Part shown: positions 1 to 64,000 of the stretch, in pieces
How the letters are laid out: the number at the start of each line of letters is the position of its first letter
How positions within the stretch are numbered: the first letter of the stretch is position 1
Source: Desulfobacterales bacterium
GTDB taxonomy: Bacteria > Desulfobacterota > Desulfobacteria > Desulfobacterales > UBA5852
Length of the DNA: 64,000 bases
Reading direction: 5' to 3'
Assembly: GCA_963674755.2 (NCBI GenBank)
Contig: CAXXVS010000001.1
Span: 384,001-448,000 of the forward strand
Made by a program: the position numbers and the translations under genes
The notes under the pieces: generated by a model
What the model was told of the DNA's origin: nothing
Seen by the model: the letters and a program-made list of their open reading frames with translations, nothing else
The model's database searches: none

Positions 1-201
1 GCCGCCTGTGGGGTTGGAGCGATGGTTGGATGCTATACATTACACAAAGGATGGACCGGTTTCAAGCATTTCATGTTAGCTGACGGTAAGATTTTCATGA
101 GGTATTTTTCGGTGGATCGGGCGTTGTCCGTGCATAGGGCGCGGGGGCATCGATCCCCATCGATCCAGGCCGTGGCGGAGAATGTAAGCGGCGCCCTGGT
201 A

Positions 202-279
202 CTAGGTCGTCAGCTCCCGGGCCAGGGGGGCTCCCGCCGGCAGGGAGCGGCTTTTAGGCCGGCTGTTTTTGCAGGACAT
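202..279 (-). pseudogene. 5' remnant of the InaA-type kinase gene
   Basis: Reads MSCKNSRPKSRSL... versus MSCKKSRPKGHSL... at the start of 15208..16080; similarity is lost after ~13 codons and TAG follows at 202-204. Confidence 0.7.
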
Positions 280-911
280 AGAGTCTCCACATGGCGTAGC
301 ATTTGAGGAAATCGAAGTGCCCGAGGATGGTGAAGCCGGCCTGCTCGAATTCGGGTTCGATCCGGCGGCGCTCCAGAACGATGCGGTTTTGATAGGTCTT
401 CCGGGTGCGGCGGGCTTCCAGCTTGCGCCGCCGCCAAGCCTTGTAGTTGCCGTCCACCCAGAGGGAGAGGGCCACGGTGTGGCGGGTGACCCGATGGAAT
501 TCCCTTAAAATGGCCAGGCGGTCTTCCGAACGGGTGATGTGGTGCAGCAGGCGCATGCAGAACACGTGGTCCACGCGGTTGTCCTCCAGCTGGATATCGA
601 AGGCGGAGCTCTGGAACAGGGTGATGCGTTCGAGCAGGGAAGGCGGGGTGACTTCCCGGGCGACGTCCAGCATGGCGTCACTGTTGTCGGCGGCCAGGAT
701 GGTCTGTTGGGTGGCATGGCTCAGCAGGGGCCAGAAGCGTCCCGTACCGCAAGGCAGGTCCAGGATCACGGCGGGCTTTCCGGCCAGGGCCAGGGCGTGG
801 GCGGCCATCTGCTGCTCGCGCCAGTTGGAAAGCCGGCGGCCTATGGTGCGGCGGTGCTTTTCGTGGTAGTCGCGCGAGTGCTTCAGGGTGTATTTGGCGG
901 AAAATTCCAGC
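241..911. repeat. ~670-bp direct repeat, copy 1 (partner 16042..16712)
   Basis: Nearly base-for-base identical at an offset of 15801. Confidence 0.95.
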
Positions 912-925
912 GTATAAGTACCCAT
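254..925 (-). CDS. Class I SAM-dependent methyltransferase (WarA-like, InaA-associated), copy 1
   Basis: LDLPCGTGR SAM-binding motif I and 'CMRLLHH' motif; near-identical to 16055..16726. Confidence 0.85.
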   Translation of the reverse strand: MGTYTLEFSAKYTLKHSRDYHEKHRRTIGRRLSNWREQQMAAHALALAGKPAVILDLPCGTGRFWPLLSHATQQTILAADNSDAMLDVAREVTPPSLLERITLFQSSAFDIQLEDNRVDHVFCMRLLHHITRSEDRLAILREFHRVTRHTVALSLWVDGNYKAWRRRKLEARRTRKTYQNRIVLERRRIEPEFEQAGFTILGHFDFLKCYAMWRLYVLQKQPA

Positions 926-957
926 CGGATTTCCCTATATCCGTCTTCTGGTTTTTT

Positions 958-1356
958 TCAGTACCGGCTGTTCGCGAAAAGCAATAACAGGACAGTATAG
1001 AGGTTGCGGCGATGTGTCTTGGGAGACATTCTCTCCGCAGGAGGGCGTTGTGATTGGCCGCCGATGCGGGCCGTCGGGTGACGCATGGCAAGATGGCCTG
1101 ACGTCCCGGGCCGGTTCACGACAAGGGCATGGCCGCCGGCGGGGCCTGCCGGCGCACCTGGCAGGTTGGCCTTTCCCCGGGGTGGGGTTGACGCTTGGGG
1201 ACCGCCGGTAACGGTGAATGGATGCTTATCCGACAAGCCATGACGGAACGCATTGGCATGGGGTAGATATAGGGTGCCTAGAAGCAACGCCGTCAGCAGC
1301 ACAATTCCCACGCCGACCGTTAAGCCGATATTGCGGCCGTTCTCTCCCTCTTGCAT
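958..1356 (-). CDS. Small membrane-anchored hypothetical protein
   Basis: N-terminal hydrophobic helix (IGLTVGVGIVLLTALLLGTLYL) and AG-rich RBS; C-terminal half is low quality. Confidence 0.4.
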   Translation of the reverse strand: MQEGENGRNIGLTVGVGIVLLTALLLGTLYLPHANAFRHGLSDKHPFTVTGGPQASTPPRGKANLPGAPAGPAGGHALVVNRPGTSGHLAMRHPTARIGGQSQRPPAERMSPKTHRRNLYTVLLLLFANSRY

Positions 1357-1493
1357 AACCTTCTTTTCTCTCTGGCACTCTAATGCCGGTCCCGTCCCGG
1401 GAACATCGGCAGAGGGCGTTATGGTCCTGTTACCGTCGCGCTCGTTTAGGGGGCAGCCTACGCCAGAGGATATTACCGTCTCATGGCGGTAAC

Positions 1494-1509
1494 ATTACCG
1501 ATGGGTCAT
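1494..1509. promoter_or_regulatory. Possible CusR/CopR-type operator (ATTAC-N6-GTCAT)
   Basis: Imperfect palindrome ATTACCGATGGGTCAT resembling the ATGAC-N6-GTCAT box, next to a CusR-family two-component pair. Confidence 0.35.
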
Positions 1510-1585
1510 CCTGGCGGTCTTTGCCTGGGGAGGCATGCCGTTCCGGCATGAACGGGGTGTCGGGAAGGAGTTGGCGCGCGGGACG

Positions 1586-3001
1586 TCAGGCGTTGCGTAC
1601 CCGGGGGAGGCTGACCGTGACCAGGGTGCCTCTTCCGTACTGACTGGAAACCTGAATATTGCCGCCCAGGTCCTGAACCACGGCTTTCACCAGGCTCAAC
1701 CCCAGGCCCGTACCGCTTTGCGGACGACTTTTGTCGCAACGGTAGAAGCGGTCGAAGATGCGCGGCAGGTTTTCATCGGAGATGCCGATGCCGTTGTCTT
1801 CGAATACGAGGACCGCTTCATTGCGGTGGGCCTTGAGGGCAACGGAAACGCGGCCGCCCTCGGCGGTGTATTTCAGGGCGTTGTCCAGGAGATTGGCGAT
1901 CATGCGCTGCAAAGTGGCGGGTTCGCCCCTGACGCGGCAGGGCGCGCTGTGCGGCTGCACCGACAAGGCGATGTGCTTGTCTTCCGCAATGGGCTGGAAC
2001 AGGTCGCAGGCTTCCTCGAGAAGGGGCATGAGGTCGACATCCTCCATCCGGACCTCCCGGATGCCGGATTCGATTTCGGAGATGAACAGCATGGTTTCCA
2101 GCAGGCCCAGCAGGCGGTCGCATTCGTTGATGGTCGTGGCCATGACGGCCGGGTATTCTTCCGGATCCCGGGCGGTTTGCAGGGCAAGTTCGGCGGCCGT
2201 GCGGATGCGGGTGATAGGGCTGCGCAGGTCGTGGGCGATATTGTCCGTCACCTCCTGCATGCTGGTGATCAGGGCCTGAATGCGGTCGAGCATGGTATTG
2301 AAGGCCACCGCCAGGGTGGCGACCTCGCCCTTCAGCTTGAGGGGGGGAACCCGGGTGCCGAACTGTCCTTCCGTGATAATGTGGGCCGCCTTGGTAATCT
2401 CGTTGATGCCGGCCGTGGCCCGCCAGGAAATCAGTCCGCCGCAGACCAGGCCCACCAGGATCGCACCGCCGCCGAATCCCGAAAGGATATCCTTTAAATC
2501 ACGCAGAAAATGTTCTTCTGCTTTCAGCGAGTGGCCAATCTGCATGAGGTAGCCCCGGCCCAGGCGACCGGCCAAAATCCGGCTGTGATGCCGGTGCCCC
2601 TCGATAAGGATGGTCTCGATCCGAAAGGGCGCTCCGTCGGGCAGGCCTTCTGCGGGAGCCTCGGGCGCCGCCAGGCCGCGCCAGCCCAATAGATTGGAGT
2701 GCGCCACCATCTGTCCATCGGGGGCGAAGAGCCTGAAAAAGACGTGCTGGATGCCTTCGGATTCGGATTCCAGGACGGCTTCGCGCTGAATGGCCGGGAT
2801 GCCGCCTTCCTGGAAAAGCGCATGGAACTCGCGGTATTCGGTGAGAAGGGTTTCATTGATGCGGTTTTCGAAATAGGTCCGGACCGTCGAATACAAGACG
2901 AACAGGGCACTCAGGAGGGTCAGGGTGAGAACGCCGGTATACCACAGGGTCAGCTTGACCTTGAGGTCGTGGCGCAGCCGGTTAAGGCGCCTTAAGAACA
3001 T
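1586..3001 (-). CDS. Sensor histidine kinase (heavy-metal CusS/ColS-like; TM-HAMP-HisKA-HATPase)
   Basis: H-box AHDLRSP, N-box NLLDNALKY, DNGIG, GTGLGL; two TM segments. Confidence 0.93.
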   Translation of the reverse strand: MFLRRLNRLRHDLKVKLTLWYTGVLTLTLLSALFVLYSTVRTYFENRINETLLTEYREFHALFQEGGIPAIQREAVLESESEGIQHVFFRLFAPDGQMVAHSNLLGWRGLAAPEAPAEGLPDGAPFRIETILIEGHRHHSRILAGRLGRGYLMQIGHSLKAEEHFLRDLKDILSGFGGGAILVGLVCGGLISWRATAGINEITKAAHIITEGQFGTRVPPLKLKGEVATLAVAFNTMLDRIQALITSMQEVTDNIAHDLRSPITRIRTAAELALQTARDPEEYPAVMATTINECDRLLGLLETMLFISEIESGIREVRMEDVDLMPLLEEACDLFQPIAEDKHIALSVQPHSAPCRVRGEPATLQRMIANLLDNALKYTAEGGRVSVALKAHRNEAVLVFEDNGIGISDENLPRIFDRFYRCDKSRPQSGTGLGLSLVKAVVQDLGGNIQVSSQYGRGTLVTVSLPRVRNA

Positions 3002-3656
3002 AGCCCGCCCCGCGGATGGTCCGGATCAATTTGGGGTCATAGCCCTTGTCGATCTTGTCGCGCAGACGACAGATGCGCGCTTCGACCACATTGGTCTCCG
3101 GGTCGAAATTGTAGTTCCATACATGCTCGATGATCATGGTTTTGGTCACCACCCGGCCTTTGTTGCGCATGAGGTATTCGAGCAGGGCGTATTCCTTGGG
3201 CTGCAGTTCGATGGTGTCGGTGCCGCGGGTGACCGCGCGGGTCAGGAGGTCGATTTGCAGGTCGGCGGCGGTCAGGGTCGTGGGTTCGGCGGTGCCGGTC
3301 GACCGCCGGATGAGCGCATGCAGGCGGGCCACCAGCTCGGAGAAGGCAAAGGGTTTGGTGAGGTAATCGTCCCCGCCGCTTTGCAGGCCCCTGATGCGAT
3401 CATCGAGGGAGCGCTTGGCGCTGAGGATGATCACCGGGGTCGTAGCGCCCCTTGCGCGCATGCGCGCGAGAACGGTGAGGCCGTCTATCCTGGGCAGCAT
3501 GATGTCCAGGATCGCGGCATCGTAGGGCTCGCTCAGCACCATATGCAGCCCGTCCTCGCCATTGATGGCATGGTCAACCGCAAAGCCCTCTTCCCGCAGG
3601 CCCTTTTCAATGAAATGAGCGATCGTGTTGTCATCTTCGACAATGAGAATTCGCAT
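2982..3656 (-). CDS. OmpR-family response regulator (CusR/CopR/ColR-like)
   Basis: ILIVEDD...DIMLP...KPF receiver domain; WNYNFDPETNVVE...IRTIRGAGY winged helix; overlaps the kinase start. Confidence 0.95.
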   Translation of the reverse strand: MRILIVEDDNTIAHFIEKGLREEGFAVDHAINGEDGLHMVLSEPYDAAILDIMLPRIDGLTVLARMRARGATTPVIILSAKRSLDDRIRGLQSGGDDYLTKPFAFSELVARLHALIRRSTGTAEPTTLTAADLQIDLLTRAVTRGTDTIELQPKEYALLEYLMRNKGRVVTKTMIIEHVWNYNFDPETNVVEARICRLRDKIDKGYDPKLIRTIRGAGYVLKAP

Positions 3657-3712
3657 TTTCGAATCTCCCGCACACCCTCATCTTTGCACGAGACCCATCG
3701 ACGGGGGATGGG

Positions 3713-3847
3713 TGTGTCCCGGCCGCGGCAGGAATACCGGTGGAACGGGACGGCATCATCATGGAAGACGATGCTTCCGGCCAGCATGCGGCGGAAGTAT
3801 TACGCTGTCCGCGTAATGCGCTATACGCCGATGGTGAGGAGCCCCGT
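3713..3847. repeat. Degenerate copy of the SMR flippase 3' end and downstream spacer (partner ~5960..6100)
   Basis: Shared block CATGCGGCGGAAGTATTACGCTGTCCGCGTAATG and similar flanks. Confidence 0.85.
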
Positions 3848-5653
3848 CTATTTGCCTTCCGGCGGTCCGAACCGGGCTAGCCAACGATCCCTGTTAAGCT
3901 GTTCTACCTGAAGCGTTTTCGCCGCCGGCATATCGTTGCCGATATGGATGCCGGGCCGCTTGGAAGCATAGACCACCGAGCGATACGTAGGGTCTTTGCC
4001 CTCCAGGATCAGTGCTACTTGGCGACGTCCGTTCGCCAGTTCTGTTTCCCGGTCGCCCCCCATGGTATGGGCATCCAGGCGATCAATGGACCAATCGGCA
4101 TAATAATAGAAGATCGCGCGCATGGTCTCATTGAGCCCGAAAGACGCAACGCTGCTGCGTTCCGCGACAGGAATTGCGTCCACGAAGGCCAGCAGTCCGT
4201 CACGCATACTTTTCTCGCGATCCAAGGCGGGCTGCGCCAACAAACAGACCCCCCCCAGGAAAAGCGCCGTCGCGAAAATCATGGCGGTCGGCCGAAATTC
4301 CCTGCCGCGGGTCGCAAAATGAATACCGAGAAGTATGGCGCCAAGCAGCAGGGCGACCATATGCAAGCTGCCGAAAGTCAGCAGCACAGCACCCGAACGC
4401 GGTGGGATAATATCCGCGAAGGCCGGGACCAGTTTTCCCAGCAACGGCAGACCACCTAAAACCAACAATACAACAGCCATCAGGATCTGCCAGGCCCGCG
4501 TATAAACAGGCAGCCATTTGTCTTTGTAATTGATCAACTGATCCGCAACAATCAGTGCAAAGACCGGCATCATCGGCCAGATGTAAATCGAGCGTTTCGT
4601 TGCCGAACTGGTCAATATGGCAAGGCCGACCACTGACCAGCCGGACAGGAATATTTCCAGAGGGCTCAGCGGCTGTCGTTTAAACCATTTTTTCAGTTTA
4701 TCCCAAAACCAGGGAATCAGCAGTGGCGTCCACGGTAAACTGTATAAAAGCAGCGTCGTGACGTAATAAAGTGGATTTCTACGAATATGGGACAGGTTTT
4801 GGGCCGTTCCCGTCAGCCGGCCGACCTGATTGTCCCAAAACCATTCCTGCCAGATGCCCTTGCCGCTGGCATGGATCAAATAGACCCAGGGCGCCACCAA
4901 GGCCAGCAAAACGACAACGGCCAGCAGATGCGGCACAATCCCGACGGACAGGAACCTTCTCCCAACCCCTTTGAGTCGGATCCCCAGCCCCTGTTCCCCG
5001 CCGAGAAACAGGGTTTGCATAAACATGACGATCCAGGCGGCGGCGATCATGATCAATCCGATCGGTCCCTTGGAAAGAAACGCGCCGGCCGCGAAAATTC
5101 CCGCCAAAACCGCAGCCCAACGCCGCTGCTTAAAATAGACTTCCACCAGTGCCCAAATGGCCGCGATCACGAAAAAAGACAGGGCCGCATCCACCCGGAT
5201 CCAATGGGCATTCTCAAAGAAACCCTCCATCGTCGCCATCACACCCAAGGCTAGCCAGGCCTTGCCGGGCGCCAATAACCGCCGGCCCAACAGATAGGTC
5301 ATCAACAAAATCCCCAGCGCCCAAAACGTCGTCGAGAGCCGAATCGCCCCGGTATCCCCAAAAACCGGGCCGAACACCTTAATGAACCATCCGGCCACCG
5401 CAAAATACAGCGGTGGTTTCTCAACAAACGGCTGGGAGGCCAACATCGGCACCACAAGATTGTGCGAACGGCTCATCGCCAAAGACACCGCCGCGACACG
5501 TGGCTCATCCGGCGTCCACAAGTCATGATTCACAATGCCCACGAAACAGAGCAGCAGACATGTCAGCACGACGACACGGACGCTGTATTTGGCACCCCCC
5601 TGATTTGGATTTTCTTTACGGTTTTGCATCGCTTTCTTTCCGTTGAGATTCAT
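3848..5653 (-). CDS. ArnT/PMT-family (GT83-like) glycosyltransferase, second copy
   Basis: WTPDEPR and EKPPLY motifs, multiple TM helices, KGPIG motif; start could be 5629. Confidence 0.85.
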   Translation of the reverse strand: MNLNGKKAMQNRKENPNQGGAKYSVRVVVLTCLLLCFVGIVNHDLWTPDEPRVAAVSLAMSRSHNLVVPMLASQPFVEKPPLYFAVAGWFIKVFGPVFGDTGAIRLSTTFWALGILLMTYLLGRRLLAPGKAWLALGVMATMEGFFENAHWIRVDAALSFFVIAAIWALVEVYFKQRRWAAVLAGIFAAGAFLSKGPIGLIMIAAAWIVMFMQTLFLGGEQGLGIRLKGVGRRFLSVGIVPHLLAVVVLLALVAPWVYLIHASGKGIWQEWFWDNQVGRLTGTAQNLSHIRRNPLYYVTTLLLYSLPWTPLLIPWFWDKLKKWFKRQPLSPLEIFLSGWSVVGLAILTSSATKRSIYIWPMMPVFALIVADQLINYKDKWLPVYTRAWQILMAVVLLVLGGLPLLGKLVPAFADIIPPRSGAVLLTFGSLHMVALLLGAILLGIHFATRGREFRPTAMIFATALFLGGVCLLAQPALDREKSMRDGLLAFVDAIPVAERSSVASFGLNETMRAIFYYYADWSIDRLDAHTMGGDRETELANGRRQVALILEGKDPTYRSVVYASKRPGIHIGNDMPAAKTLQVEQLNRDRWLARFGPPEGK

Positions 5654-6045
5654 AGCGACCGACGAATCATTTGTATTAAAGCAGGTGTATTAAAGCAGGC
5701 CAAGATGAAGATTTGATGATGATGGCGTTGCGGGTCAAAATTTTCAGTTCTCTTCCGAAGGGCGTCGGGGAAAAGGAGCCGGCCCCTGGCTGCCAAGATG
5801 TCGATCCGCCCGCGGGGATTCAACGGTTCAAGTCTGAGAGGGGCAAGCATTCATCCCGGGGTTCGCGCCTTCTCCGCCGGGGGGGCGCAGTTCCCGTGGA
5901 CCCCTGGCGCTACCGCCACCGTGTGGCGCGTCACGCGAAGAAATGCCCTGGGAACGATCGTGCCCCGGCCGCGGGAGACATCGCGCTGGAATGGGGCGGC
6001 AGCCTCATGGAAGACGACGCTTCCGGTCACCATGCGGCGGAAGTA

Positions 6046-6417
6046 TTACGCTGTCCGCGTAATGAGATAGACGCCGAAGCAGATGGTGACGATCCCCATC
6101 CAGCGGACCAGATCCACCGGTTCCCCGAAGAAGGCCTTCCCGGCCAGCGCGGCGACGATGTAGCCGATGCTCAGCATGGGGTAGGCATAGCTGACATCCA
6201 CCCGGGACAGGACCAGGAGCCACACGACGACACTGACGACGTAGCAGCCCAGCCCGAGCAGGACGAACGGGTTCATCCCCACTCTAAGACCGATGGGCAC
6301 GATGTTCTCCAGGGAAAACGTAAATGTCCCGATCGAGCGCATGCCGCTTTTGAGCGCAATTTGGGCGGCGGCGTTCAGCAGTACACCGGTGAGAATCAAC
6401 GGCAGATATTTATTCAT
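6046..6417 (-). CDS. SMR/EamA-type undecaprenyl-phosphate-L-Ara4N flippase subunit (ArnE/ArnF-like)
   Basis: 123 aa with four TM helices, 'LSRVDVSYAYPMLSIGY' motif; directly after arnT. Confidence 0.8.
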   Translation of the reverse strand: MNKYLPLILTGVLLNAAAQIALKSGMRSIGTFTFSLENIVPIGLRVGMNPFVLLGLGCYVVSVVVWLLVLSRVDVSYAYPMLSIGYIVAALAGKAFFGEPVDLVRWMGIVTICFGVYLITRTA

Positions 6418-6439
6418 GTCGCGGGCACCTCTCTGAGAG

Positions 6440-8089
6440 CTAATATTGAGCAAAGACAAAACCGCCCGGACCGGTATGATCCTCGTAGATCGGCGGCGGC
6501 AGATGCACTTTCCAAAGCTGGTATTTTTCATATGTGCCGACCAGGACGACCTTCCCCTTGTGGGCGTTCATGAGCGCCCTGAGTTGCTTCAGGCCCAACA
6601 CGCGCCGGCGCGCTTCAGGATAGCTTAGTCCGTAGGCCAATTCACCGCTCTGCGTTACAAAGATATTGTCGCGCTTGTAATACCAGCAGGCGGCCTTTAC
6701 GATATGGCTCAGTGATACCAATTGGGTGTCCGGCTGAACCCGGGAGGCATTCCGCAGCAATAATGCGCCCGGCGATTTGTGATCGATGATTTTATCCGGC
6801 AGGCTCAATTGGGCGGCCGCCAATAAAAAGGCCGTTCCGAGGCCGATCAGCAGCACCTTGTCCAGAAGTTGTTTTTTAACCAGCGATGTTATCAAAGCGC
6901 CGACGAGCACTATCAATATGGCCGCTAGCCATAACGTTTTCCACCACGTCTTGTTAGGGGCGAGGCCTCCGATGTCGGTCGCCTGGATGACGACGAGCCC
7001 CACGAGCAGGACCGTGAAAAGGCCTGCCAGGAGCACCTCGCCCGCCTGAAAAAGCTTGCGATGCGGTTTTTCGAAGTAGGAGGCCAGGCCTAAGGTCAGC
7101 AATATGGCAAACGGCGGGAAGCACGGCAGGATATAGGTGATCAGCTTGCCTCGCGCGGCGGAAAAGAAAAGCAGGGGGAAGACAAACCAGCAGAGGGCGT
7201 AACGGAAAAGCGTCGACCGCCGTTGTGAACGGTCCAGACCCACAAGCGCGGCCGGCAGCATAGGGCTCCAGGGAAGCGCTGCAACGGGGAAGGCCAGAAG
7301 GTAGGTCCAGAAAGGCGCCTGGTGCTGGGCATCCTCAGCCAGGAAGCGCCTGACATGCTCTTCCCAGAAAAAATAGTTCCAGAAATCGGGCTCTCTCGCA
7401 TGGATGGCGACGGCCCAGGGCAGGGATACGAGCAACGCGGCGGCAATGGGGATGGCGGCCATACGAAACAGGTCCTTCCAGCGTCCGGACCAGAGCATGT
7501 AGGGCACGATGGTCACCACCGGCACGGCGAAGGCCAGAAAACCCTTGGTCATAAACGCCATGCCGCAGAACATGCCGAACAGCGCCAGCAGGCCCTTTTC
7601 CTTGCGGGTTCCGGGGGGGGCCTGCGAAGCCCAATAAAAGGTCGCCATGGCCATGGTGATAAACATGGCCAGCATGCTGTCCAGCACGTTGAACACCCCG
7701 ATGCCCGCCACTTCGAAGGTGGTCAGGAAAATCAGGGCGGCCATGACGCCGCTGTTCGGGTTTCCGGCGGAACGCCGTATCAGCAACCACACCATCAAGG
7801 CGGCAAGCCCGGCCGCCATGGCGGACGGGAACCGGGCGGCGAACGGATTCTCACCAAAGGCAAGCATGGCGAGTGCATCGAGCCAGTACCCCATGACCGG
7901 CTTTTCAAAATAGCGCAGACCGTTCAAATGGGGGACGATCCAGTCGCCGGTGGCGATCATCTCGCGGGGAATTTCGGCATAACGCGTCTCATCCGGTATG
8001 ATCAGCGGACGGAATCCGAGGGGAATGATATAGATCAGCAGAAACCCCATCAATACCAGGGCGTGCAGGCGTCCGGAACGGGAAACCAT
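6440..8089 (-). CDS. arnT: Lipid A L-Ara4N transferase
   Basis: PDETRYAEIPREM and YFEKP motifs; TAATG coupling to the arnD stop. Confidence 0.92.
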   Translation of the reverse strand: MVSRSGRLHALVLMGFLLIYIIPLGFRPLIIPDETRYAEIPREMIATGDWIVPHLNGLRYFEKPVMGYWLDALAMLAFGENPFAARFPSAMAAGLAALMVWLLIRRSAGNPNSGVMAALIFLTTFEVAGIGVFNVLDSMLAMFITMAMATFYWASQAPPGTRKEKGLLALFGMFCGMAFMTKGFLAFAVPVVTIVPYMLWSGRWKDLFRMAAIPIAAALLVSLPWAVAIHAREPDFWNYFFWEEHVRRFLAEDAQHQAPFWTYLLAFPVAALPWSPMLPAALVGLDRSQRRSTLFRYALCWFVFPLLFFSAARGKLITYILPCFPPFAILLTLGLASYFEKPHRKLFQAGEVLLAGLFTVLLVGLVVIQATDIGGLAPNKTWWKTLWLAAILIVLVGALITSLVKKQLLDKVLLIGLGTAFLLAAAQLSLPDKIIDHKSPGALLLRNASRVQPDTQLVSLSHIVKAACWYYKRDNIFVTQSGELAYGLSYPEARRRVLGLKQLRALMNAHKGKVVLVGTYEKYQLWKVHLPPPIYEDHTGPGGFVFAQY

Positions 8090-8979
8090 TATGCCGGCAC
8101 CTCGTTTTGGCAGGCGACCCAGCCCTCCCGTCCGACGATTTCCGACCGTTCCAGATGCCCGGGGCCGATGGGTTCCGTTTCCAGAAAAGTGCACAGGGGG
8201 ACGCAGGCGATGCCGCGGGCCGTTGCGGCCTTGATGAAATCGGAAAACATGCCGTAGCAGACCCCCCCCTCCACTTCGGCATGGATGGTGAGCACGTTGA
8301 GCCGCTCCGGATGGATCAGGGAGAGCAGATGGGCATTGAAATTGTCATTGGAAACCCCCTGCCGGCCGATGATTTCGTCATACGTCGGAAGCGTCACAGG
8401 AACCTGGGGCTGCGGCAGGATGCGGCCGTTCACTTCGGGCGAAAACAGGCTCCGGCCGCGGCAATCGCTGTTGTAGACAAAGGGGAAGCGCGCTTTTTCC
8501 TCCAGGACGACGGGCGTACACTTCCAGCCGGCAACCGCCGAACAGGTGGGGGGATGGCCGGTAATGTCGGTGAGCCGTTCGTACCCCCGCTGGAGGGTCA
8601 TCCGGATGGCGCGGCGGTCCATGGTGTCGAGGCGGGCCTGCCAGGCCTGGTGGTCCCAGGCGTGCAGGCCGATCTCATGGCCGTCGTCCCGGGCCGAGCG
8701 GATCATGGCCGCCCCCTTGCGGCCGATGTCCGGTCCGGGCCAGAACGTGCCCCGCAGCAGGATGTCCCACCCGTAAAGGCTGGCCGCCCGTGTGCGCATC
8801 ATTTTTATCAGAAAGGCCGGGCGCAGCAGGCGCCAGATATGGCGCCCCATGTTGTCGGGGCCGACTGAGAAAAAGAAGCTCGCCTGGATGCCGTGGCGCC
8901 GGAACAACCGGCACAGCGCCGGCACCCCCTGTTGCGTGCCGGTCAACGTGTCCACATCCACCCGCAATCCGAGCATCAT
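8089..8979 (-). CDS. arnD: Undecaprenyl-phosphate-L-Ara4FN deformylase
   Basis: LRVDVDT, SVGPDNMGRH, HAWDH and TIHAEVEG motifs; operon position. Confidence 0.93.
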   Translation of the reverse strand: MMLGLRVDVDTLTGTQQGVPALCRLFRRHGIQASFFFSVGPDNMGRHIWRLLRPAFLIKMMRTRAASLYGWDILLRGTFWPGPDIGRKGAAMIRSARDDGHEIGLHAWDHQAWQARLDTMDRRAIRMTLQRGYERLTDITGHPPTCSAVAGWKCTPVVLEEKARFPFVYNSDCRGRSLFSPEVNGRILPQPQVPVTLPTYDEIIGRQGVSNDNFNAHLLSLIHPERLNVLTIHAEVEGGVCYGMFSDFIKAATARGIACVPLCTFLETEPIGPGHLERSEIVGREGWVACQNEVPA

Positions 8980-9049
8980 GGCCGAGTTCCATCGCTATGC
9001 GGACCGGGGAGGGGGATACAATCCCGCCGGCCAAGGACATGTCGGCCCA

Positions 9050-11026
9050 TCATGCTGATCCCACGGCCTCCTTGAGGAAGAAATCCAGGGTCTCTTCCAC
9101 GGACTGCTCCAAAGGAATCACCGGCTCCCATTTCAGGCAGCGGCGCGCGTTTGTGATGCTGGGTTTCCGGTGCTGGACGTCCTCGTAGCCGGACCCGTAA
9201 TAGGCGCGGCTCTCCACCTTGCGGATGCCGGCCAGGGGCGGGAAATGGTCTCGCAGGGGATGCTGCTTGAATTTATCGATGAGCAACAGCGCCAGGGCTT
9301 CAATGGAGGCTTCATTTTCCGGGTTGCCGATGTTGAAAATCCGGCCGTTGCAGCGGTTGTCCTGGTTTTCGATGATCCGGAACAGGCATTCGACGCCGTC
9401 CTTGACATCGGTAAAGCAGCGTTGCTGCCGACCGCCGTCCACCAGTTTGATGGGGGTTCCCTCGGCCAGGTTGAGGATCAGCTGCGTGATGGCCCGGGAA
9501 CTGCCGATGCGGGCCGACTCCAGGCTGTCCAGGCGCGGTCCGATCCAGTTGAAAGGCCGGAACAGGGTGAACTGAAGGCCCTGGGTGGCGCCGTAGGCCC
9601 AGATGACCCGGTCCAGCAGCTGTTTGCTGCACGAATAGATCCAGCGCTGCTTACGGATCGGCCCCAGCACCAGCCGGGAATTGTCTTCGTCAAAGTGGTC
9701 GTCCCCACACATGCCGTAGACCTCGGACGTGGAGGGGAAAAGAATGCGTTTGCCGTACTTGGCGCAGTAGCGGACCACCCGCAGGTTCTCTTCGAAATCC
9801 AGTTCGAAAACCCGCAGGGGATTGCGCACATATTCGATGGGCGTGGCGATGGCCACCAGGGGCAGGACAATATCGCATTTGCGAACATGGTACTCGATCC
9901 ACTCCCGGTGAATGGAAATGTCCCCTTCCGAAAAATAAAAATCCGGATGATCCATGAGGCGTTCCAGGGATCCGGCGTTCAGATCCATGCCGTGGACCTC
10001 GTAGCGGCCGCTTTCCAGCAGACGTTCGCTCAGGTGGTTGCCGATGAACCCGTTCACCCCCAGGATCAGCACGCTTTTCTTGCGGGCCTTTTGAATCTGG
10101 ATATCCGGTGCGCTCCCGAAGCGCATCCCCTCCACCAGCCCCAGCTCTTCGGCCAGCTGCAGACCGCTTTGGGTGATGCCGCCGTCGCTTTGGCCCGACA
10201 GCACCTCCACGGCCCCTTCGCCGCAGGCGATCACAAAAGGCGCTACGGAAAGCACCGTGCCCGGGCGTCCGCGACCCCCTCGGGATTCGCGGACGGACCA
10301 CAACAGGCATTTGCGGCTGCCGATGTGGCTGAAGGCTCCGGGATAGGGGCGCGTCACGGCGCGTACCAGGTTTTTGACGGCGGCCGCGGGCTGTTCCCAG
10401 TCGATTTCCCCATCTTCGGGTCGGCGTCCCCCGAAATAGGAGGCCTGCTGTTTGTCCTGGGGTGTCCGGGGCGCTGTTCCGGCGATGATCTGCGGCAGGA
10501 GATCGTCCAGTAAGGCCGTCGCGGCGGCGGCTGCTTTGTGGTGCAGGTGCCGGGCCGTGTCGTCGTCTTCGATCGGGATCCGACGCTGGCCGACGATGTC
10601 GCCGTCATCGGGTTTGGGGGTCATGTAATGCAGGGTCACGCCGGTTTCGGCCTCGCCGTTGACGAGAACCCAGTTGATGGGGCATCGGCCCCGGTAGCGG
10701 GGCAGCAGGGAACCGTGCAGGTTCAGGCAGCCGGCGGGAGGGATGCTCAGAATCGGTGCCTTGACCATGTCCCGATAGTAAAAGGAGAACAGGATATCCG
10801 GCTCCAGGGAGCGGATTTTTTCCTCCCAGAGGGGATGGTTGATGTTGTCCGGCGCAAAGACCGGCAGACCCAAAGCCGAGGCCCGTTCCGCCACCGAGTC
10901 GAACCACTGGGATTCGTTCGGATCGTCGCGGTGGGTGAAAACCGCCGCAATTTCGATACCGCTCTTCAGCAGCGCTTCAATGCCCACGCAGCCGATGTTG
11001 TGATAGGCCAGTACAATCGCTTTCAT
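9050..11026 (-). CDS. arnA: Bifunctional UDP-GlcA decarboxylase / UDP-L-Ara4N formyltransferase
   Basis: [12 protein letters not shown] start, [10 protein letters not shown] formyltransferase motif, GVNGFIG Rossmann motif, RWIYSCSK. Confidence 0.97.
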
Positions 11027-11987
11027 TGAGTTTCTCCTCGCACTGATTCCGGCAGATGACCCGTTGGACAAAATAGCGGGGCCGGGCCCGGACGTCGTGG
11101 TAGACGCGTCCCAGATATTCGCCCAGCAGTCCCATGCCCACGAACTGGGCGCCGATAAACATGAACAGGATGGCAAAAAGGGTAAAGACGCCCTCCGCCG
11201 CCCACTGGGCGCCGAACAGCAGGCGCATGAACAACAGAAAAAGGCCGAAGCCGATCCCCAGGGTCGAGACGACGGCGCCGGCCACGCTCAACAGCCGCAG
11301 GGGGAAAGTGGTCATGGAGGTGACCAGGTCGAACATGAGGGAGATCAGACGGGAAAAACTGTACTTGGAGTCCCCCCTTTGGCGGGCATCGTGCCCGACC
11401 TCGATCTCGGCCGTCTTGCGGGCAAAACTGTTGCCAAGCACCGGGATGAAGGTGCTGCGCTCGTGGCACATCAGCATGGCGCGCACGATGTGGCTGCGAT
11501 AGGCCCGCAGCATGCATCCGTAGTCGTGCATCTTCACGCCGGTGGCTTTCTGGACGGCGCGGTTGATCAGGGCCGAGGCGACCCTCCGAAACAGGGTGTC
11601 CTGCCGGTTGGCCCGCACGCTGCCCACGACATCGTACCCCTGATCCATGGTCCGGGCCAGCCGGGGAATTTCCTCCGGCGGGTTTTGCAGGTCGGCGTCC
11701 AGGGTGATGACGGTTTCTCCCCGCACCTGCTCGAAACCGGCCATGATGGCGGCGTGCTGCCCATAATTGCGATTGAGAAAAACCGCCACGATTTCTTCCG
11801 GGTGGGCGGCCGCGGCCTCCTCCAGCATGTCGGCCGAGCGGTCGCTGCTGCCGTCATCCACCAGGATGATCTCGAAGGGCCGCTGCGCTTCGCGGCAGGC
11901 CGTCAGGCACCGTCGGATCAGCTCCTCCAGGTTGGGTTCCTCGTTGAAGACGGGGATCACCACGGAGATCATATCGTTCGTTTTCAT
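10977..11987 (-). CDS. arnC: Undecaprenyl-phosphate L-Ara4FN transferase (GT2)
   Basis: [24 protein letters not shown] motifs; two C-terminal TM helices. Confidence 0.93.
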
Positions 11988-13135
11988 TGGGCCAGGACCT
12001 CTTTGATGGCGTCGACGACCCCGTCCACATCTTCCGGGGTCATGTCCGGGAACAGGGGCAATGAACAGATGCGTGCCGAGTTCCACTCGGTATGGGGGAG
12101 CGTGCCTTCGACCTCGGGAAAGGTCGTCCGGTAGTAGACCTGCAGGTGCGCGGCCCGGAAATGAATGCCGGTGCCGATATTGCGCGCTTTGAGGGCGGCC
12201 ATGAACCGGTCCCGGTCCATGCCGCGCCTTTGGGACGTTACCCGTACGATAAAGAGGTGCCAGGCATGCTTCATGGGGTAGTCCGGCAGGGCCAGGGGGC
12301 GGATTTCGTCCACGCTCCGCAGCTTTTCACGATAATATTCGGCCAGAAGGGCTCTTTGGGCGTTCATCTCCGCCACCCGGTCCAACTGGCGCAGGCCGAG
12401 TACGGCCAGGATGTCCGGCAGGTTGTACTTGAAGCCGGGCTCGATGACCTCGGCCTGGGGGGATCGGCCCTGGGTCCGGCGGTCGTAGGCATCCACCCCC
12501 AGGCCGTGAAACTTCAGGCGGCGAATGCGCGCGTCGAAATCCGGGTCTTCGGAACACACCATGCCCCCCTCGCCGGTGGTGATGTTTTTGATGGGGTGGA
12601 ATGAAAAAATCGAGGTTCCGGTCCGTCCCACAGGGACACCTTTGTATTCGGTGCCGACGGCGTGGGCGGCATCCTCGATCAGGGCCAGGCCGTGCCGGTC
12701 CGCCAAGCGGCGGATGGGGTCCATGTCCGCCGGGGCGCCGGCGAAGTGGACGGGAATGACCAGCCGGGTGCGCCCGCTGATCTTCTCCGCGATGCGATCG
12801 GCGCTGACCATTAGGGTGTCCCGGTCCACGTCGACGAACACCGGTTTCGCCCCGGCCAGAACGATCAGATTCACGGTGGATACCCAAGTCATGGAAGGCG
12901 TGATTACTTCATCGCCGGGGCCGATGCCCAGGGCCTGCAAAGCGATGTGCATCCCGGCGGTGGCCGATGAAACGCAGGTGGCCCCACGGCAGCCCGTGTA
13001 AGCGCGGAAGCGATCTTCCAGTTCGGCGTTTTGGGGGCCGGTAGTGATCCAGCCCGAGCGCAGCACATCCGCCACCGCGGCGATGTCGGCTTCCGTGATA
13101 GAGGGACGTGAAAAGGGGAGGAAATCCGTTCGCAT
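11984..13135 (-). CDS. arnB: UDP-4-amino-4-deoxy-L-arabinose aminotransferase (DegT family)
   Basis: [21 protein letters not shown] and [18 protein letters not shown] motif. Confidence 0.95.
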
Positions 13136-13342
13136 GGTCGTTTTAACATCCTTACCTGAATGATTCGAATCTACCCTAATCCGAAACCCGGGCAAATCAA
13201 CGCTAGTGGCGATCTCATGGTTGCGGGGGCCCTGGAAATGCGGCTAGCGTTGTTTCACATTTCGGCGATGATTTGCAAGGGTTTCTGACGGTGAACCGGA
13301 AACGCGGCACGCCCGGTTCCCTGCGGCCGCTTTCGTATTTCC

Positions 13343-14038
13343 TCAAACCGCCACGACATACCAGTGCGGCGAGATGCCCCAGCGTACGGCGATTTTTCGT
13401 TGAACCCGGAAGCCGGTCGTCAGGAGTTCGCCATGAAAGACGGGGTAGGGAATAGGGATGCGATCCCGGGGCGTTCGTCCGCGCGCCTTGTTGACGAGCT
13501 TGCGGTAAGCCGCATCGAGGGCGAAGCTGTTGAAAAAGGATATGATGACGGGCCCGCGGCTGATGCGGCGCAATTCCTTGAGAGCCCTTAGGCGGGTGCT
13601 CGACTCCGTGAAGTGGTGGAACAGGCGGTTGCAGACGACGGCGTCGAATTGATTGTCGGCATAACCGGTCTGCATGACGTCCCGGACTTCGAAATCGACA
13701 TGCGGAAGATGCCCTTCCGTCGGCGATTGAGAGGCCGCAATGTTCGTGCGGGCGAGGCTCACCATGGCTTCGGAAACATCCGCCGCGGTGACGCGAAACC
13801 CCTGGTCCATCAGCAGCCGGGTCAGTCGGCCGGTGCCGCAGGGCAGATCCAGGACGCGGCTTCCGGGGGTGATCCCACGTAGCGCCTTTGTGATACAATT
13901 TTTTTCGCGGCGGTCGCGCCAATGGCGAGGGCGGAATTGGGCCGGATACTGCGAGGCGACCTGCGGTGCGGAAAAGCGTTTGATGGCCTGCTGGTAGGAA
14001 CTGCCCAGTGTGGAATCCTGTGTTGCCTTTTGTGCCAT
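13343..14038 (-). CDS. Class I SAM-dependent methyltransferase (third, divergent WarA-like paralog)
   Basis: VLDLPCGTGR and CNRLFHH motifs. Confidence 0.85.
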   Translation of the reverse strand: MAQKATQDSTLGSSYQQAIKRFSAPQVASQYPAQFRPRHWRDRREKNCITKALRGITPGSRVLDLPCGTGRLTRLLMDQGFRVTAADVSEAMVSLARTNIAASQSPTEGHLPHVDFEVRDVMQTGYADNQFDAVVCNRLFHHFTESSTRLRALKELRRISRGPVIISFFNSFALDAAYRKLVNKARGRTPRDRIPIPYPVFHGELLTTGFRVQRKIAVRWGISPHWYVVAV

Positions 14039-14857
14039 TATCCCTCGCTTGTGTTGTCGCGCCGCCCCTCGGTGTGGGCCGCGTGGGGTGAGTGGGGCGG
14101 ATTCCCCGTCTTGCCGGTGACAAGGCGCCCTGGCCTGTCATGATCCGTTGAGGATACGATCCCTGCAGGATGATCGGAACCGGACGGGAAAATGGTTTGG
14201 GGGGCGGATGGGACAGAGGCCTGTCCGTAGTTTGCCGGAAGGGGGCGCGGCGCCTTGCGGGGTCGCGTAAAGACATCCATCCGGTCGGGCTCGGAGCAGA
14301 CATAGAGGTCCCCGGCCGGCCTCACCGCCAAGCCCTCCGCACGGATGATTTCAGGCATGGAGCGGGAAAGGTTGAGGCTTCCCATTTCCTGCCCGTCCAG
14401 GCGGTAAGCTTTGATCTTGCGGGAGTTCCGGCTGAGAACCAGCACCCGGCGGGTGGCGCGATCGAAGTACAGGCCGGCGTAGCCGCCAAGTTTGAGCCAG
14501 GGCAGATTATGCAATGCAGGCCGTTCAACCGGCTTTTCCGTGCCGCTGGAAGAAATCGCATAAACGGCGCGCGAAAAACGGTTCAGGCTGCCGGGGCCTT
14601 TCGTGAAAAAGGTGAGTGGCATGGTCAAGGCATCATTTCCGGCTGTCGGTCGGCATCACGGGGGTCAGGGGGACGAACAGCGGAAGCCCGGAGTCCGCGT
14701 CCGCCGATAAACGGAACGATAGCGGTGGCAAAGATAAAGGTCGTGCCCCCCAAAGCATAAACGCCGGCAGCACCAGGCCGATCAGACCATAGCACTTGGC
14801 CGCCCGCTTGGTTTTGGAGGGATGCGGGCTCCCTTCATGACGGAATCGCTGGATCAT
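14038..14857 (-). pseudogene. Probable degraded SdiA-regulated/YjiK-like beta-propeller gene (two ORF pieces: 14633..14857 and 14038..14628)
   Basis: C-terminal piece has GLYFD...LVLS...AEGLAV...GDLYVCSEP; the upstream piece has a hydrophobic anchor; too short for a full propeller. Confidence 0.45.
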
Positions 14858-15207
14858 AAAGAGCGACGGGTTAACCTTTTATGGATGGACACCATTTACA
14901 AAAAAAAGCATCCTAATACGTATCAAGTTACAGGAAGATGATGGCAATATTACCAATTAATTATGTTCGCCGGATCCCGGGAGAAACATGCCACGTGAGG
15001 TCGGTCCAGGGTGCCAGGCGGGAGGGCGTAAGCATTGTGCGAGGCCATCATCCGCAGCCCGGGTCATGGCTGCCGGCGTCCATCCCTCTTTGCCATCGCG
15101 CCTGGCAGATTGCCGCCGGGTTATGCGGATGAATGCACAACTTATTTATTTCGCTTAAAATAAATGAAAGAATGCTGGAAATCAAGCCCTGACGGTCAAA
15201 TGATGCG

Positions 15208-16080
15208 TCATACGCGGTGCGTGTCCTTCAGCGGCCGCTCCCCGGCCGTCCTGCGGTCGGGTTGTTTGCGGCGCACTTTGCGTTGAATCAGCCACCCTAG
15301 CAAAGACCTCAGTCCCTTCATACGACAGGCGATGACATAATGGTCCAGAAAGGCTTCCCATTGCGTATCGGTCCAAGGGGCGTGGCGGAAAAATTGGTTC
15401 AGATCCCGCAGGGCGATGACGAGGCGTGACGGTCGGCGCCGGGTCTTTTCGACATCGATCAGGTAAGGCCTTAGCTGCTGTTCGGGAAGTGCTGCGGTCG
15501 GCTTGCCCCTCTGGTACCCGCTGATGAGGACATGCTTGCCGTACAAGGCGCAGTGTTGGAGGCGATGGCGGTGCAGCCGGCCGATGAGGCTTGCCGTGTC
15601 CTGGAGGACCTGGCGGACTTCGGATGCAGGGCGTTTGCCCGTCAGCTGCATATAATCCCCGAAGGCGATACTCTGGGGCACTTCCCGGGTGATCAGAATG
15701 GCCTGCAGCGCTTTACCGGTCTGGCGTTCTCCATAATAAAGGACCTCCGGTGCGGCGACGGCGGCGGCATGCATATCCTTGAGGCGCTTGTATTCACGAA
15801 AGGCGGTCGGCCGGAGGCACCAGGGGCTCAAAAGGCTTCGGTAGGCATGATTCTCCTGGCGTTTGAGGTAGACGACGACGGGCTCCCCGGCCGATCCGGT
15901 CAACGTCAGGCTGCATACGCCGCTCCAACCCTGGCGGCGAAAATTAGGTTCCTCGACCCAGGGCGCGTCCAGCGACCAGATCGTTTCAAAGCTGTCGAGT
16001 CCATTGTGTTGCAGCAGGCCGCCGCCGGCAGATGCTTCCAGCAGGGAGTGGCCTTTAGGCCGGCTTTTTTTGCAGGACAT
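15208..16080 (-). CDS. InaA/WarB-type lipopolysaccharide kinase (Kdo/WaaP family)
   Basis: WVEEPNFRRQGWSGV, YLKRQ, HCALYGKH, LIDVEK; coupled to the upstream methyltransferase. Confidence 0.88.
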   Translation of the reverse strand: MSCKKSRPKGHSLLEASAGGGLLQHNGLDSFETIWSLDAPWVEEPNFRRQGWSGVCSLTLTGSAGEPVVVYLKRQENHAYRSLLSPWCLRPTAFREYKRLKDMHAAAVAAPEVLYYGERQTGKALQAILITREVPQSIAFGDYMQLTGKRPASEVRQVLQDTASLIGRLHRHRLQHCALYGKHVLISGYQRGKPTAALPEQQLRPYLIDVEKTRRRPSRLVIALRDLNQFFRHAPWTDTQWEAFLDHYVIACRMKGLRSLLGWLIQRKVRRKQPDRRTAGERPLKDTHRV

Positions 16081-16712
16081 AGAGTCTCCACATGGCGTAG
16101 AATTTAAGGAAATCGAAGTGGGCGGCGATGGTGAAGCCGGCCTGCTCGAATTCGGATTCGATCTGGCGGCGGTCCAGAACGATGCGGTTTTGATAGGTCT
16201 TCCGGGTGCGGCGGGCTTCCAGCTTGCGCCGCCGCCAGGCTTTGTAGTTGCCGTCCACCCAGAGGGAGAGGGCCACGGTGTGGCGGGTGACCCGATGGAA
16301 TTCCCTTAAAATGGCCAGGCGGTCTTCCGAACGGGTGATGTGGTGCAGCAGGCGCATGCAGAACACGTGGTCCACGCGGTTGTCCTCCAGCTGAATATCG
16401 AAGGCGGAGCTCTGGAACAGGGTGATGCGTTCGAGCAGGGAAGGCGGGGTGACTTCCCGGGCGACGTCCAGCATGGCGTCACTGTTGTCGGCGGCCAGGA
16501 TGGTCTGTTGGGTGGCACGGCTCAGCAGGGGCCAGAAGCGTCCCGTACCGCAGGGCAGGTCCAGGATCACGGCGGGCTTTCCGGCCAGGGCCAGGGCCTG
16601 GGCGGCCATCTGCTGCTCGCGCCAGTTGGAAAGCCGGCGGCCTATGGTGCGGCGGTGCTTTTCGTGGTAGTCGCGCGAGTGCTTCAGGGTGTATTTGGCG
16701 GAAAATTCCAGC
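16042..16712. repeat. ~670-bp direct repeat, copy 2
   Basis: Matches 241..911. Confidence 0.95.
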
Positions 16713-16726
16713 TCTGGTTTGCCCAT
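16055..16726 (-). CDS. Class I SAM-dependent methyltransferase (WarA-like), copy 2
   Basis: Near-identical to 254..925; overlaps the intact kinase gene. Confidence 0.87.
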   Translation of the reverse strand: MGKPELEFSAKYTLKHSRDYHEKHRRTIGRRLSNWREQQMAAQALALAGKPAVILDLPCGTGRFWPLLSRATQQTILAADNSDAMLDVAREVTPPSLLERITLFQSSAFDIQLEDNRVDHVFCMRLLHHITRSEDRLAILREFHRVTRHTVALSLWVDGNYKAWRRRKLEARRTRKTYQNRIVLDRRQIESEFEQAGFTIAAHFDFLKFYAMWRLYVLQKKPA

Positions 16727-17143
16727 GGGATTCCTCCGGACCGTTCAGCGGTCTATGGCAATCGGTATCAGCAATCCGTATCAATGGTTGCCAGGGATGC
16801 TGGCATGACGTCAGACGCCACCGCAATCCGATCATGGCGTGCGGCTCGGTTGCATACGGTCGAACCTCGAACCGGTACGCCCCGGGCGGCGCAAATAAAT
16901 GGTCACGACCAACCGGTGGTGTCAAGTTTGATTTTAGCCGGTGCAGTTCCGTCAACGGGGGCTGCAATCGATTCGCTGGCAAGCCTTTGGCGGATGGGGA
17001 CGGTCGGATAGCGCCGTCTGGCGCCCCTTACAGGCGATCCCTTCCATTTTGCCCGAGTCGGCTTGCCCTGGCGGTAAATCGACAGGCGTGCGGATCTATC
17101 TGGCGGATCTCTCTGATGGATTGACAAAAGCTGCCTGGGGGCA

Positions 17144-17776
17144 TCAGGCATCAGACACCAATGCGGGAAGTGAAGCGAGCGCATCCTGAAGCGCATTGCC
17201 CAGGGCCTCCAAATGGACGGCAAAGAAGTGATCCGCGCCGGGCACCACTTCCAAAACCGCAGCGGGATTCCAGATGGGGATCAGGCGTTGCAGCATTTCC
17301 GGCGGGGCAATATCATCCCGGCTGCCGGTGAGGACCAGGGCCAGCCCGGGCAGGTGCTCGATGCCGCGGAAGTCCATGAAGGCCGTGGGCGGGGATACCA
17401 TGGTCATCCGGATGGTGGGCAGGCTGCCCGCGGCAAAGTGGGCATTGACCCATGCGCCGAAGGAATAGCCGGAGAGCTCAATGGGCCCCAGGCCCTGTTT
17501 ATGGAGATAGGCGATCGCCTGGCGTACATCCTCCTGTTCCCCGCGGCCTTCGTCATAGCGCCCCTGGCTGCCTTCCACACCCCGGAAATTGAATCGCAGG
17601 GTGGTGTAGCCGCGCCGGCGAAAGCTTGCGGCGATGGTCTCCACCACCGGGCTGTGCATATTGCCGCCATAGAGGGAATGGGGGTGGGTGACCACTACCG
17701 CCCGCGGGGCGCCTTCATGCAGGCGGCCCTCCAGACGATAGCCGGATGAGGTAAAATGCACTTCGGTTTCCATCAT
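17144..17776 (-). CDS. Alpha/beta hydrolase
   Basis: HPHSLYGG, FNFRG, GYSFG nucleophile elbow, GADHFF. Confidence 0.9.
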   Translation of the reverse strand: MMETEVHFTSSGYRLEGRLHEGAPRAVVVTHPHSLYGGNMHSPVVETIAASFRRRGYTTLRFNFRGVEGSQGRYDEGRGEQEDVRQAIAYLHKQGLGPIELSGYSFGAWVNAHFAAGSLPTIRMTMVSPPTAFMDFRGIEHLPGLALVLTGSRDDIAPPEMLQRLIPIWNPAAVLEVVPGADHFFAVHLEALGNALQDALASLPALVSDA

Positions 17777-17788
17777 GCCTCGCAGGGG

Positions 17789-18937
17789 TTAGCGAACCTG
17801 TTGCATGACGCCGACAATTTCGCGGCCGAAAGCCCTGTGGCGCCACTGCCGCAGATCAGGGGTTTCGGACAGGTCGGCAAGGGTTTGGGGATGCCGCAGG
17901 GCGATGGCCTGCATCAGGGCCTTGCTGAGCATCAAGCCGGGATCCAGATCCAGCTCCCGGGCCTTGCGGTCGCGCCAGGTCTTCAAGGCGGTCATGCGCT
18001 CGGGGACGCGGGCCGGCATGCGCGGCGCTTTCTGGCGCGGATAAACAGGGAGTTTTTCCTTCGGCGTATCCTGGGCCTGGCGAATAGCCTTGAGCAGGGC
18101 GTTGCCATGGAGCTTGATCTGCTTCGGGCTCAGGGCCTCGGCCTGCTCCAAAGCGCGGGGCGTCAGCGGCATGGCCGTGGCCAGCATCAGCAGGGACTTG
18201 TTCGAAAATACCTTGAATAGGGGGCGGTCCTTGGCTTCTGCCAGCTGGCGCCGCAGTTGCAGGAGCGCTTCCAAAGCTGCCAGGTGGCGCGGCCGCAGGC
18301 GGCCGGCCCCCTTGAAAGCAAGAAACAGGGGCGCCTGGTTCGGCTCGGGCGGACGCACGCGGCGCAGCCAGTCGCATTCTTCCAGCACCCAGGCAAAGCG
18401 TTTTTTGCGGTGAAGCGCTTCTTCCAGCGTGGCTGCCAGCGGCAAAAGATAGTGGACGTCGTGGGCGGCGTAATCCATCATGGCTTCGGGCAGAGGGCGT
18501 TTGGACCAGTCCCTGCGCTGATATTTCTTATCGAGACAAACGCCGAAGTGGTCTCGCAGAACCGCGTCCAGACCGCTTTCATGGCTGCCCAGAAAGCGTG
18601 AAGCCAGCTCGGTATCGAAGAGATTGCGGACTTCGATTTCAAAATCGCGATACAGGGAACGGATATCATAGTCGGCCCCGTGCAGCACCTTGCGAATGCA
18701 CGGGTCGGCCATCACCGGCTTGAGGGCCGACAAGTCGGCCAGCTTGAGCGGATCCAGCACGAGGGTTTCATCGGGCGTGGCGATTTGGATCAGGCAGACT
18801 TTCTCCCGGAAGTGATACATCGAATCGGCCTCCAGGTCGAAGGCGATTTCGTCGTTTTTATGCAGCTGTCGGGCGGCGGCGGCTAACTCGCGGGGCTGGT
18901 CGATGAGGCGGTATCCGTCCGGGTTGTGATTTATCAT
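17789..18937 (-). CDS. rnd: Ribonuclease D (3'-5' exonuclease plus HRDC)
   Basis: DLEAD ExoI motif, HGADYD, DWSKRPL, YAAHDV; two HRDC-like domains. Confidence 0.85.
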   Translation of the reverse strand: MINHNPDGYRLIDQPRELAAAARQLHKNDEIAFDLEADSMYHFREKVCLIQIATPDETLVLDPLKLADLSALKPVMADPCIRKVLHGADYDIRSLYRDFEIEVRNLFDTELASRFLGSHESGLDAVLRDHFGVCLDKKYQRRDWSKRPLPEAMMDYAAHDVHYLLPLAATLEEALHRKKRFAWVLEECDWLRRVRPPEPNQAPLFLAFKGAGRLRPRHLAALEALLQLRRQLAEAKDRPLFKVFSNKSLLMLATAMPLTPRALEQAEALSPKQIKLHGNALLKAIRQAQDTPKEKLPVYPRQKAPRMPARVPERMTALKTWRDRKARELDLDPGLMLSKALMQAIALRHPQTLADLSETPDLRQWRHRAFGREIVGVMQQVR

Positions 18938-19036
18938 GATTTTGCTTGACCCATCCTTTGGTTTCCCTTAAGTTTTTAAACTTTCGGCGTTTGCCTGCCA
19001 TGGAAGGCACCCCTGTGACGACAAAGCGAGGATACA

Positions 19037-20953
19037 ATGGTCCATATAACACTTCCCGACGGGAGCATAAAGCAGTTTGAAACACCACCTTCCGGGCTGG
19101 ATGTGGCCAAATCCATTTCCGAAGGGCTGGCCCGTGATTGTGTCGCCATGGAAGTCGACGGCCAGGTGCGGGATCTCTACCTGACGATCGAGCAGGATGC
19201 CACCCTGCGCCTGATCACCACGCGCGAGGACGAGGCCCTCGAGATCATGCGCCACAGCGCCGCCCATGTGATGGCCCAGGCGGTTTTGCGGCTCTATGAC
19301 AAGGCCAAGCTGACCATCGGTCCGGTCATCGAGGACGGTTTCTACTACGATATCGATATGGAACCGATATCCGAAGACGATTTCCCCAAGATCGAAGCCG
19401 AGATGCAGAAGATCGTCAAGGCCAAGATCCCGATCCGGCGGGAGGCCATCAGCAAGGCCGAAGCCCTGGCCTTTTACAAAAATGAACCCTACAAACTGGA
19501 GATGATCGAAGACCTCCCCGACGGCACTATTTCGCTCTACCGCCAGGGGGATTTTGTCGATCTTTGCCGGGGGCCGCACGTGCCTCATACCGGATTCGTG
19601 AAGGCCTTCAAGCTGATGAAGGTATCCGGCGCCTACTGGCGGGCGGATCAGAACAAGGCCCAGCTGCAGCGGATATACGGCACGGCCTACTTCGATAAAA
19701 AGGAATTGAAAGCCTACCTGACGTTTCTGGAGGAGGCCCGCAAACGCAACCATCGCAAGATCGGCGAGGCCCAGGAGCTTTTCAGCTTCCACGACGAAGC
19801 GCCCGGCATGCCGTTTTTCCACCCCCGGGGTATGGTGATGTGGAACCTGCTGCTCGATTTCTGGCGGGAGGAGCATCGCCGCGCCGGCTATGTGGAGATC
19901 AAGACACCGATCATGTTGCAGCAGGTCCTCTGGGAGCGCAGCGGGCACTGGGACAACTACCGCGAGAACATGTACACCAGCGAAGTGGATGGCATCGCCT
20001 ATGCCATCAAACCCATGAATTGCCCGGGCGGCATGCTCCTTTATAAAAACCGCCACCACTCCTACCGGGAACTGCCCCTGCGCGTGGCGGAGGTCGGCTT
20101 GGTGCACCGCCATGAACTGAGCGGGGTGCTCTCCGGCCTCTTCCGGGTCCGCGCCTTCCACCAGGACGATGCCCACATTTACATGATGCCCGATCAGATC
20201 GAGGCCGAAATCCTGGGCGTGCTCCGCCTGGTGGAACGCATCTACGGGGTTTTCGGTCTCGGGTTCCATCTGGAACTGTCCACCCGCCCGGAGAAAAGCA
20301 TCGGCACCGACGAACAATGGGCGATCGCCACCGATGGCCTGCGGTCGGCTTTGGAGGCCTATGGGGCCGACTACCAGCTCAATGAAGGCGACGGCGCCTT
20401 CTACGGCCCGAAAATCGACATTCATATCAAGGATGCCCTGGGACGCACCTGGCAATGCGGGACGATTCAGCTCGACATGTCACAGCCGGAGCGGTTTGAC
20501 CTGACCTTTGTGGATCGGGACAACCAGCGCCGGCGTCCCATTATGATCCATCGCACCGTGCTGGGATCCATCGAGCGCTTTTTCGGCATCCTGATCGAAC
20601 ATTTTGCCGGGAAATATCCGCTCTGGCTGACACCGGTGCAGGCGGTGGTCCTGCCCATCAACGATGACATCGCCCCCTATGCCGGATCGCTGCGCGACGA
20701 TCTGACGGCCGCCGGACTACGGGTCGAACTCGACGACCGCACCGAAAGCCTCAACAAAAAAGTGCGCGAAGCCCAACTGCGCCAGATTCCTCTGATCCTT
20801 ACCATCGGCGCCAAGGAGCAGGCCGCCGGCACGCTGTCGGTACGGACCCTGGACGGTCATGTGCGTTACGGCGTGGCCCGTGAGGTCTTCCTGGAAACCG
20901 TTTTAGGCCATGTCCGGGACCGGCAGTTGGACCTCACGATTTTCAATGAATAG
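19037..20953 (+). CDS. thrS: Threonyl-tRNA synthetase
   Basis: TGS domain, RHSAAH, DLCRGPH editing motif, KPMNCP, GAFYGPKID. Confidence 0.98.
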   Translation: MVHITLPDGSIKQFETPPSGLDVAKSISEGLARDCVAMEVDGQVRDLYLTIEQDATLRLITTREDEALEIMRHSAAHVMAQAVLRLYDKAKLTIGPVIEDGFYYDIDMEPISEDDFPKIEAEMQKIVKAKIPIRREAISKAEALAFYKNEPYKLEMIEDLPDGTISLYRQGDFVDLCRGPHVPHTGFVKAFKLMKVSGAYWRADQNKAQLQRIYGTAYFDKKELKAYLTFLEEARKRNHRKIGEAQELFSFHDEAPGMPFFHPRGMVMWNLLLDFWREEHRRAGYVEIKTPIMLQQVLWERSGHWDNYRENMYTSEVDGIAYAIKPMNCPGGMLLYKNRHHSYRELPLRVAEVGLVHRHELSGVLSGLFRVRAFHQDDAHIYMMPDQIEAEILGVLRLVERIYGVFGLGFHLELSTRPEKSIGTDEQWAIATDGLRSALEAYGADYQLNEGDGAFYGPKIDIHIKDALGRTWQCGTIQLDMSQPERFDLTFVDRDNQRRRPIMIHRTVLGSIERFFGILIEHFAGKYPLWLTPVQAVVLPINDDIAPYAGSLRDDLTAAGLRVELDDRTESLNKKVREAQLRQIPLILTIGAKEQAAGTLSVRTLDGHVRYGVAREVFLETVLGHVRDRQLDLTIFNE

Positions 20954-21434
20954 GACGACTAAGACCGCCCGCGCCCGTCACGCTTCGGGAGGCATCGAAC
21001 CGCCGGGCCTTCCGCCCTGGGCAACAACGATGCGGCGTGTCTTCCGCCATCCGGCCATATCCTGGTCTCTGTTGGCCGGCTATTGCCTGCTGATCTTTAT
21101 CCAGTCCTCCTTGCCGTCCGTCGATATGGGCACTGATCTGCCGGGCTTCGACAAGCTCCTTCATTTGGCCGCCTATACGCTTATGGCTGTACTGGCCTGC
21201 CGCGCTTTCGCCACGCGGCCTGGTCTGCAAAGCGCCCTGGCCCTCTTCCTGGCCGGATTTGCGTTCACGCTTCTGTTCGGTTTGAGCGACGAGTGGCACC
21301 AGTCCTTTGTTCCTGCTCGCACGGCGGACGTGTGGGATTGGGCGGCGGACGGTCTGGGCGCCCTGCTGGGGGCCGGTTTCACCAGCCGGCGCCTTCGTGC
21401 GACGGGACGGCGGGGGGGCACTTTCCCTCGTTGA
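20946..21434 (+). CDS. VanZ-family membrane protein
   Basis: DKLLH...SDEWHQSFVPAR...DWAAD motif; start uncertain. Confidence 0.85.
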   Translation: MNRTTKTARARHASGGIEPPGLPPWATTMRRVFRHPAISWSLLAGYCLLIFIQSSLPSVDMGTDLPGFDKLLHLAAYTLMAVLACRAFATRPGLQSALALFLAGFAFTLLFGLSDEWHQSFVPARTADVWDWAADGLGALLGAGFTSRRLRATGRRGGTFPR

Positions 21435-21579
21435 CAAGACGCCTGGTATTCTATAAAAATTCTAATTCCGAATGATATATAATGCCCGCGCAGAACCGGC
21501 CATGATCCTATGGCCCTCGGCGAACCGGCATGACTGAAGTGATGGCCGTTTCCAGTGGGCCATTAAAAAGGGGAAAACC

Positions 21580-24348
21580 ATGACCGATCAGAATCAGTTG
21601 GTGATGAACGGCAATACGTTCACGTTTGAACCGGGTGAAACCATTCTCGAGGTGGCCCGGCGCCACAGCATTGACATCCCGACCCTGTGTCATTTGAAGG
21701 GCACTACCCCGACCGGCGCCTGCCGGGTCTGCGTGGTGGAGGTGGCAGGGGCCCGGACCCTCCTGCCGGCCTGTGCCACCCCGGCCGGCAAAAATATGGT
21801 CATCCAGACGGAGTCGCCCAAAGTGGTGGAGGCGCGCCGCACGATTATCAAACTACTCCTGGCCTCGGGCAACCACAATTGTGCGGCCCGCGGGTCGGAC
21901 GAGGGCGATTGGACCGCTTTCCAGCTGGCCGTGGAAGAAGGCGATCGGAGCGACCAGCTCTGCCCGGTATGGGGAGACTGCCGGTTGCAGGATCTGGCCT
22001 ACCGCTACCAGGTGACCGGCGAAGGACTCCCGGGGACGGTGATTCCTTATCCCATCGAAGATGTGAATCCCTTTATCGTGAGGGATTTTTCACGCTGCAT
22101 CCTCTGCGGGCGCTGTGTGCAGGCCTGCAACGAGGTCCAGGTCAACAAAGCGATCAGTTTCGGATTCCGGGGGTCGGAGAGCAAGATCGTGGCCGCCGGC
22201 GACAAGCCCCTCAAGGATTCCGATTGCGTTTTCTGCGGGGAGTGCGTTCAGGCCTGTCCGGTGGGGGCCCTGGTGGAAAAAAAGGTCCGCTACGAGGTGC
22301 GGCCCTGGGAAACCCGCAAGGTGCGCACCACCTGCACCTACTGCGGTGTCGGCTGCCAGATCCATCTGCATGTGCGCGACAACCATGTGGTGAAAGTAAC
22401 CGGTGTGGAGGACGTGGCACCCAACTACGGCAGCCTGTGCGTCAAAGGGCGCTTCGGATACCCGTTTATCGATGCGCCTGACCGGCTGACCAAGCCCCTG
22501 ATCAGGAAAGACGGCGAATTCAAAGAGGCTTCCTGGGACGAGGCCCTGGATTTCGTGGCCGGCAAATTGGCGGCCATCAAGGACAGCCACGGACCGGAAA
22601 GCATCGGCCTGCTGACCTCGGCCCGCATTACGAACGAAGAAAATTATGTGGCTCAGAAGTTTGCCCGGGCGGTGTTGCAAACCAACAATGTGGACCATTG
22701 CGCCCGTCTCTGACATAGCTCCACCGTGGCCGGTCTGGCCGCAGCCTTCGGCAGTGGGGCAATGACCAACACCATCGCCTGTGTCGAGGAAGCCGATGTC
22801 ATTCTGATCACCGGTTCCAACACCACCGAGAATCACCCGGTGATATCGGCCGGGGTCAAGCGGGCCGTATCGTCCGGACGGGCCCGCCTGATCGTGGTGG
22901 ATCCACGCCGCATCAAGGTTGCCGAGTTCGCCGATTGCTATCTGCGGCCCAATCTCGGTACGGATGTGGCCTGGATCAACGGTATGCTCAACGTCATCAT
23001 TAGCGAGAATCTGCAGGATGCGGCCTTTGTCGCGGAACGCACCGAAGCCTTCGAAGAAATGAAGGCCCTGGTGGCGAAGTATACCCCGGACTACGTGGAA
23101 AGCATTACCGGCATTCCGGCCGCGCAGCTGATCGAAGCCGCCCGGCTGTACGCCAAGGCCAAGGTGGGCAACATCATCTATTGTATGGGAATTACCCAGC
23201 ACACCTGCGGCACGGACAACGTCAAATCCCTGGCCAATCTGGCCATGCTGTGCGGCAACCTCGGCATGCGGGGCGGCGGCGTGAACCCTCTGCGGGGCCA
23301 GAACAATGTGCAGGGGGCCTGCGACATGGGCGGCCTTCCCAATGTGTTTACGGCCTACCAGCCGGTGACCAATGAGGATACCAGCCAGAAAATGGCCGCC
23401 GCCTGGGGGGTCGCGCACTTGTCCACCAGCGTCGGCATGAAAGCCACCGACATGATTCCGGCGGCCCACGACGGCCGCCTGAAAGCCCTCTATGTCATCG
23501 GGGAAAATCCGCTGGTGTCCGATCCGGACCTGAATCATGCCGAAGACAGTCTGGCGCATCTCGATTTGCTGGTGGTGCAGGATCTTTTCCTGACCGAAAC
23601 CGCCCGCAAGGCCGACGTGGTGCTGCCCAGCCGGTGTTTCGCTGAAAAGGACGGCACCTTCTCCAACACCGAACGGCGGGTGCAGCGGGTGCGCAAGGCG
23701 GTGGATGCTCCGGGGGAAGCCTGGGACGACTGGAAAATTGTGACGGCCATCGCCGAGCGGATGGGCTATGCCATGACGTATGCCGACAGCGAAGCCATTT
23801 TCGAGGAAATCCGCCAGGTGACGCCCAGCTATGCGGGCATTACTTATGACCGTATTGACAAGGAGGGGCTGCACTGGCCCTGCCTGAACGAAGAACATCC
23901 CGGCACGCCGGTCCTTCACAGCCTGCAGTTCACCCGCGGCAAGGGCCTGTTCCATGCCATCGAATGGCAGCCACCGGTGGAAGTGCCCGACCAGGAGTAC
24001 CCGCTCTATCTGACCACCGGGCGCATCCTTTACCACTACCATACGGGTACCATGACCATGCGTTCGGAAGATCTCATGGAGAGGGCGCCGGAGAGTTTTG
24101 TTGAAATGACGCCCCAGGATGCCGCCGCCCATGGTCTGGCCGATGGCGGCCGGGTCAGCATCGCCTCCCGACGGGGAGCCATCGAAGCCCGGGTGAAGGT
24201 TTCCCGCAAAGCCGTGGCCGGTACGGTGTTCATCCCCTTTCACTTCGCCCAGGGAGCGGCCAATAAATTGACCAACGCCGCCCTGGATCCTGTGTCGGGG
24301 ATTCCCGAATACAAAGTGTGTGCCGTTAAATTGACCCCGGCTCCCTGA
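21580..24348 (+). CDS. Selenocysteine-containing formate dehydrogenase alpha subunit (2Fe-2S/4Fe-4S + Mo/W-bisPGD); Sec at TGA 22711-22713
   Basis: ORFs 21580..22713 and 22726..24348 are in the same frame; DHCARL-U-HSSTVAGL active-site context; RGQNNVQG motif. Confidence 0.95.
22714..22752 (+). promoter_or_regulatory. Putative bacterial SECIS element
   Basis: Hairpin GTGGCC-GGTCT-GGCCGC starting ~12 nt after the in-frame UGA. Confidence 0.7.
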
Positions 24349-24372
24349 CGCGCCGGCCGCATGGAAGAACCA

Positions 24373-24410
24373 AAAAAGCCCCCGGCTTGAATTCAAGCCG
24401 GGGGCTTTTT
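24373..24410. terminator. Bidirectional rho-independent terminator
   Basis: Perfect 38-bp palindrome AAAAAGCCCCCGGCTTGAATTCAAGCCGGGGGCTTTTT between convergent genes. Confidence 0.9.
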
Positions 24411-24487
24411 GATTTTGGGGGCGCCAGCCGTAACATTCCTCAATCGTTTTGCCGTGCCGGGCCGCAGCAGATGTGAGATGCGAAGCG

Positions 24488-25162
24488 CTATTTTTCTTTG
24501 TAACGGGCCGCGTATTCGTCCTGCACGATTATGCGGCGGGTCTGGTTTTGCCACTGCATGGCCGGTTTGATTTTTTTGATGTCGTTCAGACGGTTTTGTG
24601 CTTTCAGGCGGTTGTAGATATCCTGCCATGCGCAGGGGATCTCGTTGCTGACCTCACAGTTGCCGTTATTCGTGCCGCCGCAGGGGCCGTTGAACAGGCC
24701 CTTGGCACAGCGGGTGATCGGGCAGATGCCGCCGGTATAGCCCAGCACGCATTCACCGCAAGCCCGGCAGCGCTCTTCGTAGACGCCGATATTACGATCG
24801 ATGCCGATGGCGATGGTGTTGACCGCCGGAAAGACGGGCTTGTCAGGATAGCGCTCCGCCAGCAGTTGTACGCCGGCGCCGCAGGCCATGGACATCAAAC
24901 CGTCGTAGCGGGCGACGCGCTGGTCCAAATCGGTCAGGAAAGCCTCGTTGCACTGCCGCTCGACGGTAAATCCGTCCACACGGGTCTGGCGATTATCGTT
25001 TTTCAGAGCCAGATTCAGTTTAGCGTTCAGCAGGTTGACTTCCTTCTGGCCGCCGGCCAGGCAGACGGATACGCAGCCCCCGCAACCGACATTCAGCACG
25101 CGGGTATAATTTTCAATCGCCTGCTTGATTTCTTCCAGGGGTTTTCTTTTTGCTTTTACCAC
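24488..25162 (-). CDS. metV: Methylene-THF reductase small (Zn/Fe-S) subunit
   Basis: GCGGCVSVC, ERQC, ACGAG, CRACGECVL...CPITRCAKGLFNGPCGG...CAW; GTG start with GGAGG RBS. Confidence 0.88.
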   Translation of the reverse strand: MVKAKRKPLEEIKQAIENYTRVLNVGCGGCVSVCLAGGQKEVNLLNAKLNLALKNDNRQTRVDGFTVERQCNEAFLTDLDQRVARYDGLMSMACGAGVQLLAERYPDKPVFPAVNTIAIGIDRNIGVYEERCRACGECVLGYTGGICPITRCAKGLFNGPCGGTNNGNCEVSNEIPCAWQDIYNRLKAQNRLNDIKKIKPAMQWQNQTRRIIVQDEYAARYKEK

Positions 25163-25199
25163 TTGCGACCTCCAAGGTGGATGAATTACGGATGCGTGT

Positions 25200-25613
25200 T
25201 TAGTTTCCCGCCCGGTGGCAGTCACCGCACATCTCGGGCCCGGACGGCTGGCCGGATTTGCGGACCGCGATATGGCACCCTATGCATTGGCGGTGAAACG
25301 CGTCCTGCAGATCAGGGTCCGTCTGGTCGTTGTGACAATTTGCGCACTGAATGGCCGGATTGCCTTCTTCCAGGGTATCCTCGTCCAGCACGTTCACCCC
25401 ATCCTGGTAATCGTGGTGGCAATCCAGGCACTCATAAAGTCCCATGTGCACTTCATGAGGGAAAATCACGGGTGACCGTTGCGCTTCCCCGGGGTTCCCC
25501 ATGCTCAGCTCGATTTCCTCCTCCTGGGCTAAGGCGACGGTCACCGGAATCAGGCCGATGATGGCGATAATGGCGGCTGCCGCCCATATCAGGGATCGCT
25601 TGTTCCACGTCAT
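25200..25613 (-). CDS. Acidic tetraheme class III cytochrome c (TmcA/cytochrome c3-like)
   Basis: Signal peptide; FPHEVH; four CxxCH motifs (CLDCH, CANCH, CIGCH, CGDCH). Confidence 0.9.
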   Translation of the reverse strand: MTWNKRSLIWAAAAIIAIIGLIPVTVALAQEEEIELSMGNPGEAQRSPVIFPHEVHMGLYECLDCHHDYQDGVNVLDEDTLEEGNPAIQCANCHNDQTDPDLQDAFHRQCIGCHIAVRKSGQPSGPEMCGDCHRAGN

Positions 25614-25694
25614 TGCTGTTGCCGTACCTTTCTTTGCGGGCTTACCGTATGCTGAAGGCGCTTTCAATCGACTTGCCATTCGCAGGGGGCTCTA

Positions 25695-26090
25695 TTAAGC
25701 CGGTTGCTCAAGTTCGCTCCACTGGAAATAGACCTCCTGGGAGCGGCAGATGTCGCGCGCCAGGGCGATCATCTCGGGTATGTCGATGCCCAGCGGACAG
25801 TAGCAGCGTGTGCACAGCACGCATCGCCGCCACACAATTTCTTTGATTTCTTCGAGACCCGCCCGATCCACCGCGCCTTTTTTCTTGTAGAGCCTCCCGA
25901 TGGAATTGATAAACTTGTGGGAGGGCATGTAGCGGGGGTCCTTGTCGTTGACATGGTATAAAAAGCAGCTGTCCGCACAGAGGCTGCAGTGGGCGCACAC
26001 CCGCAGTGCGGTTTTCATTTTGTCCTTGTGCTGATCCAGCATGCGCCGGATTTCGTTCTGATCAACGGGAGCTTGTTCGTTTGCGCTCAT
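25695..26090 (-). CDS. Small 2x[4Fe-4S] protein resembling the TmcB/HmcF N-terminus, without a CCG domain
   Basis: CAHCSLCADSC and CVLCTRCYCPLGID motifs; 131 aa. Confidence 0.8.
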   Translation of the reverse strand: MSANEQAPVDQNEIRRMLDQHKDKMKTALRVCAHCSLCADSCFLYHVNDKDPRYMPSHKFINSIGRLYKKKGAVDRAGLEEIKEIVWRRCVLCTRCYCPLGIDIPEMIALARDICRSQEVYFQWSELEQPA

Positions 26091-26115
26091 TGCTGTCTCC
26101 ACGGGTCGGCGGTGC

Positions 26116-26799
26116 CTATCGCCAAATGCGGCTTCCGCCGGCACCGAGGGTGTTCTCGTGTACCAGCACGAACCGGTTGATGAAAAAATAGGGCATATGC
26201 ACCAGCTTGGTGAATGGTATGGCCATCAGCATGATTTCGCCGGCCAGCATGTGCAGCACGATGACCGTGTCGTAGTCGAACAATTGATGGTAGGCCAGAA
26301 ACCCCGTCACAAACGGTGCGGTCGCTATGAGCAGCACCAGATAATCGTAGGGTGTCGAAATGGCGCGCACGCGGTCCAGGAAAATGCGGCGCAGGAGAAA
26401 GAAAATGCCGCCGGCGATCACCACGACGGTGAAGCCGTCGCCCAGCACTTCCGGCAAGCTGGGCAGGCTGGCATGCCAGGCCACGTCCAAGAGAACATTA
26501 TGTCCCAGAACGAAAAAGGGGGTCAAAACCAGGAACAGGTGGAAGATGGTGGTAACTGCCGTCATGATCGGGTTGACACCGACCACGCTCAGCCGCACCT
26601 GCTGCCACCATGTTAACACGGGTTCGGCCGGGGTCTCGTCTGGCTCTTTGGGCGGTTTGCCGAACGGGATCCGCAGGCGGAAAGGCTCTTTCGGCCGGCT
26701 TAAACGGTAAAAGCGGTAGATTTGATAAGCCGTGCCGAAGATGAAAACCAGAAAGGCGACCCACACCAATGGTCCCCTGATAAAATCGTACATGGACAT
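26116..26799 (-). CDS. NarI-like heme-b membrane subunit (TmcC/HmcE-like)
   Basis: YDFIRGPLVWVAF start, about five TM helices, conserved His (FH, GHN, YH, LH), IPFTKLVH. Confidence 0.85.
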   Translation of the reverse strand: MSMYDFIRGPLVWVAFLVFIFGTAYQIYRFYRLSRPKEPFRLRIPFGKPPKEPDETPAEPVLTWWQQVRLSVVGVNPIMTAVTTIFHLFLVLTPFFVLGHNVLLDVAWHASLPSLPEVLGDGFTVVVIAGGIFFLLRRIFLDRVRAISTPYDYLVLLIATAPFVTGFLAYHQLFDYDTVIVLHMLAGEIMLMAIPFTKLVHMPYFFINRFVLVHENTLGAGGSRIWR

Positions 26800-26881
26800 C
26801 TCCCGAATCGTTCAGCCCTTATGGCCGGGCGAAAAGGGCGCGCATGGCAAGACAGCCCGCTGCGATGCGGCGCCCCGATGG

Positions 26882-27802
26882 TTAGACTTGCGGTCGGGGG
26901 AGGACGCCGGCGCGCTCGGCGATTTCCGGAACCCGGTGCTCCCACTCGATGGCCATGAGATGCACGCCGGCAACGCCTTTCATTTCCTTGAATTCTTCAA
27001 TCTGTTCGCAGGCCATTTTGATGCCTTCATCGGCCTGTTTTTTCTTGTCCACTCCCTGGAGGCGCTTGATGATGTCATCGGGCACATCCATGCCCGGCAC
27101 CTTGCTCTTCATGTAGCGCGCCATACCGAGGCTCTTCATGGGGGTGACGCCGGCCAGGATATAAACTTTTTCGGTGAGCCCCATGTCGTTGGCCTGACGG
27201 ACCCATTCCCGCATCTTCTCCATGTTGTAGATGCATTGGGTCTGAACGAAATCCGCCCCGGCTTCCACTTTTTTGGCCAGGCGGTGAACACGCCACTCGA
27301 AAGGTTCCGCGAAAGGATTGGCCGCCGCCCCGATAAACATCTGGGGCGGGCCGTCGATTTTGGCGCCGCTCAGGAAAAGGCCCTCATCGCGCATGCGTTT
27401 GGTCATGCCGATCAATTGGATGGAGTCGATGTCATAGACGCCTTTGGCGTTGGGATGATCGCCGAATTGCTGATGATCGCCGGAAAGGCAGAGCATGTTG
27501 CGAATCCCGTGCGCATAAGCGCCCAGGATATCGGCCTGCATGGCCAAGCGGTTCCGGTCGCGGCAGACCATCTGGTAGTTCGGCTCGAGCCCCTCCTGAA
27601 TGGCGACCAGGGCGGCGGCCCAGCTAGACATGCGCACCATCGCGGTCTGGTTGTCGGTGATATTCACCGAGTCCACCATCCCTTTCAGTGGGGCGGCCTT
27701 TTCACGAACCGCTTCGACATTCGAACCTCGAGGTGGTCCCAATTCCCCGGTAAATGCGAAGTGCCCTGCGTTGAGAATTTTGGCAAGTCTGCTCTCACTC
27801 AT
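26882..27802 (-). CDS. metF: Methylenetetrahydrofolate reductase (MetV-associated type)
   Basis: ELGPPRG, NITDN, CRDRNRLAMQ, LSGDH, KKVEAGADFVQTQ. Confidence 0.93.
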   Translation of the reverse strand: MSESRLAKILNAGHFAFTGELGPPRGSNVEAVREKAAPLKGMVDSVNITDNQTAMVRMSSWAAALVAIQEGLEPNYQMVCRDRNRLAMQADILGAYAHGIRNMLCLSGDHQQFGDHPNAKGVYDIDSIQLIGMTKRMRDEGLFLSGAKIDGPPQMFIGAAANPFAEPFEWRVHRLAKKVEAGADFVQTQCIYNMEKMREWVRQANDMGLTEKVYILAGVTPMKSLGMARYMKSKVPGMDVPDDIIKRLQGVDKKKQADEGIKMACEQIEEFKEMKGVAGVHLMAIEWEHRVPEIAERAGVLPRPQV

Positions 27803-27895
27803 AAATTGTCCCTCTGTTCACAATGCGGTCCAGGCGTTGGTGATCAGTTGTTGCGACGTTAGCGGTCACGATGACCCTATAGCAGCTGTCAAGAA

Positions 27896-27913
27896 TTTTA
27901 AAATATGTCACAA
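27896..27913 (-). promoter_or_regulatory. Possible Rex-like operator between two TTGACA hexamers upstream of metF
   Basis: TTGTGACATATTTTAAAA versus TTGTGAAnnnnTTCACAA (11 of 14 consensus positions). Confidence 0.3.
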
Positions 27914-28317
27914 GATCCGCCGTAGTGTCAAGACGATGGGGCGATCTGTAATAAGAATATCTGTCCGGAATAAATGAAGCAATATGAACAAGATCCATGT
28001 ATTGAATTGCATTCAATTATTAGGGCGTGACCGGTCCTGCGGGTCGGCGGCAGAGATGTCCCGGCGGTGCTTTTGGGGGCACATGCCGGTATTCCGCCAG
28101 AGCCTTTGCTTCCGGGCGTAATTCTGACCGATAGACCCGTCATGGGGTTTGCGTTCTGATCTATTCGGAAGATGGCGAGAGCGCCGGAAGTCTTGGGGGC
28201 AACTTTTAATGCGGTTTAATCCGCCAAAGGCGGACAAGGGGTTAATATGTCTTCGCTTGCGGCGTTGGATGGCCTTTATCGATACGCAGCTGCTTTGCGA
28301 CGGGGCAGTTCATTGGG

Positions 28318-28614
28318 TTATGCCCCGATGAGTTTGACCAGCACACGTTTTTTCCGCCGCCCGTCGAACTCGCCGTAGAAGATCCGCTCCCAGGTTCCGA
28401 AATCCAAGCGGCCCTCGGTGATGGCCACGACGACCTCGCGTCCCATGATCTGGCGCTTCATGTGCGCGTCGGCATTGTCTTCGCCGACATTGTGCCGGTA
28501 TTGCTCCACCGGTGTATGGGGGGCCAGCTTCTCCAGCCAGACATCATAGTCGTGATGCAGACCGGATTCATCATCGTTGATAAACACCGAGGCCGTAATG
28601 TGCATGGCGTTGAC
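28318..28614 (-). pseudogene. yjbQ: 3' part of the host yjbQ (UPF0047) gene, split by the integrated element
   Basis: [18 protein letters not shown]...NADAHMKR...GEFDGRR; continues in frame from the 5' part at 39512..39636. Confidence 0.93.
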
Positions 28615-30202
28615 TAAGGCTATCATAAACGGCCTGAGAAAACTCAACCGACAGGCCCATTTCTTCGGCAAGCTGAACGGGATCTAAGCCCCCTTGCCGC
28701 AATAGTCCCTCCAAGCCGCCGAGCACGCCACGGATCGAATAGGCAACCTGGCCATCCTCGGTTTTCGACACATACACGCCCAGGCGTCTCCCCTCGGCAT
28801 CGTGGCCATCAAAAAAGGTTTGGACCAGCTTGCGTTTTTCTTCAAAGGTCATTTTGGCAATACGGCCCGGCCGGTTGAAAATCGATTCAAGCATCCGTTT
28901 GGCCAGGGTAGCCTGCTTTTTGATTTGCGCCTTTGTCGGGACGCCCTGGGTCTGAGTATCAATAGCCTCAACAGCGCTTTTTAGGGATTCAATCTGTTTG
29001 CGGATGGTGGTCATCCGCTCGGTGGCTTCCTCATCGGAGAGGATGCCCTTGCCTATGGCTTTGACAATGTTTTCCTTCTCGGCATTGGCAGTCTTCAATT
29101 CCTTTTGGAGGGTTTGCCGCTGGGCCAGCAGGCTATCAACCTTGGCGGTATCGGGAATGGCGCGGGCCAGGGCCGCCTCCAAACCGGTGGAATCTCCCGC
29201 GAGGGCAAACAGCTTAAAGAATACAGCCGTTTCAAGCTCATCCGCACGCACCCAGAAGCTCTCATCGCACTTCGCCTTACGCCCACGCGGGTGCCGGTAA
29301 TAGCTGGTGGTGGCGTGGTTAGTTTGGCCAAACATGGCATTGCCGCAGTCGGCGCAGAAAATCACACGGGATAAAAGGTATTTGTTTTTGTACTGGCCGT
29401 GATAGTAGGTCTTGTTAGCGGCGGCTCGCTTTTTGATCTTCTCGATGGTTTCCTCGGGCAGAAGCCGTGGAATTTTGATTATGACGGTTTCATCAACGGC
29501 AACCCGTTTAGCCCGATAGCGCACTTCCCAATTGTCGCCGCACCGTCTGGTCAGCGTTTTCCACAAGCTGACGTGATTCATCCCAAGGGTGGCGGCCAGC
29601 TTGGGGATTTGATCCCCTTGGAGGTAGCGCTCGGCGGCCCAGACTATTTTCCCTCGCTTTTCCTCATCAATACCCCAGGTCTCCGTCTCTTTATTGAAGG
29701 TGCGTCCGTAGGGAAGCTTGCCGCTGGTGGGCACGCCCCGTTTGGCGCGGGCGATGCGGTTGTTGATGGATTTGCGGGTTTGTTCCAGCGCCACAAATTC
29801 ATTGATTTCCGTCGCCATCCCAAGAAACAGGGTGTCCGCCGGTTTATAAAGATCGTACTCGCTCTGGCCGGCGAAAAACCGGACGCCGGCCTTGCGCAGG
29901 ATTTCCAAGCCCTGTTTGGAATTTCCGTTGTCACGGCTCCAGCGGGAGGCGTCGCACACAATCACGGCGTCAAAGCGGTCCCGGTCGGCATCCTTTAATA
30001 GCTGATCAAGCTTTTTACGTTCAAAGGTGGCGGTGGCATGTTCCTGGCCGCTGTAGCGCCAGGGGTCGTCAATAAGGTTACCGCCCAGGGCTTTGACCGC
30101 AGCGGTGATTTCTTCCTTTTGGGTCCGTAGCGATTCGCCCCTTTGGGCTTGGCCTTCGGTGCTCACCCTAACCAAGGGGGCGAACCGTAGTGATTTTTGC
30201 AT
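28571..30202 (-). CDS. Large serine recombinase (integrase)
   Basis: RVST catalytic Ser, DASRWSR, KLPYG recombinase domain, CADC zinc ribbon, coiled coil. Confidence 0.95.
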
Positions 30203-30217
30203 AGTGGCCTCCCCTGG

Positions 30218-30634
30218 TCATTCTCCGATAATTTTCACGAGCACCCGTTTTCTGCGCCGACCATCAAACTCACCATAGAAAATCCGTTCCCAGGTGCCGA
30301 AGTCCAAACGGCCGTCCGTAATGGCCACCACGACTTCACGCCCCATGATTTGCCGCTTCATGTGGGCGTCGGCATTATCCTCGCCAACATTATGCCGGTA
30401 TTGGGAAACCGGTTCGTGGGGGGCCAGCTTTTCCAGCCATACGTCGTAGTCGTGATGCAGCCCGGATTCGTCATCGTTGATGAAAACCGAGGCCGTGATG
30501 TGCATCGCGTTACAAAGTACGAGCCCCTCCTTAACGCCGCTTTCATCGATGCATTTCTGAACGTCGGGGGTTATGTTGATAAAGGCCCGCCGGGTGGGCA
30601 CGTTGAACCAAAGCTCTTTGCGGTAGCTTTTCAT
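30218..30634 (-). CDS. yjbQ: Element-borne intact YjbQ (secondary thiamine-phosphate synthase family, UPF0047)
   Basis: 138 aa, full length, highly similar in protein to the reconstituted host gene; 15 bp upstream of the integrase. Confidence 0.93.
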
Positions 30635-30778
30635 GGTTAAACCTCAATAGTTGGGCTTGGTTGGGGTTTAGCGCCGTCCAGATGCCTAAATCGGCTGCGT
30701 CAGATCGCGCAGGTTAAACGATCGCCAGGCGGCGCGAGGGGTTATATGAGCTAAAATCGGCCCTTAACCAGGGCGATG

Positions 30779-31468
30779 TCAGGCGTTGCCGCCCCAGAGG
30801 CCCTTGACCTGTTCGGCCAATTGTTCCTTTGTCACATCAGCATAAACAAGCGTTGAGGAAATGGAAACGTGGCGCAGTTGTTTTTGGACCGCACGCAGAT
30901 CCCGCTGCCGGGAATAAAGCTCAACGCCATAGGAGTGCCGCAGGGCATGAACGCTTTTGCCCGGCTCGTAAAGGCCGAGGCGGCGAAGGTATTTTTTGAC
31001 GATGAGTTGGATGGCCTGGGCAGTCCACGCCCCCCGCTGCCCGATGAAAAGGAAATCATCGGGGCCGGTGGGCTCGCTGCGGTCAGCCTTCCACCTGATA
31101 AAGGCTTTAAGGTGTTTTTTCAAGCTTTCCGGGATTACCACATGGCCGCTGATGCTGTCCTTCCCGTTGCGGACGAAAATAGCGCTCTCACCATAACCCG
31201 CCTTTACGTCCCCGCAGCGTAGGTCGGCCGCCTCGCTCACGCGCAACCCCGTTGATGTAAGCAAGTCCACCACCATCCATTCGCGCACAGCTGTCACACG
31301 GCCCTTTTGCTGACCCAGCTCAGCGGCATCCCGCACAGTACGACGCAGGAGGCGGATTTGTGGGGCGGTGAAATACTTAATGCCATCCACGTTGCGGGGC
31401 GGGCGCTTGGTTTGGACCGCCCGGCCGCGCAGGGCGCCTGGAAATGACACTACCTTTTGATGCTCCAT
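30779..31468 (-). CDS. Tyrosine recombinase (compact, catalytic-domain type)
   Basis: TGLRVSE (R), NGK (K), HALRH (HxxR), LRH, VYA (Y). Confidence 0.93.
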   Translation of the reverse strand: MEHQKVVSFPGALRGRAVQTKRPPRNVDGIKYFTAPQIRLLRRTVRDAAELGQQKGRVTAVREWMVVDLLTSTGLRVSEAADLRCGDVKAGYGESAIFVRNGKDSISGHVVIPESLKKHLKAFIRWKADRSEPTGPDDFLFIGQRGAWTAQAIQLIVKKYLRRLGLYEPGKSVHALRHSYGVELYSRQRDLRAVQKQLRHVSISSTLVYADVTKEQLAEQVKGLWGGNA

Positions 31469-31662
31469 GCCGGTTGCCTCCTTAATTTGATAAGTTTTCC
31501 TTTAAGTTTATGAGCAGTATTTTGCCAGGAAAGCATTGCCAGTTAAGGGTACGCAAATCACTTCTTAAAAGTTTTGGGGTAAATTATTTAGAGTTATAAG
31601 GCGACAAATGAGAGAAGTAAAGTAGTATTTAGAGCATATACCCGGACGGCTGTTTAGAATAT

Positions 31663-31699
31663 AAAAGGCGCCGCGAGATAGTGAAATCCCGGGCGCCTT
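31663..31699 (-). terminator. Probable terminator after the Lys/Ala-rich gene
   Basis: AAGGCGCC...GGCGCCTT stem followed by a T-run on the minus strand. Confidence 0.6.
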
Positions 31700-31717
31700 G
31701 TGCTGCTATGGGGGCGG

Positions 31718-32020
31718 TTACTTTGCCGGCGCCTCGATCTTGTAGGTGCCGGCTTCGGTTTTTTCCACCGTGCCGCCGCGTGCGGCAAGCTGCTTCAAAG
31801 CGTTGTAAAAAGTGCTACCGAATTTTTCCTTGATCTGCTTCATGGTAAAATTGCCGCTGGCCAAATGGGCTACCGCTTCGCTGGTCTTGCTGCCGGCGAC
31901 AAAACCAAAAATGTCTTTCTCCGGGGCCGGCTTGGCAGCGGCCTTTTTAACGGCGGTTTTGGTGGTGGCTGCTTTGGGGGCCTGGGCCTTGCTGTCTTTA
32001 GTGCTGGTTTTCTTCGCCAT
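31718..32020 (-). CDS. Small basic protein with a Lys/Ala-rich tail and probable winged-helix domain
   Basis: KKTSTK..KAATTK..KKAAAK tail; GSK...TMKQI...YKI C-terminal pattern; GAGGAG RBS. Confidence 0.7.
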   Translation of the reverse strand: MAKKTSTKDSKAQAPKAATTKTAVKKAAAKPAPEKDIFGFVAGSKTSEAVAHLASGNFTMKQIKEKFGSTFYNALKQLAARGGTVEKTEAGTYKIEAPAK

Positions 32021-32595
32021 GGTTTCTTCTCCTCGTTACGGTTAGGGGTTGTTGCCATTTGTGAATAGAAGAATAACGAGCTGTCAAAAAATGTCGAGGA
32101 GAATTTTCCTTTTTGGGAAGAATTTCTTCCGGCGGCGGGAAGTAATAGCCAATCCTTCCATAAAGGGGCTATCGCCAAAGAGGCATGTTCGGGCGAGCGG
32201 CGGCCTGTCGCGGCCGACATTGCGTTTCAAGCCAGGAGGCATGCAAGGGGTAGCGCCGCTGGGCGATAGCCCCGTGTCGGGCCTGTCGTTAAGCCGATCT
32301 GGCCGAAGAGGGCGGTCGGATGGCAGAAAAATACGAGACCGGCTCGGAAGGCATGAATCTGGCCGGCCCCATGCGTTTTGCCTGAATTTTTCAGCTATCC
32401 AGGCGAAACAGCATGATTCGCTCAAAAGATACTAAAGGACATCATTATGGGTAGCTGAGGATAATTGGTTGGCGTTTTAATTAATCGCTTTCCGTGTCTC
32501 TTTATTTCGTATATGGCTGTTCATTAGCTGGAATATCTAAGCGGTAGGTCAACATCAACTGCGGTATGGGCGCATAGCCTGAAAGGGGACAGGAA

Positions 32596-32853
32596 ATGAT
32601 GAAAGAAATAATCCGCCAGTACGACGTTGAAGATGGTCAGGGAGATAGATTACAGGTGATTGAATACAAATTAGAAGTTACCCTAAAAGAAGGCATCAGC
32701 ACGGCGAACTTTGTTAGTATGAAACGCAATTCGACATTTAAAGACCCTGAATCCAAGTACGCTTTAAGCAATGGTGAACGCGTCATTATGATTGACGATA
32801 ATACCTTTCAAACGCAAGATGAACCTGTCCGTCGTTTTTACATTAGGCGGTAA
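32596..32853 (+). CDS. Hypothetical protein
   Basis: 85-aa AT-rich ORF with a purine-rich RBS; the only plus-strand gene in the element. Confidence 0.65.
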   Translation: MMKEIIRQYDVEDGQGDRLQVIEYKLEVTLKEGISTANFVSMKRNSTFKDPESKYALSNGERVIMIDDNTFQTQDEPVRRFYIRR

Positions 32854-33149
32854 CCTCGCGGTTCGGTTGCGCGGCGGCAATAGGTAGAGTGGCTGCGCCT
32901 TGATCAGTTTTAATCCAATTTGCGAAATTTCTTTGTTTTTTCAGCGAGGGCTTGGGAACTTTTTGTTACTTTGCCAAAAGTCAACCTTATTCCATGCTTT
33001 GTCCTGGCAATTTTAGTGACTTTTCGGGATGCGTGCTCCGGTAGCTTATTTACGTTGTCTGTGTAATATGATTTCCCGATTTTTTTTAAAATCCCATCCT
33101 TGATTAATTGGTCAAAATCAATTGGCTTTGCCTCATAGTATGCATTATT

Positions 33150-35039
33150 GATGGCCGCGTAAAAAATCAGGCGGCCAATTTGTAGCTTTCTGGATATCTT
33201 CCCGACGAATTTGTCCAAGCGAAGGCAAATTCCACCAGAGCGGCCTGTAAACGTTCTTTGACACGATAAACAGCAGTCGTAATACGGTGATCAAGGCCCG
33301 GATTACCCTCTGCGGCCTTCATTCTGGCCCTGCGAACCCGGGCCGCCCGTAGCAGATTGAGCCCGGTGGCCTTCATTTTGGCACAGAAGCGCACCGCCGG
33401 CATGCCCCGAACCCGTAGCTTTTTGACCCCGGTGCGCCGATCATATTCGCTCATGGTGGCCTCCACACCGGCCCGCCAGCGATAGGTGTCAATGAAAGCC
33501 TCGCTTTTCTCGGCCTTGCGACGCACCGATAGGCGATATTGCTTTCCGCTGTAGCGCAGATAGTTCTTCTTTTTCCCAGGCTTGACCGGGCAATGACCCG
33601 CATGCGGACATCCCTGGCAAAGCGTGGAATCGAAGGCCGCGCTGTAACAATCGGTTTTCTTCTTGTGCTTCACCTGCTCGGGAACGTGACCCGCCGGACA
33701 GGTCTCGACATAGCCCTTGTCATTAAAGCTAAACGCCGTGAGCGGCTTGGACTCATTGCCCTTCTGGGTCGGGGCGACAAGGTCGACATCGGCCACTTGG
33801 GCCGTCTGGTGGTTACTGTCACTGCCGTACAAAGTGTCGGCGACCAACTGATCGGGCCCCACACCCCGGATCTTGGTATCGGCGATGGCCGGCACCACGG
33901 CCTCCGCATCGCTCTCGCAGGCGGGTTGAACTTCGACATGGGTAATCAGGTTAAGCGCCTGCTCTTTTTCATTGGCCTCTTCACTGCGGCTGAAGCTCTC
34001 CATGATCTGGACCTGATAGCCCTGGCCCTTGTGGCCGCTGTAGGTGGCCTCCGGGTCCGAAGGGTTTTGCAATGAGTCGGAGGGGATCTCGGCCGGCTTC
34101 TTTATCGTTACTTGGGGGGCACCGGCGGCATCGGTCTCGACATGGCATTGATCGGCGAGCACCCGCTGCATGAGCTTGTAGCTGTGCATGAAAGCCACCG
34201 CCGTTTGGTCCTTGAAGCCCTCGATCAGATCGAACAGATCATTGCTGACCCGTTTTAACGTCTTTTCCGATTCCGTGGGTTTAACCAGAGAAAAGGCGGA
34301 TAGGGCCTTCTCACCCCAGTAACGATCAATCACATCAGAAGCGATCGTATCGAACAGCTCTCGGTGGTGGCGTTTGAGATTGACCAGGAACTTGGCGATC
34401 GTGCGGCTGAAAATGGCAATACGGCCCAGCCGGCGCATGTTGGAGCGGATGTGTACCGAGTCGATGCGCTGGTTGGAAGGATCTACACCGAACACTTTGG
34501 CCAATTTGTCGGTGAGCTTTTCGAACATGACCCCGTCAATGCCATTTTCGGCCATCAGCTGGCGGGTCGACCACAGGGTCTTTTCGCTGACGTATTTGGC
34601 CTCGTCGCTTTCTTCAGTGATGTCCAGAGCATAATGCCACTGGAGGTTGTAGGCCAGCTGCTCGACGGCCTCGACATCGTTTAAATCCATGGTTTGCTGG
34701 AAAAGCATCACTCCCAGCAGGGTATGCAGTTCCTTGGTGGGCCGCCCTATGGCTTCAGTGAAGAAGGGTTTTAACAGATCGACGGGAAGTTCTCCGAGCA
34801 GATGCTGGCGGAACAACCCGGGCCAGCCCTCTTCGAGCATCCGGCGCCGTTTGGGGCTCAAATAGGCCCACGGGTCGAAGAGATGTTGCTGTTTGTGGTC
34901 TTTGATGCGAAGCATGCGATCTCCAGGATAACCATCTGTAATTGTTTGGTTTCCTGTAGCATGACGAGAAGAAAATGGCAAGCTGAAATTGGGCGTTTTG
35001 TTAAATAATTCAGGCGGATAGACTTTTTACGATGCCATC
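33150..35039 (-). mobile_element. Insertion sequence, 1890 bp (IS1182/IS5-like)
   Basis: Terminal inverted repeats GATGGCCGCGTAAAAAATC / GATGGCATCGTAAAAAGTC; 6-bp target duplication ATTATT at 33144-33149 and 35040-35045. Confidence 0.93.
33167..34915 (-). CDS. DDE transposase
   Basis: GRP motif, RIDSVH, DPEATY, ADTLYG, CP...C..C...C zinc motif, YRWRAGVEAT. Confidence 0.93.
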   Translation of the reverse strand: MLRIKDHKQQHLFDPWAYLSPKRRRMLEEGWPGLFRQHLLGELPVDLLKPFFTEAIGRPTKELHTLLGVMLFQQTMDLNDVEAVEQLAYNLQWHYALDITEESDEAKYVSEKTLWSTRQLMAENGIDGVMFEKLTDKLAKVFGVDPSNQRIDSVHIRSNMRRLGRIAIFSRTIAKFLVNLKRHHRELFDTIASDVIDRYWGEKALSAFSLVKPTESEKTLKRVSNDLFDLIEGFKDQTAVAFMHSYKLMQRVLADQCHVETDAAGAPQVTIKKPAEIPSDSLQNPSDPEATYSGHKGQGYQVQIMESFSRSEEANEKEQALNLITHVEVQPACESDAEAVVPAIADTKIRGVGPDQLVADTLYGSDSNHQTAQVADVDLVAPTQKGNESKPLTAFSFNDKGYVETCPAGHVPEQVKHKKKTDCYSAAFDSTLCQGCPHAGHCPVKPGKKKNYLRYSGKQYRLSVRRKAEKSEAFIDTYRWRAGVEATMSEYDRRTGVKKLRVRGMPAVRFCAKMKATGLNLLRAARVRRARMKAAEGNPGLDHRITTAVYRVKERLQAALVEFAFAWTNSSGRYPESYKLAA

Positions 35040-35413
35040 ATTATTAGCTATCGTTGTTATCATTTCTTCCTTGGTCCATTTTTTTGTGTCCTTATCATTC
35101 ATTTTTTCCCTCCACGTTTTAAGGAAGTTCCAGTTTAGCCATTATCTACGATACTGCGTTTGAATACAAATATTAATTTGGAAGCTTTTCTCAGGGTGAT
35201 GTTATTCTTTTCGTATGGCGAGGCGGCGGCGTGCCGCAATCGGCCAGGTATCTAAAGGCCAGTCAGCCAGGGGCTGCAACCCAATCAAGCTCAAGGGCGT
35301 TTGCTTGATTCCAATTCTGCCGGTAGGGAGTCCACTGGGGTTCGGTATTAGGGGCGTGGTTGGTTTTCACTTTCCTCCCCCCTTTTTCCTAAGAAAAATT
35401 ATTGTCAGGAAGG

Positions 35414-35742
35414 AGGGTTTTTAAGCGGTGCGGGCCGTTAGGTCCGCCGCGCAAAACCCTATTACAAACCCCGAAGGTCCTTCTTGTCTTGGGCCAAGGG
35501 GTTTAGGCACAAGGTAACAAGAAGGCCGAAGGGCGTTTGTGGCGAAGGGTAACTGGTCCATATAGTGGGCCTGGCTATCCGTAGCCTATTAGCTCTATTT
35601 TAAATAAAAAAAATATATAATAAATACAGTTAGATGTAAGATATAAAAATGAATTAGCGTATATTTTGCGTTTTATAAGTACCTGATATTACTAACACTA
35701 AAATATACGCAACCGTTTTTTGAAAATATACGCGTATATTTT
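35414..35742. other. Candidate replication origin of the element
   Basis: Two GC-rich hairpins, then a very AT-rich tract with four AAAATATACGC half-sites including a perfect 20-bp palindrome at 35723-35742. Confidence 0.5.
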
Positions 35743-35756
35743 GAAAACCTACCTCA

Positions 35757-36677
35757 TCACCGTAACTTCAGTCCTGCCAGCACTTCCACCCACTCCTTGT
35801 TATTTTTAACGTAAGGCTGGCGGTTGGAACCCCCTGCGCCGATGTTCCAAATCCCGATTGAAAGGTAGACGTCGTGGTAAGAGCCAAACCGGTGAAGGAC
35901 GCCCTTGTCGCTGAGTTCTCTCAGATAGTTTTTTGCAGTGACTTCCGCCAAGCCGACCGAGCGCGATATTTGGCGAGCAATGCCGTTGAAGCCGCCATCT
36001 AAGATCGCGTGTACTTCCCCTGCTGGTACATTACCCGCAGCTTGGCAAAGCTCCTCACATTTTTTCAGGTAGGATGTTTTTTGCCAAAAAAAGTTCATTA
36101 TATCGTCAAAGTGGATGTAACGTTCGCGCATCTCCGCTACTGGGTTTTGCCCGGTTGGGTTAGAATCTCTATCCCTCTTTTCCATCCATTTCATCGGAAA
36201 TTTTGATGGTTTGGCGTTTTTGATGGCTTGCTTTATCCACTGGCGCTTTTCAGCGTTTTCAAGCCATTTTTGAATGCCCTTCACCACAAAGTCCCTAATA
36301 ACGTGATCCCGGGTTTTGGGGTGAATGGGCATCTTGGGATTGGCGTATTCATCCAGGTATTCGATAAGCCAAACATCAAGTGTGTTGTGGAGTTCCAGAA
36401 TCAGCGGTTTGGGCAAGCCGTGGGGCCTTAGCGGGCGTTCATTAGCGCTTGATTGCGGAGTAATGGGTTGCTCAATATCATCAGCAATTTTTTCCGATGA
36501 CTGCTGCGGCTGCGCGGTAACGGACGGGAGAACGTGTTGTTCGGTGATTGGCTCATCGGTGGTGCTTGGGGGCAGGGTTTCCTTTGACAATAGCTCGGGG
36601 TTTGCTTCGAAAAAAGCTTTGGCCCTGTTTTGCGTCGCTGCCGGTCTTCCACGGCGGGGTGCGTAATCGCTATACAT
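35757..36677 (-). CDS. Hypothetical protein, possible replication initiator (C-terminal winged-helix-like)
   Basis: 306 aa; IARQISRSVGLAEVTAKNYLRELSDKGVL resembles an HTH; lies next to the origin-like tract. Confidence 0.55.
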   Translation of the reverse strand: MYSDYAPRRGRPAATQNRAKAFFEANPELLSKETLPPSTTDEPITEQHVLPSVTAQPQQSSEKIADDIEQPITPQSSANERPLRPHGLPKPLILELHNTLDVWLIEYLDEYANPKMPIHPKTRDHVIRDFVVKGIQKWLENAEKRQWIKQAIKNAKPSKFPMKWMEKRDRDSNPTGQNPVAEMRERYIHFDDIMNFFWQKTSYLKKCEELCQAAGNVPAGEVHAILDGGFNGIARQISRSVGLAEVTAKNYLRELSDKGVLHRFGSYHDVYLSIGIWNIGAGGSNRQPYVKNNKEWVEVLAGLKLR

Positions 36678-36711
36678 GGTCGTTCCCTCAACGATCTCCC
36701 TATGGTGGATG

Positions 36712-36764
36712 CCGGGGGAAGGGCGGTAGGGAGCCGCCTTTTCGGGAGCTACCCTATCCCCCGG
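36712..36764 (-). ncRNA. Candidate C4/CI-like antisense RNA (branched hairpin)
   Basis: Outer stem CCGGGGGA/TCCCCCGG; inner GGG-TAGCT-CCC and GGCGG-CTCCCTA-CCGCC; loop complementary to TAGGGAG sites up- and downstream. Confidence 0.55.
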
Positions 36765-36815
36765 ATAATCAGGTTCCTAAACCATTATTACAAAAAGCAA
36801 GTATCCTTTAAAAAA

Positions 36816-37013
36816 TCACCACTGCATCAGTTCGCGCGGCAGACTGCCTTCGTTTCGTTGGGCATTAGTGACGGCCTGTAATGCCGCGCGGATTTGTTCC
36901 CGCCGGGCGACGGTTTCAGCGGCCTGCAACAGCATCGTCAAGCTATTACGGGCCTTTTCAAGATTATCAACGGGGCCAATAAGGACCTCAGCTTCTTTCG
37001 GCAATTTCACCAT
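36816..37013 (-). CDS. Small hypothetical protein
   Basis: ATG at 37013 with AGGGAG RBS. Confidence 0.55.
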   Translation of the reverse strand: MVKLPKEAEVLIGPVDNLEKARNSLTMLLQAAETVARREQIRAALQAVTNAQRNEGSLPRELMQW

Positions 37014-37260
37014 GGTCAATCTCCCTATATTCTGGCCGTAATCTTTTAAGTTTGGTCTGGTTAAGCATCAGAAACCGGCTGTTTTCGGGGCAAAAAGGAA
37101 GCTCAAACTAAAAAGGAAATTTTTTGGGAAGGGCGGCCTGAGAGAATGCAATAGCCCAGGCCGCCCAGGTTGCCCCACGGCGATGGCAGGTCGCCGGGGG
37201 CGGGGCGTATGGTTTACGGGCGGCGCTGGTGATGCCGCCCGTAGGAGGACCGCCCCTGCC

Positions 37261-38247
37261 TTACGATTGGTCTAAAATTTTGGTCAAGCGATCAGCCAAG
37301 ACGGCTTTTTCATCTTTGAAACCCAAGCGGGCCAGGTGGGCGCGGCGGTTATGGGCAACTGTTTCGGCCAGCGCCGCGCGTTCACCAGCCGAATTTTTCA
37401 TCAAGTTTTGGATGCGTCGGCGCTCGGCCAGCGGATCCATGCACTTCCGGCTCCCGGTGCGCGCAAAAACCCGCTGGACCTGGGCTGCGGCTTCGCCAGA
37501 ATTTTCAAACCGGCGGGACTCGGTGCCGCTCGTCGGGGCAAAGCCCAGCCGTTCTAGCGGGCTGCGCTGCCGGGTATTAACCAGCCGGACGCTGGCGGGA
37601 CCTTTAGCGTTCTTGCGGGCGGCGGCAAGCTTGGCTTCAATGGCAGCCAGAGCCTTCCGGCGGCCGTTTTCAAAATGTTGTGACTGTGACATTTCTATAG
37701 CTCCTTTCGTGTTCAAAATTCTTACATCCCTTCCCGCACGGCCACGGCCTTCAGCGATCAGGGCAATGTGGTTAAACCTAAGCTGCGTTTGCAGAGCGTC
37801 ATAAACGGCGTTATTGAAAACGCCCGACTCAAAGATGGTTTCAGCCAAATAGGCCGCGCTGATTTCCGGCAATTCATCGGCTTCAATCGCTCGGATGGTT
37901 TCGGGGTCGGTGACCAGCAAATCACAGGTTAGGTAATCTCCGTCCAGCTTAGGGGTGCCGGCTACGCTGCCCACCGCATGAGCCTTAACCAGCTCCGGCG
38001 TCAACCAGGTGTGGTCGCCCGCTACGATGGGGATGCCCTCAAGGCTGCGCAGGGCCGCCGGGGATGCCATTTCATTACGAGTGACCAGCATGTTGAAGAG
38101 GCCCTGGCCGGGGGGCGGGTCATCCAATTCGAAGCGGTCATAGGGCATGATCCGTTCCGCGAGCACCCGCGCCCGGCAGCGTAGGAAACCGTCAGGGGTT
38201 TTCTCCCAGCGGGGGCGTTCCGCCTTGTTTGCATATGCGATTTTCAT
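37261..38247 (-). CDS. DUF2213-like phage head-assembly (protease/scaffold-type) protein
   Basis: KTPDGFL, SLEGIPI..DH, VGSV, EISAAY, NHIALI..GRAG.DVRI; helical basic C-terminal tail. Confidence 0.72.
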   Translation of the reverse strand: MKIAYANKAERPRWEKTPDGFLRCRARVLAERIMPYDRFELDDPPPGQGLFNMLVTRNEMASPAALRSLEGIPIVAGDHTWLTPELVKAHAVGSVAGTPKLDGDYLTCDLLVTDPETIRAIEADELPEISAAYLAETIFESGVFNNAVYDALQTQLRFNHIALIAEGRGRAGRDVRILNTKGAIEMSQSQHFENGRRKALAAIEAKLAAARKNAKGPASVRLVNTRQRSPLERLGFAPTSGTESRRFENSGEAAAQVQRVFARTGSRKCMDPLAERRRIQNLMKNSAGERAALAETVAHNRRAHLARLGFKDEKAVLADRLTKILDQS

Positions 38248-38606
38248 AATGCTTCTTCCTCCTTGGTTTCTTTGGGCATTGGGTACCGCTGCCGCAGGTC
38301 TTCAAGATCCCGCATCGGAATGGGGTGCGCGGGCGGCTTAGGCGGATCATCGCTAAAGTCCGCCCGTAACCGTTCCAGCATCACCTTCGCGCGGTCATCC
38401 ATCAGCTTGGGCAGGGGTGGGGGCGGTGTCCAAAGGCCGCGCTCCATCGCCCAAATTTCACGCAAGAGGGCATCCCGCTGGGCGGTATCCGTCACTACAC
38501 CCAGCAGCATTTCAACGCGGGTGCGATTGACGGTTAGGATGGCGACGGCCGGGGTTTTGCCTTTGGCCTCCTGTTCAAGCCATTCAATTCTTCTTTTCAT
38601 ATTCAT
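38244..38606 (-). CDS. Hypothetical protein
   Basis: Overlap-coupled to both neighbours; KRRIEWLE N-terminus. Confidence 0.65.
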   Translation of the reverse strand: MNMKRRIEWLEQEAKGKTPAVAILTVNRTRVEMLLGVVTDTAQRDALLREIWAMERGLWTPPPPLPKLMDDRAKVMLERLRADFSDDPPKPPAHPIPMRDLEDLRQRYPMPKETKEEEAL

Positions 38607-38818
38607 CCCTTATCCTCCCTTTGCAGGAATTGATCTTCCAAAGCGGTGATACGATCTTCAAGATCCCCGCGCTCAATGATGCCTTTCAGGATGTTGGCCA
38701 GGTAAGCCAGTTTGGAAGCCATGGCAGGTTCTATGGGGCCATTGCCCGGGTCGGCGCGGTTGATAAGCCCGGCCACGTAGCGCCGAATATCCGCAATGCT
38801 TTTCAGGCGACGAGCCAT
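38603..38818 (-). CDS. Small helical protein, possibly small-terminase-like
   Basis: AGGAGG RBS; C-terminal LEDRITALE coiled coil. Confidence 0.6.
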   Translation of the reverse strand: MARRLKSIADIRRYVAGLINRADPGNGPIEPAMASKLAYLANILKGIIERGDLEDRITALEDQFLQREDKG

Positions 38819-38914
38819 TACCTCCTAACCCCCATAGGAAAGTCTATTGAAATTAGAGAGATAACGCTTTTGTGATACTGAAAAGCGGCCCATTTGAGTG
38901 CGAAAAAAGGGCAT

Positions 38915-39169
38915 TTAGCGGCCTTGCTCCGGCTGCGCCAGATATGCGCTGATCAATTCCTCAATCTTCGCAGAAGCCGTTATCTCATCTTCCAGGCAGC
39001 GTACCTTGAACCGCTTCCACAGGGCGGCATCCACCTGTATCCCAATGTTGGTTCGAACCTGCTGGGGATACCGTTGCTTGAAATCGGCAATTTTTTCTTC
39101 GATTTCCCGCAACGCCTTTTGGCGGCCTCGCTCGTGGGCATCAGAGTTTTCCATCGCTTCCTCCATCAT
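38915..39169 (-). CDS. Ribbon-helix-helix DNA-binding protein
   Basis: TNIGIQVDAALWKRFKVRC...ITASAKIEELISAYL pattern. Confidence 0.7.
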   Translation of the reverse strand: MMEEAMENSDAHERGRQKALREIEEKIADFKQRYPQQVRTNIGIQVDAALWKRFKVRCLEDEITASAKIEELISAYLAQPEQGR

Positions 39170-39511
39170 ATATATTGGGTTATTTATAGAATATAGAATA
39201 TAATATATAATGTTACAGCTAAAGTAAAGCTCTTGGATGATATTAATAACAATTTAGGGTATTTGGATTCTTCTCCGGCTGTGGGCCGCTGTGGTCGCCA
39301 TAGTAAGGCGTGGGTTTTAGGGGTAGGTAGGGTGGCTATGCGGAGGCGAGCAGCCTGTGGCGGGCTAATGGGACAGTCACATGGGGAATCAGGGGGAGAG
39401 GTGGGGGCCAGGGGCGGCCCCCTGTACCGTTCAGTTCGGTAGGTCCTTCAGATCTTGCAGCAGCCCGGTCAATTCGAAGGGCATAGGATGATTAATAGCG
39501 TTTACTTGGCC

Positions 39512-39636
39512 TTGACCAGTGCGAGGCCTTCACGGATGCCGCTTTCATCGATGCACTGCTGGACATCCGGTGTGATATTGATGAAGGCCCGCCGGGTGGG
39601 CACGTTGAACCACAATTCCTTGCGATAGCTTTTCAT
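39512..39636 (-). pseudogene. yjbQ: 5' part of the host yjbQ gene
   Basis: [22 protein letters not shown]...EGLALV, then element sequence and a stop at 39502-39504. Confidence 0.93.
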
Positions 39637-39670
39637 TGCCAGCTCTCTTTGCCGATCGGCATTTAGGGCT

Positions 39671-40636
39671 TCAGCGGAAAATGTTGATTTCCCGGATCGC
39701 CCGATCCAGGAGACCACCCACCTCGCGGGCCCACGCGAACGATTGCGCCTTACGGGAAACATTGGTCATTTCATCGAAAGTGGCGGCGCTGATGTTGAGT
39801 TTTTTCCAGCCGTCCTGGCCAAAGGTGATCCGCGCACTTTCCGGATAGATGTCGAACAGGCACAGGGTTTCACCGGACGGGTTCCCGACCGTCTCGTATT
39901 CCAGCCCAACCCCCTTGTTGCGGTAGCGCAGGTGAAGACGTTTGTTCAGCTGCAGGACGTTGACCAATTTGGAATGAAGATAGACCAGGGCGCCGGACAC
40001 CTGCCGCGAATGGTGTCGCAGTTGCGACAGAAAAGTCTCCACCGTCAATTGGCGGGTGCGATCATCGCGGACGTGTTGGGAGGCGTTTTGGACGAATTCA
40101 ATCTGCGCCTCTTCGATGCTCCGGTCCGCCAGTCGATCATCGATGAGGGCATAAAGGGCGCTGCCTATATTAAAGAAGAGCTTTTTGCCCATCATCTGAT
40201 CGAATTCGGACAATATCTTATTGCCGTCCTTACCGGTCAAATCCTCCATTGAAAACCGGATGACGGGTTCCGCCGCGGAGAGATCATGCTGACTGAGAAG
40301 GGTGCAATACAGGGCCATATACTGTCCGGTGGACAGGAAAATCCAGGGGCAATTCAGACGGAAACAGTATTCCAGGTACTGGTTGATATCTTCTTCCAGG
40401 GTGTCGGCCCAAGATTTGACTTCTACGATGACCGAGGGTTTGTCATCTTTGAAAAGAACGATATCGAGCCCCTGGTGGTCGAAATCCATGTCCCGCAGCA
40501 GGTTCCAGCCGATCGTCTGCAGGAGGGGCACGATGATTTTGCTTTTGATGTTTTCTTTGTTGCCTTTGCGGCCGGCGATGATATGGGCTTCGATATCGAT
40601 GGATTTCAGATGGGAACGCAGTCTTTGAAAACTCAT
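39671..40636 (-). CDS. HsdR-N-like PD-(D/E)xK nuclease-domain protein
   Basis: [11 protein letters not shown]...DIVL...IVEVK...QYLEY...LSTG; no helicase domain. Confidence 0.65.
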
Positions 40637-41090
40637 GGTTTCCGATCCCCCGGGAGGTGGGTGGCGGTGCCTTGACAGACGCCGCCGCGACCTGGGCCGG
40701 CTCACAGGTGTCTGGCGTCCGGCCAATGCCATCCGTTACGCTGAATGGGTGAAGGTTTTTTTGCCCCATGTGCTGTTTATCGGTGGCCGGAAGAGCCCCC
40801 TTTCCTCCGGTCATCCAGCGGGCAGGTTCAATCTATCTCGCTATGATAAATCGATTTTTGTTTTCATAGCACATAACCCTCAGGGTGAAAAGAGACGGCC
40901 GGAAGCGTAGATGGGAGACCGCCCGATCGGGCAGGGGGAGAAAGTGCGCCGTGGGATGGAACCGGAATCCCCGATCGAACAGGGCCTCCGTCGATAGAGC
41001 TTTTTTAAACGGCGCCGAATGGGCGGGGGACACCGTCTTGGGGCATTGCCGGTGTCGCCCGCCTGGTTGCGCCTATGACCCTGCTGAAGA

Positions 41091-41564
41091 TCAGGCGGCT
41101 TGTTCGGTTTGGATAATAGCCTCGCTGGTCATTACGCGGTCGATATCGAGCAGGATTTTGACCCGGCCATCCATATTGGCCATACCGAGGATGTAATCGG
41201 TTTCCACTTTGGTGGCGAAGCCGGGGGCTTCCGCGATATCCTCGGTCTTGATGTTCATCACTTCGGATACGGCATCCACAACGATTCCGACCTGGATGGT
41301 GGTCGCCTCGCCATGGATTTCGACCACGATAATGCAGGTGCGGTCAGTATAGTCGGCGGCCGCCATTTCGAATCGCAGCCGCAGGTCGGATACCGGGATA
41401 ACCTTACCTCGCAGGTTGATCACGCCTTTGACGTATTCAGGGGTATGGGGCACGGAGGTGATCGGCAGCATGCCGATGATTTCCTTCACTTTAAGCAAGG
41501 CAATGCCGTATTCCTCATTGGCCAGTGTAAAGGTGAGATATTTTCCTGCCAGTGAATCGTTCAT
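41091..41564 (-). CDS. cheW: Chemotaxis coupling protein CheW
   Basis: YLTFTL..EEYG, GVINLRGKVIPV, GIVVDAVSEV. Confidence 0.95.
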   Translation of the reverse strand: MNDSLAGKYLTFTLANEEYGIALLKVKEIIGMLPITSVPHTPEYVKGVINLRGKVIPVSDLRLRFEMAAADYTDRTCIIVVEIHGEATTIQVGIVVDAVSEVMNIKTEDIAEAPGFATKVETDYILGMANMDGRVKILLDIDRVMTSEAIIQTEQAA

Positions 41565-41686
41565 CTGCTGTTCCTTCCATCCATGGATGGTTTCAGGGGA
41601 GATCGGTTTAGACCGGCTCTCCCCTGACCGTGTTGTTGATTAATTGGTGGCGGTCCATAAATGGTAGATTTTGGTTCCCAGCCGCA

Positions 41687-43279
41687 TTAGAAGTCCTGGA
41701 AGGCACCCCCGTCATTGTCATCAAAAGGGATGATTTTTTCAGGCGACGCGCCCTTGGCCGCCGCAGCCAAAGCAACGGCCTTGGGCCTGGCGCCGGCCCT
41801 TTTGGGCACCGCTGTTTTCCTTTGACGGTGAGGGGGGGCCGAGCTTGAACCCGCGCCTTCGACAAGTTCCACCAAGCCCTGGACCATATGTTTCATCTCT
41901 TCGGCCTGCGCATTGAGCTCCTGGGAGGCCGACGCGGATTCTTCGGCACTGGCGGCATTTTGCTGGACGACCTTGTCCATTTCCGTGACGGCGTTGTTGA
42001 TTTGCTCGACGCCCTGGGCCTGTTCGGTCGAGGCCGCTGCGATTTCACCGACGATATCGCCTACCTTGGCGGCCGAGGTGGCCACTTCCGAAAAAGCCCC
42101 GTTCGCCTTGTCCACCAGTTCGGAACCATCCCGCACCCGTTTGGCGGTATCTTCAATCAGCTCGGAAGTGTTTTTGGCGGCTTCGGCGGCGCGAATGGCC
42201 AAGTTGCGGACCTCATCCGCAACAACGGCAAAACCGGCCCCGGCCTCACCGGCCCGGGCCGCTTCCACGGCGGCGTTCAGGGCCAGCAGGTTGGTCTGGA
42301 AGGCGATCTCGTCAATCGTTTTGACAATTTTTTGTGTTTCTTCGCTGGCCTTGGTAATTTGCCCCATGGATTCCGTCAAATCCGTCATTTCACTCGTGGC
42401 CTGTTCGACCACCTGGTTGGCGTCTTTCATCAGTTGATTGGCCTGACCGGCATTGTCCGCATTTTGCTGGGTCATGGAGGCCATTTCCTCCAGAGAAGCG
42501 GACGTCTCCTCGATGGCGGCGGCCTGCTCGGAAGCCCCTTCGGCCAGGGACTGGCTTGATGACGATACCTGATTGGCGGCCGAGGCAATGCCGTCGGAGC
42601 CGGTGTTCATGGTTTCGATCAGCCTGTTGATGGGCTGGGCGATCGAGCGGGCCATAAGCCAGGCCAGTCCAATGCCGGCGATGGCAATGAGGGCGATGGT
42701 AATAAATATCGGGGTGAATACGCTGGAAATTTCTTTTTCCACGTCGTCGACATAAATGCCGGAGCCGATAACCCATTGCCACTGGGGAAACAGTTTGACA
42801 TAGGAAATCTTCGGCTGCGGCTTGTCGACACCCGGTTTGGGCCACATGTAGTCAACGAATCCCCCACCGTCTTTGCGGCACACATTGACCATTTCCACGA
42901 ACAGCTGTTTGCCGTTCGGATCTTTGGACCCTGAAAGGTCCTGGCCGTTCAGTGCGGGCTTCATGGGGTGCATGACCATGCGGGGGCCCATATCGTTGAT
43001 CCAGAAGTAGTCATTGCCTTCATAGCGCATGGCCTCCACGGCTTTGATCGCCTGATCCTGGGCTTGCGCGGGGGTCATGAGACCTTTCGCCGACTGATCG
43101 GCGTAATAGGCCACCACGCTGTAGGCGGCCTCCACGAGGTGCCGGGTTTTGACATATTTGGCGTCGTACATGTTGTCTCTGATTTTGGGATACAGCCAAC
43201 CGAAAATGGCGCTGAACGCGACCACTAGGGTAACCCCTAAAATCAGAATCCTGGTCGATAGTTTGAATTTGTTTAACAT
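41687..43279 (-). CDS. Methyl-accepting chemotaxis protein with a periplasmic Cache domain
   Basis: YFWIND...HP Cache motif; [34 protein letters not shown]. Confidence 0.95.
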
Positions 43280-43391
43280 TTGGTAGCCTCCCCGCTAAAT
43301 GGAAGGTCCTCTTGATGGACCTATTCGAATCCTGCCCTGCCGCCCTGAACAGCTGCCGGCTTCCAGGGATGCGGCCTGGGTCTTAGGAGAT

Positions 43392-43419
43392 GTATCGGGT
43401 TGATTTAAGTAGAACTTTA
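43392..43419 (-). promoter_or_regulatory. Putative sigma28 (FliA) promoter of MCP-cheW
   Basis: TAAAGTTC-N12-CCCGATAC versus consensus TAAAGTTT-N11-GCCGATAA. Confidence 0.5.
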
Positions 43420-43734
43420 ACATTTTCGAGCGTATGGTCAGGATCGATGCGCGCCATTCGTTTTGGGAGATCCTGCCGATCTTGACCTCGGTCAATCGCT
43501 AAAGATGGCATGCGGGAAGGATGCTGTTTCAAGATCTGTCTCCGTCTATTGACCCTTTGATTAGATTATGTCATATAGTTTCAGTGGATTACGATGGCCT
43601 TAGCTGCTTCAAGGCATTTTCGAACGAATCCGTCGCTAAACCTGCCGGCGAGAAATACCGATACCCTTGCAACGACGGAGGGCTTGTTTACGCCTCATTG
43701 ACCACGTGCATCAAGATCATGCGGGAAGGGACAT

Positions 43735-44862
43735 ATGGATAAGGTTTTGATTGTCGACAGTAATGCCGATTTTCTCAAGTCGCTCAAAGAAGGTCTCGAC
43801 AAGATGCACCAGTTTGAGGTGCTGGTTGCCAGCGACGGCGAAGAGGCTATCCGGATTCTTTCCAATGACAAAGTGGCGGTGCTTGTCACGGACATTAACA
43901 TGCCCAGGTTCGATGGCCTGGAGCTTTTGGCTTTCATGACCCAGGAGCATCCCAATACGCCCTGCGTCGTGATGACCGATTACGGCAAGCCCTGGTTTCG
44001 CAAACGGATGGACCAGCAGGAGGTGCTTTACCATCTTGAAAAGCCCTTTGAAATCGGTGCATTGGCTTCCGCTATTTTTGTGGGGCTCAACTTGCGGGAT
44101 GAAGGCATGAATTACAAGGGCATGACCATGGCCAGCATTCTGCCGTTGATTGAAATCGAGCAGAAAACTTGCCGCATGGAAGTCAAATCGGCCGGCAAGG
44201 GCAAGGGCTATCTCTATTTTGACGAAGGGGTTCTGATCGATGCCCATTTGAAAGGCAAGACAGGGGAGAAGGCCGCCCTGGCCATATCCGAATGGGATCG
44301 CATTACGATAAAATTTTCCGATCTACCACGCCGTCGCACGCGCACCCGCGTCAAAACCCACTTGATGGACATGGCCGGTGCTACCTGGATGCGCGAAGAG
44401 ACCGAAGCCCTGGGCGAGGAAGAATCGACCGGCGAGGGCATGGTTCTGGAAACATCGACGAGCCAGACGCTGCTGGACGAGGAGACCAGCCGCAGCATAC
44501 TTTTGCACTCGGTCGAAGACTTCAAATCCATCAAGGGCTACCAGGCGGTAGCAATTCTGGATGCCGATGGGGACATTCTGGCCGCTGATATCCTGGACGG
44601 CCAGGTTGAACTGGAGAGGCTGGCCATCGGCATCAGCAGCATTTTCTCCGTCAGCGAGGAGACGACGCGGCAGATTGGTTTCGATCGCTGCCAAGCGCTT
44701 ACACTGCATACCCGCAATGGCGTTATTCTTCTCGTAACGTCGGATCTTGAGATGGCGGCCGGACTTCGACTGATGGGCGTTACAAAACCTGACGGGAATT
44801 GGTTTTACATGAAAGTTCAGCTGGAGAATTTATTCCCGAAACTTGTTGCCGGGTTGTCCTAG
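43735..44862 (+). CDS. Response regulator: REC + DUF4388-like + C-terminal roadblock-like domain
   Basis: LVTDINMP...KPF receiver; ILPLIEIEQKTC...GYLYFDEGVLIDA; C-terminal 'IKGYQAVAILDADG'. Confidence 0.75.
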   Translation: MDKVLIVDSNADFLKSLKEGLDKMHQFEVLVASDGEEAIRILSNDKVAVLVTDINMPRFDGLELLAFMTQEHPNTPCVVMTDYGKPWFRKRMDQQEVLYHLEKPFEIGALASAIFVGLNLRDEGMNYKGMTMASILPLIEIEQKTCRMEVKSAGKGKGYLYFDEGVLIDAHLKGKTGEKAALAISEWDRITIKFSDLPRRRTRTRVKTHLMDMAGATWMREETEALGEEESTGEGMVLETSTSQTLLDEETSRSILLHSVEDFKSIKGYQAVAILDADGDILAADILDGQVELERLAIGISSIFSVSEETTRQIGFDRCQALTLHTRNGVILLVTSDLEMAAGLRLMGVTKPDGNWFYMKVQLENLFPKLVAGLS

Positions 44863-44937
44863 ATCGCCTTGCTCCGCAAGACTTCCCGCCACCTATCCCA
44901 TGTTTTTTTTCACCCTAGAATTGAAGGAGAAAAAGCC

Positions 44938-45501
44938 ATGCGCATTGCATATGCTCTTTGTGCATTGTTGGCCCTGATTTTCATAGCGGGAACGGTTGCC
45001 GCGCAGGATCTGGAGAAAGCATTTTTAGGGCTCCCCTGGGGAGCGGATATCCGCAACCAGAAAGGCTATGAACTGCTGTATGAAAAAGAGGACCTGCGCT
45101 ATTACATCCAGCCGGGAATCCACCGAGTCGTCGATGGATTTAACATTGCGCGGGTGATTTACGGAACCCAGGACTATCGCTTCTACGCCGCTTTCCTGTT
45201 GATCGAGTCCATGGAAACCTTCGATGGTATCAAAGCCTATATGGGAAAACGTTACGGATTTCCCAAAACGACCTGGTCGGTGGCCAATGAGCAAACCACC
45301 TATACGTGGATTTACAAGCCTATTCGCATGAAGCTCAAATTCTACCAGAAGGATGGGCGGATGAAACTGGCCTTTTACTACACGCCCATTGCCGACCAGG
45401 TGAACGAAAAGGCGGCCGAAGCCTCTCAGCAGAAATCGATCGAATTCCTACCGATTGAGCGGGACAAAAATCCGATGAATATGCCGCTGCTTGAATTTTA
45501 G
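44938..45501 (+). CDS. Exported hypothetical protein
   Basis: GAAGGAG RBS, signal peptide, FLGLPWG motif. Confidence 0.7.
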   Translation: MRIAYALCALLALIFIAGTVAAQDLEKAFLGLPWGADIRNQKGYELLYEKEDLRYYIQPGIHRVVDGFNIARVIYGTQDYRFYAAFLLIESMETFDGIKAYMGKRYGFPKTTWSVANEQTTYTWIYKPIRMKLKFYQKDGRMKLAFYYTPIADQVNEKAAEASQQKSIEFLPIERDKNPMNMPLLEF

Positions 45502-46014
45502 CCTGAAGGTGCGCCCGGTGGCCATGAAGCGCTGGCAATGGTGGCTATCCTAGCAGGACCGCCGGGCTTTGAGTCGGAATCTTTTGGCATGAGGAGGTGT
45601 GCCATGACGAGAAACGATCATAACCACCCAAGGGATCCCTGGCTGGGTGTTTTTTGTCCGGAAGACCGCTGCCACGCTAAGCCGCCCACCCATATGGTCT
45701 GATGTTTCGCACGGGTCGGGCCATGCCCCCTGATTGGAACCTGCAAGCCGGCGGTAGATCCGCCGGCTTTTTTGTGGACCCTCCGGGTTTCTTCCATCGC
45801 CATGAATAAAATTTGACAAAATCCGAGCAACCCGTTATGGTCTTTATGTGTTAGGTCTCATTATTTCGATAGCCGACCGGGTTTTCTTCTGCACGCCATA
45901 TGGCACTTCTAAAATTGACCAGGTTGTTCCGCTGACATCCTACAGGAGGGTCGGTCGGCTATCGTTCCCTCCCGATTTTATTTATTTCCTTGTGAGGTCA
46001 TAGGGGAGGATCGC

Positions 46015-47982
46015 ATGGGCCATGCCAGCATGGGTAAGATCATGTGGGTCGATCTTAGCCAGGGCAGCATCCGGATTGAGCAGATCCCCGACCATATCTA
46101 TGAGACGGTTTTATCCGGTGTCGGTCTTGCGGTTCAGTTGCTCTACGAGCGCATTCCTGCCGGAGCCGACCCGCTGGGCCCGGACAATGTGCTCGGTTTC
46201 GTATCCGGTTTGCTGACGGGAACAGGGAGCCTGTTTACCGGTCGCTGGATGGTGACCGGGAAATCACCCCTGACCGGAGGATGGGGCGACGCCAACTGCG
46301 GCGGGAATTTTTCGCCTGCGATCAAGCGCTGCGGGGTCGACGGCATTTTTTTTACGGGCATCAGCCCGCGGCCGGTCTATTTCTGGGCTGATAAAGGCCG
46401 CGCCGAACTACGGGACGCCGCGGCGTTGTGGGGCTGCGACACTTACGAGACCGAAGCGCGTCTACGGCAGCAAAACGGCGGACGACGCCTTCGCGTGGCC
46501 TGCATCGGTCCGGCAGGTGAACACCAGTCCCTCATTGCGGGCGTTGCCAATGATGGGGGACGTATGGCCGCCCGGTCAGGCCTGGGGGCGGTAATGGGGG
46601 CCAAGCATCTCAAGGCGGTTGCTTTGGGAGGCGGTCAGCGTATACCGGTCTACGACCGGAAGTCCGTCAAGGCCTTGAGTGCCAGGTGTAACGAGACGGT
46701 TCAGTTCCATCCCCCATTTTTAAACGGCATATTGATGGCCTATACCGGCAGTCTCATGCGCCTCCTGCCCATGCAGATGGCCTTCGACGGCATGTTGTAC
46801 AAACTTATGCTGGACAAATACGGCACGGCCAGCCTCAACCAGCTCCTGGTGGAGGTGGGGGATACGCCTGTTAAAAACTGGCGTGGCAGCAATGAAGATT
46901 TTCCGCGGGAGCTTTCCGCCCATTTGAGTCCCGAAGTGTTTACGGACACGATGGTGGTCAAATATCATTGTTACAGCTGCCCCCTGGGGTGCGGCGGGCT
47001 GATGGCCCAGAACAGCCCCTGGCCCGGTGCGCACAAACCCGAGTACGAATCCGTCATGGCGCTGGGCGGCTTGCTGTTGAACGATGACGCCGAGAGCATT
47101 TACAAGCTTAACGATATGCTCAACCGGGCGGGCATGGATACGATCTCGGCCGGTGGCACGGTGGCGTTTGCCATGGAGTGTTTTGAAAAAGGCCTTCTCA
47201 CCCGGGAAGATACCGACGGTCTGGATCTCTCCTGGGGCAACAGCGACGCTGTCATTGCCCTGGTGGAGAAGATGATCCGGCGTGAAGGCATCGGTGACTT
47301 ACTGGCGGACGGGTCCCGGGCGGCGGCCCGCAAAATCGGCCCACCGTCCGATCGACTGGCCATGCATGCCGGCGGGCAGGAGTTGGGCATGCACGATGGG
47401 CGTTACGACCCTGGGTTTGCGCTGCATTACAGCGCCGAACCGACCCCGGGCCGGCATACCATCGGTTCCCAGATGTATTATGAAATGTTTCGGCTGTGGG
47501 AACGAATTCCCGATTTGCCGGATGTGGACCTGATCTACCGCAAGGCCAGCAAATACGACGTCCAGGAAGAAAAGATCGCGGCCGCGGCCGCCTGCAGCCG
47601 TTTCATGAATGTCCTCAACGGCAGCGGCACCTGCCTTTTTGGCGCTTTTTTGGGTGTAGAACGGCTGCCGTTGTTCGAATGGCTCAATGCCGCCACAGGA
47701 TGGCGTCGTTCTCCCCAAGCGTATCTGCACATCGGTGAACGTATTCAGAATCTGAAACAGGCCTTCAATATACGACACGGCATTGAACCTAAATCGTTCA
47801 AGGCCAACCCGCGCACTCTGGGGAAACCGCCCCAGGAGAACGGTGCCAATGCAGGGCGAAGTGTCGCGATCGAAGCGCTGATGCGTGCCTACTGGAAGCA
47901 CTTCGGATGGGACGAGGAGAGCGGCAAACCCGGTACGGCCCATCTCAAACGATGGGGCATTACCCCTTATGGCAGCAGATGA
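46015..47982 (+). CDS. Aldehyde:ferredoxin oxidoreductase family (W/Mo)
   Basis: KSPLTG, IGPAGE, AARSGLGAVMG.K.LKA, C..CPLGC, PEYE, GMDTIS. Confidence 0.92.
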   Translation: MGHASMGKIMWVDLSQGSIRIEQIPDHIYETVLSGVGLAVQLLYERIPAGADPLGPDNVLGFVSGLLTGTGSLFTGRWMVTGKSPLTGGWGDANCGGNFSPAIKRCGVDGIFFTGISPRPVYFWADKGRAELRDAAALWGCDTYETEARLRQQNGGRRLRVACIGPAGEHQSLIAGVANDGGRMAARSGLGAVMGAKHLKAVALGGGQRIPVYDRKSVKALSARCNETVQFHPPFLNGILMAYTGSLMRLLPMQMAFDGMLYKLMLDKYGTASLNQLLVEVGDTPVKNWRGSNEDFPRELSAHLSPEVFTDTMVVKYHCYSCPLGCGGLMAQNSPWPGAHKPEYESVMALGGLLLNDDAESIYKLNDMLNRAGMDTISAGGTVAFAMECFEKGLLTREDTDGLDLSWGNSDAVIALVEKMIRREGIGDLLADGSRAAARKIGPPSDRLAMHAGGQELGMHDGRYDPGFALHYSAEPTPGRHTIGSQMYYEMFRLWERIPDLPDVDLIYRKASKYDVQEEKIAAAAACSRFMNVLNGSGTCLFGAFLGVERLPLFEWLNAATGWRRSPQAYLHIGERIQNLKQAFNIRHGIEPKSFKANPRTLGKPPQENGANAGRSVAIEALMRAYWKHFGWDEESGKPGTAHLKRWGITPYGSR

Positions 47983-47989
47983 GGCGTCG

Positions 47990-48469
47990 ATGAGCTACCG
48001 GATTACAGATCGATGCGTCGGCTGCGGCATGTGCCGCAAGATCTGTCCGGTAGATTGCATCGCCGGGGAACCCCGCAAGCGGCACAAAGTGGCATCCGAC
48101 CGTTGTATCGACTGCGGGGCCTGCGGCCGGATTTGCCCCCACAATGCCGTCCAGGACCCTTTGGGGCGACCCTGTGAACGCATTCGTCGCCGGGCCCTGT
48201 ATTGGGGAAAGCCTCTCTTTGACTATTCCCTGTGTATGTCCTGCCGGGTATGCATCGATGCCTGTCCGGCCGCCTGTTTGGCGGTTACCTATACGGAAGA
48301 CACCCAAAACAAGAAAGCCTATCCGTATTTATCGGCCCCCGCAGATTGTGTCGCCTGCCGGTTTTGCATGCTGGAATGCCCGGTGGAGGCGGTCTTCATG
48401 AAAGCCGAGGGCGACATGAGTGATGATGAGAAAAAATCGCTGGACGGGCCATTTACATCCGGTGTATGA
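47990..48469 (+). CDS. Polyferredoxin (4x[4Fe-4S])
   Basis: Four CxxCxxCxxxCP motifs. Confidence 0.9.
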   Translation: MSYRITDRCVGCGMCRKICPVDCIAGEPRKRHKVASDRCIDCGACGRICPHNAVQDPLGRPCERIRRRALYWGKPLFDYSLCMSCRVCIDACPAACLAVTYTEDTQNKKAYPYLSAPADCVACRFCMLECPVEAVFMKAEGDMSDDEKKSLDGPFTSGV

Positions 48470-48714
48470 CGGCCCTTAGTGCAGGGGCGCAGGGCTCCAC
48501 GGCATATTTGGAGGCAGATTCGCTGACGCTGGGCAACTGGTTTCCCCGGCCGGTGTTCATTGGAGGACACCACGGGCCCCAACCGCAAAAGCCGGGTCAA
48601 TCAGGGCAAGAACACGCGGAGAGGTGTGACCGGTGGACGGCTCGCAGATGCCGGGGCGTCCTGTGCCCCTTTTTACCAGGGAGGTTTCATCGAAGAGGGA
48701 GCCCCCACTCTATT

Positions 48715-49212
48715 TTAATACGCCGGGATGGCCAGGTTGCGATTGTTCAATTCCGCTTCTATGGGTTGCCCCTCGACGACATCCACGGCGACCTGCCAGG
48801 CGCACTTGAATCCAGCAATCATGGTGGGAAAGGTTACGACGACGCAATAGCGGCCGGGTGTTATATCGTGGAAAGCAAAGGTCCCGTCTGGTCGGGTCAG
48901 CTTGGTGTCCACGATATAGTCGGGCGCTTCTTGGGCTTGCCGGAAGTTCACGTAGAAATCCATATGACCGGAATTGATCCGTGACCGCCGTTCGATGGGG
49001 ACGTCAATGGAGGTGAGGTCTACCGCCGGAACATCGATCGGTTTTGTCGTCAGATACACCCGCACCCAGTCAGCATAGTAGATCTCACCGCTTGGGTTGG
49101 CCAGACTGATTCGCCCCTCAATGTCGGCCGCCTGCGCCTGACCGGCGCCGATGCTTGCCAGCAGCATCATAGAAATGCCCATAAAAACGATCATCCGGAG
49201 TTTTAGCCGCAT
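48715..49212 (-). CDS. Exported protein with a carboxypeptidase-regulatory-like beta-sandwich
   Basis: Signal peptide; T.PDGTFAFHDITPGRY. Confidence 0.65.
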   Translation of the reverse strand: MRLKLRMIVFMGISMMLLASIGAGQAQAADIEGRISLANPSGEIYYADWVRVYLTTKPIDVPAVDLTSIDVPIERRSRINSGHMDFYVNFRQAQEAPDYIVDTKLTRPDGTFAFHDITPGRYCVVVTFPTMIAGFKCAWQVAVDVVEGQPIEAELNNRNLAIPAY

Positions 49213-49607
49213 CGTGGCCTCCTTGATGGATTGGTGTACGGCGCCTAGGTCCAGCCAAGGTTAGTCAAGTCAATCTCGTGTGTCAAAACCAAACCCGGTC
49301 TTTGCACCCTACGGCGGCGACATGACTCGCGGGCGGCATGTTTCAGGATTTGGATCGCGAATGAACGGGGGGGCGGTGCCCCGCGACATCCACCTTATCC
49401 ATTTGAAGGAATTGCTTTTAATATCGACGTGATAGGGTTTGCATTTGATTTCCTTATAGTATATATCCGTAAAATGGCGTTTTAGTGCAACGCTCTCTTC
49501 GTAGTCCCAGGACGCAATCCCGATCCTCTGATATTTAGATCTTCTGGCTTGCATTCCAAAGTTCTTGTTGGTCAATGAGAGTCAATCAGCTCCCACAGGA
49601 GTGCCTC

Positions 49608-50057
49608 ATGAAATGTATCGCGCTGGCCGGACTGGTGACATCGGTTTTCCTGCTGCTTTTTGCATCTAAGGCTTCGGCGGCAGAGTTTGCCGGTTTTGTC
49701 AAGTCGTTGGGAGGACAGGCCACCGTTTTACGGGACGGTGAGGCTAAGGAGGCCGCTGTGGGGATGGAGATCAAGGCGGGGGACATTGTCAAAACGGGTG
49801 TGGATGGATCGGTGGGATTGATTTTTTCAGACGATACAATCATCACCATGGGATCCCGAACGGAATTTGTGGTCGAAGACTATTTATTCGAGCCGCTAGA
49901 GGGCCGCTTGGCGTTTGTTGCCAAAATTTTGCGGGGAACGATTTCCTACTTGTCCGGACAGATCGAAAAGTTGTCGCCGGGCGCCGTCCAACTCAAGACG
50001 CCGGCGGCCACCATCGGGGTCCGGGGGACGCATGTTTTGCTTAAAGTCGAGCCCTGA
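49608..50057 (+). CDS. FecR-domain periplasmic protein
   Basis: GD.VKTG.DGSV...FSD.T; TPAATIGVRGT. Confidence 0.85.
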   Translation: MKCIALAGLVTSVFLLLFASKASAAEFAGFVKSLGGQATVLRDGEAKEAAVGMEIKAGDIVKTGVDGSVGLIFSDDTIITMGSRTEFVVEDYLFEPLEGRLAFVAKILRGTISYLSGQIEKLSPGAVQLKTPAATIGVRGTHVLLKVEP

Positions 50058-50109
50058 TATCCCCAAAAAGCATATGGGATTTCAAACGATCATATAGGAG
50101 AGATGATCT

Positions 50110-50718
50110 GTGGCCAAATTTCACCTAAGACAAGGTTTCCTTGCGGTGTTGGCCGTCGGGCTGATGGCCGCCGGTTGTCAGAAGAACATTGTTGTATTGC
50201 TGCCCAACCCGGACGGCACGGTGGGACATGTCACTGTGGCGAATGCCGCCGGATCAGTGGAGATGGATGCTGCCAATACAGCCACCACTATTCGAGACAG
50301 CGAGACGATCCCCAGTACGCCGGCGATGATGGAGCAAAAGGATATCGAGAATCTCTTTGGGGATGTGTTGGAAAGACAACCCCCGCAGCCGGTGCATTTC
50401 ATCCTTTATTTCGAAAAGAATTCCACCAGGCTGCGCCCGGCTTCTTTGACGACCCTGGATGATATTGTCGCTGCTATAAGGGAGCGCGGCTCAAAACATA
50501 TCAGTGTCGTCGGCCACAGTGATACCCTCGGTGACAAGCCCTATAACCTGGATTTATCCCGACGCCGTGCCGTAGCCGTAAAAAAGCTGCTGGTAGGAAA
50601 AGACGTTCAGGCCGAATCAATTCAAACAACTTCGCATGGCGAGGAAAATCCCCTTGTAAAAACGGCTGATAATGTGGGGAATGCCCAAAACCGCCGTGTC
50701 GAAGTAGTTGTTCGCTGA
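50110..50718 (+). CDS. OmpA-family lipoprotein
   Basis: Lipobox AAGC; VGHSD...YNLDLSRRRA; NRRVEV. Confidence 0.9.
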   Translation: MAKFHLRQGFLAVLAVGLMAAGCQKNIVVLLPNPDGTVGHVTVANAAGSVEMDAANTATTIRDSETIPSTPAMMEQKDIENLFGDVLERQPPQPVHFILYFEKNSTRLRPASLTTLDDIVAAIRERGSKHISVVGHSDTLGDKPYNLDLSRRRAVAVKKLLVGKDVQAESIQTTSHGEENPLVKTADNVGNAQNRRVEVVVR

Positions 50719-50811
50719 CCCCCCAATTTTCACTTAGGAGGGGGCCCTATAAACCTAATGGCCAAAAGCCCTTAGAACACGGTAGAGCGGCACTGGCACC
50801 CTTAGACGTTT

Positions 50812-53733
50812 ATGGATACTTCTCCTTCTCGTTTAAACCCTTCTTTCCGATTGGCGATGTGCTTTGCGGCTGCTCTGGCAGCAGTTTGTGCTCTGGTATA
50901 TCTCCTCGCTCCGCCCTTCATGGTTTTGCTTAACAACAAACTAATGGATGCGATTGTGGCCTGCCGCCCGACCGCTGCCAGCGCAGCGCGAGTCGTTATC
51001 GTCGATATCGATGAGATGACCTTGGACCATTATGGCCAATGGCCCTGGCCGCGGTATCGACTGGCGCGCCTATTGGATACGATCGCCAAGCGAGGTGCGG
51101 CTGCCATAGCGCTGGATATTGTGATGGCCGAACCGGATCGTACGTCGCTTAAAGCGCTTCAACAAGCGATCCAAGAGGAATACGGCCATCAGCTGGACAC
51201 CCATTCGTTGCCCCCGACAGCGCTGGACAATGACGCCGTTATGGCTGAAGCGCTTTCCCGCGGCCCTTTTGTATTGGGCTATGTCTTTCTTTTCGACACA
51301 CAACCCAAGGCGCAAGAAGCCTGCCAATTGCATCCCGTCAATCTCCTGCAGATGACCAGACAAGGAGCGAAGCTTGACGGTCAAGACTTCCACCAGGCAA
51401 CGGACGTTGTCTGTAATCTGGAGCGCTTTTCCAAGGCTGTTTCCTATTCGGGATTTTTAAATGGCCTTCCTGATGCGGATGGGATTCTGAGGCGTTGTCC
51501 CCTGATTCTTCGCTATGGTCGGGATTGCTACCCCAGCCTGGCACTGGCCGCCCTGCTGCAGGCGAATCATCAGACGCAACTTTCTTTTCGCCAAACCCCC
51601 GATGGCAGCTTTCAGCTAAACTATGAAAAAAAAAGAATCCCGGTTGACCGGCATGGTTATCTCCACATTTGCTTCCCCTCCGGAGAAGAGACGGTACCGC
51701 ACATATCCGCCTGGGATCTTCTTAGGGACACCCCCTCGGGAGCCGATTTCAGAGACGCCCTCGTCTTTGTAGGCCTCTCCGCATCCGGTCTCAGCACAGT
51801 TTACGTGACGCCTTCCGGCAAACGATTGGCGGATGTCGAAATTCATGCCTATCTTGCCGAGTCCATATTGTCTAACCGGTTTATTTATCGCGACAACACC
51901 GTGTTATATTTTGAGGTGCTGCTTTCAATACTCCTGGCACTGATGTACAGCTATTGCATTGTTCGGTTTGATATGGCGCCTGTCGTCTTGATCGGGGGCG
52001 TGAGTGCCTTCGGTCTTTGGCAGGGATCGAATCTGCTGTTCAAGAACGAAGGAATCCTCGTTTCCCCCCTTCTCCCGATAATAACGATTATCGCCTGTGG
52101 TCTTTTTCTTTCCCTTTATAAATACTGGTCGCGTCAACATCAGGCTTACCAGAGTGTTAAAGAAGCCGTGGTTTTAATGAAGGGAAGCGAACGGCGTTTA
52201 AACTCGATCATCCAGACAATTCCGGATATTATCTTCCGGCTGGATACCTCGGGCCGGATTTCGTTTATCAGCCCTGCTATGGCAAAATACGTTCAAGACC
52301 CTGATCAACTGGTCGGGAAACATATCCTTGAAATCGTGGCGCCTGACGACAGGGAAATGGCCCGCTATCACATCAATGAAAGACGAACCGGCAAGCGGGC
52401 TACCGCAGATATGGAAATGCGTTTGTTGCTGTCCCCTGCGACAGAAGATTCAACAAATGAAGCCCGGTATTTCAGCGTATCCGCCGAGGGAATCTACAGT
52501 AAAGAAGTCCCGGATAAATCTTCGTTTCAAGGCACCCAGGGGGTCGCCCGGGACATCAATCGTCGCAAACAGCTTGAAAATCAACTCGAGCAATCCCGGA
52601 AAATGGAAGCCATCGGGAATCTGGCCGCCGGCGTGGCCCACGACCTGAACAATATTTTGAGCGGGCTGGTGAGCTATCCGGAATTGTTGTTGCTGGAATT
52701 GCCCGAAGACAGCCCCATGTGCAAAAAAATTCAAACCATTCAGCGCTCCGGTCAGCGTGCGGCAGCTATCGTTCAGGATATGCTGACGATTGCGCGGCGG
52801 GGCGTACGCAATTCGGAAGTCATCAATCTGAACGAGATCGTCATCGACTATCTTGGATCCCCTGAAGGCCGGAACGCAATCGATGCGCGGCCGGATATCA
52901 ACCTGGACCAGAACTTGGGCAGCGATATCCTGAATATAAAAGGGTCCCGCGTCCATATCCTCAAAGTGATAATGAATCTCATTAATAACGCTGCGGAAGC
53001 GATGCCTTCCGGAGGACGGGTCGAAATCGCAACCGGCAATCTCTATCTAGATGCTGTTTATGATGCGTATGAGCAAATACCCGAGGGCGAATATGTGCGG
53101 TTACGTATCGATGACGAGGGGGTAGGGATTCCTAATGAGGATGTGCACCGTGTTTTCGAACCCTTTTTTACCAAAAAAAGGATGGGGCAGAGCGGCTCAG
53201 GACTCGGCATGACCGTGGTTTGGACAACCGTCAAGGATCATGGCGGGTTTGTGGACATTCACAGCCAGGAAGGTATCGGAACGCGTTTCGATATATATTT
53301 CCCGGCCACAAGGGAGCTTCCGCAGACAAAGCCGCGCCATGCCGCCCTCGAAGACTACATTGGCAACGAACGCATTCTCGTCGTGGATGATGTCCTGGAA
53401 CAAAGACAGCTTGCCGTTCAGATGCTGGGCAAATTGGGATACGCTGTCACGTCCTTGTCCAGCGGTGAGCAGGCGGTGGCCTACCTGCAAACGCATACGG
53501 TGGATCTTCTCGTTTTGGACATGGTCATGCCGCCTGGCATTGACGGCCTGGAGACCTACCAGAGAATTTGTGAGATCAACCCCCAGCAGAAAGCCATCAT
53601 CGCCAGCGGCTATTCGGAATCTGATCGTGTGAAAGCCCTGCAGGCTTTGGGCGCCGGTGCGTATATCAGAAAACCCTACACCCTGGAAAAAATTGGTATG
53701 GCCGTCCGTCAGGAGTTGGACCGAACGAGGTAG
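50812..53733 (+). CDS. CHASE2-PAS hybrid histidine kinase/response regulator
   Basis: VIVDIDE...GQWPWPR CHASE2; AHDLNN H-box; GSGLG; LDMVMP receiver. Confidence 0.93.
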   Translation: MDTSPSRLNPSFRLAMCFAAALAAVCALVYLLAPPFMVLLNNKLMDAIVACRPTAASAARVVIVDIDEMTLDHYGQWPWPRYRLARLLDTIAKRGAAAIALDIVMAEPDRTSLKALQQAIQEEYGHQLDTHSLPPTALDNDAVMAEALSRGPFVLGYVFLFDTQPKAQEACQLHPVNLLQMTRQGAKLDGQDFHQATDVVCNLERFSKAVSYSGFLNGLPDADGILRRCPLILRYGRDCYPSLALAALLQANHQTQLSFRQTPDGSFQLNYEKKRIPVDRHGYLHICFPSGEETVPHISAWDLLRDTPSGADFRDALVFVGLSASGLSTVYVTPSGKRLADVEIHAYLAESILSNRFIYRDNTVLYFEVLLSILLALMYSYCIVRFDMAPVVLIGGVSAFGLWQGSNLLFKNEGILVSPLLPIITIIACGLFLSLYKYWSRQHQAYQSVKEAVVLMKGSERRLNSIIQTIPDIIFRLDTSGRISFISPAMAKYVQDPDQLVGKHILEIVAPDDREMARYHINERRTGKRATADMEMRLLLSPATEDSTNEARYFSVSAEGIYSKEVPDKSSFQGTQGVARDINRRKQLENQLEQSRKMEAIGNLAAGVAHDLNNILSGLVSYPELLLLELPEDSPMCKKIQTIQRSGQRAAAIVQDMLTIARRGVRNSEVINLNEIVIDYLGSPEGRNAIDARPDINLDQNLGSDILNIKGSRVHILKVIMNLINNAAEAMPSGGRVEIATGNLYLDAVYDAYEQIPEGEYVRLRIDDEGVGIPNEDVHRVFEPFFTKKRMGQSGSGLGMTVVWTTVKDHGGFVDIHSQEGIGTRFDIYFPATRELPQTKPRHAALEDYIGNERILVVDDVLEQRQLAVQMLGKLGYAVTSLSSGEQAVAYLQTHTVDLLVLDMVMPPGIDGLETYQRICEINPQQKAIIASGYSESDRVKALQALGAGAYIRKPYTLEKIGMAVRQELDRTR

Positions 53734-54399
53734 GGAAACTCCTTTTTTTTAGCGATCGTGACATCCGACCGCTGAAACTTGCCCTTGAACATGTTCTGCA
53801 TAAAGCAGAACTTATGACAGGATCTCGGCTATGTTCGAGAGGTTTCAGGTGGCGGCGACGGTTCGCTTTGCGCTCCGGTCGGCAGGTCCCTTGCGGCGGA
53901 GGGGTTCAATTCAGAGCCCCGGCGTGTTGAATAGCAGATGATGGTCGGAGGCGGTTCCCGCATGCTGTTATGAAACTTGGGAAACGGGGACGACATCCAC
54001 GGTTGTGCCTGAAGCCTTAAATTAATTTATTGGGGCGCGATTGAAGTGTTAAGTGACTTTGCAAGTCCGGGCAGGGCTATTTCTCCAAAGAAGCGCTGAC
54101 GTCTTCTGCCCATCGGGAAATTCTGTTCCTTATCGAATAGTTAAGCCCTTAGAGAGGTGTTTTTCTTATCCATGAAAGCCGCTGCCTTCCTGTATGCAAT
54201 TGTGCATCTGAAAATGAAAAAATAGATAACATCTTCCCCTTAAACCCTGCGCGTGTTTCATGCCCTTGCGGTACGGAATACTTCTTGACTTCAATAGACA
54301 AACACCCTATATCCTGCGCGTCCTTGACAAACATCGTGAGTATTACCACCTTGCAGTCTGGATTAATTTTACATTTTATCGTGAAGAGGAGAAGAACAA

Positions 54400-54669
54400 A
54401 TGAATAAGGCTGATCTGGTCAATGCGGTAGCCGAAGTCGTTTCTACTAAAAAGGAAGCTCAGGAAGCGGTGGATTGTGTTTTCGAAACCATCAAGAAGGC
54501 GCTCAAGAAGAAGGACACGGTCCAGATTGTCGGCTTTGGCAGCTTCAAGGTCAACGATCGCGCTGCCCGCAAAGGCCGCAATCCGCAAACAGGTGCCGAA
54601 ATCAAGATTGCGGCGCGGAAGGTGCCCAAGTTTGTTCCCGGTAAAGGTTTGAAGGATGCCGTGAACTAG
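54400..54669 (+). CDS. hup: HU family DNA-binding protein
   Basis: MNKADL...GFGSF...RKGRNPQTG...PKFVPGK. Confidence 0.95.
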
Positions 54670-54944
54670 ATGGATTGGGTCCTGCCATTGCTGTTATCCC
54701 AATTCTGATATCGATCGCTGTCTTTGGTTCTGCAGCGATCGATACCTTCCTGAAGTGCCCCTGCCCCCCCTTTTCAGATCCTGCCGCTTACGTCCGGTTT
54801 TGGCCCAAGCCCTTCCTCCGGGCTTGGGGAAAACCTTCCTTAATGCGATGCTAATGTGGTATAGGATGCCGTCAATAGGATCTTGCATATCAGGATACGT
54901 TATCCTGCGCGAAGAGAGATTGCCTAAGCATTAGGAGGACCGTC

Positions 54945-55328
54945 ATGCCCCCCAAACAGATGCCTGACGCCATTGCCCGCCGGGAGCGCCTGGTTGCCGA
55001 AACCCGCCGTAGCCGAGAATTGCGTGAGAAGACTTACCGTGAGCAGGCGCTTAAACTGTTTCCCTGGGTCTGCGCCCGTTGCGGCCGGGAATTCAGCGGC
55101 CAAAAGCTGCGCGAGTTGACAGTTCACCACAAAGATCATAACCATGACAACAACCCGCCCGACGGGAGTAATTGGGAGCTGCTGTGCATTTACTGCCATG
55201 ACAACGAACATGCCCGCTACAAAACCGCCGAGGCCTATGATGACGCCCAACCGGGAGAATCCCGGGAGATGTCTTCCGGGTTTCGACCCTTTGCGGGCCT
55301 GGATGCCCTGCTGAAGAAGAAACCGTAA
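54945..55328 (+). CDS. yajD: YajD-family HNH nuclease
   Basis: YREQALKLFPWVCARC...HHKDHNHDNNP.DGSNWELLCIYCHDNEH. Confidence 0.9.
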   Translation: MPPKQMPDAIARRERLVAETRRSRELREKTYREQALKLFPWVCARCGREFSGQKLRELTVHHKDHNHDNNPPDGSNWELLCIYCHDNEHARYKTAEAYDDAQPGESREMSSGFRPFAGLDALLKKKP

Positions 55329-55331
55329 GCC

Positions 55332-55598
55332 GTGGAGGAGCTTCGCCAGGCCATACGATCCCTGATCCGCCGGATGGAGCTGGCGCCCACCCCTGCCGGC
55401 AGCGTTGAGGCGCTGACCCTCGACCGGCTGCACGGGCTGTATGCCGCTGCCGAACGGGCGCAACAGGCCGGCGAGCTTGGGCTCCTCTTTGGGGAGCTGC
55501 GGCAGTTCTGGCTGGATTCGATCGGCTGGTGCTCGCAGCTCTCCAAGGATATCGAAAGACTGGTCATACTGCACGATGAACTGAGCGCCGACGGTTGA
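55332..55598 (+). CDS. Hypothetical helical protein
   Basis: GTG start directly after yajD; plausible codon usage. Confidence 0.6.
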   Translation: MEELRQAIRSLIRRMELAPTPAGSVEALTLDRLHGLYAAAERAQQAGELGLLFGELRQFWLDSIGWCSQLSKDIERLVILHDELSADG

Positions 55599-55622
55599 TC
55601 AAATGATTCGGAGCGCTTTGGA

Positions 55623-56336
55623 GTGGAAGGCGTGAAGCGGTCTCTTAAGGTCTGTCTCTATCGCCATGTGATCCCCTTTGGGGGGGGGATGCTCGTGAAG
55701 GCCCTGGCGGCCACCTACCGGATTCGCATTATTGGCATAGAGAACGAACAACGGGCGCTCAAAAACCACCGAAACCTCATTTACGCCAGCTGGCATCAGC
55801 GGTTTTTCCCCGGCATTGCCCTCTTTTGCGATCGCAACCCCATCGCCATCATGATCAGCCAGAGCCGGGACGGCGAGCTGATCGCGCGGGTCGTCGCAAA
55901 GTTCGGGTGGGAGCCCGTGCGGGGGTCGTCCACCCGGGGTGGTGTGGCCGCCTTGCGCAGGCTCAGATCCCTGGCATCCAAAGGGTATAACTTTGCGCAT
56001 ATCGTCGATGGCCCCAAGGGACCTTTCGGGGCGGTGAAGCCGGGCCTGCTGCACCTCGCGCGCATGGTGGACAAACCCATCGTTCCGGTGATCACTTCCG
56101 CCGAAAATCGATGGGTTTTCAACAGCTGGGATCGCTTTATGGTGCCCAAACCCTTTTCCAGGATTCTGGTCCGGTTTGGCGACCCTGTCCATGTTCCGCC
56201 GAAAATCGATTCGGCCAGCTTTGAACAGAAGCGGCGGCAGTTGGAAGAGCGTCTCAAGGCGCTCTACCAGGAGACGGACCGGATATGGGACGATCCCGAA
56301 CGGCTGGCCGCCGTTTTTACAAGGCAGGCCGACTGA
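55623..56336 (+). CDS. DUF374 / lysophospholipid acyltransferase-like protein
   Basis: WH, ISQSRDGE, RGSSTRGG, DGPKGP, SWDRF..PKPF. Confidence 0.88.
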   Translation: MEGVKRSLKVCLYRHVIPFGGGMLVKALAATYRIRIIGIENEQRALKNHRNLIYASWHQRFFPGIALFCDRNPIAIMISQSRDGELIARVVAKFGWEPVRGSSTRGGVAALRRLRSLASKGYNFAHIVDGPKGPFGAVKPGLLHLARMVDKPIVPVITSAENRWVFNSWDRFMVPKPFSRILVRFGDPVHVPPKIDSASFEQKRRQLEERLKALYQETDRIWDDPERLAAVFTRQAD

Positions 56337-56499
56337 TCGCTGGAGCGGCTGATCGATAGCGCAGCAGCCGTGAGCGCCGATGCTGCATCATTCATTCTGC
56401 CGTATAGGCCTTGCCTGCGACCATCGTTTATCCTTTTCGAAAATTCATTTTTTCGTTACAGTCAAAAACCAATCGCATTTCATTTTTCCGGGAGCAGGT

Positions 56500-56790
56500 A
56501 TGGGGTCGATGATGCAATTTCCTGACTTTTCCAACAAGATTATCCTCGTTTATCTCATGGGGCGTTCGCCGGACGATGGCGTCCTGCTGGAGCACGCAGT
56601 GTTTGAGATCCAGGGGGGGCGACCCTTTATCATCGGCGAATTCGCCGAAGGCGCTTCGGCCAACGACTGGGTGGCCGGGGTCTGTACGGCGATTGCCTGG
56701 GATACAGTGCAACAGTATTTTGTGTTTGACTCCATGGAAGACTACATGGCCCGCGCTTCCCAGGCTTATCATGCCGAACAGTTCCACTGA
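56500..56790 (+). CDS. Hypothetical protein
   Basis: Short ORF with RBS; acidic and globular-looking. Confidence 0.55.
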   Translation: MGSMMQFPDFSNKIILVYLMGRSPDDGVLLEHAVFEIQGGRPFIIGEFAEGASANDWVAGVCTAIAWDTVQQYFVFDSMEDYMARASQAYHAEQFH

Positions 56791-56934
56791 AGCCAGCCGC
56801 CGGTTTTATAGCTAAGGCCGTCAGCGTTTTCGGCTTGTTTGTTATGACCGCAAGTTAGGCCTTCACTTCGATCTGCCTCGACATCGCCTATTTTGCCCTC
56901 TGGAATGATACTACGCTGTTCGCTTGGGGCAAGT

Positions 56935-57260
56935 AACTCCCTTCTATCCATTGGCAACGACCAGTGGGAAACCGGTCGCCAGGTGGCTGAAAACGCCAGA
57001 CCCTTCATGAATGAACACAGCTTCGGGCACTTTATGCACGGCGAGCGCTATTTGAAATCCCCCGCGTGCGCATACGTTTCATCCGTTGGCTGCCCATCAC
57101 CGACATCCCTGCCTCCTGTGTGGTCTTAAAGCCCCTGGCCGACGTTAATGACACCGCTTGTCAGGTGGCGACTTTTTCCGCCGATCCGGATCAACTTTCG
57201 GCCCCGGTCATCCTGGCCAACTATGGGCGGGAAACCAACGAGGAGGTCAACTGGAGGGAT
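56935..57260 (+). pseudogene. Fragment of a DUF169-like gene with a frameshift
   Basis: LSIGN..WETGR.VAE...HGERYLKSP, then in a shifted frame LPITDIPA..VVLKPL...DPDQLSA.V.LANYGRETNE. Confidence 0.55.
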
Positions 57261-57356
57261 TTGTTTTTGGGAATGGTTGATGTGGGGGAGAATTTGGTGG
57301 AGGGAAAACCCCGATAATAGGCAGGTTGATAGGTCAACGATAGGGCAGTTATTGGG

Positions 57357-57397
57357 ACTAAACCAAAGTGGAGCAATTTGCCCCGCTTTGGTTTAGT
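57357..57397. terminator. Hairpin downstream of the PEP-CTERM gene
   Basis: ACTAAACCAAAGTGG...CCGCTTTGGTTTAGT stem. Confidence 0.65.
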
Positions 57398-57414
57398 GCC
57401 TCAAGGGGGAGTAT

Positions 57415-57990
57415 TTAGGACTTGATCTTCTTGCGACCGATACCGGCCAGGCCAACAAGGCCCAATCCCATTAGCACAATTGTGCCTGGCTCTGGGACGG
57501 GAGCGGCACCGCCATAAAGAGTCACGTGTGATATGGCCCCCGTGTTTGGCCAGAAACCTGACAGCGATAGGGTTTCCATTCCATCCCAGTTTAAACCGCT
57601 TTCCGTCAGGTCAAAAAGATACCACCATGGATTCGTATTCCCGTCTTTTACTAGTAGGTATGCGTTAGTAATAATTGCCCCACCAGTATATTCGATTGTC
57701 GCTCCACTAGGATCAGTGGCGGTGTTGTTGAAGGTGGTGTTATAGCTACCTGCCAAAAATCCTGACTCTATATTTGGAGAAAAATCCTCTTTGTAGAGCT
57801 CAACAAGATCAGGTTCAAAACGTGCGTCAAGCGCTGCAGCAATAGCTGATTGACTATTCTCAACGTAGGGCGTGAAAGAAGTCCCATTTAAAAGTGCATC
57901 ATTAGGCACTATGTCAAGAGCGTACGCTTGGCCTACAGTTAGCAATAAAGCGCATAAAAAAGTTAAAAAACAATTTTTTTTCATAAGCAT
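57415..57990 (-). CDS. PEP-CTERM sorting-domain surface protein
   Basis: Signal peptide; C-terminal VPEPGT + TM helix + RKK; markedly AT-rich. Confidence 0.92.
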   Translation of the reverse strand: MLMKKNCFLTFLCALLLTVGQAYALDIVPNDALLNGTSFTPYVENSQSAIAAALDARFEPDLVELYKEDFSPNIESGFLAGSYNTTFNNTATDPSGATIEYTGGAIITNAYLLVKDGNTNPWWYLFDLTESGLNWDGMETLSLSGFWPNTGAISHVTLYGGAAPVPEPGTIVLMGLGLVGLAGIGRKKIKS

Positions 57991-58047
57991 TCCTTCCTAT
58001 TGTCTAAAAGTCTTTGAATTTCGCCTTTTCCGAAAAAAAGTCGGGTG

Positions 58048-58130
58048 ACTTGTTTGAGCAACCCGGCTGTCTGACATGAGATCCGTGGCTTTCCGTCCCT
58101 GTTTCACAACAGGTTTGGCTTTTTCAAGTA
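58048..58130 (-). ncRNA. Cyclic di-GMP-I (GEMM-I) riboswitch
   Basis: GCCAAACC...GGGACGGAAAGCCACGG...GACAGCCGGGTTGC; P1 ACTTG/CAAGT. Confidence 0.88.
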
Positions 58131-58141
58131 AGCAGGTATTA

Positions 58142-58157
58142 AGCAAGATATGGGCCA
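58142..58157 (-). promoter_or_regulatory. Sigma54 (-24/-12) promoter
   Basis: TGGCCC-ATATC-TTGCT with exact spacing; predicted start site coincides with the riboswitch 5' end. Confidence 0.75.
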
Positions 58158-58474
58158 ATAATTCGATGCCCGATTTGTCGAATGATGTTAAGAAGTCGAT
58201 GAACCCTATTCAAAATTGTAGGAAAAATAATTCTCAATCCTAACGATAAAATGGGAAGTGGTTTGCCGTATTGGGTTCTTAACTTACCAAAATACCAGGC
58301 ATAAAAAACCACCCGAGCACCGTGGCTTATGCTATCGTTCTCTGAATCCGGCAGTTGAAATCGGCGATGCCCTGGCGTATTGTTGCAGACACTCATAGGA
58401 TCAGAAAAACATGGTAAACGCGGTCTCCGCGCAATCGGGAGAAGGTCGACAGACCGCCGATCGAATGAGGGAAT

Positions 58475-58963
58475 ATGCCATCCCATCGGGTGGAAAACAT
58501 GCCGGAAATCGAGCGCCTTTTTGAAGCGGCGCCTTTTATCCGCGACCTGGGCATGGAATTGGCGGCCATTGCGCCGGGGCGTTGCGAGACAGCGCTTGCG
58601 CTGACCGAGCGCCACCTGCAACAGGATGGTGTGGTGCATGCCGGAGTGCTGGCCACCATGGCTGACCACACCTCGGGCACGGCCGGCGCCTCGATCATCG
58701 GGGCGGATGAATACGTGCTAACGGCGGAGTTCAAGATCAATCTGCTGCGGGCGGCGCGGGGTGAGCGTCTGCATTGCATCGGCACCGTTTTAAAGCCGGG
58801 GCGCCGTCTGATCATCGCCGAATCGGAAGTGTTCGACGGTGATCCCCGGCAGGGCCAGGGCCGCCTGGTGGCCAAGGCCATCGTTACCCTGGCGGTGATG
58901 ACCAAACCGGCGAAGGCGCAACCCGGTCGGGAGACCGCCCCCGCATCCACCAAAAAGGAATAG
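58475..58963 (+). CDS. PaaI-family thioesterase
   Basis: HLQQDGVVHAGV..TMAD; EFKINLLR. Confidence 0.9.
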   Translation: MPSHRVENMPEIERLFEAAPFIRDLGMELAAIAPGRCETALALTERHLQQDGVVHAGVLATMADHTSGTAGASIIGADEYVLTAEFKINLLRAARGERLHCIGTVLKPGRRLIIAESEVFDGDPRQGQGRLVAKAIVTLAVMTKPAKAQPGRETAPASTKKE

Positions 58964-58966
58964 TCG

Positions 58967-60529
58967 ATGAATCGCCAAGACATGCTGGACCGTATTGAGT
59001 CCGAGCGGCTGCATTGGGATATGGTTGTGATCGGGGGCGGCGCCACCGGTCTGGGGGTCGCCATCGATGCGGCTTCGCGGGGCTACAGCACCCTGTTGCT
59101 GGAGCAGCGCGATTTTGCCCAGGGGACCTCCAGCCGCAGCACCAAGCTGGTCCATGGCGGGGTGCGCTACCTCCAGCAGGGCAATGTCTCCCTGGTGCTG
59201 GAAGCCCTCAAAGAGCGCGGCCTGCTGCGGCGCAACGCGCCGCATCTGGTGCACAACCTGGCTTTTGTGGTGCCCAACTACGACTGGTGGGAGGGGCCTT
59301 TTTACGGGGTTGGACTGCGCCTTTATGATCTTCTGGCCGGTAAACACGGTTTCGGCCCTTCCAAGAACATTTCGCTCGAAAAGACCCTCTACTATATTCC
59401 CACCATCGAAACCGAGGGCTTGCGGGGCGGGGTGATCTACTATGACGGCCAGTTCGACGATGCCCGCCTGGCCGTCAACATGGCCCAGACCGCCGTGGAT
59501 CAGGGGGCGGTCGTTGTGAACTACATGGCCGTAACGGGCCTCGTCAAATCCGGCGATTTCGTGCGGGGTGTCCGGGCGGTGGACGGCGAAAGCGGTCGGG
59601 AATATGAAATCAAGGCCCGGGCGGTGATCAACGCCACGGGGGTTTTCGCCGACCGGATTCGTCGCATGGATACGCCCGAGGCCCCGCCCATGATCGCCCC
59701 CAGCCAGGGCGTGCACATCGTGCTGGACCGCTCCTTCCTGCCGGGCAAGGGGGCTGTCATGGTGCCCCACACCCAGGATGGGCGCGTTCTTTTTGCAACC
59801 CCCTGGCATGACCGGGTGATTGTGGGCACGACCGACACCCCGGTCGCGGAAACGCCTCTCGAACCGATTCCCATGCAGGAAGAGCTGGATTTCCTGCTGA
59901 CACACGCGGCCCAGTACCTCACTAAAGACCCGGCGCCGGAGGATGTGCTCAGCATGTTCGCCGGGCTGCGGCCGCTGGTGAGTATGGGCAAGGAGGAAAA
60001 CACGGCAGCCATCAGCCGCGACCACACCATCCATATCTCCGGCGCGGGTCTGGTCACCATTACGGGAGGCAAATGGACCACCTACCGCAAAATGGCGGAA
60101 GATACCGTGGACCAGGCGGCTGTCCTGGCGCAGCTTGACGAGCGGCCCTGCACCACCAAGGATCTCAACATCCACGGCTACCACCGCAATGCCACGCAGT
60201 TCGGCGATTTGGCGGTCTACGGCGCGGACGCCCGGGCCATCAAGGGTCTCCAGCGCAGCGATCCGGCTTACAGTGAGAGACTGCATGCCCGGCTGACGCC
60301 CACCGCCGCCGAGGTGGTGTGGGCCGTGCGGCACGAGATGGCGCGCACAGTGGAAGACTTTCTTTCCCGGCGGACCCGTTCCCTGCTGCTGGATGCCCGG
60401 GCCAGTATCGAGATGGCACCGCGCGTGGCGGCCGTGATGGCCGTCGAGCTGGGATATGATGCGGACTGGCAGGCGGCGCAGGTGGCGGCTTATACGACCC
60501 TGGCCCGTCAATACCTGATGGTCCCCTGA
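58967..60529 (+). CDS. glpD: FAD-dependent glycerol-3-phosphate dehydrogenase
   Basis: IGGGATG, GTSSRSTKLVHGGVRYL, GGKWTTYRKMAE. Confidence 0.9.
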   Translation: MNRQDMLDRIESERLHWDMVVIGGGATGLGVAIDAASRGYSTLLLEQRDFAQGTSSRSTKLVHGGVRYLQQGNVSLVLEALKERGLLRRNAPHLVHNLAFVVPNYDWWEGPFYGVGLRLYDLLAGKHGFGPSKNISLEKTLYYIPTIETEGLRGGVIYYDGQFDDARLAVNMAQTAVDQGAVVVNYMAVTGLVKSGDFVRGVRAVDGESGREYEIKARAVINATGVFADRIRRMDTPEAPPMIAPSQGVHIVLDRSFLPGKGAVMVPHTQDGRVLFATPWHDRVIVGTTDTPVAETPLEPIPMQEELDFLLTHAAQYLTKDPAPEDVLSMFAGLRPLVSMGKEENTAAISRDHTIHISGAGLVTITGGKWTTYRKMAEDTVDQAAVLAQLDERPCTTKDLNIHGYHRNATQFGDLAVYGADARAIKGLQRSDPAYSERLHARLTPTAAEVVWAVRHEMARTVEDFLSRRTRSLLLDARASIEMAPRVAAVMAVELGYDADWQAAQVAAYTTLARQYLMVP

Positions 60530-60588
60530 GGGGGCCATGGGAAAGGCGGTTCAGCGTCCCGGGATGACTGGCCCCCTTCAAGGGAGAA

Positions 60589-61635
60589 ATGCCTGTGGAT
60601 GATAGCGCCGATCTTTTGTTTCGGCAGGAGCGTGTCACAGCCCGTATCGTGGCCCCCGACGGCACCGCAACGGAGCGCCCCATTGAAATCCGCACGCATC
60701 CGGTGACCGGCCGGCGCTGTCGCATCACCTTCAGCCGCTCGGCCGAAAAGGAGGTCGGTACCCGGCAGCTGCCCGATCCGCCGCCCCACGCCGGGCAGAC
60801 CGGCCGCTGCCCTTTCTGTTCCCCCCAACGGGAATCCCAAACGCCCCGCTTCCCGCCGGAGTTCCACCCCGAAGGCCGAATGGCGCACGGGCTGTCGGTG
60901 CTCTTCCCCAACCTGTTCCCCTATGCGCGCTACTCCGCGGTGAGTTTGTTCGATGACCGGCATTTCGTGGAAATCGGAACCGCTTCGCCGGCGTCCTACA
61001 GGGATTGCTTCCTCAACTGCGCCACCTTTCTGCAGCGTGTTCGCCAGACCGATCCCGCGGCGGTCTACATGGGCATTGCCCAAAATCATCTGCCCTCGGC
61101 CGGCGGTTCCCTGCTGCATCCCCATCTCCAGGTGCATGCCGATCGTATCGCGCCCAACCACCACCGGTTTTTAGACCGGCGTACCCGTGCCTACCGGGCG
61201 GCCACCGGCCGCGGACTGTTTGACGATCTATTGAAGCACGAACAGGAAGACGGTACCCGGATCATCGGCCGGACCGGATCATGGGAATGGCTGGCTGCCT
61301 TTGCACCGGAAGGTTTCTACGAAATCTGGGGCATTCTGCCCGGGCGGACGTCTTTGCGGTCGCTGGCCGTCGGGGAATGGGAAGATCTGGCCCAGGGGGT
61401 GGTGAATACCCAGCGCTTCTATCGCCGTCTGTGTCGCAACGGCTACAACTTCGGCCTGCTCGCGGTGGAAGAAGACGACAGCGCCCTGGAACTGCGGGCC
61501 GTTCTGTTGGTGCGTTCGAACTACGCCGCCTGGGTGCGCAACGACCACACCAGTTTTGAAACGATGCTGGGCGACATGGCCACCTTCCACCTGCCGGAGG
61601 AAACCGCCCGCCTGGCAAGACCTTATTGGCAGTGA
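60589..61635 (+). CDS. Galactose-1-phosphate uridylyltransferase-like (HIT superfamily)
   Basis: CPFC, PNLFPY, GGSLLHPHLQ (HxHxQ). Confidence 0.8.
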   Translation: MPVDDSADLLFRQERVTARIVAPDGTATERPIEIRTHPVTGRRCRITFSRSAEKEVGTRQLPDPPPHAGQTGRCPFCSPQRESQTPRFPPEFHPEGRMAHGLSVLFPNLFPYARYSAVSLFDDRHFVEIGTASPASYRDCFLNCATFLQRVRQTDPAAVYMGIAQNHLPSAGGSLLHPHLQVHADRIAPNHHRFLDRRTRAYRAATGRGLFDDLLKHEQEDGTRIIGRTGSWEWLAAFAPEGFYEIWGILPGRTSLRSLAVGEWEDLAQGVVNTQRFYRRLCRNGYNFGLLAVEEDDSALELRAVLLVRSNYAAWVRNDHTSFETMLGDMATFHLPEETARLARPYWQ

Positions 61636-61800
61636 TCCTGCCATATGGCCGGTACCAGGTGCCCAGCCCGGAGCACTCCACATACGCCGTTTGGCGTTTT
61701 CAGGCGAGTTGTTTGAAAAGAGATTGTGGGGGGCTCACGCGGCGTCACGGTTCGGTCCGGCCGCCGGCGCACCAAGGCCATCCCGATTCGATAAGGCCCA

Positions 61801-62739
61801 TCAGGCCGCTTGTTGATAGGAAGCCGGTGTCTGCTGTTCTTTGGCCCGGGTCTTGGCCAGAATGGCCGTGATGCGCGCGTCTTTTTCCAGCCACAAACGG
61901 TTCAGCCATTCCTGGAACCAGCCGCGATAGGCGTCGTCGTTGAAGTAGTCGCCCTGCAGTTTGTTTGTTACGGGGATTTCCCGAACCCGTATGACAACGT
62001 CCTGCAGACGGCCGCAAAGCATATCCCAGAAGGACACGGCACCCTGGGGGTAGACGATGGTCACGTCCAGGATACTGGTCATCTGATCTCCCATGGCGCT
62101 CAGAACAAAGGCGATGCCGCCGGAGCGGGGGCGCAGCAGATGGCTGTATGGGGATTGCTGGCGCCGATGCTTGGCCGCCGTGAAGCGTGTGCCTTCGGTG
62201 AAGTTCATGATGGAAACCGGGATCTCGCGGAATTTCCGGCAGGCCCGGCGGGTGATTTCCAGGTCCTTGCCCTTGAGATGCGGTTTGCGCTGCAGCACAG
62301 CCCGGGAATAGCGTTTGACGAAAGGAAAATCCAGCGCCCACCAGGCCAGTCCCAGAACCGGCATCCAGATGAGTTCCTGTTTGATAAAGAATTTCAAAAA
62401 CGGGATGCGGCGGTGGAAAATACGCTGCAGCACCAGGATGTCCACCCAGGACTGGTGATTGGAAAGGACCAGATACCAGTTGCCGGCCCGCAGGGCCTCG
62501 AGACCGCGGATGTCCCACCGGATGGAATTCATGACTTGCAGGTTCAGGTTGTTGACGGCAATCCAGCGGGCCGCAATCCAATTCAGGATGCGGCTGCATT
62601 GGCGGCGCCAGCCGCGCTGGGGCACGATGGCTTTCAGCAGGGCCACGATAAAGAGGAGAAAACACCAAAACAACGTATTCACGGTGTAGCCGGTAAGCGC
62701 TATAACGCCGCGAAGCGGTCCGGGAATCAGCGTCAACAT
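61801..62739 (-). CDS. YihG-like 1-acyl-glycerol-3-phosphate acyltransferase
   Basis: NHQSWVD, FFIKQEL, EGTRF. Confidence 0.9.
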   Translation of the reverse strand: MLTLIPGPLRGVIALTGYTVNTLFWCFLLFIVALLKAIVPQRGWRRQCSRILNWIAARWIAVNNLNLQVMNSIRWDIRGLEALRAGNWYLVLSNHQSWVDILVLQRIFHRRIPFLKFFIKQELIWMPVLGLAWWALDFPFVKRYSRAVLQRKPHLKGKDLEITRRACRKFREIPVSIMNFTEGTRFTAAKHRRQQSPYSHLLRPRSGGIAFVLSAMGDQMTSILDVTIVYPQGAVSFWDMLCGRLQDVVIRVREIPVTNKLQGDYFNDDAYRGWFQEWLNRLWLEKDARITAILAKTRAKEQQTPASYQQAA

Positions 62740-62929
62740 GGTCAGCAGGCTCCTATCAGATCAGAAGATTCGCATGTCATAACCATCAAAGCTTATGATA
62801 AGTTTATCCGATATCGACCGCGCAGGATAGTCGCAGGGGGCCTTTTACAATTATTTTACAAGCATTTTTCGGCGATCGTCCATCGGACGCACCTGGCGGC
62901 CGTTGACTTGGCAGCCGCAATCACCTTAA

Positions 62930-63898
62930 ATGATGTCCGTTATGCGAAGCCGATCCTGGATAGTTCACCCTATAGCGATTTTTGTGTTTTCGACCATCGC
63001 CCTGGTCCTCTCCCTGTTTCTCTATATTTACTGGTATGTGGAGGTGAGCACGGGGCTCGAGGCCATGGTGCGCCGGCTGAATCTGGAGCCCGTCCAGGTG
63101 CTGACGCCCGAGACCTGGGTGGTGGTGCTGGTGCTCTCCATCCTAGTGGGCATCATCCTCATGGGGATTTTCACGATTTTCGTTTATAACCAGAAGACCC
63201 TGCAGCTCTTCCGCTTGCAGCACAACTTTATCAACAACTTCACCCATGAGTTGAAAACCCCGGTAACCTCCCTGAAGCTTTTTCTGGAGACTTTTCTCAA
63301 ATACGATCTGGCCCGTACCGATCAGGAGCGTTATATTCACTACATGCTTTCGGATGTGGGGCGACTTTCCGACAATATCAACCGCATCCTCAACCTGGCC
63401 CGCCTGGAGAGCAAGAGCTACCAGCCGGATTTCCACCCCACGGACCTTGTCGCGGCTGTCGGTGAATTGCTGGAAATCCATGCGCCCCTTTTTGAAGGCT
63501 GCGCGATCCGGATTCATGCGCCGGCGGAGGAGACGTGGTATCATCCCGTGGATCGGCCCCTGTTTGACATGCTGGTGATGAATTTGCTGACCAATGCGGT
63601 GAAGTACAATCAATCCGAGCAGCCCTGCATTGACATCCGGTTTCAAGCGGGGCGGCGGTATCTTCGAATCCGTTTCGAAGACAACGGGATTGGGATCGAC
63701 AAGCGGGATGCCCGCAAAATTTTTCGTCGTTTTTACCAGGCCGGACGGCCGGGCCGTTTGCAGGCCAAAGGCAGCGGACTGGGGCTAAACCTTGTCCAGC
63801 ATATTGCCAGGATCCACAAAGGTCGGGTGGAGGCCGAGGGCCGCACGGATGCCGATGGATCGGTCTTCACCCTCATTTTGCCCAAAGGTAAACCATAG
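62930..63898 (+). CDS. Sensor histidine kinase
   Basis: Two TM helices, THELKTP, NLLTNAVKY, GSGLGL. Confidence 0.92.
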   Translation: MMSVMRSRSWIVHPIAIFVFSTIALVLSLFLYIYWYVEVSTGLEAMVRRLNLEPVQVLTPETWVVVLVLSILVGIILMGIFTIFVYNQKTLQLFRLQHNFINNFTHELKTPVTSLKLFLETFLKYDLARTDQERYIHYMLSDVGRLSDNINRILNLARLESKSYQPDFHPTDLVAAVGELLEIHAPLFEGCAIRIHAPAEETWYHPVDRPLFDMLVMNLLTNAVKYNQSEQPCIDIRFQAGRRYLRIRFEDNGIGIDKRDARKIFRRFYQAGRPGRLQAKGSGLGLNLVQHIARIHKGRVEAEGRTDADGSVFTLILPKGKP

Positions 63899-63916
63899 CC
63901 GCTAGCGGGAACCGAG

Positions 63917-64000
63917 ATGACGATACCGAACAATGCCAAGAGCCGCATCCTGGTGGTTGAAGATGAAAAGCATATCGCCGAGGGGATCCGCCTGAACCTC
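63917..64000 (+). CDS. Response regulator, 5' part (runs off the window)
   Basis: MTIPNNAKSRILVVEDEKHIAEGIRLNL. Confidence 0.85.
   Translation, partial: MTIPNNAKSRILVVEDEKHIAEGIRLNL

What the first reader, a model, noticed from the sequence alone, without database searches (positions are those of the whole stretch)
24488..27802. metF and metV flank a Tmc-like heme-b / Fe-S / tetraheme cytochrome module: candidate membrane-coupled methylene-THF reductase
Seen: five tightly spaced co-oriented genes, in the order metF, NarI/TmcC-like membrane protein, 131-aa dicluster Fe-S protein, exported tetraheme cytochrome c, metV. Known: metV and metF are usually adjacent and partner with RnfC2 or Hdr/Mvh in acetogens, and canonical TmcB carries a CCG domain that is missing here. 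Inference: MetFV may replace the CCG catalytic module and link the methyl-/methylene-THF couple to quinone or the periplasmic c3 pool. That would suit oxidative use of the Wood-Ljungdahl pathway, where NAD+ is a poor acceptor for methyl-THF oxidation. I do not recognise this arrangement as a characterised complex.
Basis: partly seen in the sequence, partly recalled or inferred. Interest (0 to 1): 0.82.

Follow-up and report, generated by a model that had tools for sequence, protein, structure and literature searches.

The report
Membrane-wired methylene-THF reductase operon
The two genes of a key one-carbon enzyme (methylene-tetrahydrofolate reductase) share one operon with a membrane cytochrome, a small iron-sulfur protein and an exported cytochrome, which makes this a testable candidate for the long-sought membrane link of that enzyme.

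Summary
Observation confirmed: five intact minus-strand genes, metF, a TmcC/HmcE-like di-haem cytochrome b, a 131-aa 2x[4Fe-4S] protein, a tetrahaem c3 and metV, lie between a promoter-like site and a strong terminator. The short Fe-S gene is not a broken tmcB: dN/dS is 0.05-0.14, it ends at the same place in 80 of 80 relatives, and the genome has its own full tmcDCBA. In those 80 loci the cytochrome b gene is always adjacent, metV in 76 and a close metF in 55, in several gene orders. The module follows the Wood-Ljungdahl pathway (ACS in 21 of 23 genomes), not sulfate reduction (dsrA in 6 of 23). It holds the only metV found in 15 of 23 and directly follows acsE in the four Hmc-type loci examined. 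Best reading: MetVF replaces the CCG catalytic domain of a Tmc/Hmc-type conduit and exchanges electrons with periplasmic cytochromes across the membrane. Binding, co-transcription and direction are not shown. Nine literature searches found no description. This scan noted the same module earlier on other DNA.

The parts
27902..27931 (-). Sigma-70-like promoter candidate (TTGACA, 18 nt, CATATT, with extended TG), about 100 nt upstream of metF
   Evidence: Consensus scan, 10 of 12 matches; 3 sites found in 4.2 kb against 1.8 expected by chance, so weak by itself
26882..27802 (-). metF, flavin-binding catalytic subunit of methylene-THF reductase, 306 aa
   Evidence: PF02219 E 1e-38; matches solved MTHFRs, best E 5e-11; dN/dS 0.02-0.04
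26116..26799 (-). TmcC/HmcE-like (NarI-family) membrane cytochrome b, 227 aa, five long helices, four invariant histidines (H87, H100, H183, H201)
   Evidence: histidines invariant in 62 of 62 rows; model pLDDT 85; best fold matches are E. coli NarI chains, E 4e-4
25695..26090 (-). 131-aa two-cluster [4Fe-4S] protein, homologous to the N-terminal domain of TmcB/HmcF, with no CCG domain; proposed adaptor
   Evidence: CxxCxxCxxxC and CxxCxxCxCP invariant in 62 of 62 rows; 34% identity to the N-terminal part of the genome's TmcB; dN/dS 0.05-0.14
25200..25613 (-). Exported acidic tetrahaem cytochrome c3 (TmcA-like), 137 aa; an alternative upstream start lies at 25679
   Evidence: Four CxxCH motifs, hydrophobic N-terminal stretch (residues 8-26), mature pI about 4.5; PF02085
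24488..25162 (-). metV, iron-sulfur/zinc partner subunit of MetF, 224 aa, GTG start
   Evidence: PF12225 E 8e-37; 13 cysteines shared by 74 of 74 MetV rows; start agrees with orthologue lengths
24373..24410 (-). Intrinsic terminator hairpin with T/A runs on both sides, shared with the convergent formate dehydrogenase genes
   Evidence: 17-pair stem; -34.7 kcal/mol, z -6.7, reached by 0 of 200 shuffles

Best explanation
The operon encodes a membrane-coupled methylene-THF reductase. MetF turns over methylene-/methyl-THF. MetV passes single electrons to the 131-aa 2x[4Fe-4S] adaptor on the cytoplasmic face of the di-haem cytochrome b. The two b haems carry electrons across the membrane to the periplasmic tetrahaem c3 (a 16-haem HmcA in some relatives), which trades them with the periplasmic cytochrome pool, hydrogenase, formate dehydrogenase or Qrc. 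MetVF thus takes the place of the disulfide-reducing CCG domain of TmcB/HmcF. The wire works as a reversible redox loop. Oxidising methyl-THF (-200 mV) sends electrons outward, helped by the membrane potential, so acceptors too negative for a soluble enzyme can be reached. Reducing methylene-THF from periplasmic H2 or formate sends electrons inward and conserves energy. Shown here: genes, cofactor ligands, conservation, linkage, distribution. Inferred: every physical contact, electron flow, direction and energetics.
For: Linkage: of 80 genome loci kept from 357, the cytochrome b gene is adjacent in 80, metV within 2.7 kb in 76, a c3-like gene in 72, a close metF in 55, metV or metF in 79. The order is permuted (metF-cytb-FeS-c3-metV; c3-metV-cytb-FeS-metF; cytb-FeS-metV-metF-hmcABC), yet the set stays together. 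In an even phylum sample, 24 of 301 genomes carry the short gene; 23 of 23 non-self loci have metV or metF within 1.5 kb, against 0 of 4 full-length tmcB loci. Distant metagenome members: 13 of 13 loci with 2 kb on both sides have metV or metF, 62 of 80 overall. Module-bearing genomes have ACS in 21 of 23 (background 204 of 301) but dsrA in 6 of 23, as expected if the DsrC-directed CCG domain was swapped out. The module's metV is the only one found in 15 of 23, 13 of them with ACS. In 4 of 4 Hmc-type loci annotated it directly follows acsE. All 57 module MetV rows fall on one side of a branch (SH-aLRT 91), beside 13 HdrA-linked MetV rows. Two database proteins fuse cytochrome b and Fe-S domain (P0121, P0129). 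This genome has QrcABCD and a Tat-exported [NiFe] hydrogenase as possible periplasmic partners. One complete genome has the module with metV and an 85%-identical metF elsewhere with no metV hit within 1.5 kb.
Against: No experimental data on binding, membrane location or activity. A close metF is missing from 25 of 80 loci (some cut by contig ends). Two genomes carry the metF-less module and also a separate HdrA-linked metVF of the sister type, so the two wirings are not strictly alternatives. No fusion of MetV or MetF to the module was found (a weak search limited to 8000 candidates). This genome has two further HdrA-linked metVF clusters, so the module need not be its main reductase, and here it lies far from acsB and fhs. 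ACS background is already 68%, and kin are not independent. Exceptions: L234 has the short Fe-S gene with no module neighbour, L146 shows no cytochrome b hit within 1.5 kb, L074 has no metV nearby. MTHFRs of acetogens were mostly found in the soluble fraction (PMC8578096, passages).
Confidence: 0.6

Rival explanations
1. Same membrane complex, but the cytochrome b exchanges electrons with menaquinone, as NarI, DsrM and EMO do; the c3 is accessory. It would be a methyl-THF:quinone oxidoreductase.
For: NarI fold. NarI-family domains of EMO use (methyl)menaquinone in a reverse redox loop (bioRxiv 10.64898/2026.08.18.745454, passages). Methyl-THF to menaquinone is downhill by 126 mV (using potentials quoted in PMC13391211). 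A c-type cytochrome hit is missing in 8 of 80 genome loci. Futalosine-pathway genes are present in 4 of 4 dsrA-less module genomes tested.
Against: A c3-like or HmcA gene is kept in 72 of 80 loci. This genome shows no match over cut-off for menD, menB or mqnC and none for mqnA/D. No quinone site was tested.
Confidence: 0.17
2. Co-regulation only: MetVF is a soluble type II enzyme that shares an operon with a separate mini-Tmc conduit serving the same pathway through ferredoxin or another soluble carrier.
For: Type II MetVF enzymes use reduced ferredoxin in vitro (PMC8760232, passages). No MetV or MetF fusion to the module was found. The 13 MetV cysteines are the same in module-linked and other MetV rows.
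Against: The conduit has lost its own catalytic domain and would have no cytoplasmic end. The genes interleave with metF and metV in several orders. Module MetV rows form one group with 8 diagnostic positions. The cited paper itself argues that ferredoxin is not the physiological donor.
Confidence: 0.13
3. The fixed unit is cytochrome b-FeS-c3-MetV. MetV is a general electron hub that can serve partners other than MetF, and metF is an optional passenger.
For: metV is adjacent in 76 of 80 loci but a close metF in only 55. Genomes G339 and G340 have the metF-less module plus separate complete metVF pairs. In G341 the best MetF matches are only 61-63% identical.
Against: metF is the most conserved gene of the operon. 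No other enzyme gene recurred beside the metF-less modules that were annotated. A lone close metF exists elsewhere in G283.
Confidence: 0.08
4. A decayed tmc operon: metF and metV happen to flank a truncated tmcB pseudogene.
For: The Fe-S protein matches only the N-terminal quarter of TmcB, and no gene reaches the Tmc cut-offs.
Against: dN/dS 0.05-0.14 in 5 of 5 comparisons; the frame ends within 29 residues of the aligned end in 80 of 80 relatives; 484 homologues in a search limited to 72-230 aa, the top 120 being 107-158 aa; an intact tmcDCBA lies elsewhere in the genome.
Confidence: 0.01

Closest known systems
TmcABCD complex (type II cytochrome c3 complex) of Desulfovibrio-type sulfate reducers
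   Same: NarI-family di-haem membrane subunit, two-cluster Fe-S domain and acidic tetrahaem c3, the architecture of a periplasm-to-cytoplasm wire.
   Different: No CCG domain and no TmcD; metV and metF in the operon; all three genes score under the NCBIfam Tmc cut-offs; found in genomes without dsrA; this genome has a separate canonical tmcDCBA.
HmcABCDEF complex
   Same: The cytochrome b and Fe-S genes also score against HmcE and the HmcF N-terminus. In some relatives the module is followed by hmcA (over cut-off in 2 of 2 tested) and hmcB/hmcC-like genes.
   Different: In this window the periplasmic part is one tetrahaem c3; the CCG domain of HmcF is absent, with metVF in its place.
MetVF-type MTHFRs, types II-IV (MetVF alone; MetVF-RnfC2 of Acetobacterium woodii; MetVF-HdrCBA-MvhD of Moorella thermoacetica)
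   Same: MetF and MetV core with all 13 MetV cysteines; Wood-Ljungdahl context.
   Different: The partner genes encode an integral membrane cytochrome b and an exported cytochrome c. None of the four types listed in PMC8760232 (passages) has these. No rnfC2, hdr or mvhD in this operon.
EMO/EtfD (ETF:menaquinone oxidoreductase), HdrDE and DsrMK
   Same: [quoted passage not shown]
   Different: These keep non-cubane CCG domains and end at a quinone or phenazine. Here the CCG domain is absent and a periplasmic c3 is encoded.

Membership tests
TmcABCD | NarI-family membrane subunit with four haem-ligating histidines (TmcC) | tested here: met
   H87, H100, H183, H201 invariant in 62 of 62; H87, H183, H201 align with NarI H56, H187, H205 (their ligand role is recalled); NarI fold. 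Score 186.6 is under the TmcC cut-off of 240.
TmcABCD | TmcB with two cubane clusters plus a CCG (non-cubane) domain | tested here: not met
   131 aa, only the two-cluster domain; no CCG Pfam hit in any of the five genes. TmcB and HmcF carry one CCG motif per PMC10861901 (passages).
TmcABCD | Acidic tetrahaem type II cytochrome c3 (TmcA) | tested here: inconclusive
   Four CxxCH, export signal, pI 4.5, best NCBIfam hit TmcA, but 82.6 bits against a cut-off of 114.
TmcABCD | TmcD in the operon | tested here: not met
   None of the five genes is TmcD; tmcD lies in the canonical operon on C1 near 1.245 Mb.
HmcABCDEF | 16-haem HmcA, HmcB and HmcC in the operon | tested here: not met
   Absent in the window's operon; present in a variant of the module in other genomes.
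MetVF-type MTHFR | MetF catalytic subunit plus cysteine-rich MetV | tested here: met
   PF02219 and PF12225; 13 cysteines shared with all MetV rows.
MetVF-type MTHFR | metV directly beside metF | tested here: not met
   Three genes lie between them. They are adjacent in some permutations elsewhere.
Type III MTHFR | rnfC2 beside metVF | tested here: not met
   No RnfC-like gene between promoter and terminator.
Type IV MTHFR | hdrCBA and mvhD beside metVF | tested here: not met
   Not in this operon; two such HdrA-linked clusters lie elsewhere in the genome.
MetVF-type MTHFR | Methylene-THF reductase activity independent of NAD(P)H | not testable with these tools
   Needs an enzyme assay.
Quinone-reacting NarI/DsrM/EMO | Quinone-binding site at the distal haem | not tested
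   The apo model has no ligands and the alignment to NarI is poor in that region.

The most novel reading that the evidence does not exclude
This is a fifth type of methylene-THF reductase: a self-contained, electrogenic transmembrane enzyme (MetF-MetV-FeS-cytochrome b-cytochrome c3 or HmcA) that needs neither quinone nor NAD. It makes the methylene-THF step an energy-conserving redox loop from periplasmic H2 or formate during CO2 fixation or acetogenesis, and a membrane-potential-driven reverse loop during acetate oxidation, in sulfate reducers and in syntroph-like lineages without dsrA.
Probability: 0.4. Interest if true: 0.9.

Novelty: new variant of a known kind. Interest (0 to 1): 0.75.

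Why it matters
How methylene-THF reductase connects to the membrane is an old open question. Reviews state that attempts to find a membrane-bound enzyme failed and that genomes gave no evidence for one (PMC8578096, passages); a 2026 paper still treats the membrane carrier as a hypothesis (PMC13391211, passages). Oxidising methyl-THF at -200 mV is the energetic barrier of the reversed Wood-Ljungdahl pathway (PMC6895022, passages), the route by which complete-oxidising sulfate reducers burn acetyl-CoA. This operon names the parts of a direct wire. It occurs in records of named species (Desulfoluna butyratoxydans, D. spongiiphila, D. limicola, Desulfocicer vacuolatum, and MAGs labelled Desulforapulum autotrophicum and Desulfosudis oleivorans), so the question can be tested with ordinary biochemistry. 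It also shows a Tmc/Hmc scaffold reused outside sulfur metabolism.

Tried and rejected
Complex prediction of cytochrome b + Fe-S + MetV with MetV scored gave no verdict (0.21 and 0.12, mark 0.32, controls not folded); it counts neither way. RNA: one metatranscriptome with a 0.15 share gave short, shallow contigs, near-identical ones only over metF and its upstream region, none bridging genes among the pieces listed, so co-transcription and expression are untested. An apparent MetV-cytochrome b fusion in L061 is rejected as a probable one-base assembly error: the matching stretch of a second copy in the same record keeps the genes apart, and metF in L061 is also frameshifted. A search for longer fused forms found no Fe-S-MetV fusion, a weak negative. 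MetV and the Fe-S protein have no solved relative by sequence; the MetV model matched only generic alpha/beta folds, best Z 9.9. No plasmid match for the Fe-S protein. My first idea that module-linked and HdrA-linked MetVF exclude each other held in the 41-genome set (18 with the short Fe-S gene, 14 with the sister type, none with both) but failed in G339 and G340. The careful MetV tree did not finish; the quick tree is reported. A comparative-genomics review of sulfate reducers was not held under the id I tried. The supplement search of PMC11887813 covered one text file and found no metF, MetV or TmcC; proteome tables that I could not see may list these proteins. A search on quinone synthesis in Desulfobacteraceae returned nothing.
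Full report
OBSERVATION. The window lies in a 6.7 Mb, 97% complete genome whose closest named relatives are Desulfobacterales/Desulfobacteraceae MAGs. Five ORFs lie on the minus strand: metF 27802-26882, a NarI-family membrane protein 26799-26116, a 131-aa Fe-S protein 26090-25695, a cytochrome c3 25613-25200 and metV 25162-24488. Gaps are 82, 25, 81 and 37 nt. A promoter-like site sits about 100 nt upstream (weak alone). A 17-pair hairpin closes the unit 77 nt after metV (z -6.7). One operon is inferred, not shown.

ANATOMY. The membrane protein scores best against TmcC and HmcE but under both cut-offs. It folds like NarI with five long helices and has four histidines invariant in 62 of 62 orthologues, enough for two b haems; three align with NarI H56, H187 and H205, whose ligand role I recall. 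The Fe-S protein has eight invariant cluster cysteines, with the second motif shortened to CxxCxxCxCP. It matches residues 35-146 of the genome's own TmcB at 34%. The c3 has four CxxCH motifs, a hydrophobic leader and pI about 4.5. MetV keeps the 13 cysteines shared by all 74 MetV rows compared. No gene has a CCG domain.

NOT A PSEUDOGENE. dN/dS against five relatives is 0.05-0.14 for the Fe-S gene, 0.02-0.04 for metF, 0.04-0.09 for metV, 0.11-0.16 for the cytochrome b and 0.13-0.24 for c3. The Fe-S frame ends within 29 residues of the aligned end in 80 of 80 relatives. The genome has an intact tmcDCBA over all four cut-offs elsewhere.

LINKAGE. Among 41 related genomes, 18 have the short gene; all 18 loci show metF and the cytochrome b within 1.5 kb, 16 metV and 15 c3, while 2 full-length tmcB loci show neither metV nor metF. 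A GTDB scan confirmed 357 stretches and returned the best 80: cytochrome b 80, metV 76, c3-like 72, close metF 55, metV or metF 79, all five genes 49. The main orders are c3-metV-cytb-FeS-metF and metF-cytb-FeS-c3-metV. In an even sample of 301 phylum genomes, 24 carry the short gene and 4 further hits are full-length TmcB. Of the 23 non-self loci, 23 have metV or metF within 1.5 kb, 22 metV, 22 the cytochrome b and 17 a c3; the 4 TmcB loci have no metV or metF. Distant members from metagenomes (80 kept of 531) show metV or metF in 62 of 80 mostly short contigs and in 13 of 13 with 2 kb on both sides. The genome sets overlap in part and kin are not independent. Exceptions are L234, L146 and L074. 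Record titles include Syntrophaceae, Myxococcota and Acidobacteriota besides Desulfobacterales. Two database proteins fuse cytochrome b to the Fe-S domain; read-through errors are not excluded.

WHAT IT TRAVELS WITH. Of the 23 genomes, 21 have ACS, against 204 of 301 overall, a modest enrichment. Only 6 of 23 have a dsrA match. The module's metV is the only one found in 15 of 23, 13 of them with ACS; these genomes are 90-100% complete. In 10 of 23 the module lies within about 20 kb of acsB on one contig (coordinates). In the four Hmc-type loci fetched the order is acsB, acsC, acsE, cytochrome b, Fe-S, metV, metF, hmcA and hmcB, followed by an hmcC-like gene in the three not cut by a contig end; a fifth locus has the c3 form behind cdh and nuoEFG-like genes. 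So MetVF stands at the position of the lost CCG domain on both Tmc-type and Hmc-type scaffolds. In this window's relatives the cassette usually stands alone, often near sensor kinase genes.

DESCENT. A quick maximum-likelihood tree of 74 MetV rows (32 of the 80 GTDB loci picked by hand, plus handle loci; rows under 190 aligned residues or with a stop left out) puts all 57 module rows on one side of a branch (SH-aLRT 91), next to 13 rows from metVF pairs mostly linked to hdrA and an hdrD-like gene, with 4 type IV-like rows outside. Eight positions separate module MetV from the others. The careful tree did not finish and outgroups are few. In the 41-genome set, 14 genomes have the sister type and none of them the short Fe-S gene, but G339 and G340 hold both a metF-less module and an HdrA-linked pair. 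One MetVF lineage thus has two wirings, soluble Hdr or membrane cytochrome, that usually but not always replace each other.

THIS GENOME. It has ACS, Fhs and DsrA, two HdrA-linked metVF clusters, QrcABCD and a Tat-exported [NiFe] hydrogenase. No FdnG-type periplasmic formate dehydrogenase match was found, nor menaquinone pathway genes over cut-off.

MECHANISM. I propose the chain methyl-/methylene-THF, MetF flavin, MetV clusters, two adaptor cubanes, two b haems, four c haems, periplasmic pool. With standard potentials (methylene-/methyl-THF -200 mV, formate -432 mV and NADH -320 mV in PMC6895022; menaquinone -74 mV in PMC13391211; H2 -414 mV recalled), H2 to methylene-THF yields about -41 kJ/mol and formate -45 kJ/mol. 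That is enough to move two charges against a potential of roughly 150 mV (a recalled typical value). Run backwards, the potential pulls electrons outward and lets methyl-THF reduce carriers near -350 mV. For this sulfate-reducer genome the likely everyday use is oxidative, with electrons returning through Qrc or the canonical Tmc, but direction is not shown. Confidence 0.6. Rivals: quinone-coupled form 0.17, co-regulation only 0.13, MetV hub without MetF 0.08, pseudogene 0.01.

COMPARISON AND NOVELTY. It works like Tmc/Hmc on the membrane side and like MetVF reductases on the cytoplasmic side, and belongs to neither as defined: no CCG domain, no TmcD, no RnfC2, Hdr or MvhD. The four MTHFR types in PMC8760232 (passages) do not include it. 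Nine full-text searches (seen as listings) and passages of PMC10553843, PMC13391211, PMC11887813, PMC5109826, PMC2702500 (plus section 13), PMC4046663, PMC10608574, PMC8578096, PMC10861901, PMC13416013, PMC6895022 and bioRxiv 10.64898/2026.08.18.745454 showed no description of this gene set. Most subscription papers are outside the library, and unseen proteome supplements may list the proteins. Earlier agents of this scan reported the same module in other genomes; those notes are unchecked and not independent support.

VERDICT. A real, conserved operon under selection and a strong genomic candidate for a membrane-coupled methylene-THF reductase, built from known parts in an apparently undescribed combination. 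New variant of a known kind; interest 0.75.

Noticed in passing
window 21580-24348 (+): Convergent cytoplasmic formate dehydrogenase alpha gene split by one in-frame TGA at 22711-22713, right after a CAR-L motif, consistent with selenocysteine; it shares the terminator with the operon. The downstream hairpin was not better than shuffles (z -1.3).
   Followed up: partly
window 28318-30634 (-): A 543-aa protein that looks like a large serine recombinase (label recalled, no family search) lies between a full UPF0047/YjbQ-like gene and a partial second copy of its 3' part (83% identical over 296 nt), which suggests an element integrated in that gene just upstream of the metF promoter.
   Followed up: partly
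G000, G001, G005 whole genomes: No match over cut-off for menB or mqnC in three congeneric genomes, and none for menD or mqnA/D in G000, although G000 has QrcABCD. The quinone of this genus, if any, may be made by another route.
   Followed up: partly
L106-L117, L119, L120: A recurrent soluble cluster hdrA-mvhD-hdrD-like-metV-metF, or metV-metF followed by two hdrA-like genes and hdrD-like, carries the sister MetVF lineage in 14 genomes of the order; the hdrD-like frame is interrupted by a stop in several, possibly selenocysteine.
   Followed up: partly
L087, L090, L092, L152, L153, L155, L156, L217, L229, L231: Hmc-type variant: the cytochrome b, Fe-S and metV/metF genes are followed by hmcA and/or hmcB and hmcC-like genes; four such loci come from genomes with no dsrA found.
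   Followed up: yes
L039, L040, L067, L081, L096, L097 and G000 C2 near 1425779: A second, divergent MetF paralogue (34-37% identical) follows the module in several loci; in this genome such a paralogue sits in front of an HdrA-linked metVF cluster.
   Followed up: no
L058:8588-11565, L055, L043, L121: A pair of PAS/hybrid sensor kinase genes often follows the operon in the c3-metV-cytb-FeS-metF order and may regulate it.
   Followed up: no

Follow-up and report, generated by a model that had tools for sequence, protein, structure and literature searches.

The window, i.e., the whole stretch of 64,000 nucleotides of Desulfobacterales DNA that was analyzed, contains a host yjbQ gene split by an integrated element, and the element encodes a large serine integrase whose open reading frame (ORF) spans the junction with the host DNA. 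The features of this locus are as follows (positions are those of the window).

28318..28611, minus strand: 3′ portion of the interrupted host gene yjbQ (Asn41 onward)
28571..30202, minus strand: large serine integrase, integrated form, 543 aa (Pfam PF00239 and PF13408; conservation; AlphaFold model)
28571..28609, minus strand: host-derived tail of the integrated integrase, 12 residues and a stop codon in the +1 frame of yjbQ
28610..28611, minus strand: crossover dinucleotide AA of the integrase-side junction, inside the common GTCAA (28614-28610)
28612..28635, minus strand: integrase-side attP arm, which doubles as coding sequence for integrase residues ~523-530
28612..39513, minus strand: integrated element, 10,902 bp, within the host yjbQ (empty site in loci L172 and L171)
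30218..30634, minus strand: intact cargo yjbQ, whose end lies immediately upstream of the start of the integrase; it matches the restored host gene at 127 of 138 aa and 338 of 414 nt
30779..31468, minus strand: tyrosine recombinase of small size (229 aa) that likely resolves multimers
33148..35040, minus strand: insertion sequence with a DDE transposase; three more copies in the genome (98-100%), missing from the related element L009
37261..38247, minus strand: homologue of DUF2213/phage head maturation protease
38915..39169, minus strand: Arc-like regulator of the ribbon-helix-helix type, which on the circle lies downstream of attP
39431..39511, minus strand: stranded 3′ end of the integrase gene, with the second attP arm, a 26-residue circle-form tail and a stop codon
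39464..39481, minus strand: motif conserved in the circle tails, with the sequence PFELTG in this element and F-x-[LIVMF]-x-G as the pattern of the family
39512..39513, minus strand: crossover dinucleotide AA of the far junction, inside GTCAA (39516-39512)
39514..39636, minus strand: 5′ portion of the interrupted host gene yjbQ, with codons 1-41

Rejoining the two halves of the host yjbQ in silico yielded an intact YjbQ of 138 aa. In a genome of the same genus (G432, locus L172), both flanks of the element were continuous through an intact yjbQ, with identities of 92 and 87%. The sequence GTCAA is common to both junctions.

The integrase is encoded by a single-copy gene in the host genome. Its N-terminus matched the serine catalytic domain PF00239 (E 3e-17), and the recombinase zinc ribbon PF13408 was also found (E 2e-9). 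Among 58 integrase sequences, Ser14 was kept in at least 90%, the zinc ligands C283, C286, and H304 were invariant and C312 was present in at least 90%. A coiled coil was predicted at residues ~352-418 (helices 352-384 and 390-418 in the AlphaFold model), which together with the zinc ligands corresponds to a zinc ribbon with an inserted coiled coil. The recombinase domain PF07508 gave no Pfam match; helices and a hairpin were predicted at residues ~158-263, and the tblastn alignments to phage integrases covered this region. The best match among solved structures was the catalytic domain of TP901-1 (E 4e-12), and a search of the ESM Atlas returned unnamed clusters only. Scans for promoters and terminators gave no signal above chance level. 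In its catalytic serine domain, zinc ribbon with coiled coil, inverted att arms and 2-bp core, the integrase resembles those of SPbeta, A118/LI, TP901-1, phiC31, and Bxb1. The same traits are given for the canonical large serine integrases in PMC3556126, where the imperfect inverted att arms are ~50 bp long and orientation is set by the 2-bp core.

In the integrated state, the integrase ORF reads through the left junction into the 3′ remnant of yjbQ and stops in its +1 frame. When the two ends of the element were joined, the predicted circle-form integrase was 557 aa long, with 26 residues (39511-39434) in place of the 12 host-derived residues and a stop codon at 39433-39431. The crossover falls at integrase codon 531, downstream of the catalytic Ser14 and of every domain; a suicidal split of the catalytic domain is ruled out by this position. 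The phage integrases among the matches listed were 23-25% identical to the integrase, and their tblastn alignments ended at integrase residues 462-476. Given that these alignments end well before the crossover, both isoforms likely hold the full canonical enzyme, to which the tail would be an add-on. The AlphaFold model of the integrated form had a mean pLDDT of 82.8, and its host-derived scrap was disordered (pLDDT < 50 for residues 533-543). The first-pass annotation of this DNA had placed attP within the integrase gene and had proposed that the integrated ORF ends in an alternative frame of the yjbQ remnant and that the C-terminus changes between the integrated and excised states. The first two proposals hold for the window, as does the third for its predicted circle, and the first extends to the family (see below).

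A protein search with the integrase found 784 relatives, and 120 were among the matches listed, many of which end in the same +1-frame scrap of yjbQ. We classed 142 loci (L007-L148) by the end of the integrase. In class A (25 of 142 loci), the 3′ half of yjbQ adjoins the integrase on the same strand, while in class B (49 loci) the 5′ half lies beside the integrase on the opposite strand; the rest belonged to neither class (28), were too near a contig edge (14) or had no readable integrase end (26). Junctions were mapped in 71 of the 74 class A and B loci, some elements being duplicated in these counts, and were not found in L030, L084, and L133. With duplicates included, the integrase frame spans the core in 70 of the 71 mapped relatives, and the exception is a frameshifted gene. 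Among the named hosts were Thermodesulfobacteriota, Planctomycetota, Bacteroidota, Spirochaetota, and further groups. Of 401 genomes sampled from the window's phylum, 3 had a member of the family, the window counted, and a search of viral contigs found no locus with a single-protein query and two with an alignment query.

The first-pass annotation had also centered attP on GT, and this claim fell. In the window alone, the GT and AA centers scored alike (11 and 10 of 26 symmetric pairs, respectively). Across 36 attP sites, the mean symmetry was 13.1 of 20 bp about AA/TT vs. 6.1 about the GT position, although the window's own attP, at 8 of 20, is less symmetric than the family mean. Only the AA/TT bases agreed in all 16 paired junctions, and the junctions of L009 also differ at the base after GT. 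GT is thus ruled out as the crossover, and the GT-centered repeat is a local coincidence. This correction leaves both predicted proteins unchanged, since any cut within GTCAA gives an identical 557-aa circle-form protein. All 71 mapped junctions lie at the AA of yjbQ Asn41, which in the integrase sense reads AA in class A and TT in class B. In a search for an attP/attB offset of 4-5 bp, the outer attP profile scored below zero on the attB halves for all shifts between -7 and +3.

AA went with co-oriented and TT with flipped insertion at 71 of the 71 mapped junctions. Given that orientation in serine recombinases depends on the 2-bp core alone (PMC3556126), the AA/TT core accounts for both insertion orientations. 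When the orientation label was placed on a tree of 61 rows, eight changes were counted, at least four of which were forced by strong branches, and none of 200 bootstrap trees allowed the label to change only once. It should be noted that in flipped insertions the junction is often directly followed by a stop codon.

Both isoforms were then found in natural sequences. L115 is a whole contig of 9,401 bp with a terminal repeat of 127 bp, i.e., a circle of ~9.3 kb, and its integrase contains a symmetric, TT-centered attP. The database protein P0154, known from the protein alone, differs from the L115 integrase at only one of the 557 residues before the junction (556 identical), past which it has a tail of the antisense-yjbQ type. 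Similarly, the two ends of the L120 element, its integrase end (98%) and its far arm (100%), are joined in L118, which may be a circle or a tandem junction. Both isoforms therefore occur in nature for two elements (L115/P0154 and L118/L120). Further proteins of the circle type are L138, P0056, and P0070. The circles could also stem from infection instead of excision. The AlphaFold model of the natural circle form L118 had a mean pLDDT of 77.5 and left the tail unplaced (pLDDT < 50 for residues 530-576), with only 5 of the 63 alignment rows carrying a tail.

For comparison of the tails, the far end lay at the same locus in 17 relatives, and 20 other regions were fetched, of which 17 gave an arm (none in L156, L157, and L158). 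The fetched far ends were paired as the complementary yjbQ half; 10 were on another contig and one lay at 0.9 Mb in opposite orientation. Arm symmetry across the fetched set was 9-18 of 20. The circle-tail set comprised 35 tails after the duplicates L072, L117, and L118, the frameshifted L045 and L070, whose junction is doubtful, were dropped; L070 was still included in the counts of attP symmetry, Gly codons and integrated tails.

Conservation of an open circle-side tail in related elements, which the first-pass annotation had named as a check on its proposal, was borne out. All 35 circle tails were open for at least 14 codons, compared to 16 and 9 in the other two frames and to a mean of 22.5 and a maximum of 31 in shuffled sequences. 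The motif F-x-[LIVMF]-x-G, which was defined on the same tails on which it was tested, was found in 23 of the 35, compared to 2 and 1 in the other frames and to a shuffle mean of 0.24 (maximum 3 in 2000). After clustering at 50% identity, the motif was in 17 of 24 clusters, with 0 and 1 in the other frames. The remaining 12 circle tails, including that of the natural circle L115, were without the strict motif. In both att phases (1 and 2), the motif remains in frame with the integrase at varying distances from the core, and all four Gly codons are used in it (8, 8, 6, and 5), which indicates that selection acts on the protein. Its third codon positions vary, the commonest base accounting for 30-57%. 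Between the circle-tails of the window and L009, six differences were synonymous, one of them in the stop codon, and two were non-synonymous. A profile of the circle tails had no significant likeness to the integrase's own strand at residues 488-499 (probability 0.4%, E 0.15).

The integrated tails are short (1-22 residues, a single residue in 13 of 33), contain the motif in 0 of 33 and are wholly different between the two orientations, being whatever the host strand supplies. Among 162 database relatives, the strict circle-tail motif was found in only two. Taken together, these comparisons make it very probable that the circle-side tail is under selection. The circle tails range from 14 to 107 residues. 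The longest were found at the far ends L165 and L168 (for L014 and L026), where tails of 104-107 residues run well past the motif and possibly form an extra domain.

The elements also carry other genes. A cargo yjbQ, which replaces the split host gene, was carried by 10 of the 16 complete elements; across 57 loci, it was upstream of the integrase in 19 and directly adjacent in 12. Given that it contains the target codon, the cargo yjbQ could itself be a site for nested insertion. Each of the 16 complete elements had exactly one small second recombinase, a serine resolvase in eight and a tyrosine recombinase in eight, never both, as would be expected for multimer resolution on a replicating circle. 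A large-terminase family was found in nine related loci, and the window itself has only the head maturation protease homologue; these homologues suggest that the elements may be phage satellites. No ORF family was common to all 16 complete elements (2,029 ORFs of at least 45 aa from 65 loci). Consistent with the first-pass annotation, in which no obvious directionality factor was recognizable, none was recognized among the shared genes (ORFs of at least 45 aa). Such factors are small and so diverse that a sequence search cannot show their absence.

We propose that the tail biases the direction of the reaction, i.e., that the circle tail promotes efficient integration and the tail-less form keeps excision, with no need for a separate directionality factor; we put the probability of this reading, which is drawn from sequence comparisons, at roughly 0.4. 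The serine integrase gene spans its own attP; the inserted copy ends in a short host scrap, and the circle would encode a conserved F-x-L-x-G tail. Given that a new circle can make only the tailed enzyme, the tailed form must integrate; given that a lone integrated copy makes only the tail-less enzyme, the tail-less form must start excision, if the element self-excises. Because the inserted copy takes any host scrap, the information would lie in whether the motif is there and not in the host tail. The motif is probably a tethered beta-strand or a short peptide that docks on the base of the zinc ribbon and coiled coil, where the directionality factors of other serine integrases act. In SPbeta, the binding sites of a separate directionality factor are on the zinc-ribbon domain and at the coiled-coil hinge (PMC11722253), and a tethered tail could reach this same surface. 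The fuller proposal is rather doubtful: that the detachable tail replaces the directionality factor by docking on this base and locking integration, that integration removes it to leave an excision-competent enzyme, and that the family repeatedly flipped its yjbQ insertion via the AA/TT core with the switch kept. Against a bias of direction stand the 12 circle tails that miss the strict motif and the unplaced tail in the AlphaFold model. In addition, a directionality factor may be hidden among the unshared ORFs or those shorter than 45 aa, and the second recombinase found in all complete elements could take part in excision.

The closest competitor, to which we give a clearly smaller share of belief, is that the tail acts as a brake on activity: it would be needed for full activity in both directions, so that integration leaves a weak or nearly dead enzyme and the element stays put, with excision rare or rescued by tailed enzyme from the first circle or an incoming relative. 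The same data on tail selection and the tolerance of any host scrap past the junction fit this explanation, as does the scarcity of the strict motif among database proteins, which would mean that circles are rare in assemblies; the archaeal suicidal integrases are controlled likewise, according to PMC8371274. However, the tail-less form retains the catalytic, DNA-binding and coiled-coil parts, and both natural states were seen for two elements. It appears improbable that the tail binds a partner, such as the cargo YjbQ, the second recombinase, a host factor or a protein of replication or packaging, and so couples integration to the state of the cell instead of acting on the integrase. Such binding would agree with a short motif in a region predicted to be disordered, with the frequent cargo yjbQ upstream of the integrase and with the small recombinase of every complete element, but no candidate partner is common to all elements and the motif persists in hosts from many phyla.

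Two further explanations are, in our estimate, even less probable than partner binding. One is that suggested by the first-pass annotation, a stability switch in which one of the tails is a protease tag. An aromatic or hydrophobic motif in a flexible tail could be readable by a protease, and the class A integrated tails share a pattern. This idea loses strength in that the terminal residues are conserved in neither type of tail (the commonest last dipeptide occurs in 3 of 35 circle tails) and the motif is internal; the wide range of circle-tail lengths and the host-dictated integrated tails, with nothing in common between orientations, also argue against it. The other, of similar standing, is that there is no switch, the gene having drifted over attP, so that the tail signal reflects a constraint on DNA or a dispensable sequence. 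The first 20 bases of the tail are indeed the att arm, which is conserved as DNA, and the stretch before the junction is variable, being 34-81 residues from a G-V-Y-V-type strand. The motif, however, lies mostly beyond the arm, follows the reading frame in both phases and varies at third positions, and the window and L009 differ mainly at synonymous sites. On balance, we favor a bias of direction over these four explanations.

An attP inside an integrase gene is already known for tyrosine integrases such as those of Mx8 and SSV1; we found no serine case in print. According to PMC6070905 and PMC4383910, attP of Mx8 lies in the coding sequence of the tyrosine recombinase IntP, and integration creates a new 3′ end that leaves the enzyme active with altered behavior. 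As in Mx8, the attP studied here is inside the integrase gene, the tail is replaced and the core is kept. Unlike IntP, the integrase studied here belongs to the large serine type and has a 2-bp crossover; ~14-30 residues are swapped, among them a motif of five residues, the design is family-wide, and the target is a protein gene, yjbQ, entered in both orientations. The archaeal suicidal integrases (SSV1, pTN3, and pT26-2) also have attP inside the gene, and the integrity of that gene has been proposed to stand in for a directionality factor (PMC8371274). Those tyrosine recombinases lose a catalytic part on integration, in contrast to the integrase described here, in which the canonical domains stay on the integrated fragment. 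The canonical large serine integrases differ in that their direction is set by a separate factor, as stated in PMC11722253.

In its isoform swap, the integrase also invites comparison with a phage repressor. Mycobacteriophage BPs reportedly has an integration-dependent immunity, in which an att site within a phage gene swaps a C-terminal tail between the free and integrated states. The gene in BPs encodes a repressor and the tail is a terminal protease tag, whereas here it is an integrase with no conserved terminal tag. To our knowledge, attP lies outside the integrase gene in the canonical phage serine integrases (SPbeta, A118/LI, TP901-1, phiC31, and Bxb1). Literature searches found no serine integrase that spans attP, although the TIGER study of regulated gene integrity may list such cases, and no integrase that targets yjbQ. 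The listed rows of eight supplementary files of PMC10083194 contained no entry for yjbQ/UPF0047. The present analysis adds two element pairs in which both isoforms occur naturally, the recurrent AA/TT flips and a second recombinase that is of one type or the other.

Serine integrases are major tools for genome engineering; to steer their direction, a separate factor is normally required, and such factors are hard to find. Two isoforms made by the element itself offer a direct test of whether a short tethered peptide biases the reaction, and they may also yield a reversible integrase encoded by one gene. An integrase taken from a chromosome can be the clipped form; given the rarity of the strict motif among the database relatives, the wrong isoform would be assayed in screens based on cloning of the annotated gene. 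As the target is a yjbQ codon conserved across many phyla, it would make a broad-host landing site.

In addition to the split yjbQ described here, fragments of yjbQ were found next to full copies in other genomes of the same genus, i.e., G431 (C43, 55070-57846), G438 (C14, 169195-172780), G434, and G433, which suggests further insertions or scars at the yjbQ site. In G423 (C11, at 63561 and 122051) and G426 (C5, at 1819571 and 2746720), the yjbQ halves are far apart and oppositely oriented, which suggests that the chromosome was inverted through the insertion or after it. Apparent antisense insertions in genes other than yjbQ were found in L144 (~2480), L147 (~4030), L082 (~7840), and L049 (~1480), and in these the integrase again spans the junction. 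From their motifs, we take the targets to resemble dprA, dinB, radC, and an flhB-like gene, respectively. In L025 (10001-14326), the integrase ORF runs on in frame for ~4.3 kb into another protein, the end of which presumably resembles BREX PglX, judging from its motif.
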